Origin: Candidatus Jordarchaeales archaeon
Lineage (GTDB): Archaea; Asgardarchaeota; Jordiarchaeia; Jordiarchaeales; Freyrarchaeaceae
Assembly (NCBI GenBank): GCA_038858525.1
Contig: JAWCFL010000001.1
Coordinates: 107,074 to 139,073 of the forward strand
DNA length: 32,000 nt
Direction: 5' to 3'
In this document: in pieces, positions 1-32,000 of the stretch
Numbering within the stretch: the first letter of the stretch is position 1
How the letters are laid out: the number at the start of each line of letters is the position of its first letter
Translations under genes and position numbers: made by a program
Notes under the pieces: generated by a model
Databases searched by the model: none
Seen by the model: only the letters and a program-made list of their open reading frames with translations
What the model was told of the DNA's origin: nothing

Positions 1-1254
1 GAAAACTACAATAGGATCCCTGAAGTTATCCCACCAAACTTGCCTGAGAGAGTTTACATATGGGACGAAACGTTAAGAGACGGAGAGCAAACCCCGGGCG
101 TTTTCCTTACCGTGGAAGAAAAAGTAGAGATCGCTAAACTTCTAGATGAAGTAGGAGTAAGCGTTATTGTCCCAGGCTACCCTGCGGTATCAAGAACAGA
201 AAAAGAGGCCGTAAAAAGGATAACTAGTGAAAACTTGAGCAACGCCTTGGTGGCAGCTCCAGCGAGGCCAAGAAAAGAGGACATAGACTTGTGTCTAGAA
301 TGCAATGTGGATGAAATACCCATCTTTATGCCGACAAGCAGACTCATGATGAAATACTCCCTAAACAAGACTCTTCAAGAAGCAGTAGAGATGATTTCTG
401 ATGCTATTTCCTACACATTAGACCACGATGTAAAAGTAGATTTTGTCGCCGAGGATGCGTCACGAGCAAAAATGGAAGATTTGATATATATATCTAAAGT
501 AATTGCAGAAGCTGGAGCGAGTAAAATAATAATAGCAGACACCGTAGGGGTTATGCGTCCTCTCTCAATGAAGTACTTAATAAGTAGTTTGCGTGCAGCG
601 CTCAAGGATCACAAAATAGAGTTTGCAGTCCATTGCCATAACGACTTAGGCTTAGCCACAGCGAACACGCTAGCAGCCGTCGAGGAAGGCGTCATCTATC
701 CTCATACGTGCGTAAACGGTTATGGCGAAAGAGCCGGTAATGCTGCCTTTGAAGAGATAGTCGTTGCCCTAGAAGTGCTATACGGAGTTAAAACTGGAAT
801 AAAAATGGAGAAAATCTATGAGTTATCTCAATTCGTGGAGCGCTGCTTTGACATTCCCGTCCCTCTTCACAAACCATTAGTGGGGGGAAACGCGTTTACC
901 CATGAAAGTGGCATACACGTTCGTGCACTTTTACATCATAAGCTAACCTATCAACCGATACTACCAGAAACAATAGGTAGAAAAACAGAATTTCTTCTAG
1001 GAAAATTCACTGGCAGCGGCATAATACGTTACATGCTTAAAAGTAGAGGAATAGAGGTCACCGAAGAACAGCTCAAGGAAATAGTTGAACGAGTCAAAGA
1101 ACTACAAGAAAGCAGAGGCAAGGTAGTCGCAAAAGAGGCGTTTTCAAAAGTTAAACAGCTTTTAAGGGAGGTCAGAAGAAATGTCTCTGAAAAAGAGCTC
1201 TTAGATATAGTTAACGAAGTCTTACGAGAAGGAAAAGTACAAGCCGGAGGATAA
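1..1254 (+). CDS. DRE-TIM metallolyase (2-isopropylmalate/citramalate/homocitrate synthase family), lacking the LeuA C-terminal regulatory domain; 5' end probably upstream of the window
   Basis: Motifs DETLRDGEQTPG, HCHNDLGLA, NGYGERAGNA, HESGIH. The frame is open from base 1 (ENYNRIPEVIPPNLPERV...), so the TTG at 40 is probably not the true start. Confidence 0.85.
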   Translation, partial: ENYNRIPEVIPPNLPERVYIWDETLRDGEQTPGVFLTVEEKVEIAKLLDEVGVSVIVPGYPAVSRTEKEAVKRITSENLSNALVAAPARPRKEDIDLCLECNVDEIPIFMPTSRLMMKYSLNKTLQEAVEMISDAISYTLDHDVKVDFVAEDASRAKMEDLIYISKVIAEAGASKIIIADTVGVMRPLSMKYLISSLRAALKDHKIEFAVHCHNDLGLATANTLAAVEEGVIYPHTCVNGYGERAGNAAFEEIVVALEVLYGVKTGIKMEKIYELSQFVERCFDIPVPLHKPLVGGNAFTHESGIHVRALLHHKLTYQPILPETIGRKTEFLLGKFTGSGIIRYMLKSRGIEVTEEQLKEIVERVKELQESRGKVVAKEAFSKVKQLLREVRRNVSEKELLDIVNEVLREGKVQAGG

Positions 1255-1329
1255 TATTACAATTACAGAACGAAGACAAAAAGAGCTTCGAACCTCCCTT
1301 CTTAACTCGAAGTGAGAAGTAGCATGAAG

Positions 1330-2649
1330 CTATTTGAAGAAAATGGCTCTGCCGATACCATAATATGTCTTTACTCTGGAATATGGTGATAAAATATTTC
1401 TGCCGTCTATTACTATTGTGTCTTCTGGTAAATCGATATTCCGAAAGGCATCATGATCTGTGGCGATTATTATGCAGTCTCTTTTCCTAATTGCTTCATT
1501 TATGCTTTGAGCCACTTTAACTCCTTCACCTTCCACTTTTTTCAGTAACGGGTCATATACTATAATATCGTATATTCCTTTTTTGCGTAGTAAGTCTATT
1601 ATTTTGAGAGCAGGAGAGTTACGTGTGTCCTTTAAGTTTCTCTTATACCCTAAACCCAAAACAGATATTTTAGCATCTGAAGCACGAATTCCCTTCTTTT
1701 CTATCGCCTTAACTGCCAAGTCTACGACATGAGCAGGCATAGAATCATTTATACTTCTTGCCGCCTCTAGAAGAGAGGTGTCGATGCTCATTCTCTTTCC
1801 GACACTTATTAACATGCAGGTAGCTGGCCCTATGCAATACCCGCCAACGCCACACCCCGGCTTCATCCTTATAAAGTTCCATTTTGTCGCGGCAGCATTC
1901 AAAGCTTCCTCTATATCTACACCCAGTTTTTCAGCGATCAAAGCGAATAAATTAGTTAACGCTATGTTGACATCCCTTTGCGCATTCTCCATCACCTTAA
2001 CCAGTTCAGCCGTGGTAGCCGTGGAAACTTTAACTACTTTATCGGTGATTTGATTGTAAAGCCAGTATGCCGCCTCACTTGAAACTTCGTCTACACCACC
2101 CACCACCTTCGGAATGTTCCAAATCTTATGGTTTGAATTTCCGACGTCTATCCTTTCCGGCGAGAAAGCCAGCAAGAAATCCTTCCCAGCCCTTAAACCC
2201 GTTGCATTTTCAAGCATGGGTTTTATTAATCCTTCCGTAGTTCCTGGTGGAACGGTGCTCTCAGTAATAAGCAACTTTCCACGAACACCTCCTTTAATAA
2301 TAGAATTGTAAGCAGAAACCAAGCAGCTTAAATCAAAATCAGTAGTACCCGTAGCGTGAGTAGGAACTGTGACAATGACCACATCTCCAAGAGAAGAAGC
2401 CTCGGCGATATCTGTACTAAAGGTCATGCATGACCCATAACGCTTTAGCACATCTGATACCCAGAGCTCCTCATCAATGTAGTTTACACCTTGTCTTAAT
2501 GCGTCCACCTTTGATTTATCAGTATCAAAACCATAAATCCTGAATCCCTTCCACGCGAAGACGCAAGCAACGCTAAGTCCAACATATCCAAGTCCCACGA
2601 CGGAAATTGCAACCTGTTTCTGTTTAATCCTCTCAATTAACTCCTCCAT
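1330..2649 (-). CDS. Nucleotide-sugar 6-dehydrogenase (UDP-N-acetyl-mannosamine/glucosamine dehydrogenase, WecC/WbpA-like)
   Basis: Rossmann VVGLGYVG, ESTVPPGTT, FSPERI, KVMENAQRDVNIA, catalytic Cys in GVGGYC, C-terminal GLGYKRNLKDTRNSP. Confidence 0.88.
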   Translation of the reverse strand: MEELIERIKQKQVAISVVGLGYVGLSVACVFAWKGFRIYGFDTDKSKVDALRQGVNYIDEELWVSDVLKRYGSCMTFSTDIAEASSLGDVVIVTVPTHATGTTDFDLSCLVSAYNSIIKGGVRGKLLITESTVPPGTTEGLIKPMLENATGLRAGKDFLLAFSPERIDVGNSNHKIWNIPKVVGGVDEVSSEAAYWLYNQITDKVVKVSTATTAELVKVMENAQRDVNIALTNLFALIAEKLGVDIEEALNAAATKWNFIRMKPGCGVGGYCIGPATCMLISVGKRMSIDTSLLEAARSINDSMPAHVVDLAVKAIEKKGIRASDAKISVLGLGYKRNLKDTRNSPALKIIDLLRKKGIYDIIVYDPLLKKVEGEGVKVAQSINEAIRKRDCIIIATDHDAFRNIDLPEDTIVIDGRNILSPYSRVKTYYGIGRAIFFK

Positions 2650-2710
2650 TTATTGTTCCTCCTATTGAAAAAGGAAACTTAATGAGCGGAATAATTCACT
2701 TGAAAGGACG

Positions 2711-2735
2711 AAAAGAAAAAAGAATAAATAACCTT
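2711..2735 (+). promoter_or_regulatory. Probable BRE/TATA promoter of the tRNA gene
   Basis: Purine-rich AAAAGAAAAAAG followed by AATAAATA about 30-35 nt upstream of tRNA nucleotide 1. Confidence 0.5.
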
Positions 2736-2777
2736 TAGTCCGAAAGCTCTCTTAGGCAACGTGGGGGCGTGGTCTAG

Positions 2778-2807
2778 GTATCGGTGGCTTGCCCTCCGAT
2801 AGGAGAA
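2778..2807 (+). other. tRNA intron 1 (position 15/16, 30 nt)
   Basis: Intron helix TATCGG/CCGATA (2779-2784/2796-2801), bulges AG^G and AA^C, central helix GTCT/GGAG (3 pairs plus one G-G mismatch): relaxed BHB. Confidence 0.8.
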
Positions 2808-2817
2808 CTTGGTATGA

Positions 2818-2848
2818 ACCCGATAGGTGCTCTCCTACCGGGGTGCAA
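2818..2848 (+). other. tRNA intron 2 (position 24/25, 31 nt)
   Basis: Hairpin CCCGaTAGG/CCTAcCGGG, central helix GTAT/GTGC (2812-2815/2843-2846), bulges GA^A and AA^T. Confidence 0.8.
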
Positions 2849-2849
2849 T

Positions 2850-2870
2850 ACCCTCAAAGAGGGGCGTGAG
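2850..2870 (+). other. tRNA intron 3 (position 25/26, 21 nt)
   Basis: After intron 2 removal: outer helix GG/CC, central helix TATG/CGTG (2865-2868), bulges AT^A and AG^T, intron helix CCC/GGG, giving a complete hBHBh' motif. Confidence 0.78.
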
Positions 2871-2887
2871 TCCTGCCTGGGGCGCAG

Positions 2888-2923
2888 AGCAGTGTAGAAC
2901 CACTTTCTGCACTGCTAGCGTAA
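2888..2923 (+). other. tRNA intron 4 (position 42/43, 36 nt)
   Basis: 12-bp hairpin AGCAGTGTAGAA/TTCTGCACTGCT, central helix GCGC/GCGT (2882-2885/2918-2921), bulges AG^A and AA^G. Removal restores anticodon stem GCAG+G. Confidence 0.85.
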
Positions 2924-3057
2924 GCGGTCCCGAGTTCAAGTCTCGGCGCCCCCACCAAATTCAGAATTTTCGCGTTTTGACAAGGAAATTCTTTAAAGGA
3001 AAATTTTAAAGTGGACTTGGTAGGAGTTAGCTTAAAGAGGTTACGTGGTGAATTATT

Positions 3058-4095
3058 TTGGCTCGAACCGCCGTGATCTATCACTCAGAATATCTCAACC
3101 ATGGTGTTGACGATCATCCCGAGAACAAGAGACGGTTAGAGGCTGTTATGCGATTTTTGGAGGAAGAGGGGGTTCTGAGAGCTCCTGAGGTGAAGGTACT
3201 AGAGCCTGAGAGGGCGGGTATTGAGGAGGTTATGCTTAATCATGACGTAGAGTATATTGAATATGTCCGCGCGCTTTCCGACATCGGAGGCATGCTTGAC
3301 CCAGATACAGTAGTTACTAAGGGGAGTTACGAGGTTGCTTTGAGGGCTGTGGGGGGCGGAATACTGGCTGCTAGGGTTGTCGCTGAGGGAAAATTTGATA
3401 ATGCTTTTGCCCTTGTTCGCCCACCAGGGCATCATGCAGAAAGGGGGAGTGGGCATGGGTTCTGCATATTTAACAATATAGCGATTGTCGCCCGTATCCT
3501 TCTTAAAGAGGGCTTTAAGCGGATAATGATTGTGGACATAGACTGCCATCATGGAAATGGAACTCAGAATGCTTTTTATGAGTCCAGTGAGGTTCTCTAT
3601 TTAAGCCTCCATCAGTGGGGTATCTATCCAGGAACCGGCTGGCTAGAGGAAGTAGGATATGGAGAGGGGGAAGGATACACTGTTAATATTCCTCTTCCTT
3701 CTGGAACGGGGGACCAAGAGTATCTTTACGCTCTTGAGGAGGTTATGATGCCGATAGTGGACGATTATAGGCCAGAGTTCATATTGGTTTCTGCTGGTTT
3801 CGACACTCATTACTCTGACCCGATAACTTCGATGAAACTTACATCTGTTGGGCATCGTGAAGTGGCAGGCGTTCTTCTCGATGCTGCAAAGAAAAATGGC
3901 GGGAAAATCGTTTTCGTGCTTGAGGGAGGATATAGTCTTTCAGCTATACCAAAAAGCATAGCGAATATAATATGCCTTATTTCAGGGATAGACAGGTCAT
4001 GGGATGACAAGAAAGTTGAGGGGGTGGGGTTAGATAGAGTAAAAAGGAGGGTTGAAGAGGTAAAGCAGGTTCTTAAATCGTACTGGAAATTTTAA
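3058..4095 (+). CDS. Zn-dependent histone deacetylase-family protein (HDAC/AcuC/AphA superfamily)
   Basis: HPE..RL, RPPGHHA, GFCIFNN, DIDCHHGNGTQ, YPGTG, SAGFD, LEGGY motifs; TTG start. Confidence 0.93.
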   Translation: MARTAVIYHSEYLNHGVDDHPENKRRLEAVMRFLEEEGVLRAPEVKVLEPERAGIEEVMLNHDVEYIEYVRALSDIGGMLDPDTVVTKGSYEVALRAVGGGILAARVVAEGKFDNAFALVRPPGHHAERGSGHGFCIFNNIAIVARILLKEGFKRIMIVDIDCHHGNGTQNAFYESSEVLYLSLHQWGIYPGTGWLEEVGYGEGEGYTVNIPLPSGTGDQEYLYALEEVMMPIVDDYRPEFILVSAGFDTHYSDPITSMKLTSVGHREVAGVLLDAAKKNGGKIVFVLEGGYSLSAIPKSIANIICLISGIDRSWDDKKVEGVGLDRVKRRVEEVKQVLKSYWKF

Positions 4096-4115
4096 CAGGA
4101 AGGAGGGTAGCGTGC

Positions 4116-5309
4116 ATGAAGAAGTTTAAGATAGCGACAGAGGAGGAAATAAAGGCTGGTAAAACAACGGATGTTTATTTTTTAAGAACCATTGAGGTTT
4201 TAAAGAAAAATGGGCTTGATAGCGTAAATGTGACGGCTGAGGTGACAACGGGTTCATTACCGAGGGGGTGGCCTTGGGCGGTACTGGCAGGCGTATCCGA
4301 AGTAGCGCACTTAATGGAGGGAAAAAAAGTTAATGTTTACTCGATGCCTGAGGGGACCATTTTTAAAGCAAGTGACTATGGAGGGTTTCGAGAACCCGTC
4401 ATGTTTGTGGAGGGAGCTTATGGCGAGTTTGCCTTGTTTGAAACACCTTTGCTTGGACTCGTATGTCAGGCATCGGGTATTGCGACCTCAGCTGCGAGGC
4501 TGCGTAAACTGGCTCCAGACAAGATTATTCTTTCCTTCGGAATCAGGCGTATGCACCCAGCAATCAGTCCACTGATCGATTACTGTTGCTATATAGGCGG
4601 GCTGGATGGTGTCTCTGGTGTTCTAGGAGCGGAAGAGCTGGGTATCCGGCCGAGCGGAACAATGCCTCACGCGCTCATAATAGTGTTTGGCGACCAGGTT
4701 AGAGCATGGAAGGCTTTTGATGAAGCTTTACCCGCTGATATCCCAAGAATAGCGTTATGTGATACGTGGTTTGATGAGAAGGCCGAGACAATAATGGCGG
4801 CTGAGGCGCTTGGAGGTAGACTTTGGGGTGTACGCCTGGACACTCCTAGTAGCAGGAGAGGAGACTTTGCGTCAATAGTAAGAGAGGTTAGATGGGAACT
4901 AAACTTGAGGGGATATACTAACGTTAAGATCCTTGTTTCAGGCGGTATAGGGGAAGAGGAAATAAAGCAGCTCAGCGATGCTGGGGTTGATGGGTTTGGT
5001 GTAGGGACATGGTGCAGCAATTCTCCGGTAATAGACTTCGCTTTGGATATTGTGGAAATTTCAAGAAAGCCTGTTGCGAAAAGAGGGAAGCTTGGAGGTA
5101 AAAAACAAGTTTGGAGATGCAAGAAGTGCTTTATTGATGTTGTAAAGCCAGCGAAGGATGAGGTGCCTCCAGAGTGCCCGAACTGCAAAACAAAAATGGA
5201 GGCAATGCTTCAACCCTTAGTTAAGAATGGAGAAATAGTAGCAAAACTTCCATCACCCCAGGAAATTAGAAGGTACGTTCTAGACCAGCTATCCAGAGTG
5301 TCGATATAG
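4116..5309 (+). CDS. pncB: Nicotinate phosphoribosyltransferase (archaeal type, C-terminal CxxC..CxxC Zn ribbon)
   Basis: TDVYF, FGIRRMHP, GTMPHAL, VRLDTPSSRRG, SGG, GFGVGT; C-terminal CKKC/CPNC. Confidence 0.92.
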   Translation: MKKFKIATEEEIKAGKTTDVYFLRTIEVLKKNGLDSVNVTAEVTTGSLPRGWPWAVLAGVSEVAHLMEGKKVNVYSMPEGTIFKASDYGGFREPVMFVEGAYGEFALFETPLLGLVCQASGIATSAARLRKLAPDKIILSFGIRRMHPAISPLIDYCCYIGGLDGVSGVLGAEELGIRPSGTMPHALIIVFGDQVRAWKAFDEALPADIPRIALCDTWFDEKAETIMAAEALGGRLWGVRLDTPSSRRGDFASIVREVRWELNLRGYTNVKILVSGGIGEEEIKQLSDAGVDGFGVGTWCSNSPVIDFALDIVEISRKPVAKRGKLGGKKQVWRCKKCFIDVVKPAKDEVPPECPNCKTKMEAMLQPLVKNGEIVAKLPSPQEIRRYVLDQLSRVSI

Positions 5310-5378
5310 GCAACCTAATTGAAACAATAGGTTTTATGCTGACATTTAGAACTCTGCCAATTTGACTCACTTTAATCT

Positions 5379-7513
5379 TCAAGTCTTTAATTCTTTCTTT
5401 TCCCCGCTAGAGACTTGATCCTTTATTTTTCTTGCCGTTTCAGGACCCTATTTTTGTAGGCTAGCTAGTTTTTCGAGGAAGATAGGTTTAAGTCATCAAT
5501 GGAACGTACACTTGCATTAAACAGCATCCTAGCTCTAACTTTGCCTACGCATTCAACTTCACGATGTCCAGTAACTCTTCTTTGATGCCATACCTTATCC
5601 CGTTCATGCATTTTTCCGAGAAAACGAATTTTATCGGTCATGTCTAGTATATTTGCTATTTCACTTGCTGCATACGTCAACTATTCTGGCTATTTCGACT
5701 AAAGGATAAGTATCTCCCACACCGACAACGAGAAAGTCCACTACTTCGTCCTTATCGACCTCACCTATCCACTCTTAGTAGAAAGGCGGTCTTGACCTCT
5801 AAAAAGGAGCCGTTCGTACTTCGCCGGATCAGATTCATAGTTCGGTACTTCTGTCATGAAAAAGTCTTTGTTATTTTCTACAATCGTGGAAAACTGGTAA
5901 TCCTTTTGTAAGGTAAAGCCGCAGCATATCCGGCGTGGTGCATAACAAGTATAGATAGTTTATTTCTAAGGGAGGCGGGAATCTTAAGCCGTTGATTATC
6001 TTAATCACGGATAATGGGTCTACGTAAACTTCTGCAACACGCTTTCCTAGTGGGGATGCCGCTAAATTTCTGTCTGAGATTTTTTAGAAACCCGTTGTTC
6101 GAAAGAAACGTTAATACGTTCTTTATCGTTTTGGGAGTATCTTTATGTATCCGCCTTGCGGATAAGCGTAGAAACTTCCACTAAAGAGCTAAGAAGTTCT
6201 TCCTCGGCCATTTACATAGCCGGATACCACTAGAGATAAAACGTGACATCTGAGAGCGTTCTCGGATGAAAGCTTGGACTCTACTCTTTCGTGGCTCCCC
6301 TTTCACGTAACGTTTCAAAAGAAGTGATTTTCCTTAGTGTTTTTAGCTACTAAGATTGCTTCACCAACCACATCATATTTTAGTCTTCCAGCCCTACCAG
6401 CCATTTGCTTATAAACAGGTATAGGCGTTCATTCCACCTTCGGCTTCTTTTGTAATTTCTGATTATTACGTGTCTTGCTGGAAGGTTAACACCCGCAGCT
6501 AAAGTTGGCGTTGCACAAACTACTTTAATCAGGTTTTCCTTTGAAGCCATGTTCTACTATTCTTCTTTGGGGAGTACTTAATCCAGCATGATGAAAAAGC
6601 TACGCCTTTTTCGATTGCCGATGTGAACTTCTGAAATTTTGTTTTTCTCACCGCTAGCAACCAACTCCGCAATGATCTCTCTGAGGGAACGCTTCTCTTG
6701 CCTTGTAAGAAGGTGAGCGATGAAATATTAGAGGAGGCGCTATCTACAGTCATTGATCCTCCCTAGTCGCCTCAAAAATGAGCGCTTGACAAGCGTTCTT
6801 AACGGTATTAGCAGCTAAATATACTGCGGCATCACTTGTACTCTCCTCAACAATAGAGGAGGTCCCATCGCTAAACTCGGTTGCTCATCAAAGAAAAAGC
6901 ATTCCTTTAGTTGAACAGGACGCCAATCACTAAATATATGAGCGCCGCCAATCCACCCGCTGATCTCGTCAGCGTTCTTTATTTTTGCGCTTAAAGCTAG
7001 GATTTGAGGAGAAGGAGCAAATTTTTCAGCCTAGTGAGAACTATTTCGAGCGTTGCACCACGGGAAGGGTCACTTAGAAGGTGCATTTCATCTGCAACCA
7101 CAACATTGACCTTAGAAAAATGGATGAGTTTGCCTCATTAAAGCGTCAGCCATTTCGTTAATGCAAACTAATACGTCAAATTCCTCCAGCTCATACTTCA
7201 CAGAGTCGTAGTCTCCCGTTGAAACTCCGACATTACCTAAGCTATTCCACTTCGAAAACTCCTGAAACTTCTCGTTCGCGATGGCACGTAGTAGAACCAA
7301 ATAAAGAGCGCACCCACCTTCCAAGACTTTCTTAATCATACAAAGCTCTGCTATGAGAGTCTTACCCAGCAGCAGTCAGCGCAAGCCAAAACAGCGTTCC
7401 GCCCATTAGGCACACAGCTTCTCACAGCAGCTTCTTGAGGCGAGTATAACTTCTTAATGCCATGTGTCTCTAAAGTCTTCAGGACGTTCGGGCAACAGCT
7501 CGTCAATAAGCAT
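5379..7513 (-). pseudogene. hel308: Ski2-like DNA helicase Hel308/Hjm, full length but broken by many frameshifts (3' end approximate)
   Basis: Fragments read in order across shifting frames from ATG 7513 (MLIDELLPE..GIKKLYSPQEAAV): GKT (7358-7366), RAIANEKFQEF, DEMH (7081-7092), LSAKI, HHAGL (6582-6593), [23 protein letters not shown] (6384-6407), LGKRVAEVYVDPLS, YGIKEELL..VGKVRARMLFNA. Confidence 0.92.
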
Positions 7514-7591
7514 CGAACCTCTCTCCGTTTAAACAAGTTATGTTCTCAGACAAGCGCGTTATCTCTCCTTGTGAATTTATCAAAGTCACAG

Positions 7592-7626
7592 GCTGTCGAA
7601 AGATTCGACATCCTTAAATATGAGTC
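7592..7626. repeat. Left arm of an approximately 35-bp inverted repeat flanking tnpB
   Basis: Reverse complement GACTCATATTTAAG-GATGTCGAATCTTTCGACAGC matches 8912-8947 GACTTATATTTAAATGATGTCGAATCTTTCGACAGC at 33 of 36 positions; 21-bp perfect core at 7592-7612 / 8927-8947. Confidence 0.9.
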
Positions 7627-7723
7627 TTTCAGCTGTCGAATCTTCAGCCTCTCCGTTCCTGTCCATCCGCTTGTCCTCATCGCAAGGCTTGTTAGGGCGG
7701 ACTTCATCCACATCATGGAGCTT

Positions 7724-8853
7724 TCAAGGGAGCCTGAAACTCCTCACATCCTGGAGGAATTTTCTAAGCAGATTTCTACACGCATCCATATGCCTATCTA
7801 TTCCGCATTTCGGGAGCTCTGCTCTTTCGGCTTTATGATTGAGCCACATACCGAGCAGATTTTAGACGTTTCCTCCTATCAACATAAGAGGTTGTGGAGC
7901 CGTTGAGCAGATCTTTATACTCAACATAGAACTGTAGCCTTCTTGTCGGCATGGCATTCCACAACCTTTTGAAACGCTTAGAGTTGATGGAGCATCTCTG
8001 AACCTTTCCCTTAAACTTGTTGTATCGCTTCCCTTTCTTATTCGTTGATTTTCTCATCCCCTTAAGGTCTTCAAAGACTATCGTGTAGCCTCTACATTTG
8101 TTAATTATAGCTTTAGATAGCTTGTGGAGGGCGTCTTTAATCTTGCCGCTCTCTCTTTTTTCCCATACTTTTTCATAAGCCATTTGTAGGTTTTTGTCCC
8201 TTTAGCAACTTTCATTTGGATTCGCTTTCTCTTTTCAAAGTATGCTGAACGTATCCTTTTCTTTTAATCTCGGAAGTATCAATGACGGAGGAGCCTCCAT
8301 CGGTTGCCAGCGCCGTTATGTTTTCCTCGTTTATGTCCAATGCAATAGCTCCTTTAGGCTCTAAGAGGTTGACAACCCATTTAAAGGGTATGAGGACGTA
8401 CTGCTCGTTTATTATGATTTCCCCAATTTTTAGCTCTCCACGCTTCCATGCATCAACGAACTTCCTCTGGTAGCTTCCAAAAAGGAGCTTTAAATGGACA
8501 AGTTTTCTCGGCTTAACCGAAATCCTTATGGTTTCACCATCAAACTTGTAGGCTAAGGGGGAAACCTTCACGAACAGACTCTTAACCTCTGGAACCTCTC
8601 CGCCTCTCTTCTTCCAAGCCTTAACGGCTCCAATTGCTACTCTGTAAGCCGTAACGTAAAAGCTGATTTGGTATGAATATTTACGTTTAAGCTCCACATA
8701 TATGGCATCGTGAAGCGACTTTAGCGACGTAGTCCTTAGTTTTACAAGTTTCTTTATGCAGGCATTAACAATTTCTTGATAATCAGAAAGCAACTTGTCT
8801 ATCTCGGCGTTCTTCTATTTGAAGGGAACTGACTGCACAACCTCTAAAGACAT
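7724..8853 (-). pseudogene. tnpB: TnpB RNA-guided endonuclease (IS605 OrfB / Cas12f-like), inactivated
   Basis: ATG 8853 MSLEVVQSVPFK* (in-frame TAG), RuvC-I ALDIN, bridge helix IRSAYFEKRKRIQ..KYGKRE in a shifted frame, RuvC-II VFEDL, Zn finger TSKICSVCG..KCG, RuvC-III DRHMDACRNL. At least four frameshifts, including an apparent AAAAG duplication near 8255-8265. Confidence 0.9.
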
Positions 8854-8911
8854 CAAAAATTTATCTTAGATAAAGTTTTATGAATCTTTCAGAAACATCG
8901 GCAAAAAGAAC

Positions 8912-8947
8912 GACTTATATTTAAATGATGTCGAATCTTTCGACAGC
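8912..8947. repeat. Right arm of the inverted repeat; contains TATTTAAA and the palindrome TGTCGAA-TCT-TTCGACA
   Basis: See left arm. Confidence 0.9.
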
Positions 8948-9064
8948 TTGAAAGTCAAAAAGACTGTGTCTTCCCTGTTCTTAGGGAAAGATTAGTGAAA
9001 TAGAAAAGGATATAAGGTTTCGTTTTTTAATGGCTCGGCAAATTAATGGTTTTGCGTGTGAAAA

Positions 9065-10474
9065 ATGAACAAAAAGGTTATTCTGCTGGATTCAACGCTT
9101 CGTGAAGGAGAGCAGACGCCGGGCGTATCATTCACCATAGAGGAGAAACTTGAGATTGCGAAAATGCTGGACGAAGTTGGCGTCGGCATGATCGAAGCAG
9201 GGTCCCCCATGGTTTCGGAAGGAGTCAAAGAGGCTGTTAAAAGAATAGCAAATGAGTCGCTGAAAGCAGAGGTTATTGCTCACGTCAGAGCGGTTAAAGA
9301 AGACGTAGACTTAGCTCTTAATTGCGGAGTTGACCGAGTAGCCATCTTTATGGGGACGTCACCTATACATAGAAAAACGAAATTTAAGTTAAATGAAGAG
9401 GAAATTATTAAGAGAGTAATTGAAGCAGTTGAGTATGCTAAAGAGCATGGAGTTAAAGTGAGGTTTACCCCTGAGGATGCAACTAGGACTGAAAGGGAAT
9501 ACCTAGTTAGGATTTGCTCAGCAGCTATAGAGGCGGGAGCAGACAGAATAAGCGTGGCGGATACAGTAGGAATAATGACCCCAGATAGTATGTATGAGCT
9601 TGTATCTTTTCTTTCCGAAAAGCTAAAGGGTGCAGGACTTGACGTGCACTGCCATAACGATCTAGGATTAGCTGTTGCCAACTCTCTCGCAGGAGTGAAG
9701 GCCGGAGCAAATGTGGTTCATGTTACGGTAAATGGGCTTGGAGAGAGAGCAGGCATAGCACCTCTTTCGGATGTAGCTGTTGCGTTAAAAGTATTAATGG
9801 GAATAGATCCCGGAATAAAGTTTCACATGTTAACTGAGCTCTCAAGCATGGTTGAAAGATATAGTGGCGTATACCTTTCTCCTCACACCCCAATAGTTGG
9901 AAGTAACGCGTTTTCCCATAAAGCAGGAGTTCACGTAGCTGCCGTTCTAGCTGACCCGAGCACGTATGAAGCGTTTGACCCGTCAATCTTGGGAAGAAGC
10001 AGAAAAATAGTCGTAGATAGATATGCTGGAAAGCATGCTGTTAAAGCAAAGCTGGACGAGCTAGGAGTAGAAGTAAATGAGGAGCAACTGGAGAAAATAA
10101 CTAGGAAGATAAAGGAGCTTTCAGATAAGAAAAAGCGCATAGAGAACGCTGACATTTTAGCTATAGCAGAAGAGGTGTTAGGACGAAACGTCAGAGGCGT
10201 AACGCCTGAAGGAGTTATGGGGATCGTCTTAGTGAAGGTCGAGTCGCATGTTTACACGACGAACATAATAAGAAGGATCATAAATATCCCCGGAGTGGAA
10301 AACGCATTTGAAGTGAGTGGGGAGTACGACATAGTGGTTTACGTTCAAACAAGGAATATGAGCGAGTTGAACGAACGCATAGAGGCAATCAGAAGCGTAA
10401 GGGGAGTTGAAAGAACCACAACAAAGATAGTGCTAAAGAGGTTCGACAGTCAAAATAAAATAATTTCGAAGTAA
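9065..10474 (+). CDS. hcs: Homocitrate synthase with C-terminal Lrp/AsnC-type RAM domain (Sulfolobus-type)
   Basis: DSTLREGEQTPG, HCHNDLGLA, GERAG, HKAGVH; C-terminal GIVLVKV..EVSGEYDIVV..IRSVRGVERTTTKIVL is a RAM fold. This architecture is known for Sulfolobales HCS, and a LysW operon lies nearby. Confidence 0.8.
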   Translation: MNKKVILLDSTLREGEQTPGVSFTIEEKLEIAKMLDEVGVGMIEAGSPMVSEGVKEAVKRIANESLKAEVIAHVRAVKEDVDLALNCGVDRVAIFMGTSPIHRKTKFKLNEEEIIKRVIEAVEYAKEHGVKVRFTPEDATRTEREYLVRICSAAIEAGADRISVADTVGIMTPDSMYELVSFLSEKLKGAGLDVHCHNDLGLAVANSLAGVKAGANVVHVTVNGLGERAGIAPLSDVAVALKVLMGIDPGIKFHMLTELSSMVERYSGVYLSPHTPIVGSNAFSHKAGVHVAAVLADPSTYEAFDPSILGRSRKIVVDRYAGKHAVKAKLDELGVEVNEEQLEKITRKIKELSDKKKRIENADILAIAEEVLGRNVRGVTPEGVMGIVLVKVESHVYTTNIIRRIINIPGVENAFEVSGEYDIVVYVQTRNMSELNERIEAIRSVRGVERTTTKIVLKRFDSQNKIISK

Positions 10475-10491
10475 AAATTACGATTTAACTT

Positions 10492-11781
10492 TTATATTTT
10501 TTGTTTTGCCATAAATACGCAGTTTTCGCTTCCACAGGCTGCGCATTCAACCTCTTCAACGGTATATGGAATTTCGTAAACTGCTTCTGCTAAACCTTTT
10601 ATGATTCCCCTGAAATTAAAGCATATTGGTGTTTTGTATATTTTTCCCGGCTGAACCATTATCGAGTTTTTAACTCTTACCTTTATCATTGAGGGGGCAT
10701 TTCTCATGTCTGCTTCGACAAGCCCCCAGCCGGCTAGGCTAGCAGTATCTAGCCCTCTAATAAAAAGTTCGTCTTCAGCGAATGGAAAAGCCTCGCGAAG
10801 CCGGCGGATAGTTCTATAGGCTATACGGTAGCCGGCGCTTTCTAGAACAGATCCGATCCGATCGATCACGTTTTCTTCTACGCCTTTTCTCACGATTTCA
10901 TGAAGGAATATCGCTGGCAAAATCGTTATACGTCCAAACTCACCTATTATCTGGCTTCTAATGCTACCTTCAGCGTCCATGGTCACTGTTGTTTTTATAG
11001 AATCAAAAGAGGAAAGTATGTCATTTCCGATAAGAACTTCCCGTTCCCTAAACTTCAGGGAGTATGGTGTCGCTACGCGGACACAAGGTAAACCAGCGTT
11101 CTTAATTACGGTAATAAAACTTTTAGTTATTCCCTTAGCCTCAAAGCTCTTAAGTTCTATTACAGTGTCAGCGATATGCTCTGCAGCTGCCACAACGCTA
11201 CGTTCATGCATCTCCCGGTTTAACGATGTGAAGAAAAGATCATTTAGAAGTTTAACCTTTGACTTGACATCCCACAAGAAATGTAAACACTTGTCAGGGT
11301 CTCCCGTGGAGAAGATAGTTGTGGAGAATTGATTATAGATCCAAGTAACTTTCATTCCTGGAAAAGGAATTCCTTTAAGCTTTTCATTTCTGAACTTTTT
11401 TAGTACATACATTATGTGGTTCAAGTCATTTGTCCTTGTAACGATTTCTATGTTTGATTCCGAAGTCTCAGCCACACCCATATAGCTACTAAAAAGGTCT
11501 ATGTAAAAAAGACGGTTTTCTCTCAATGCCTCACTTGTGATTTCAGGAGCGTAAAGCTGAGGGTATGTTTGAGATGGCGGATCAGTGGTGATTAGGAGAA
11601 CGGTTTCGCCTCTCTGTAGGAGGTTTAGAGATAACATACCGAGTAAAGCTGATGCATCCTGAGAAGTACCACTATCACAAAGAATAAGGACTACGGATCC
11701 TCGGGGAATTCCACCCCCACATAAGAAGTCCAGACCCGCAATTCCAGTACTTGCGAGATTTTCATACAAATTTTCCGCCAC
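10492..11781 (-). CDS. KaiC/RAD55-like RecA-fold domain (degenerate Walker motifs) fused to a V4R ligand-binding domain
   Basis: N-terminal STGIAGLDFLCGGGIPRGSVVLI and EHIADTVIEL; C-terminal AGWG..C..FRGIIKG..VEEVECAACGSENCVF is the V4R signature. Confidence 0.78.
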   Translation of the reverse strand: MAENLYENLASTGIAGLDFLCGGGIPRGSVVLILCDSGTSQDASALLGMLSLNLLQRGETVLLITTDPPSQTYPQLYAPEITSEALRENRLFYIDLFSSYMGVAETSESNIEIVTRTNDLNHIMYVLKKFRNEKLKGIPFPGMKVTWIYNQFSTTIFSTGDPDKCLHFLWDVKSKVKLLNDLFFTSLNREMHERSVVAAAEHIADTVIELKSFEAKGITKSFITVIKNAGLPCVRVATPYSLKFREREVLIGNDILSSFDSIKTTVTMDAEGSIRSQIIGEFGRITILPAIFLHEIVRKGVEENVIDRIGSVLESAGYRIAYRTIRRLREAFPFAEDELFIRGLDTASLAGWGLVEADMRNAPSMIKVRVKNSIMVQPGKIYKTPICFNFRGIIKGLAEAVYEIPYTVEEVECAACGSENCVFMAKQKI

Positions 11782-11809
11782 CTAGAGAGGCATCAAAATC
11801 GACTTTAAG

Positions 11810-11829
11810 AAATCTTATAATAAAGATTT
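11810..11829. promoter_or_regulatory. Palindrome AAATCTT-ATAATA-AAGATTT overlapping the probable TATA box of the KaiC-V4R gene
   Basis: 7-bp inverted repeat 29-48 nt upstream of the start at 11781. Confidence 0.4.
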
Positions 11830-11950
11830 TCTGTAAGTAACAGTAATCATACGTCTCATATAACTGTATATTGAAGAAGTTATTTATTTTTTTCTCGAAT
11901 ATCTCGATAATACATAATAAAAAAAAGGAAATTTTTGATTGAAAACAAAT

Positions 11951-13741
11951 TTAAATTGCGGTTTCTACAACAATGTTTTTGAATGCTTCTTCGATTTTCT
12001 CAATAAGCGAGTCGACATACTCCTCGATCTTATCATTTGGTATGACTTTCATGCGTGCAATCTCGTCTCTCACTGGAAGATTTAGAACGTTTGATATCGA
12101 AACACCCTTAGCTACGCTGTCGCGCATCATGTGATAGAATGTAATTATTGTCTTCAGCATGAGATATGATTTCTTTGGGTCACAAAAAGTGTCAACTGGG
12201 TGGAGGGCTGACTGCTGTAGATAGTCTTCTCTTATCATTCTGGCAGCTTCAAGGATTACGCGTTCACTTTCTGGCAAAGCGTCTGGACCAACTAGCTGGA
12301 CGATCTCTTTAAGTTCTTCTTCACGTTGTAGAAGGAACATGGCCTCTTTACGTAACTCGGAGAACTCTGAGCTAACCTCACGCTTAAACCAATCTTCTAA
12401 GTTTTCTAGGTAAAGGCTGTAGCTTTGAAGCCAATGTATGGCGGGGAAGTGTCTTCTGCTTGCTAAATCCTTGTTAAGTGCCCAGAAGACTTTAACTACA
12501 CGCAGCGTGTTTGTCGTAACTGGCTCACTAAAGTCTCCTCCAGGAGGAGAAACTGCGCCGCATATTGTGACTGAGCCATACCTTGGGTTATCCTCTGTAG
12601 AGCCTAGAGTTATTACGCGTCCAGCTCTCTCGTAAAATTCTGCAAGCCTAGAGCCTAAATATGCAGGGAACCCTTCCTCTCCAGGCATTTCCTCAAGCCT
12701 GCCGCTTATTTCACGGAGAGCTTCAGCCCACCTTGAAGTGGAGTCAGCCATAAGCGCCACGTGATACCCTTGATCCCTGAAATATTCCGCAATCGTAATC
12801 CCCGTGTAAATTGAAGCTTCTCTGGCAGCTACGGGCATATTGCTAGTGTTGGCTATGAGGACTGTTCTGTTCATTAACGGCTCCCCAGTACGAGGGTCCT
12901 CTAACTTCGGGAAATCTTCCAGCACCTCGGTCATTTCGTTTCCGCGTTCCCCGCAACCGACATATACTATTATGTCTGCTGAAGCATACTTTGCCAACTG
13001 GTGAAGCATGACGGTTTTACCGGTTCCAAAACCTCCCGGTATAGCCGCTGTGCCGCCCATTGCCACAGGGAAAAACGTGTCGATTATTCTTTGCCCGGTT
13101 ACAAGTGGCACAGAAGACTCTAGTTTTCTTAGGACTGGTCTCGGCTGCCTTACAGGCCACTTCGACATCAACTTTACATCATGGATTACTCCTCTTCGTA
13201 CCTCTATTCTCGCAACGGTATCTGTCACGAGGTAATCTCCTTCAGGCATTATTTCGACTATCCTTCCACTTACACCGATGGGAGCTAGAATTCGTATCGT
13301 CACCAGTTTTTTCTCAGGGACATTACCTATTATCTGGCCTTGAACCACATATTCTCCTTCTTTAACGAGAGGGGTGAAATGCCATTTTTTGTCTCTCGGG
13401 AGTGCTTCGGCAATTGCTCCTCTCCTTATAAAGTCGCCTGTTGCTTCTTTTATTCTTGGAAGAGGACGCTGTATACCATCAAAAATTTGCCCTATTAAGC
13501 CCGGGCCAAGTTCCGCGGAAAGAGGCATCCCCGTCGCTATGACGGGCTCACCGGGCTTTAAACCTGAAGTTTCCTCATACACTTGTATCGTTGCTCTGTC
13601 ACCTTCAACCCTGTTTACTTCCCCTATCAGTCGTTCCTCGCCAACCATGCAGACTTCATACATCTGAACGCCTATAAGTCCTTCAGCCTCAACGACGGGG
13701 CCAGACACCCTTACAATTTTCCCTATTTTTTCTTTAGACAT
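11951..13741 (-). CDS. atpA: A/V-type ATP synthase catalytic subunit A
   Basis: [21 protein letters not shown] Walker [41 protein letters not shown]; no intein. Confidence 0.97.
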
Positions 13742-13861
13742 TTCAAATCATCTCCATCATCAGGAGAGTTTTTCGTTACGTTCTATTATGTAGTGGCTTA
13801 GATACTCCTTTTAAAAGATTTGGTTGTGTTTAAGGTTTCGTAGATGAACAATAAAAACCGG

Positions 13862-14218
13862 CTAGGCTGCTAGAAGGTTATACGCCGCCGTCCATAAAGT
13901 AAGCCAAAGGAAGAAAGAAGTGATGAGGCCGGATGTGAAAAACGGAGGCCAACCTCCAACTTGTTCGGGAGTTATTTTTAAGAAGAAGCGTGAAAATATG
14001 AATGGAAGTATAATGAAGAAGAAGATTCCTAAAAGCGCAGCTACAGCGGACGCAGAGGATGCAAATAATAACTCGGAGATGGGCGGATTAAGAACTGGCT
14101 TTATTAGTGTGCTTACTAACGACGCCGCCATCGCCATAAGGTTTCTAACCCACCATATTTTTTCCTTAGGTGGCTGTGCAGTCCATTTTTCCTTTAGTCT
14201 TAAGGAGAATTTTTTCAT
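13862..14218 (-). CDS. Small multi-pass membrane protein, Rab5ip/OPTI (RAB5IF)/EMC6-like
   Basis: Strong RBS (GGAGGTGA), about 3 hydrophobic segments, motifs IWWVRNLMA and LKITPEQVGG..GLITSFFLWLTLWTAAYN resembling eukaryotic RAB5IF/EMC6 as recalled from memory. Confidence 0.65.
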   Translation of the reverse strand: MKKFSLRLKEKWTAQPPKEKIWWVRNLMAMAASLVSTLIKPVLNPPISELLFASSASAVAALLGIFFFIILPFIFSRFFLKITPEQVGGWPPFFTSGLITSFFLWLTLWTAAYNLLAA

Positions 14219-14247
14219 TGATATATCACCTCCTAGGAGGGGTTTTG

Positions 14248-16227
14248 TTGGAAGCTATGTCGAGCCTTGACATTGCGGCAATAGTATCCGAGCTGAATAG
14301 GATGCTGGTTGGTGGCAGAATACGAAACGTCTATCAGATTAACAGGATCTTCATTTTCAGGGTACGAACGAGCAATGAAGATTTTCAACTTCTCGTAGAG
14401 CCAGGTAGAAGAATTCACCTTACATGGTATGAAAGGGTGAAGCCTAGGTTTCCTCCACCATTCTGCATGACGCTCAGAAAACACTTGAAGCATGGTAGGA
14501 TCCTCTCTGTGCAGCAATATGATTTTGATCGAGTTGTAATGCTAAATGTCGGTTTTGCTAAAAATAGAGTGACTCTGGTTTTTGAGCTTTTCGGGGACGG
14601 CAATATCGTGCTTCTTGACGAAGAGGGCAAAATAATTGTAGCGGAAAAATACGCTTCGATGAAAGACAGAGACATTCTCCCCAAAAAAAGCTACCTTTTT
14701 CCTCCTTCTAGAGGAAAGGATCCTCGAAATATAAGTTTTGAGGAGTTCAGAGAAGTTTTAGCTGGAAGTAAAGGGAAGATTGCAGCCATCCTTGTTAGAA
14801 ACCTCAGCATTGGAAGTATTTTAGCTGAAGAAGCGTGCATAAGAAGCGGTATTGAAAAAGAAAGAGATGTAAGCTTGCTTTCAGACGATGAAACACGCAC
14901 TTTGTTTGAGACACTGAAAGGATTATTAGAGGAGGTTGAGGGGGGGATTAATTCGGGTATAGTTCTTAGAAGCGAGGAAGCGATTATTGTTTCTCCTGTG
15001 AAGCTAAAAACTTATAGTGGGGGGGAGTTCTCATGGAAAGAGTTTGAAAGTTTTAACAAAGCTGCGGATGAGTTTTATTCTAAGAGAGAGGAGTTGATTG
15101 TTGAGGAAGAACTGAGAGGAGAAGCGCGTGAAGAGGAAGACAAAATTCAGAGAATGCTAGAGACGCAAAGGGAAACTCTTCAGAAAATGATCGAGGCTGA
15201 GGAAAAGTATCGCAGATATGGGAATCTGTTGTATGAGAACATTCACCTCGTAAGTCAACTGCTCGAAGCTGTGATTTCAGCCAGAAAGAAAAACTATTCT
15301 TGGCAGGAGATAGAGGAGAGGATCAAATCCGCGAAGGATAAGAATTTAGCTGCTAGGATTTTTGCAGGAGTAAAACCTCATGAGGGACGCATTCTAGTCG
15401 AGTTAAATGAGGAGCTTATACCACTTGACGTTAAATTGTCAGCTACCGAGAACGCCAACAGTTTTTATGAAAAGGCCAAGAAGGCTGCAATCAAAGCTGA
15501 GAGAATCAAGAAAGCCATGGAGGAGACGCTAAGGAAAATGGAGGAGGTGAAAGAAAAAAAGGAGGAAGTACAGTTTAAGCTTAGACTCAAGAGAAAAAAG
15601 AAGTGGTATGAAGCTTATCGGTGGATGATATCATCAGACGGGTTCCTAGTTCTTGGAGGGAAGGATGCTAAAAGCAACATCACTTTGTACAAAAGGATGG
15701 AGGTGAATGATATTTTCTTTCACGCCGAAGTGCATGGAGCACCTGTAGTTATAGTTAAGACGGAGGGGAAAACGTGCCCCGAGAGCACACTTAAGGAAGC
15801 TGCACAGTTTGCCGTCTCATATTCAAGGGCATGGAAGGAACGGTTGCTTCAGGTGGACGCATACTGGGTTCATCCAGACCAGGTCTCTGAGACTCCTCCG
15901 TCAGGTGAGTACTTACCTAAGGGAGGACTAATTATTAGAGGTAAGAGAAACTATTTCCGTAATGTACCACTGGAATTAGCTGTTGGAGTAGTTAGTGAGG
16001 GAAACGAGATAAAGGTAATAGCGGGAGCCCCATCAGCCGTTTCTAAAAAAACGTCTATTTACGTTAAAATCAAACCGGGAGAATTACCTTCAAGTAAACT
16101 TGCAGAGGCAATAAGAAGCATTCTGGCTAGGAAAGCACCTCAAGAGTTAGCCGAGATAATTTTAAGAATTCCATTAGACGAGTTCCAGAGCGTACTTCCA
16201 CCCGGCGGAGGGGAAATAACAGAGTGA
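14248..16227 (+). CDS. rqc2: Ribosome quality control protein Rqc2/NEMF (NFACT family); start TTG 14245/14248 or ATG 14257
   Basis: MSSLDI, DFDRVV, ELFGDGNIVL, KWYEAYRW..GFLVLGGKDAKSN, FHAEVHGAP, SGEYLPKGG. Confidence 0.92.
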   Translation: MEAMSSLDIAAIVSELNRMLVGGRIRNVYQINRIFIFRVRTSNEDFQLLVEPGRRIHLTWYERVKPRFPPPFCMTLRKHLKHGRILSVQQYDFDRVVMLNVGFAKNRVTLVFELFGDGNIVLLDEEGKIIVAEKYASMKDRDILPKKSYLFPPSRGKDPRNISFEEFREVLAGSKGKIAAILVRNLSIGSILAEEACIRSGIEKERDVSLLSDDETRTLFETLKGLLEEVEGGINSGIVLRSEEAIIVSPVKLKTYSGGEFSWKEFESFNKAADEFYSKREELIVEEELRGEAREEEDKIQRMLETQRETLQKMIEAEEKYRRYGNLLYENIHLVSQLLEAVISARKKNYSWQEIEERIKSAKDKNLAARIFAGVKPHEGRILVELNEELIPLDVKLSATENANSFYEKAKKAAIKAERIKKAMEETLRKMEEVKEKKEEVQFKLRLKRKKKWYEAYRWMISSDGFLVLGGKDAKSNITLYKRMEVNDIFFHAEVHGAPVVIVKTEGKTCPESTLKEAAQFAVSYSRAWKERLLQVDAYWVHPDQVSETPPSGEYLPKGGLIIRGKRNYFRNVPLELAVGVVSEGNEIKVIAGAPSAVSKKTSIYVKIKPGELPSSKLAEAIRSILARKAPQELAEIILRIPLDEFQSVLPPGGGEITE

Positions 16228-16229
16228 TG

Positions 16230-16246
16230 GAGAAAATATTTATAAA
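16230..16246 (+). promoter_or_regulatory. Probable BRE/TATA of the lysWXYZJK operon
   Basis: GAGAAAA followed by TTTATAAA just after the rqc2 stop; an alternative AAAAACGTTAAAA lies at 16294-16306. Confidence 0.5.
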
Positions 16247-16341
16247 CAGAATGAATTTAGACTCGTGTCTGATTCCTTCGTCGATACGACGGCAAAAACG
16301 TTAAAATGAAATTGGTGGCTTCATTTTAGGAGGTGCTGGAT

Positions 16342-16515
16342 TTGGCTAAAGGAAATTGCCCTGAGTGTGATGCAGAAATAGAGATAAATGATCCTGTTAT
16401 AAGAGAGGTCACAGAGTGCCCTGAGTGTGGCGCTGAGTTAGAGGTCGTTGAGATAAAAGGAAATAAGATTAAGTTTTCAGTTGTTGAAATTTCAGGAGAA
16501 GATTGGGGAGAGTAA
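16342..16515 (+). CDS. lysW: Amino-group carrier protein LysW
   Basis: CPEC..CPECG Zn ribbon and C-terminal EDWGE; AGGAGG RBS favours TTG 16342. Confidence 0.97.
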   Translation: MAKGNCPECDAEIEINDPVIREVTECPECGAELEVVEIKGNKIKFSVVEISGEDWGE

Positions 16516-16517
16516 GT

Positions 16518-17375
16518 TTGGTTACGGTAGGGCTAATATGTGACAGGGTTCGCTGGGACGAAAAAGAATTAATTAAAGCAGTAAGAAGACGGGGCGCTAA
16601 GCCACTGATCATAGACCAAAAAAACATCTTTCTGGACATAACGGGAGGCAAAGATAACATACCTGAGGCAGACATTTACCTTCAACGGAGTGTAAGTACG
16701 CTCAAGGGGCTTTACATCTCAAAGATCTTAGAGGAGAAAGGCTGCACGGTGATAAACTCGTTTGAATCGTCTAGGATCTGTGCGGATAAGCTCCTCACGA
16801 CTTTGGCATTAGCCAAGGCAGGCATACCAACGCCACGCACATTGATAGCTTTTGATATAGAATCAGGATTGGAAGCACTGGAGCAATTAGGGTATCCTGC
16901 AGTAATCAAGCCAGTTATAGGAAGCTGGGGGAGATTCGTCGCTTTGTTAAGGGATCGACAGACGGCGAGATCTATTATGGAAGAAAGAACATTCATGGGT
17001 GCATTGTACCAAACCTTCTATCTTCAAGAATACGTAGAAAAAATAGGTAAAAAGGACATAAGAAGCTTTGTTGTGGGAGACCGAGTTGTAGCTGCAATAT
17101 ACAGGATCGCGGTTAAAGACGAGCTGAGAACGAACACGGCGCTTGGGGGACGAGCTGAGGCATGCCAGATAACTCCAGAAATAGAAAACTTAAGTTTGAG
17201 GGCGGCAGAGGCAGTTGGAGGCGATGGAGTTTACGGAGTAGACATACTTATCGGGGATAAGGGAATGATGGTTAACGAAGTAAATCACACCGTGGAGTTT
17301 CACACCACGGTTCCTGTAACGGGGATAGATGTCCCGGGCTTAATTATAGATTATGTTCTGGAGAGGGTTAAATGA
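16518..17375 (+). CDS. lysX: LysW-alpha-aminoadipate ligase (ATP-grasp, RimK family)
   Basis: DKLLT, KPVIGSWGR, YLQEYV, DIRSFVVG..AAIYR..TNTALGG, NEVNHTVEF; directly downstream of lysW. Confidence 0.93.
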   Translation: MVTVGLICDRVRWDEKELIKAVRRRGAKPLIIDQKNIFLDITGGKDNIPEADIYLQRSVSTLKGLYISKILEEKGCTVINSFESSRICADKLLTTLALAKAGIPTPRTLIAFDIESGLEALEQLGYPAVIKPVIGSWGRFVALLRDRQTARSIMEERTFMGALYQTFYLQEYVEKIGKKDIRSFVVGDRVVAAIYRIAVKDELRTNTALGGRAEACQITPEIENLSLRAAEAVGGDGVYGVDILIGDKGMMVNEVNHTVEFHTTVPVTGIDVPGLIIDYVLERVK

Positions 17376-18418
17376 GAGTCGGAGTAGTAGGTGCTAGGGG
17401 ATATACTGGCGGCGAGCTACTTCGGTTGCTCTGTATGCACCCGAAAGTTGAGGTAACCTACATAACCTCGAGGCAACACGCTGGAAAACCTGTTGGGGTT
17501 ATCCATCCTAACTTAAGAGGACTCTTAGACCTCAAGTTCGAAGAGTTTAATGTTTCGAAGGCTTCGGAGAAGTGCGATTGTGTTTTCATGGCGGTTCCGC
17601 ATGGGGCATCTATGGACGTCACACCACAGCTACTAGAAGTAGGGTTAAAAGTTATAGACTTGAGCGCCGATTTCAGGTTAAAAAACGAAGAAGAATTCAA
17701 AAGGTACTATGGGCCACATAAGAGACCGGAACTTCTTGGAAAAGCGGTTTATGGTCTACCTGAACTTCATAGGAAAGAGTTGAGGGAAGCTCGATTTGTT
17801 GCATGTCCAGGATGTATGGCTACGAGCGCAATAATAGGAGCTGCACCAGTCGTTTCTTCGTTTAAGGTGGATTATGAAAAAATAGTCGTCGACGCTAAGA
17901 TTGGCTCATCAGCGGCTGGACGCGAAGCCGACGAGTCGACGCATCACCCAGAAAGAACAGGCGTAGTGAGACCATACAAAGTAGTTGGGCACAGACATAC
18001 TGCTGAAATAGAACAAGAGCTTTCAGGCCTAGTTGGTCGGAAAGTCAAAATAGCTCTCTCAGCCCACGCAGTCGACATTGTTAGAGGAATCCTTTCCACG
18101 TTGCACTTTTTCCTTGAGGAAAGCGTAGACGAGAAAGAAGTTTGGAAGGCCTTCAGAAACTTTTATGGCGACGCGCCATTTGTAAGAATCGTCAAACAAA
18201 GAATAGGCGTCTATAGGCTTCCAGACCCGAAAGCAGTGATCGGTTCAAACTTTTGCGATGTTGGATTTGAACTAGATGAAGACAACTCGAGACTCGTCGT
18301 TTTATCGGCGATTGACAACCTCGTTAAGGGAGCATCAGGACAAGCTGTCCAGTGCATGAACATAATGGAAGGATGGGATGAAACACTTGGACTAAAAATC
18401 CCAGGACTTTTCCCGTAA
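17372..18418 (+). CDS. lysY: LysW-aminoadipyl-phosphate reductase (ArgC family)
   Basis: GARGYTGGEL, YGLPELHR, ACPGCMAT, GSSAAG, HRHTAEIEQEL, IDNLVKGASGQA. Confidence 0.93.
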   Translation: MRVGVVGARGYTGGELLRLLCMHPKVEVTYITSRQHAGKPVGVIHPNLRGLLDLKFEEFNVSKASEKCDCVFMAVPHGASMDVTPQLLEVGLKVIDLSADFRLKNEEEFKRYYGPHKRPELLGKAVYGLPELHRKELREARFVACPGCMATSAIIGAAPVVSSFKVDYEKIVVDAKIGSSAAGREADESTHHPERTGVVRPYKVVGHRHTAEIEQELSGLVGRKVKIALSAHAVDIVRGILSTLHFFLEESVDEKEVWKAFRNFYGDAPFVRIVKQRIGVYRLPDPKAVIGSNFCDVGFELDEDNSRLVVLSAIDNLVKGASGQAVQCMNIMEGWDETLGLKIPGLFP

Positions 18419-18430
18419 GAGGGATGAGCG

Positions 18431-19234
18431 TTGAAAATAGTAGTAAAAATAGGAGGAAGTATACTAGACCAAGACCCGAGACCAATAGCTCAAGATGTTA
18501 AGGCTTTAATTGAGAGAGGAGAAAAACTAGTCCTAGTTCACGGCGGCGCGAAAATGGTTACAGAGATTGCAGAGAAAATGGGGAAGGAACAGAGGTTTGT
18601 CACCTCAGTTAGTGGATTTAGAAGCAGATACACGGATAAGGAAACTGCAGAGATATACACCATGGTTATAGGAGGACTACTTAACAAGCAGATTGTAGCG
18701 GCATTGTTTAGAGAAGGAATTTCGGGTGTGGGGCTCTCAGGAATAGATGGAAAAATATTCAAAGCTGAAAGAAAGGAAAAGATAAAGATTAAAGAGGGAG
18801 GAAAAGTGCTCATAGTAGACGGAGATTACACGGGAAGAGTTGTTGAGGTCAACGCGCAACTAGTGAATAGCTTGGTTGAGGCAGGATATGTCCCGATTAT
18901 AGGGTCTGTCGCGATAGGAGAGAAAGGAGAATTCCTGAATATTGATGGGGACAGGGCCGCTGCAAGTTTAGCTGGCGCGATTAAAAGTGACGTAATCATA
19001 TTTTTAACGGATGTAGCCGGAGTTTTGGAGGAAGGAAAGGTTCTCAGAAATTTAAGTGCGGAGGAGGCGGAGAAGCTTATAGAGAGAATTGAGGGAGGAA
19101 TGAGGCGAAAAGTCTTTGCTGCCCTAGAAGCGTTAAGGGCTGGTGTGGGAAAAGCAATTATAGCTTCTGGTTTGCGACCCCAACCTATAACTGAAGCATT
19201 AAGAGAGGAAGAGTGCACGGTGATCAAACAATGA
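18431..19234 (+). CDS. lysZ: LysW-aminoadipate kinase (ArgB family)
   Basis: VKIGGS, VHGG, SGFRSRYTD, NIDGDRAA, LTDV, GGMRRK. Confidence 0.93.
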   Translation: MKIVVKIGGSILDQDPRPIAQDVKALIERGEKLVLVHGGAKMVTEIAEKMGKEQRFVTSVSGFRSRYTDKETAEIYTMVIGGLLNKQIVAALFREGISGVGLSGIDGKIFKAERKEKIKIKEGGKVLIVDGDYTGRVVEVNAQLVNSLVEAGYVPIIGSVAIGEKGEFLNIDGDRAAASLAGAIKSDVIIFLTDVAGVLEEGKVLRNLSAEEAEKLIERIEGGMRRKVFAALEALRAGVGKAIIASGLRPQPITEALREEECTVIKQ

Positions 19235-20412
19235 GGATGAGCAGAGAGAGAGTAATAGAGCTCGAGGAGAAGTACGCAGCGAAAACCTATTCTAAAAGGC
19301 CACTAGTAATAGTGCGGGGTAAGGGAGCAGTTGTTTGGGACGTGAATGGACGCGAATACATAGACTGTGTTGGTGGACATGGTATTTGCGTGATAGGCCA
19401 CTGCCATCAAAAAGTAGTTGACGCAATAAAGAGACAAGCGGAGCAACTTATAACATGTCCCGGAACGTTCTACAATGATGCAAGAGCGGAGCTACTCGAA
19501 AAACTGGTTAGTGTGGCTCCCAAGGGGCTGAGTAGAGTTTTCCTTTCTAATAGTGGAGCTGAAGCTGTTGAGTGCGCCATTAAGCTTGCAAGAAAGTACA
19601 CTGGCAAGAAAGGAATAATTGCTACTGTGAAAGGGTTTCATGGGAGAACTATGGGTGCACTCTCAGCCACGTGGGAGGCGAAATATAGGCAACCTTTTGA
19701 GCCGCTAGTTCCCGGATTCTCTCATGTCCCATTCGGCGATGCCGAAGCAGTCAGGAAAGCTATAAACGAGGATACAGCAGCAGTCATTGTTGAGCCAGTA
19801 CAGGGAGAGGGAGGAGTATACGTAGCGCCTGAAGGCTACCTTAAAGAGTTGAGAGAGATATGTGATGAGAAAAATGTTCTCTTAATACTAGATGAAGTTC
19901 AGACTGGGTTTGGCAGGACAGGCAAAATGTTTGCTTGCATGCACTGGAATGTTACACCGGACATAATGGCTGTTGCAAAGGCAATAGCAGGAGGAATACC
20001 CATGGGAGCTACTTTGGCAAGAGACGATGTCATGCTGTCGTTACAAGAGACAGAGCATGGTTCGACCTTTGGGGGAAACCCTCTCGCTTGTGCTGCCGCG
20101 AGCGCAACGATAGACGTCATAGTTGAGGAGAAGCTTCCTGAAAGGGCAAGGGAGCTAGGCGAACTTCTTAAGGAGGGAATAAACACTATTAAGGAACAAT
20201 CAAAGTTGATTAGAGAGGTTCGAGGGTTAGGGTTAATGATAGGTGTGGAGTTACGCTTAAAATGTAAGGAGTACGTCCTGAGTGCTATGGAGAGAGGAGT
20301 TCTTCTTTTAACATCCGGCCTTAACACCATAAGACTGCTGCCTCCATTGGTGATAGAAAGAGAACAAATTGAGAGAGTTGTCCAGGTTCTTTCTGAGGTA
20401 TTGGTGGTTTAG
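19231..20412 (+). CDS. lysJ: LysW-aminoadipate semialdehyde aminotransferase (class III PLP, ArgD family)
   Basis: NSGAEAVE, FHGRT, EPVQGEGG, DEVQTGFGRTG, AKAIAGG, HGSTFGGNP; ATG overlaps the lysZ stop. Confidence 0.93.
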   Translation: MRMSRERVIELEEKYAAKTYSKRPLVIVRGKGAVVWDVNGREYIDCVGGHGICVIGHCHQKVVDAIKRQAEQLITCPGTFYNDARAELLEKLVSVAPKGLSRVFLSNSGAEAVECAIKLARKYTGKKGIIATVKGFHGRTMGALSATWEAKYRQPFEPLVPGFSHVPFGDAEAVRKAINEDTAAVIVEPVQGEGGVYVAPEGYLKELREICDEKNVLLILDEVQTGFGRTGKMFACMHWNVTPDIMAVAKAIAGGIPMGATLARDDVMLSLQETEHGSTFGGNPLACAAASATIDVIVEEKLPERARELGELLKEGINTIKEQSKLIREVRGLGLMIGVELRLKCKEYVLSAMERGVLLLTSGLNTIRLLPPLVIEREQIERVVQVLSEVLVV

Positions 20413-21462
20413 TTGGATCCTCTCGACTTCCTCACCGAATTCCTTAATACTTATAGTCCAACAGGAAAAGAAAACGAGGCTTCGAAGTTCCTCTTTAGAA
20501 AGATGCAAGATTTTGGTTTTGATGCACGCATAGATCAAGTAGGTAATGTTATCGGCAAAATAGGTGAGGGGAGACCTGTGATTTTTCTGTGCGGGCATAT
20601 AGATACTGTGCCGGGATTTATCCCGGTAAGAAAGGTAGGTGATGAAGTTTTTGGGCGTGGAGCTGTTGACGCCAAGGGTCCGTTGGCTGCGATGATCATG
20701 GCTGCTAGAGAATTTGTAGGAGAAAAACTCAAAGGCACAGTTGTTGTCGCGGGTGTAGTCGATGAGGAAGGCGCGTCAAAAGGAATAAAGAATATTATTG
20801 CTTCAGGTTTGGAGGCTGATTACGCCATATTTGGGGAGCCGAGCAATGCTAGAAACATAGTGATAGGGTATAAGGGGAGACTTCACTTTATAGTGAAGGT
20901 TGAAACGAAAATTAGTCATCCCGCTAGTCCAGTAGCACGTAATGCCTCTGAAGAGGTAATAAATGCATGGAATAGGATAAAAAGTGTGCTTGCCGAGAAT
21001 GGGAGAAGCAAATTAAGATCGCCATCGTGTTCCATAATGTCTATTAAGGGTGGCTTGAGCGAGGCTGAGGTTGAGGTCTCAATAAGGGTGCCATTCGGTG
21101 TAACTTGGAGGGAAATATTTGATAAGGTCAATTTAGCTGTTAATGCGGTTGACGAAGAAGTTAAGTGCCAGCTTGAATTAATAGATGCCGTTGATCCATA
21201 CGAGTCTAATAAAAGGTCGCCGCTTATAGATGCGTTTAGAAAGGCAATTAAGGACGTTTTCGAGGAGGAAGCAAAACTGCTGAGAAAAACGGGGACAGGG
21301 GATGTGAATTACTATGGAAACTGGCTAAATATCGGAGATGCTGTTACTTATGGTCCCGGCGACCCGCGGCTTGATCACACGGACGAGGAAAGAATTAAAG
21401 TGAAGGATTATTTAGGAGCGATAGAAGTTCTCAGGAGGGTTATTCGCTTAGTGGTTTTCTAA
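20413..21462 (+). CDS. lysK: LysW-lysine hydrolase (M20 family, ArgE-like)
   Basis: GHIDTVPG, GRGAVDAKG, DEEG, GEPS, YGPGD..LDHT..E; operon context. Confidence 0.9.
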   Translation: MDPLDFLTEFLNTYSPTGKENEASKFLFRKMQDFGFDARIDQVGNVIGKIGEGRPVIFLCGHIDTVPGFIPVRKVGDEVFGRGAVDAKGPLAAMIMAAREFVGEKLKGTVVVAGVVDEEGASKGIKNIIASGLEADYAIFGEPSNARNIVIGYKGRLHFIVKVETKISHPASPVARNASEEVINAWNRIKSVLAENGRSKLRSPSCSIMSIKGGLSEAEVEVSIRVPFGVTWREIFDKVNLAVNAVDEEVKCQLELIDAVDPYESNKRSPLIDAFRKAIKDVFEEEAKLLRKTGTGDVNYYGNWLNIGDAVTYGPGDPRLDHTDEERIKVKDYLGAIEVLRRVIRLVVF

Positions 21463-22379
21463 ATGCGTTCTTCTTTCTTTTCCTCCTTTTCCTTTATCTT
21501 TTTCTTAAGCTCTGACACAAAGTCTTCTTCCGCGCTTATTGTAGGGAGCATTACTGCTCTTGCAGGGTAAACCCATTCTACAGCAAGCTTAGCCTCATCG
21601 AGCACACCAGATATTTTTTCATAAGCGTTATTTTCAAGTTCTATGCATTGTTTAGAGATTTCCCTTGCAATTTCCCCTTCAAGCGTTAACCGTTTTTCAA
21701 GACGAAGAGGGGAACGAATTTCCGTCTGTGAAGGGGCGCCCATCCATTTACATGAGAAGTTAAGCACACCTACAATCTCGCCACGCCAATTTTCATCAAC
21801 AGTAACTTCAACCCGCCAGGCCCACTCAGCAGACCAACTCTCACTACTGACCTTACGAGCTACCTCTCTAATCAGCAACCTAAGTTTGCTCACTTCAACC
21901 TTGGCGGCCACCATAAAGATAGTTTCACCGAGAACCCGCGCGCCATAATTAGAGGAAAGCTCCTTTTCGATGCTTCGACGTAGCTCACCCAAATCAACAC
22001 TTAGAAACGAGTCTTTCACTTTTTCTTCCGTGAAGCCTTCAATGCTTCCTTTGACGAAATTATATTTTATTACAACACCACAGTTAGGGCAACGGTAATC
22101 TCCAGTAGGAGAGTTAAATGTTACCTCTACAAATGAGTCAAGAATAAGCCGGTAACCGCAGTTAGGACATGAAATTATAATTGCGATTTCATCTATTTTC
22201 TTCCTTCCTTTTTCTCCTTCTAGGCGCTTCTTAGTTTCAACGTAAAAATTTTCAGCAACGTTCATCTTCCTTAGCCCATCAATAAATGCGTCCTCTTCTC
22301 CAAGGATGAAGCCCCTAATTAGTTTAAGAAGAGCTTGCTCATCCACATTTCCTCTCCCGGCATCCCCTCCGCCTTCCAA
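21459..22379 (-). CDS. Hypothetical protein with CPNC-x25-CPNC Zn ribbon
   Basis: 306-aa ORF, TTG start with GGGGGTG RBS, 4-nt convergent overlap with lysK; no family recognised. Confidence 0.7.
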   Translation of the reverse strand: MEGGGDAGRGNVDEQALLKLIRGFILGEEDAFIDGLRKMNVAENFYVETKKRLEGEKGRKKIDEIAIIISCPNCGYRLILDSFVEVTFNSPTGDYRCPNCGVVIKYNFVKGSIEGFTEEKVKDSFLSVDLGELRRSIEKELSSNYGARVLGETIFMVAAKVEVSKLRLLIREVARKVSSESWSAEWAWRVEVTVDENWRGEIVGVLNFSCKWMGAPSQTEIRSPLRLEKRLTLEGEIAREISKQCIELENNAYEKISGVLDEAKLAVEWVYPARAVMLPTISAEEDFVSELKKKIKEKEEKKEERI

Positions 22380-22525
22380 ATAAAAACACCCCCTGATTTT
22401 TCCTAAAAATACTGGTGAAAGTAAACATTTAAGAATTTTTCAATAGATGTGGCGGTGAAAAATTGATGCTGGCGAGTGAAATGTATTTTTCAATTTTTAT
22501 GATTATTTAAACCAATTTAATGAAA

Positions 22526-22543
22526 ATCTTTTTATAAAAAGAT
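22526..22543. promoter_or_regulatory. Perfect 18-bp palindrome ATCTTTTTATAAAAAGAT containing the probable TATA box of the pur operon
   Basis: Exact self-complementarity; TTTATAAA core about 40-50 nt upstream of purC. Confidence 0.55.
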
Positions 22544-22579
22544 GTTAAAGGTCTCACGTGTAGAGAAGACCGCTCGGTT

Positions 22580-23335
22580 GTGGGGGTAATGCTCCCGCAG
22601 GACTTTTCCAAGTTAGAGATAATAGGAGAAGGAAAGACGAAAATTGTACGAAGAATGGACAATCCAGAGCTTGTTTTATTAGAGTTCAAGGACGCGATAA
22701 CTGCCCTCGACGGAGAGAAAAAGGATACTATAACAGGAAAAGGGCATATAAATGCGAGAATATCCGGTTTCTTGTTCGAGTTTCTTTCAAAAGAAGGGGT
22801 TCCTACGCATTACGTGTCGTTCATCGAGCCAAAATACATGGTGGTTAAACGACTGAAGATGCTTCCAGTAGAGGTTGTCTGCAGGAATATAGCAGCTGGA
22901 AGCTTTGCGAAAAGATACCCGGTAGAGGCAGGAAGCCGCCTTAAACACCCAGTTGTCGAGTATTACCTGAAGGACGACCTACGACATGACCCAATGATGA
23001 ACGAAGACCACATGGTGGTGTTGGGAATTTTGTCCTCAATTGAGGAAGTTAATGAAATAAAAAGATTGACTCTAACGGTTAATAAAGCTCTCTCGAAGTT
23101 CCTCGATGACAAAGGAATAACTCTTGTAGACTTTAAATTGGAATTTGGAAGAGACAGGAACGGAAGAATCTATGTGGGCGATGAAATTAATGGTGACTCG
23201 ATGAGGCTCTGGGATAAGAGAACTGGAAGAATACTTGACAAGGACGTGTATCGTCAGGGTAAAAACCTGAGTGAGGTTTTGGAAACTTACAGAGAGTGTT
23301 ATAGAAGAATCATTGGGGAAGAACCTAGAGTCTAG
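22580..23335 (+). CDS. purC: SAICAR synthetase (start could be ATG 22589)
   Basis: GEGKTK, FKDAITA, PVEVVCRN, LVDFKLEFG, DEINGDSMRLWD, DKDVYR. Confidence 0.96.
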   Translation: MGVMLPQDFSKLEIIGEGKTKIVRRMDNPELVLLEFKDAITALDGEKKDTITGKGHINARISGFLFEFLSKEGVPTHYVSFIEPKYMVVKRLKMLPVEVVCRNIAAGSFAKRYPVEAGSRLKHPVVEYYLKDDLRHDPMMNEDHMVVLGILSSIEEVNEIKRLTLTVNKALSKFLDDKGITLVDFKLEFGRDRNGRIYVGDEINGDSMRLWDKRTGRILDKDVYRQGKNLSEVLETYRECYRRIIGEEPRV

Positions 23336-23611
23336 GTGGGGAGTAAAAATTTGGGCGTATACGTGTTGGAGGTTATTGTAGAAAATAAGCCTGCAGCAAA
23401 GGATCCTGAGGGAGAGACAATAATGAAGGAGCTAATGCACCGTAACGGCTTCGAAACAGTGAAAAAAGTTCGTACGGGAAAATATCTCAGGATTGAGGTA
23501 GAAGCAGAAAGTAAGGAGAAGGCAAGAGAGCTCGTGTTTAGAATGTGCAACGACTTAAGAATATTTAATCCTGTAATTCACATATGCAGCATCAGAGAGG
23601 CAGACAGGTAA
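23336..23611 (+). CDS. purS: FGAM synthase subunit PurS
   Basis: DPEGETI, VRTGKY, LRIFNPVI; position between purC and purQ. Confidence 0.92.
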   Translation: MGSKNLGVYVLEVIVENKPAAKDPEGETIMKELMHRNGFETVKKVRTGKYLRIEVEAESKEKARELVFRMCNDLRIFNPVIHICSIREADR

Positions 23612-24348
23612 TGACAAAGGTCGCTGTTCTGCAATTTCCGGGTTCAAACTGCGATCTAGATACTCTTTATGTGTTACGTAACATTATAAAACTGGACGCT
23701 GAGTTAGTTTGGCATAGGGAGTTTAAGGCTGACGTTTATGATGCAGTAGTTCTTCCAGGAGGATTCTCTTACGGTGATGCCCTAAGAGCGGGAGTGATAG
23801 CCGCATATAGCCCAGCCATGAAGCATGTGAAAGAAATGGCTCGTGAGGGAAAGCCGGTTTTGGGGATATGCAATGGGTTCCAAATACTGGTTGAGGCGGG
23901 AATACTGCCTGGAGCGCTGATAAGAAACGATAGTCTTACATTCATATGTAAATGGGTTCACTTGAGGCTTGAGAGTAACAGAACGGTTTTCACTTGGAAG
24001 GGTAGAGTGGGGCAGGTGCTGGCGATGCCCATAGCACATAACGAGGGGAAGTATTTCAATGATGAGAAGGGGTTAAAGGAGCTTTACGAAAACGAGCAGA
24101 TAGTTTTCAAGTACTCGAATATTAGAGGGGAGGTTACTCCGGAGGCTAATCCAAACGGGTCTTTAGACAACATAGCAGGGATATGTAATGTTGAGGGGAA
24201 TGTTCTTGGCTTGATGCCTCACCCGGAAAGGGCTGCCGAAGCAATTCTAAGCCCACAGGGAACAGAGGATGGACGATTAATATTTGAAGCGATGGCTGAA
24301 TTCTTGAAGGGGGAAAGAGGTTGCCGCTTCTCGGCGGAGTTGAAGTAA
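23611..24348 (+). CDS. purQ: FGAM synthase glutaminase subunit PurQ
   Basis: FPGSNCD, PGGFSYGD, GICNGFQ, MPHPER. Confidence 0.96.
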   Translation: MTKVAVLQFPGSNCDLDTLYVLRNIIKLDAELVWHREFKADVYDAVVLPGGFSYGDALRAGVIAAYSPAMKHVKEMAREGKPVLGICNGFQILVEAGILPGALIRNDSLTFICKWVHLRLESNRTVFTWKGRVGQVLAMPIAHNEGKYFNDEKGLKELYENEQIVFKYSNIRGEVTPEANPNGSLDNIAGICNVEGNVLGLMPHPERAAEAILSPQGTEDGRLIFEAMAEFLKGERGCRFSAELK

Positions 24349-26537
24349 GCCTTACAGAAGAAGAGATAAGAAAAGTAAGAGAGATACTAGGCAGGGAGCC
24401 TAATGCCGTTGAGGCAGGAATGATAGACATTATGTGGTCTGAGCATTGTTCTTATAAATCTTCGAAAATAGTTCTTAAACAGTTGCCTAGAGAGGGGGGG
24501 AGGGTGATCATTGGGCCAGGATATGACGCTGGCGTCGTCGACATAGGAGGCGGCTATGTAGCAGTATTTAAAATAGAGTCGCATAATCACCCCTCAGCGC
24601 TTGATCCCTATAATGGTGCAGCTACAGGTATAGGGGGTATTGTGAGAGACATACTTTGTATGGGAGCTAGGCCGATAGCGTTGCTTGACCCGTTGCGCTT
24701 CGGCTCTTTAAAGAGCCCTCATTCAAGGTGGCTTCTCAGGTATGTTGTTAAGGGCATAGGCGATTACGGTAACTGTATAGGGGTTCCCACAGTTGCAGGA
24801 GAAATAGAGTTTGATGAAAGCTTCGAGAGAAACTGCCTGGTGAACGTAGCGTGCGTCGGTGTGGCTAGGCGGAATGAGTTGGTGCTGGCTAGGGCTGATA
24901 GGCCTGGAGACTTGGTTTTGCTTGTTGGAGGAGCTACAGGTAGAGATGGGATTCACGGAGTTACTTTTGCCTCGAAAAGCCTGACTGAGGATTCAGAGGA
25001 GGATAGACCTTCGGTACAAGTAGGTGACCCCTTTACGAAAAAACTGCTAATAGAAGCAACATTAGAAGCTGTCAGAACAGGGTTTGTACGTGGACTTAAA
25101 GATCTTGGAGGAGGAGGCCTTACTTGCGCTTCGTCAGAAATGGCCTATAAAGGAAGGCGAGGAATGGAAATAGATGTCTCTAAAGTTCACCTTAGAGAAA
25201 CAGGTATGACTCCATTTGAAATAATGTTATCTGAGTCGCAGGAAAGAATGCTCTTTATCGTTGATCCCGCGGGAATAGATAAAGTGACATCGATAATGGA
25301 TAAGTACGAGTTGCAGTGGAGTATTATAGGGAGAGTGATTGAGGAAGAAGAAATCGTGGTTAAATCAGACGGAGAGGTCGTTGCACGTTTACCAACAAAA
25401 ATTCTGGCAGACCCACCTACTATTAACCGTGAAGCAAAGAAACCGGCGTACTTAGATGAGCTTCTTATGATTGAGCCACCACCTATGCCTTCAGATTTAT
25501 CTTTGACCTTAACGAGTCTTCTCTCCTCCGAGAACATAGCGAGCAAAGAGTGGGTCTACAGACAGTATGATCACGAAGTGGGTATAAGAAGTGTGGTGAA
25601 GTGTGGTGATGGAGACGCGGCGGTCTTAAGGGTCCTGGGAGAGGACAAGGGAGTTGCTGTGGCAAGTGACTGCAACTCCAAGCATTGCTACCTTGACCCG
25701 TATAATGGAGGGGCGGGAGCTGTAGCTGAGGCTTGCAGGAACATAGTTTCAGTTGGAGCTGAACCCATAGCCATGGTGGATTGCCTCAACTTTGGGAGCC
25801 CCGAGAAGCCAGAAGTATTCTGGCAGTTTAAAGAGGTGGTGCGAGGAATGGCAGACATGTGTAGGGCGCTCAATATACCATGTGTAGGAGGAAACGTGAG
25901 CTTCTATAATGAAGACGAGGTTACAGGGAAAGCGGTAAAGCCTTCACCTGTTGTTGTGGCGCTAGGAGTGGTTGAACCTTTAAGTAACATAGTGACAATG
26001 CCGTTCAAGGAGGCGGAAGACGAAATTCTAATTGTAGGGGAAACTTTTAGGGAGCTAGGGGGTTCAGAGTATTATTACGCTATTCATGGTATTGCTGGCG
26101 GAAAACCACCTGTCGCTAGATTTGAACAAGAAAGAAAAACATTAGAGTTTGTTTTAGAGGCTGCAAGAAGAAGGCTAATTAGGGCAGCCCATGACTGCTC
26201 TAAAGGCGGCGTTGCCGTAGCGCTGGCATTGATGAGCATTAAAAGTGGCTTGGGACTTGACGTTGATGCTGCAACTATTCCTGCGGAGGAAATGCGGCTG
26301 GATGAACTTCTCTTTTCAGAGTCCCATTCGAGGTTTATTATTTCGACAAGTAGTGAAATGGCTGAAGAATGCTTTAAGCTAGCAAGAAAGCATCAAGTTG
26401 CGTTATCCCGTATTGGGCGTGTTAAAGATGATGGAAGGTTCCTTATCAGATTTAAAGGAGAAAAAGTTTTGCTGTGTGAGGTAGATGATATAGTTGACGC
26501 GTGGGAAAGAGGCTTTATTAAGATGGGGTGGGGGTAA
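24321..26537 (+). CDS. purL: FGAM synthase subunit PurL
   Basis: MWSEHCSYKSS, ESHNHPS, DLGGGG, LSESQERM, DCLNFGSPE, GGNVSFYN. Confidence 0.97.
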   Translation: MPLLGGVEVSLTEEEIRKVREILGREPNAVEAGMIDIMWSEHCSYKSSKIVLKQLPREGGRVIIGPGYDAGVVDIGGGYVAVFKIESHNHPSALDPYNGAATGIGGIVRDILCMGARPIALLDPLRFGSLKSPHSRWLLRYVVKGIGDYGNCIGVPTVAGEIEFDESFERNCLVNVACVGVARRNELVLARADRPGDLVLLVGGATGRDGIHGVTFASKSLTEDSEEDRPSVQVGDPFTKKLLIEATLEAVRTGFVRGLKDLGGGGLTCASSEMAYKGRRGMEIDVSKVHLRETGMTPFEIMLSESQERMLFIVDPAGIDKVTSIMDKYELQWSIIGRVIEEEEIVVKSDGEVVARLPTKILADPPTINREAKKPAYLDELLMIEPPPMPSDLSLTLTSLLSSENIASKEWVYRQYDHEVGIRSVVKCGDGDAAVLRVLGEDKGVAVASDCNSKHCYLDPYNGGAGAVAEACRNIVSVGAEPIAMVDCLNFGSPEKPEVFWQFKEVVRGMADMCRALNIPCVGGNVSFYNEDEVTGKAVKPSPVVVALGVVEPLSNIVTMPFKEAEDEILIVGETFRELGGSEYYYAIHGIAGGKPPVARFEQERKTLEFVLEAARRRLIRAAHDCSKGGVAVALALMSIKSGLGLDVDAATIPAEEMRLDELLFSESHSRFIISTSSEMAEECFKLARKHQVALSRIGRVKDDGRFLIRFKGEKVLLCEVDDIVDAWERGFIKMGWG

Positions 26538-27964
26538 TGTTTGGGGATGCTAAGGAAAGCTGCGGCGTAATAGCCCTTTCAGCTTCTCATAAAAGTATTC
26601 AGGTTTCAAAGTACGCTTTTGATGGCTTAGTCGCCCTCCAACATAGAGGCCAAGAATCCGCGGGAATCTATGTTTATAATGGTAAGAGCATAAAAGGGTA
26701 TAAGGGGCTGGGACTGGTTAGCGAAGCGTTCCCCGCAAACACTTTATCTCGCTTGATAGGCAACGTGGCTATAGGGCATGTAAGGTATAGCACAACGTCG
26801 AAGAGCAACTTAGAAAACGCGCAGCCCTACCACTTCACTTCAACATACGCGAACTTTGCGCTAGCCTTCAATGGGACGATATCAAACTTTCTGTCTCTAA
26901 GAAGAGAACTTGAAGAAAAAGGGCATGTGTTCACATCCGATAGTGATACCGAGGTCATAGCTCGCCTCTTAGCAGCTAACCTTCTCGAAGTTGAAGACTA
27001 CATGGATGCACTCACACTCACAATGAGACAGCTTGAAGGAGCATACTCAATGGTCCTTTTAACTGATTCAGGCGAAATTTACGCTGTTAGGGACCCACTG
27101 GGCTTCAAACCACTATGCTTAGGCACTATATCTCAAAAAGAGATTTACGTGGTGGCATCCGAAACGGCGGCAATAGATACACTTGGAGGAGAATTTGAAA
27201 GCGACATTTTACCAGGAGAAATAGTGAGGGTGAGTGAAGGTGAAGTTACTAGGAAGAAAGCCGTAACGCTTGAGCGGCATGCACGTTGCATGTTCGAGTT
27301 TGTTTACTTCTCTAGGCCTGACAGCGTATTCGACGGAATACCCATTCACATGGCCCGGGAAAGATTAGGAAGGATCCTTTACAGGTTGCATCCTGCAGAC
27401 GCGGAGCTAGTTGTCCCGGTGCCCGATTCCGGTAGAAGTGCAGCTACAGGTTACTCTGAGGAGTCAGGGATACCTATAGCTGAGGGATTGATGAAAAACA
27501 GGTATGTGTGGCGGACGTTTATTATGCCGCTCCAGTCTTACAGGGAGAACCAAGTTCGCTTGAAGTTTAATCCCGTGAAAAGTGTTGTTGATGGGCGAGA
27601 TATAGTTCTCATTGATGATTCCATAGTGAGGTCTACTACTATTAAACAGATAGTGTACATGTTGAAGAAAGCTGGCGCTAAAAAGGTTCATGTAAGGATT
27701 AGCTGTCCACCGATAATTGCGGCATGCTATATGGGAATTGACTTCCCGACGAGACGTGAGCTGGTAGCCGCTAATTACACTGTAGAGGAGATATGCCGAT
27801 TTATAGGAGCGGACTCACTTGGTTATATGAGTATTGATGGATTAATTGAGGGTATAGGGCTGCCGGAAAATGAGCTTTGCCTCGCGTGTCTAAACGGGAA
27901 ATACCCGATAGAAAATATAGATGTTACACTTTTGGAAAAAACTCTTGGAGGAGGCAGAAGGTGA
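26537..27964 (+). CDS. purF: Amidophosphoribosyltransferase, copy 1
   Basis: ESCG propeptide/Cys1, LQHRGQES, GHVRYST, SDTEV, CMFEFVYFSRPDS, PVPDSG, DDSIVRSTT, C-terminal Cys ligands. Confidence 0.95.
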   Translation: MFGDAKESCGVIALSASHKSIQVSKYAFDGLVALQHRGQESAGIYVYNGKSIKGYKGLGLVSEAFPANTLSRLIGNVAIGHVRYSTTSKSNLENAQPYHFTSTYANFALAFNGTISNFLSLRRELEEKGHVFTSDSDTEVIARLLAANLLEVEDYMDALTLTMRQLEGAYSMVLLTDSGEIYAVRDPLGFKPLCLGTISQKEIYVVASETAAIDTLGGEFESDILPGEIVRVSEGEVTRKKAVTLERHARCMFEFVYFSRPDSVFDGIPIHMARERLGRILYRLHPADAELVVPVPDSGRSAATGYSEESGIPIAEGLMKNRYVWRTFIMPLQSYRENQVRLKFNPVKSVVDGRDIVLIDDSIVRSTTIKQIVYMLKKAGAKKVHVRISCPPIIAACYMGIDFPTRRELVAANYTVEEICRFIGADSLGYMSIDGLIEGIGLPENELCLACLNGKYPIENIDVTLLEKTLGGGRR

Positions 27965-29310
27965 ACAGGGAAAAGTGCGGCGTAATTGGGATATATGCTT
28001 TTGACGAAAACTGGAATGTATCAAGATTCATATATTACGGATTGGTTGCGCTTCAGAACAGAGGACAGGAAACATGTGGAATGGCAGTTTTTGATGGAAA
28101 AAACATGAAGGTTATTAAGGGAAAAGGGCTAGCCGAGAATTTCTTCACTCAAAATAGTTTGGATGAGGCAAAGGGGTGGGCGGGAATAGGACATGTAAGC
28201 CCCCTTAATCCTCAATTTGACGAGAACATTCAGCCAGTTTACGTTAACGATGACGTTAAGGTAGCTCTGGGTTACAATGGCAAAGTCCTCAACTATAAAG
28301 AACTGGTAGAGGGGAAGTTTAAGTCGGAGGAAGATGCCGTAGCGGTAGCTAGCCTTTTGGCGAAGGAGCTTAAGCACAGTGACCCATTAGAAGCAATGGA
28401 GAGCGCTATGGAGAAAATGAGAGGAGCATATTCTCTGGTCGCGTTCACGGATAAGGGAGAAATGATAGTTGCAAGGGACCCTAAAGGAGTTAAACCCCTA
28501 GTCATTGGGAGCTTTGGGTTCGACCACGGTGCCATTGCTTCAGAGAGCGCCGCTATAGACGTTATAGGAGCTGACCTGAAGGCGGACATAAAACCCGGTG
28601 AAATATACGTAATTAACCAGTACACCATTGAAAGAAAGAGTGCTTTTAGGGATAAAGAGAGGTACTGTGCTTTCGAGTACGTTTACCTCTGTAGGCCTGA
28701 CTCTATTATAAACGGAAAATCGGTATACGAGGCTCGCATGAAGATCGGGGAATACCTAGCAGAGGAATTCCCAGTTGACGCAGACATAGTAATAGGAGTT
28801 CCTGAGACAGCCATCCCATTTGCTATGGCGTACTCTAATGCTACAGGTATCCCGATCCACATGGGATTTGTGAGGAGCGGTAGGGGTATGAGGACAGCTA
28901 TAAGGCCGACCCAGTTTGAAAGACTGGTAGGCGTTCAATTAAAACTTAATCCCATTAGGCAAGCAATAAGGGGGAAGCGTGTTGTCCTGATAGACGACAG
29001 CGTGGTGAGAGGAACAACGACGAGGAACATAGTGAACATGATGAGGAACAGAATAGGTGCAAAAGAGGTGCATGTAAGAATAGGAAGCTCAAGACTTATA
29101 TCTCCTTGCCCGTTTGGAGTAGAGGTCCCAGAGAAGGACGAGTTAATAGCAGCTCACCTCACAGAGGAAGAAGTGAGCAAAGTCGTGGGGGCAGACACTT
29201 TCGCATGGTTATCCTTAGAGGGAATGATTAAGGCCATAGGGCTCCCTAAGGATAAACTCTGCATGGGATGCTTCACGGGAGAATACCCGTATCTGGAGGA
29301 AGGCATATGA
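27961..29310 (+). CDS. purF: Amidophosphoribosyltransferase paralogue, copy 2 (GTG start)
   Basis: EKCG, LQNRGQE, CAFEYVYLCRPDS, GVPETA, DDSVVRGTT, LCMGCFTGEYP. Confidence 0.9.
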   Translation: MNREKCGVIGIYAFDENWNVSRFIYYGLVALQNRGQETCGMAVFDGKNMKVIKGKGLAENFFTQNSLDEAKGWAGIGHVSPLNPQFDENIQPVYVNDDVKVALGYNGKVLNYKELVEGKFKSEEDAVAVASLLAKELKHSDPLEAMESAMEKMRGAYSLVAFTDKGEMIVARDPKGVKPLVIGSFGFDHGAIASESAAIDVIGADLKADIKPGEIYVINQYTIERKSAFRDKERYCAFEYVYLCRPDSIINGKSVYEARMKIGEYLAEEFPVDADIVIGVPETAIPFAMAYSNATGIPIHMGFVRSGRGMRTAIRPTQFERLVGVQLKLNPIRQAIRGKRVVLIDDSVVRGTTTRNIVNMMRNRIGAKEVHVRIGSSRLISPCPFGVEVPEKDELIAAHLTEEEVSKVVGADTFAWLSLEGMIKAIGLPKDKLCMGCFTGEYPYLEEGI

Positions 29311-30782
29311 AGATCCTTCTGGTAGGTGAAGGAGCTAGAGAGCACGCTATAGCAGACGCACTGACAAGAAGCACTTATAATCCAAGAATATTTGCGGTTA
29401 TGAAGCTTAAGAACCCTGGAATCGCTAGGATCTGTGAAAATACGGGGGGTAACGTTAAACTTGGCGATTCCACAGACCCCGTCTTCGTCGCGTCACTTGC
29501 TGAGCAACTTTCGGTAGACTTCGTTTTTATAGGTCCAGAAGAGCCTCAGTTTCGTGGCGTGGCAGACGAAGTCGAAGAAAGAGGAATACCGTGTATCGGC
29601 GCTAAGAGAGGACCTTCAGAGATAGAGATGTCGAAGGCATTTATGCGTCGCCTTATGTGGAAGTACAAAATACCGGGTAGGTTACGTTTTATGGCGTTCA
29701 AGGATATTGATGAGGCTATAGCGTATATTGAGGAGTATGCTGAAAGCATAGCGCTTAAACCAGCGAGGCAAGCGGGAGGTAAGGGAGTAAAGGTGATCGC
29801 CGATCTGCAGGCTTACTTGAAAAAAGAAAAAGAGGAAGTCAAGAAAAAACATGTTAGGAGCATAGTGGAGGAACACATGCGCCCCTACACGGATATTGAA
29901 GATCGGATCCTGATAGAGCAAAAAGTGGAGGGGCCAGAATACACGCTTCAGTGCTTTACTGATGGACGAGTGGTTAAGCCACTTCCCCTAGTACAGGACA
30001 ACAAAAACGCTTACGAGATGGATATAGGGCCTGAAACGGGGGGCATGGGAAGCATCTCGGGTCCCGGAGAGGTTTTGCCCTTTATCTCTGAGGAGGAGTA
30101 TAAGGAATCCGTTGAGATAGTATCTCAAACAGTAAGAGCCATAGAAAAAGAGGTAGGCGAAGCATACAAGGGAGTTATTGCCGGCCAAATGATGCTGACA
30201 GCATTATGGGGCCCTACAATAATAGAGTTTTACTCTCGCTTTGGAGATCCTGAAGCGGTTAACGTATTACCACTACTCGAAACAGACCTGGTTGAGGTTT
30301 CAGAAGCTATAATATCTCAGTCGCTTAACAAAGTGAAACTTGAATTTAGAGACTCAGCCACCGTGGTCAAATGTGTGGCTCCTAGGGGATATCCAAACAG
30401 AAGAGACTTAGCTAAAGGCCACCCCATTGTCATAGAGGAAGATAAGATTACGAAGGAAGGTGGAAGAGTTTTCTATGGGTCCATTGATCTAAGCAACGGC
30501 GAAATGGTCACTGGTGGTTCGAGAGCAGTTGAAATTTTTGCAGAAGCAGAAACAATCCCGGCTGCATCAAAAATCGCTGAGAAATGTGTCTCGTTTGTCT
30601 TTCTAAAGGATGGATGGAAGCTATTTCACCGCTCTGACATAGGAACGGAGTCGCTTCTAAACGAGAGAGTTGAAATAGCGGAACTAATAAGGGAGATATA
30701 CCGCTACCGGCGGGAGAAAGAGTTGATAGGGAAACAGATCGACTGGCTTCCAGGTAAAGGACGCATAGAGTATGAATTTTAA
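29307..30782 (+). CDS. purD: Phosphoribosylamine-glycine ligase with C-terminal extension
   Basis: [36 protein letters not shown]. Confidence 0.95.
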
Positions 30783-30807
30783 GTTAAGTGAGGAGGAAAA
30801 CGAGGAT

Positions 30808-31203
30808 ATGGTGGATGTAGCGATAATAATGGGAAGTGAAAGCGACAGGAAAGTGGCTGAAGGAGCCATTGAAGTTCTTTCTCAGAATGGAGTAAGCTTT
30901 GAGGTTAAGGTCTTATCAGCTCATAGGAACCCAGAGGAACTCGAGAGGTATCTTAAAGAGACTGATGCAAAAATATTCATAGGGATAGCTGGTTTAGCAG
31001 CCCATCTTCCAGGATTTATAGCTTCAAGAACAGATAAACCGGTGATAGGGGTTCCTGTTAGTGCCAAATTGGGGGGGCTTGACGCTCTTCTATCCATAGT
31101 TCAAATGCCCTCGGGAGTTCCTGTGGCATGCGTTGGGGTAGACAACGCTAAAAATGCTGCATACTTAGCCTTGAGAATACTAAAGCTTGCCCGCGAAAAG
31201 TAG
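30808..31203 (+). CDS. purE: AIR carboxylase / N5-CAIR mutase PurE (ORF extends to 30772)
   Basis: [45 protein letters not shown]. Confidence 0.95.
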
Positions 31204-31330
31204 GGGAACAAAATTATCTGCTTTATTTTTGAAAAGTTTTTTCTGTAGAGCCGACATGAGCACTGTTTTGGTTCTAAATAATTAATTAGAAAGCGCTTAG
31301 AAACGAGATAATTGTTGGGTGGTGATTTAC

Positions 31331-32000
31331 GTGAAAAACGTGGTTATAGTTGGGGGAGGAGTGGCGGGACTTTTCGCCGCTCATGAAATTGTTAGTTGTA
31401 GCAGGAAGTTGAAGGTAACGATAATAGAAATGGGTGAGAGCGCCGGAGAACGAAAATGTCCCCTAGAAAGTTATAAAATGTGTACACGTTGTAAGCCGTG
31501 TAATATAATGAGCGGAGTAGGGGGGGCTGGGCTTTTCTCGAGTGGATTACTAAACCTTCACCCCAAGATAGGAGGAGACCTTATTGAGTTTGCCAGCCAT
31601 GAGGAATACGCGTGGAAGCTAATTGAGCACGTCGACAGAATTTTTGTTGATTGCGGAGCGCCAGAAAAAGTGTTTAAGCCTGACGAGAAAAAGGTTGAAG
31701 AGCTAGAAAGGAAAGCGGCTTCTGCAGGAATAACGTTTATCCCGATAACTCAAAGGCTGATAGGTACCGAGAACGCAAAGAACGTTATTGCGTGTTTGGA
31801 AAGAAAGTTAAAGGAGAAGGGTGTGAAGTTTATACTTAGAACTAGAGTAATAAACGTAGAAAGGGGGAGCCTGCTACTCTCATCCGGAGAGACGCTAAAT
31901 TACGATTACTGCATCCTGGCTCCGGGAAGATCAGGAATGAGGTGGCTCGCAGAGCAGATGAGCAAGCTAGATGTCGAGACTAGGTATATGCCCGTAGACA
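31331..32000 (+). CDS. FAD-dependent oxidoreductase (COG2509-like), truncated by the window end; absent from the ORF track
   Basis: GTG start after GGTGGTGA; translates MKNVVIVGGGVAGLFAAHE..RKCPLESYKMCTRCKPCNIMSGVGGAGLFSSG..ILAPGRSG with no stop to 32000. Confidence 0.85.
   Translation, partial: MKNVVIVGGGVAGLFAAHEIVSCSRKLKVTIIEMGESAGERKCPLESYKMCTRCKPCNIMSGVGGAGLFSSGLLNLHPKIGGDLIEFASHEEYAWKLIEHVDRIFVDCGAPEKVFKPDEKKVEELERKAASAGITFIPITQRLIGTENAKNVIACLERKLKEKGVKFILRTRVINVERGSLLLSSGETLNYDYCILAPGRSGMRWLAEQMSKLDVETRYMPVD

Follow-up and report, generated by a model that had tools for sequence, protein, structure and literature searches.

A tRNA-Pro(GGG) gene with four predicted BHB introns and a candidate one-nucleotide exon in the Jordarchaeia

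In this work we have analysed a short locus in the genome of an Asgard archaeon, Candidatus Jordarchaeales archaeon (assembly GCA_038858525.1), within a window of 32,000 nucleotides, by which we mean the whole stretch of contig JAWCFL010000001.1 that was studied (positions 107,074 to 139,073 of the forward strand). The gene for UDP-glucose dehydrogenase (1330-2649, minus strand) and a gene of the histone-deacetylase family (3058-4095, plus strand) flank an intergenic gap of 408 nt, and within this gap, at 2763-2957 of the plus strand, lies what we read as a tRNA-Pro(GGG) gene of 195 nt with five exons and four introns. The gene begins with GGGGGCG, ends with CGCCCCCACCA and has an intact T arm directly before its 3' end. 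Two further elements on the same strand were read from the sequence. A TATA-box-like element, AATAAATAA, at 2723-2731, which precedes tRNA position 1 by about 36 nt, is a putative archaeal promoter; the orthologue in 'Candidatus Jordarchaeia archaeon QC4' (G001), which belongs to the same genus, is likewise preceded by a putative promoter, ATAAATAA. Downstream of the gene, the T-rich trailer ATTTTCGCGTTTTG (2966-2979) is a putative oligo-T terminator of the archaeal type.

When the four introns (30, 31, 21 and 36 nt) are removed, 118 of the 195 nt are lost and the remaining 77 nt form a tRNA with CCA at its 3' end. All seven positions of the acceptor stem are paired, as are all five of the anticodon stem (CCTGC/GCAGG) and all five of the T stem. 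The D stem consists of three pairs only, G10-U25, U11-A24 and C12-G23, since U13 and U22 are mismatched, and the D-loop contains 17a. The anticodon loop, CTGGGGC, has seven nucleotides with U33 and G37 in their places, and the discriminator base is A73. Presented with the spliced 77-mer, ARAGORN returned tRNA-Pro(ggg). A first-pass annotation of this DNA had already proposed a tRNA-Pro(GGG) whose four introns, all of them non-canonical, lie at 15/16, 24/25, 25/26 and 42/43. The intron lengths, the intronic fraction and the CCA-ending cloverleaf were as it had given them, and its four positions, understood as Sprinzl numbers, agree with the orthologues and with the geometry of the splice motifs. 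Understood as linear coordinates, the same positions give a poorer cloverleaf with G10/G25 and C28/A42 mismatches, and that version was rejected.

The boundaries of the introns were judged by the structure of their splice motifs. By our criterion a BHB motif has a central helix of 4 bp and a bulge of 3 nt on each strand, and is cut after the second bulge nucleotide; for the relaxed forms, hBH or HBh', at least one flanking helix was demanded, either h (exon with exon) or h' (within the intron). All four introns share one layout: four nucleotides of the central helix H, a bulge b1 b2^b3 (the caret marks the cut), the hairpin, the opposite strand H' and a second bulge b1' b2'^b3'. The hairpin h' starts right after the 5' bulge and comprises 5-11 bp across the four introns. 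Because an outer helix h between the exons is found in none of them, the four introns are of the HBh' form and not of the strict hBHBh' form. Random boundary pairs obey the strict BHB rule in about 1% of cases, whether they are taken from the locus, from shuffled sequence or from elsewhere in the window, and all four of the proposed boundaries obey it. This strict rule with its null was used in place of a permissive scan, which proved too loose, with 387 candidates in 192 nt. A BHB scan inside the open reading frames of the window returned mainly ordinary gene boundaries. As a control for the register, the intron of tRNA-Val(TAC) from the same genome, placed by eye at 30/31, has a fully paired central helix (CGCC/GGCG, four of four). 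Eight further orthologues show the same geometry although their sequences have changed, with three or four of the four pairs of H in place; it covers five genomes of the Jordarchaeia (intron 3 is absent from one of them, G002) and five introns in four genomes of the Freyarchaeia.

The individual segments, all on the plus strand, are as follows. Exon 1 (2763-2777) carries tRNA positions 1-15, i.e. the 5' strand of the acceptor stem, U8, G9, the 5' strand of the D stem (GTCT), A14 and G15; it shows no variation among the five Jordarchaeia orthologues, and its positions 9-15 (GGTCTAG) are retained in three of the four orthologues from the Freyarchaeia. Intron 1 (2778-2807, 30 nt, at 15/16) consists of the bulge nucleotide b3 (G), a hairpin TATCGG...CCGATA, the H' strand GGAG and a final AA. 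Its central helix GTCT/GGAG is paired at three of four positions, with a G/G mismatch, its bulges are AG^G and AA^C, and its inner hairpin of 6 bp has undergone a compensatory change from G-C to A-U among the orthologues. The local minimum-free-energy (MFE) fold of this intron adopts a register shifted by 2, which on structure alone leaves 1 nt of doubt about the position of the 3' cut; the homologous D-loop sequence, AGCYTGG, speaks for the cut that the first-pass annotation had chosen. Exon 2 (2808-2817) supplies positions 16-24, CTTGGTATGA, and position 17 (C/T) is its sole variable site in the five Jordarchaeia orthologues. In intron 2 (2818-2848, 31 nt, at 24/25) the central helix joins G19-T22 (GTAT) to GTGC with four of four pairs, the bulges are GA^A and AA^T, and the BHB model is exactly the local MFE fold; this helix is present in all nine orthologues, with GTGC, GTAC or GTAT. 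Exon 3 would be the single nucleotide T25 (2849), a placement for which the evidence is comparative. Intron 3 (2850-2870, 21 nt, at 25/26) has the bulges AT^A and AG^T and a central helix of T20-G23 (TATG) with CGTG at 2865-2868, which attains four of four pairs only after intron 2 has been removed; the local MFE fold of the intermediate from which intron 2 is missing is the BHB model. Exon 4 (2871-2887; positions 26-42) contains T26, the 5' strand of the anticodon stem, the loop CTGGGGC with the anticodon GGG at 2879-2881, and G39-G42, and is identical in the five Jordarchaeia orthologues and in a tRNA-Pro(GGG) from the Bathyarchaeota that is described below. For intron 4 (2888-2923, 36 nt, at 42/43) the central helix pairs G37-C40 (GCGC) with GCGT at four of four positions, between the bulges AG^A and AA^G, and an inner hairpin of 11 bp holds five compensatory pairs; the local fold agrees with the model, except that its 5' bulge has 2 nt. 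Splicing here creates the junction GCAG|G, by which C27-G43 becomes a Watson-Crick pair. Finally, exon 5 (2924-2957; positions 43-76) comprises G43, the variable loop CGGTC, the T arm, the 3' strand of the acceptor stem, A73 and the CCA, which is encoded at 2955-2957; position 59 (A/G) is its sole variable site among the orthologues.

Folding of the precursor as a whole gave a less uniform picture. When MFE and partition function were computed for all 195 nt, at 37 °C and at 65 °C, only the central helix of intron 4 was well predicted, with a probability of 0.5-0.9, and those of introns 1-3 stayed below 0.15. This result lends no support to the three latter helices and counts as evidence against our reading. 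RNAalifold, applied to the alignment of five genomes, independently recovered all four intron hairpins together with the central helix of intron 4, and the pairs that have changed on both sides, seven in number, all lie within the intron hairpins.

We searched for orthologues in 40 relatives, which include QC4, 'Ca. Jordarchaeum madagascariense' (G005) and the complete Freyarchaeia genome CP147778.1 (G006), of the same order. The other four genomes of the same family all have the gene, and so do four of the six genomes of the sister family. Scanning the genome contigs with the pattern of the anticodon exon yielded mostly chance bacterial matches. Across the nine orthologues from the two families the exons are nearly invariant, and the introns vary but keep their hairpins. 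Within the five-genome Jordarchaeia alignment the exons differ at nothing but positions 17 and 59, and the introns vary in both sequence and length. In the congeneric genome G002, which reads TATGA...AA|T|TCCTGCC, exactly the 21 nt of intron 3 are absent. Since all the other orthologues found, those of the sister family included, have intron 3, this looks like a precise loss, and a loss of such exactness within one genus tells us something of how these introns disappear. The Freyarchaeia have no 42/43 intron; an intron at 37/38 or 38/39 takes its place, and their orthologue parses into five introns. We also found an intron-free tRNA-Pro(GGG) in Bathyarchaeota M10_bin139 (L072:101-176), which aligns with the spliced product from end to end with two gaps in the D-loop. 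Both contain, without any difference, a block of about 27 nt, GATTCCTGCCTGGGGCGCAGGCGGTC, which crosses the junctions 24/25, 25/26 and 42/43. Within the genome under study, the Pro(TGG) paralogue contains CTTGGTATGATTCC without interruption. Both it and the Pro(CGG) paralogue have three introns, and both have the D-arm sequence and the 15/16 intron in common with Pro(GGG).

More questions arise from the D arm, where introns 2 and 3 are separated by T25 alone. Can a single nucleotide be an exon? Comparison speaks for it, as G002, with intron 3 absent, reads GA-T-TCC at this place, and T25 is followed by T26 both in the tRNA-Pro(GGG) of the Bathyarchaeota and in the Pro(TGG) paralogue. A register that would give exon 3 two nucleotides was rejected, because by hand only two of the four central pairs could be formed. 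The central helices of the two introns draw on overlapping bases of exon 2, G19-T22 for intron 2 and T20-G23 for intron 3. Before any splicing, A-T25 is preceded by four bases from the tail of intron 2, and the helix of intron 3 then has three of its four pairs in this genome and one to three across the eight genomes that have the intron. Once intron 2 has been taken out, the four bases are TATG in this genome, and three or four pairs are present in every one of the eight. As the two central helices share bases of exon 2, intron 2 would have to be excised and its exons ligated first, and we infer a fixed order in which intron 2 precedes intron 3. The cell would moreover have to enforce this order, since simultaneous cutting would free a nucleotide that no ligase could restore. 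Judging from sequence comparison, we incline slightly to the view that in both the Jordarchaeia and the Freyarchaeia two abutting BHB introns, set around a conserved exon of one nucleotide, T25, interrupt the D arm of this tRNA, and that it could be spliced in this fixed order only. If this is true, T25 is the smallest exon described for a tRNA, and the arrangement parallels recursive splicing, with a protein enzyme at work. We should then have a concrete and testable case of substrate-encoded order in protein-catalysed RNA splicing, found in the Asgard archaea, the archaeal lineage closest to eukaryotes. Both tRNAscan-SE and a census that ignores motifs would overlook a one-base exon, and the real numbers of introns in these genomes, such as the five of the Freyarchaeia gene, would be undercounted.

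Could the one-base exon be an artefact of our parse? Introns 2 and 3 might, together with T25, be one composite intron of 52 nt (2818-2869), with G2870 as nucleotide 25, so that the gene would have three introns. The mature tRNA would still have 77 nt with every other position unchanged, the sequence AGTCC, which then precedes the anticodon stem, is conserved in eight genomes, and the central helix would still have two to three of its four pairs; this is also how the region would enter a census in which nearby insertions are merged. Those pairs, however, are nearly all G-U, whereas two separate introns have central helices with four of four pairs each in this genome. The composite parse also introduces a G10/G25 mismatch at a position where T25 is found in G002, in the orthologue from the Bathyarchaeota and in the Pro(TGG) paralogue. 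Its interior consists of two separate hairpins and closes next to the bulges in none of the eight genomes, and what G002 lost was precisely the unit of 21 nt. We consider a single composite intron improbable and retain two introns with T25 between them.

How well do standard tools recognise such a gene? The first-pass annotation had expected them to miss it, and they do: over the whole window ARAGORN reported no tRNA and Rfam matched no family, its tRNA model passing over the gene. With the intron option switched on, ARAGORN called the locus as Leu(tag) with one intron of 105 nt, which is a miscall. Two other ARAGORN calls were also discarded, a 'Pro(ggg)' on contig C27 as a poor false positive and a 'Pro(cgg)' on contig C21 as a misparse of another multi-intron gene. 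Neither a second GGG anticodon arm in a tRNA context nor an intron-free tRNA-Pro(GGG) was found elsewhere in the genome, of which the assembly is 92.7% complete. Heavy interruption is the rule in this genome, since its 2.09 Mb contain no more than five tRNA genes that come up to the Rfam threshold. When all tRNA genes were anchored by their T arm and acceptor stem, about 13 credible loci with an intact T arm emerged.

We hold it to be very probable that the locus is a single functional tRNA-Pro(GGG) gene with four BHB introns in this Jordarchaeia (Asgard) assembly. It may be asked whether it is instead a decaying tRNA pseudogene whose insertions are never removed, the proline codons CCC and CCU being read by another tRNA. 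The failure of the standard tools to recognise the gene and the whole-precursor folding, which disfavours three of the four motifs, would both suit this explanation. Against decay, however, speak exons that are nearly invariant across two families while the introns diverge with compensatory changes, and the retention of a TATA-like promoter and an encoded CCA. Its GGG anticodon arm is also the sole one that we found, and similar interruptions occur in nearly all of the genome's tRNA genes, as has been published for the clade too. Decay of the gene thus appears very unlikely, and we continue to regard it as functional.

A last group of alternatives concerns the cloverleaf itself. With a dynamic programme we sought the best-scoring cloverleaf for any number of introns, ignoring splice motifs, and this structure-only search produced other parses, with 2-6 'introns', that score as well as the four-intron parse. 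As the cloverleaf alone thus gives equal-scoring alternatives, our parse rests on comparative evidence. The first-pass annotation had staked its reading on there being no equally valid cloverleaf with fewer introns; equal-scoring cloverleaves do exist, but the two-intron one is contradicted by the G002 orthologue. That parse (exons 2763-2770, 2852-2887 and 2924-2954), which takes its D arm from intron 3 and reaches a cloverleaf score of 159 against 164 for the best four-intron parses on our own scale, can practically be dismissed, because its D-arm exon is missing in G002 and, in the other genomes, differs in both length and sequence, its intron holds the invariant blocks GTCTAG and CYTGGTATGA, and it has no counterpart in the intron-free tRNA of the Bathyarchaeota or in the paralogues.

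How would a transcript with four such introns be processed? According to the pathway that we propose, the TATA-box promoter would give rise to a precursor of about 200 nt, in which each of the four introns would fold as a relaxed HBh' motif, made of a helix of 3-4 bp between the exon and the 3' end of the intron, two bulges of 3 nt and the intron hairpin. An (alpha-beta)2 endonuclease would cleave after the second bulge nucleotide on both sides. Intron 2 would leave and its exons would be ligated first, which would bring TATG next to A24-T25 and so build the motif of intron 3. RtcB would ligate the exons to yield the 77-nt tRNA with its encoded CCA. Two EndA paralogues, each with the domains PF01974 and PF02778, are present in the genome. 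The alpha gene lies at L129:1474-2049 on the minus strand and the beta gene at L130:1189-1785. The alpha paralogue (191 aa) is nearest to the catalytic subunit of the heterotetramer of Aeropyrum pernix, 3P1Z_B, with an E value of 1.6e-48, keeps Tyr/His/Lys and has a GIRKPK (RKPK) loop at the site of the crenarchaeal specific loop. In the beta paralogue (198 aa) the catalytic His has been replaced (GEEAAKN versus DKEHSVY in the enzyme of M. jannaschii). RtcB is encoded as well (601 bits). A two-subunit EndA of this kind fits an (alpha-beta)2 enzyme of predicted broad specificity, which is the type of endonuclease that the first-pass annotation had considered, and the pair of a catalytic alpha and a His-less beta gene accords with its suggestion. 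Direct support exists for the anatomy of the gene, its conservation and covariation, for the loss of precisely one intron in G002, for the homology of the spliced tRNA and for the genes of the enzymes. Transcription, cleavage and the order of splicing of the tRNA-Pro(GGG) precursor are what we infer from them.

The number of introns by itself does not set the gene apart. It had been suggested at the outset that four introns would be at or beyond the described maximum. This did not hold, as several four-intron tRNAs of the Freyarchaeia and Atabeyarchaeia are contained in Supplementary Data 4 of Valentin-Alvarado et al. (2024, PMC11291895), a recent preprint speaks of 'up to five in a single gene' (Goswami et al., October 2026, bioRxiv 10.64898/2026.10.13.758758), and the Freyarchaeia orthologue itself parses into five; the organism, moreover, belongs to the Jordarchaeia (Asgard) and not to the Thermoproteales. 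With its four introns the tRNA-Pro gene adds a further case to a peculiarity of the Asgard archaea that has already been published. Valentin-Alvarado et al. (PMC11291895) reported introns in 92-95% of the tRNA genes of the Freyarchaeia and Atabeyarchaeia, and these frequently lie at non-canonical sites. The preprint of Goswami et al. (10.64898/2026.10.13.758758) gives 2.0-2.4 intervening sequences per tRNA gene for the Jordiarchaeaceae and Freyrarchaeaceae, states that insertions in the D arm are often missed, that most genomes have two EndA paralogues and that splicing has as yet been demonstrated for no such Asgard intron. Its census counted stretches of at least 10 nt and merged positions within 3 nt, so that introns one base apart would be counted once. 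Counts that depend on annotators or on insertions of at least 10 nt can still run low. What may be new is the conserved one-base exon together with a splicing order encoded in the motifs. Our literature search turned up no account of a tRNA exon of one base, and neither such an exon nor a splicing order is mentioned in the text of PMC11291895 and 10.64898/2026.10.13.758758 that was read or searched.

The nearest known systems are the interrupted tRNA genes of the Jordiarchaeia and Atabeyarchaeia, which belong to the same clade and have several non-canonical introns of BHB type, many of them in the D arm, along with a two-subunit EndA. In the tRNAscan-SE table of PMC11291895 the Freyarchaeia orthologue (1798836-1799053) is listed with three introns and 40.6 bits, whereas our parse gives it five. 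In Cyanidioschyzon merolae, too, tRNA genes have multiple and ectopic introns (PMC3728597). These genes differ from ours in being eukaryotic and nuclear and in depending on another endonuclease complex, and no one-base exon is reported for them. The gene resembles those of the Thermoproteales in its non-canonical positions, its relaxed HBh' motifs, a two-subunit endonuclease nearest to the enzyme of Aeropyrum pernix, and the predicted ligation by RtcB. The multi-intron tRNA genes of that order are said to have been described by Marck and Grosjean in 2003 and by Sugahara and colleagues in 2008, and its (alpha-beta)2 EndA reportedly has a crenarchaea-specific loop. To our knowledge, a tRNA gene of the Thermoproteales has up to three introns. 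Our gene, unlike theirs, comes from a different phylum, with four introns here and five in the sister family, and the density of introns per gene is higher. Lastly, spliceosomal introns can be removed by recursive splicing with zero-length exons, and organelles contain twintrons. The likeness to these is one of analogy only: in each case the removal of one intron creates the recognition site of the next, but neither the chemistry nor the mode of recognition has anything in common, and here it would be a protein endonuclease that reads the shape of the RNA, in the order of steps predicted above.

The tRNA genes of the Jordarchaeales genome (G000) are largely hidden from routine annotation. Across the whole genome the Rfam tRNA model recovers just 5 tRNA genes at its threshold, ARAGORN returns 11, several of them wrong, and an uninterrupted T arm adjoining a matching acceptor stem is found at only about 13 loci; standard tools are therefore blind to nearly the entire tRNA set. 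The other two proline genes, tRNA-Pro(TGG) (L139, contig C1:76150-76480, plus strand) and tRNA-Pro(CGG) (L140, contig C13:31150-31500, minus strand), each carry three introns, one at 15/16, one at about 26/27 and one within the T loop. CCA is encoded in Pro(GGG) and Pro(CGG) and is absent from Pro(TGG). We also observed that the tRNA-Gly(CCC) gene of this genome (L141:1501-1631, minus strand, corresponding to contig C3:47269-47399) has the anticodon loop CCCCCAA, with C at position 33, where U is normally invariant. Its orthologues in three congeneric genomes (L142, L143 and L144) share this loop, and the Freyarchaeia tRNA-Gly(UCC) (L147), whose loop is CCTCCAA, likewise has C33. Protein-coding genes were covered by a quick scan of window 1-32000 for ORFs rejoined once a strict BHB segment is removed, and the candidates were mostly ordinary gene boundaries.

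How did the introns of tRNA-Pro(GGG) come and go? In the orthologue of a second genome of the same genus (G002, L005:1501-1670), intron 3, elsewhere 21-25 nt long, is precisely absent and the mature sequence is whole. Since this intron is present in the other genus and in the sister family, its absence looks like an exact intron loss. The gene under study holds two copies of the 8-mer CCGATAGG, one within the 3' half of intron 1 (window 2796-2803), the other within the 5' half of intron 2 (2820-2827), and this repeat could be due to chance or could be the remnant of an intron duplication.

The Freyarchaeia orthologue (L009:1501-1718, CP147778.1 1798836-1799053; likewise L006, L007 and L008) is parsed with five introns, at 15/16, 24/25, 25/26, 37/38 or 38/39, and 59/60, so that 77 exonic nucleotides stand against 141-145 intronic ones. 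All five introns follow the same BHB layout. The intron in the anticodon region differs in its site, which is 37/38 or 38/39 in Freyarchaeia and 42/43 in Jordarchaeia. The published table (PMC11291895, Supplementary Data 4) gives the Freyarchaeia gene only three introns, and these are introns 1, 4 and 5 of our five-intron parse.

Follow-up and report, generated by a model that had tools for sequence, protein, structure and literature searches.

Cleavage of archaeal pre-tRNAs follows an established rule, in which the endonuclease recognizes the bulge-helix-bulge (BHB) motif, a 4-bp helix lying between two 3-nt bulges, and cuts each bulge between its second and third base. In pre-tRNAs of the Thermoproteales, nested or closely spaced BHB introns are reportedly removed sequentially, an experimental result that Tocchini-Valentini et al. 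are said to have published in PNAS in 2009. The locus described here appears to resemble those pre-tRNAs in having BHB or BHB-like introns at non-canonical sites, in being served by a broad-specificity (alpha-beta)2 endonuclease, and in having a second motif that forms, at its best, only after the first intron has been removed and the exons have been ligated. The Thermoproteales genes have at most three introns and belong to the Crenarchaeota, whereas the gene described here comes from an Asgard archaeon and has four introns (five in its Freyarchaeia orthologs). Among the multi-intron pre-tRNAs of the Thermoproteales, we know of no pair of introns at adjacent positions separated by a one-base exon.

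Reviews give three introns as the maximum for a tRNA gene (PMC4033280; PMC8450103), and where introns lie close together one may need to be removed before the second BHB can form (PMC8450103). The principle of ordered splicing is already known, and a one-base exon is its extreme case; an archaeal tRNA with such an exon was not found in the literature searched. Introns occur in 92-95% of the tRNA genes of Freyarchaeia and Atabeyarchaeia (Valentin-Alvarado et al. 2024, PMC11291895), with up to four introns per gene tabulated (PMC11291895, Supplementary Data 4). The smallest exon that we noticed between annotated introns in the table of that study is 7 nt, apart from one Atabeyarchaeia-1 row, a tRNAscan entry for 'Gly ACC', where two predicted introns lie 1 nt apart and were counted by the authors as one. 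Pre-tRNAs of Cyanidioschyzon merolae contain several BHB introns that are removed in a reproducible order following motif stability (Soma et al. 2013, PMC3728597); there each BHB folds independently and the order is kinetic, whereas the motifs described here share bases and are mutually exclusive. A single-nucleotide exon lies between two group II introns in a fungal mitochondrial rnl gene (PMC12308204), and a spliceosomal one in Arabidopsis is attributed in that paper to Guo and Liu (2015). Both resemble the present case in that one base of mature RNA is flanked by introns, but they differ in chemistry and recognition, and neither depends on an endonuclease and a ligase, the pathway by which an unjoined mononucleotide would be lost.

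Here, we describe a tRNA-Pro(GGG) gene from a Candidatus Jordarchaeales archaeon, located in a window of 32,000 nt (the whole stretch of DNA that was analysed; all positions below refer to it unless a locus is named). In our main reading, to which we assign a probability of about 0.7, the gene is interrupted by four BHB introns, U2849 is by itself an exon, the BHBs of the introns on either side of it overlap, and splicing takes a path in which intron 2 is removed before intron 3. The features of the gene are listed below, where H denotes the central helix of a BHB (pairs formed out of four) and h and h' its flanking helices.

2763-2957, plus strand: tRNA-Pro(GGG) gene with encoded CCA, five exons and four introns (called by ARAGORN on the spliced 77 nt)
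2763-2777, plus strand: exon 1, tRNA positions 1-15 (the D-loop intron site is the same in paralogs)
2778-2807, plus strand: intron 1, 30 nt, in the D-loop, relaxed BHB (H 3/4, h' 6 bp)
2808-2817, plus strand: exon 2, 10 nt, D-loop and 3' D-stem up to A24
2818-2848, plus strand: intron 2, 31 nt, between tRNA positions 24 and 25, full BHB in the precursor
2849, plus strand: exon 3, a single T, tRNA position 25, pairing with G10 (from the junction in genome G002, paralogs and invariance)
2850-2870, plus strand: intron 3, 21 nt, between tRNA positions 25 and 26 (exactly absent in G002)
2871-2887, plus strand: exon 4, tRNA positions 26-42, anticodon GGG at 2879-2881
2888-2923, plus strand: intron 4, 36 nt, between tRNA positions 42 and 43, relaxed BHB
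2924-2957, plus strand: exon 5, tRNA positions 43-76, with the T-arm, 3' acceptor strand, A73 and CCA

The exons are thus 15, 10, 1, 17 and 34 nt long. The 5' end of the locus reads GGGGGCG and the 3' end consists of its complement followed by A and CCA, with a normal T-arm just 5' of the 3' strand. When the four introns are removed, the resulting 77-nt sequence is called as tRNA-Pro(ggg) by ARAGORN. In its unspliced form, no tRNA is reported at the locus by ARAGORN or by Rfam at the gathering score (none in the window); at a loose threshold the Rfam tmRNA model weakly aligns with the acceptor stem and T-arm only. The intron mode of ARAGORN returns a tRNA-Leu with a 105-nt intron, which is a false call. 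Introns 1 and 4 have relaxed forms of the BHB, with H at 3/4 or with additional bases separating h' and H, and would use bases other than those of introns 2 and 3, so that their removal could be independent. Intron 1 was found in nine of nine orthologs and is annotated at the equivalent site in the Freyarchaeia ortholog. For intron 4, in which h' and H were read by hand, H is formed by 2882-2885 and 2918-2921 and a bulge by 2922-2924, and the anticodon stem CCTGC/GCAGG is restored only by removal of 2888-2923. An 8-mer, CCGATAGG, is common to introns 1 and 2 (2797-2804 and 2820-2827); similar wording occurs in orthologs of the same family and is absent from the Freyarchaeia-like ones. This sharing could reflect either intron duplication or chance.

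Orthologs of the gene are present in all four other genomes of the family and in four of the six genomes of the sister family, and eight of nine genomes of the order (Jordarchaeia/Freyarchaeia) retain the one-base-exon arrangement with its invariant T. When public genomes were scanned for the pattern, 30 loci were returned, only 7 of them real orthologs and none additional to those above; these belong to Candidatus Jordarchaeia/Jordarchaeum and to Candidatus Freyarchaeota, including the complete genome CP147778.1, and the bacterial matches are due to chance. Identity to the window is 92-97% in the exons, 39-75% in the introns and 19-47% in the flanks, and two differences in the acceptor stem between the families, at 2767/2949 and 2768/2948, are both compensatory. 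Because the exons are conserved and the acceptor-stem changes compensate one another, the locus is a gene under selection. This bears on the possibility that the locus is a decaying, unexpressed pseudogene whose introns are meaningless insertions, a reading that would account for the failure of standard tRNA finders on it. Exons that remain nearly identical across two families beside diverged flanks speak against decay, as do the compensatory changes, the covariation of the intron hairpins and the finding of no other tRNA-Pro(GGG) in the genome (BLAST returned no close paralog); we give the pseudogene reading the least credence of any considered here. A second ARAGORN call of 'Pro ggg', on contig C27, is without a TTC loop or a GG D-loop and is spurious.

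The boundaries of the one-base exon were established by comparison with sequences in which one or both neighboring introns are absent. In G002, a genome of the same genus, the aligned locus (L005:1547-1593) reads AAT|TCCTGCC, lacking exactly 2850-2870 with nothing else missing. Since no alternative 21-nt deletion yields the G002 sequence, both ends of intron 3 are fixed. Two proline tRNA paralogs have no intron at this site: tRNA-Pro(UGG) of the organism's own genome reads CTTGGTATGATTCC and tRNA-Pro(CGG) of the complete Freyarchaeia genome reads TTTGGTATGATTCCTGG, each unbroken at the predicted junction, and GGTATGATTCC is uninterrupted in both. Because the paralogs run through without interruption, the predicted product, GGTATGA plus T plus TCC, is the normal sequence of the family, and because they show a T at position 25, that position is T, as a G10-U25 pair. 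T2849 is invariant in 9 genomes, and the first base of intron 2 (2818) is A or G. The original prediction that T2849 is the sole exon base separating introns 2 and 3 is therefore upheld by the G002 junction, the uninterrupted paralogs, the spliced product and the invariance, and it is these, not BHB geometry, that carry the weight of the case; geometry is weak by itself, with dozens of H=4 matches arising by chance in 211 nt. As far as comparison of sequences can tell, the one-base exon is real.

Other ways of dividing the same region were considered. Because A2817 and A2848 are identical, the sequence is compatible with an intron 2 at 2817-2847 followed by a 2-nt exon, AT; this register has an H of only 2/4 (by hand) and is missing from the list of matches with H>=3 in the BHB scan, and register 2818-2848 has 4/4 with exact 3-nt bulges. 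Removal of 2818-2870 as one unit gives a 76-nt product that ARAGORN accepts, yet a base lying between the D-stem and the anticodon stem is lost and the result is contradicted by G002 and the paralogs. Alternatively, introns 2 and 3 could leave together through cuts at 2818|2819 and 2870|2871, in which case position 25 would be A2818 (G in most orthologs) and T2849 would be intronic. The fold needed for this, with the helices TATG/CGTG and GG/CC in the present gene, has an H of 4/4 and an h of 2 bp in every ortholog, lies locally only 1.7 kcal/mol above the intron-2 BHB, and gives a product of the same length. Its h', however, is merely 2 bp, and G10 would face A or G, whereas the paralogs and G002 have T at position 25; moreover, T2849 is the invariant base and 2818 is the one that varies between A and G. 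We regard joint removal of 2819-2870 as highly improbable, and retain T2849 as exon 3.

The two introns that border T2849 have BHBs drawing their 5' strand from the same short exon, with exon 2 contributing 2812-2815 to intron 2 and 2811-2816 to intron 3; within it, 2810-2817 are invariant across all orthologs, and 2808 and 2809 are variable. The BHB of intron 2 has exact geometry in the precursor. Its H is formed by 2812-2815 and 2843-2846 (GTAT/GTGC, 4/4), its bulges are GAA (2816-2818) and AAT (2847-2849), and h', within 2819-2842, is at least 4 bp. Across orthologs this BHB is 90.5% paired, compared with at most 52% for slid controls; its central helix is 100% paired in 8 distinct ortholog sequences, and two pairs in h' are compensated. 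An RNAalifold consensus of the intron-2 region gives a rod-like hairpin in a slipped register, which supports the hairpin rather than the cut sites. The BHB described for intron 3 in the original prediction (GG/CC, TATG/CGTG, and bulges ATA and AGT) was reproduced when A2817 was joined to T2849. After intron 2 is removed in this way, h is formed by 2811-2812 and 2872-2873, H by 2813-2816 and 2865-2868 (4/4), the bulges by 2817+2849+2850 and by 2869-2871, and h', within 2851-2864, has 4 bp. The TATG exon strand never varies, and the central helix of intron 3 shows no two-sided covariation. A perfect 5-bp helix, GGUAU/AUACC (2811-2815/2848-2852), which is present in the minimum-energy fold predicted for this precursor and pairs U2849 with A2814, was set aside; it is not conserved in G002 or in the Freyarchaeia-like genomes.

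Both BHBs draw on 2812-2817 and on 2849, and U2849 is bulged in each, as the third bulge base in the BHB of intron 2 and the second in that of intron 3. Because they share these bases, the two BHBs cannot form simultaneously, and therefore a ligation must fall between the two excisions, so that cutting and joining take place twice; were ligation to wait until all four sites had been cut, the lone uridine would be lost. That two successive rounds are required by the structure follows from the sequence and from the established cut rule of the endonuclease. The path that we propose would begin with cuts by EndA at 2817|2818 and 2848|2849, after which RtcB would join A2817 to U2849. The RNA would refold after this ligation, EndA would then cut at 2849|2850 and 2870|2871, and RtcB would join U2849 to U2871. 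U2849 would thus serve initially as the 5' end of a 3' exon and subsequently as the 3' end of a 5' exon, and would at no point be free.

That intron 2 is removed before intron 3 is probable, judging from pairing across orthologs and from modeled folds. The tail 4-mer of intron 3 varies among orthologs (CGTG, CTTA, CGTA, CATA, CATG, CACG and CGAG); scored over 32 ortholog cells, it pairs with TATG of the exon in 29, as against 18 with the tail of intron 2, the partner that it would have in unspliced RNA. TATG ranks second among the 256 possible 4-mers for pairing with intron-3 tails (mean 12). Changes from G to A in the tail keep the pair with U2815 and break the pair with C2846. In the local precursor, the BHB of intron 2 has an energy of -20.6 kcal/mol and the unspliced intron-3 fold one of -6.9 kcal/mol, which is about 14 kcal/mol worse because the intron-2 stem must melt. 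In seven of eight orthologs, the intron-2 BHB costs 1.1 to 4.9 kcal/mol over the local minimum and the unspliced intron-3 fold 7.2 to 13.2 kcal/mol.

According to the original prediction, the BHB of intron 3 cannot exist before intron 2 is excised, and splicing is an obligatory cut-ligate-refold-cut cascade. The former claim is overstated, since an inferior BHB-like fold (H 3/4, h 3 bp, h' 4 bp) that leaves the cut sites unchanged can be drawn in unspliced RNA, where the tail of intron 2 (GGG-TGCA-AT) mimics exon 2 (GG-TATG-AT). The best BHB of intron 3 does need exon-2 bases 2811-2817 joined to T2849; the dependence is not absolute. For the cascade, two rounds are required and removal of intron 2 at the outset is favored, but "obligatory" is unproven in view of two genomes. 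In one of these, G001, the unspliced intron-3 fold costs about the same as the intron-2 BHB. The other, G002, has precisely lost intron 3 and kept intron 2, and its gene corresponds at the DNA level to a splicing intermediate without intron 3 but with intron 2. The change in G002 is by parsimony a loss, because the other genus and the other family have both introns; if the loss occurred by way of partly spliced RNA, intermediates of the 'wrong' order would be implied.

Consequently, a reading has to be weighed in which the one-base exon and sequential splicing both hold and the order is not fixed, the poorer unspliced fold of intron 3 being accepted by a broad-specificity (alpha-beta)2 enzyme. 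The existence of that fold with correct cut sites, its cost in G001, and the gene of G002, whose intron 2 has a good stand-alone BHB, all favor this reading, as does an enzyme with a loop that permits relaxed motifs. Set against it are the need to melt the intron-2 stem in the window, the pairing of the unspliced central helix in little more than half of the ortholog cells, and the penalty of 7-13 kcal/mol for the unspliced fold in all orthologs but one of the eight. We consider splicing in either order unlikely, though a more serious contender than the pseudogene or joint-excision readings, and prefer the path in which intron 2 is removed before intron 3. A competing helix, GTGC/GCGT, had also been predicted to cause incorrect cuts in unspliced RNA. 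The helix does exist, at -18.2 kcal/mol versus -20.6 kcal/mol for the intron-2 BHB, but incorrect cuts are unsupported: it does not have BHB geometry, since one of its sides has a bulge of 4 nt and the other lacks a flanking helix. In folding of the intermediates, which had been proposed as a check, the BHB of intron 3 was not the minimum-energy fold; with intron 2 already removed, it still costs 2.6-9.3 kcal/mol more than the local minimum. In minimum-energy folds of the whole precursor and of the intermediates none of the BHBs is present, and such folds were used for relative costs only. Because no BHB is the minimum-energy fold, the enzyme must select or stabilise these structures.

The genome encodes two EndA paralogs and RtcB (601 bits). 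The alpha-like EndA gene lies on contig C3 (L021:1474-2049), the beta-like one on contig C43 (L022:1189-1785) and the RtcB gene on contig C1 at 35280-36587. The first EndA paralog aligns end to end (residues 6-191) with the catalytic alpha subunit of Aeropyrum pernix (3p1z_B, E 1.6e-48), keeps the catalytic His, and contains the Crenarchaea-specific loop, in which RKPK aligns with EKPR (K44, R46), so that Lys and Lys occupy the positions of A. pernix K44 and R46. This loop, with K44 within it, confers broad specificity on the enzyme (PMC3241643). In the second paralog, Ala stands in place of the His and the loop is missing as a gap of 9 residues; this paralog is apparently beta-like, as expected for a structural subunit. 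On the basis of these alignments, the organism likely has a broad-specificity (alpha-beta)2 EndA, for which assembly into a heterotetramer is presumed.

A stricter interpretation of the ordered path is that the single U acts as a strictly enforced checkpoint, in which RtcB ligation creates the next EndA substrate and U2849 switches from one exon end to the other, and that the arrangement goes back to the common ancestor of Jordarchaeia and Freyarchaeia, has persisted ever since and is found again in other tRNAs of the genome. We hold this interpretation only tentatively, at somewhat less than even odds. If it is true, cutting and joining would be tightly coupled in these Asgard archaea, and the mononucleotide exon would never be released. 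Whether or not the order is strictly enforced, the gene marks a lower limit of exon size for endonuclease-plus-ligase splicing and provides a natural substrate in which simultaneous cutting at two introns would discard a tRNA base, so that cutting, ligation and refolding must alternate. The order of archaeal tRNA splicing and the coupling of EndA and RtcB are thereby directly testable with one short transcript.

The same arrangement alters the annotation of a published gene. Freyarchaeia tRNA 21, Pro GGG, at 1798836-1799053, is a direct ortholog of the gene in the window and is listed with three introns (PMC11291895). Removal of the three published introns leaves 135 nt, which ARAGORN rejects as a tRNA; adding two introns that flank the single T gives five introns and a 77-nt tRNA-Pro. 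The table thus leaves the introns on both sides of the ortholog's single T unannotated in an organism of the same order, and 58 bases of the gene had remained unexplained. Its revised structure is as follows.

L061:37-254 (G006 = CP147778.1, 1798836-1799053): Freyarchaeia ortholog with five introns, in the D-loop, at 24/25, at 25/26, in the anticodon loop/stem and in the T-loop

The count for one gene is now five in Freyarchaeia, compared with four in the published table, and the additional T-loop intron is common to all four Freyarchaeia-like genomes. Such interruptions explain why genes of this kind are overlooked or wrongly scored by standard tRNA finders and in the published annotation. 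The intron-rich genes of Asgard archaea attract interest in connection with how eukaryotic gene structure arose; nothing in this analysis links the tRNA introns described here to spliceosomal ones. The site of intron 4 is at positions 42/43 in the Jordarchaeum-like family and at 37/38 to 39/40 in the Freyarchaeia-like genomes, and near-copies of CGCAG occur at both ends of this intron (window 2882-2924 compared with L061). From these sequences, the difference in site looks like intron sliding by five bases.

Few intact tRNA genes could be recovered from the genome as a whole, which is 2.09 Mb in size and 92.7% complete. The Rfam tRNA model finds 5 tRNAs and ARAGORN 11, several of them false, and a crude genome-wide search located an intact T-arm beside an intact acceptor strand in only 8 genes. 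Because standard tools recover so few intact genes, nearly all tRNA genes of this organism are taken to be interrupted. A candidate tRNA-Tyr(GUA) of 220 nt with several inserts lies on the plus strand of contig C3 (G000 C3:78516-78735). The tRNA-Pro(UGG) gene, on the plus strand of contig C1 (G000 C1, about 76180-76360), apparently has three introns, in the D-loop, at the start of the anticodon stem and in the T-loop, and the site of its D-loop intron is that of intron 1 in tRNA-Pro(GGG).
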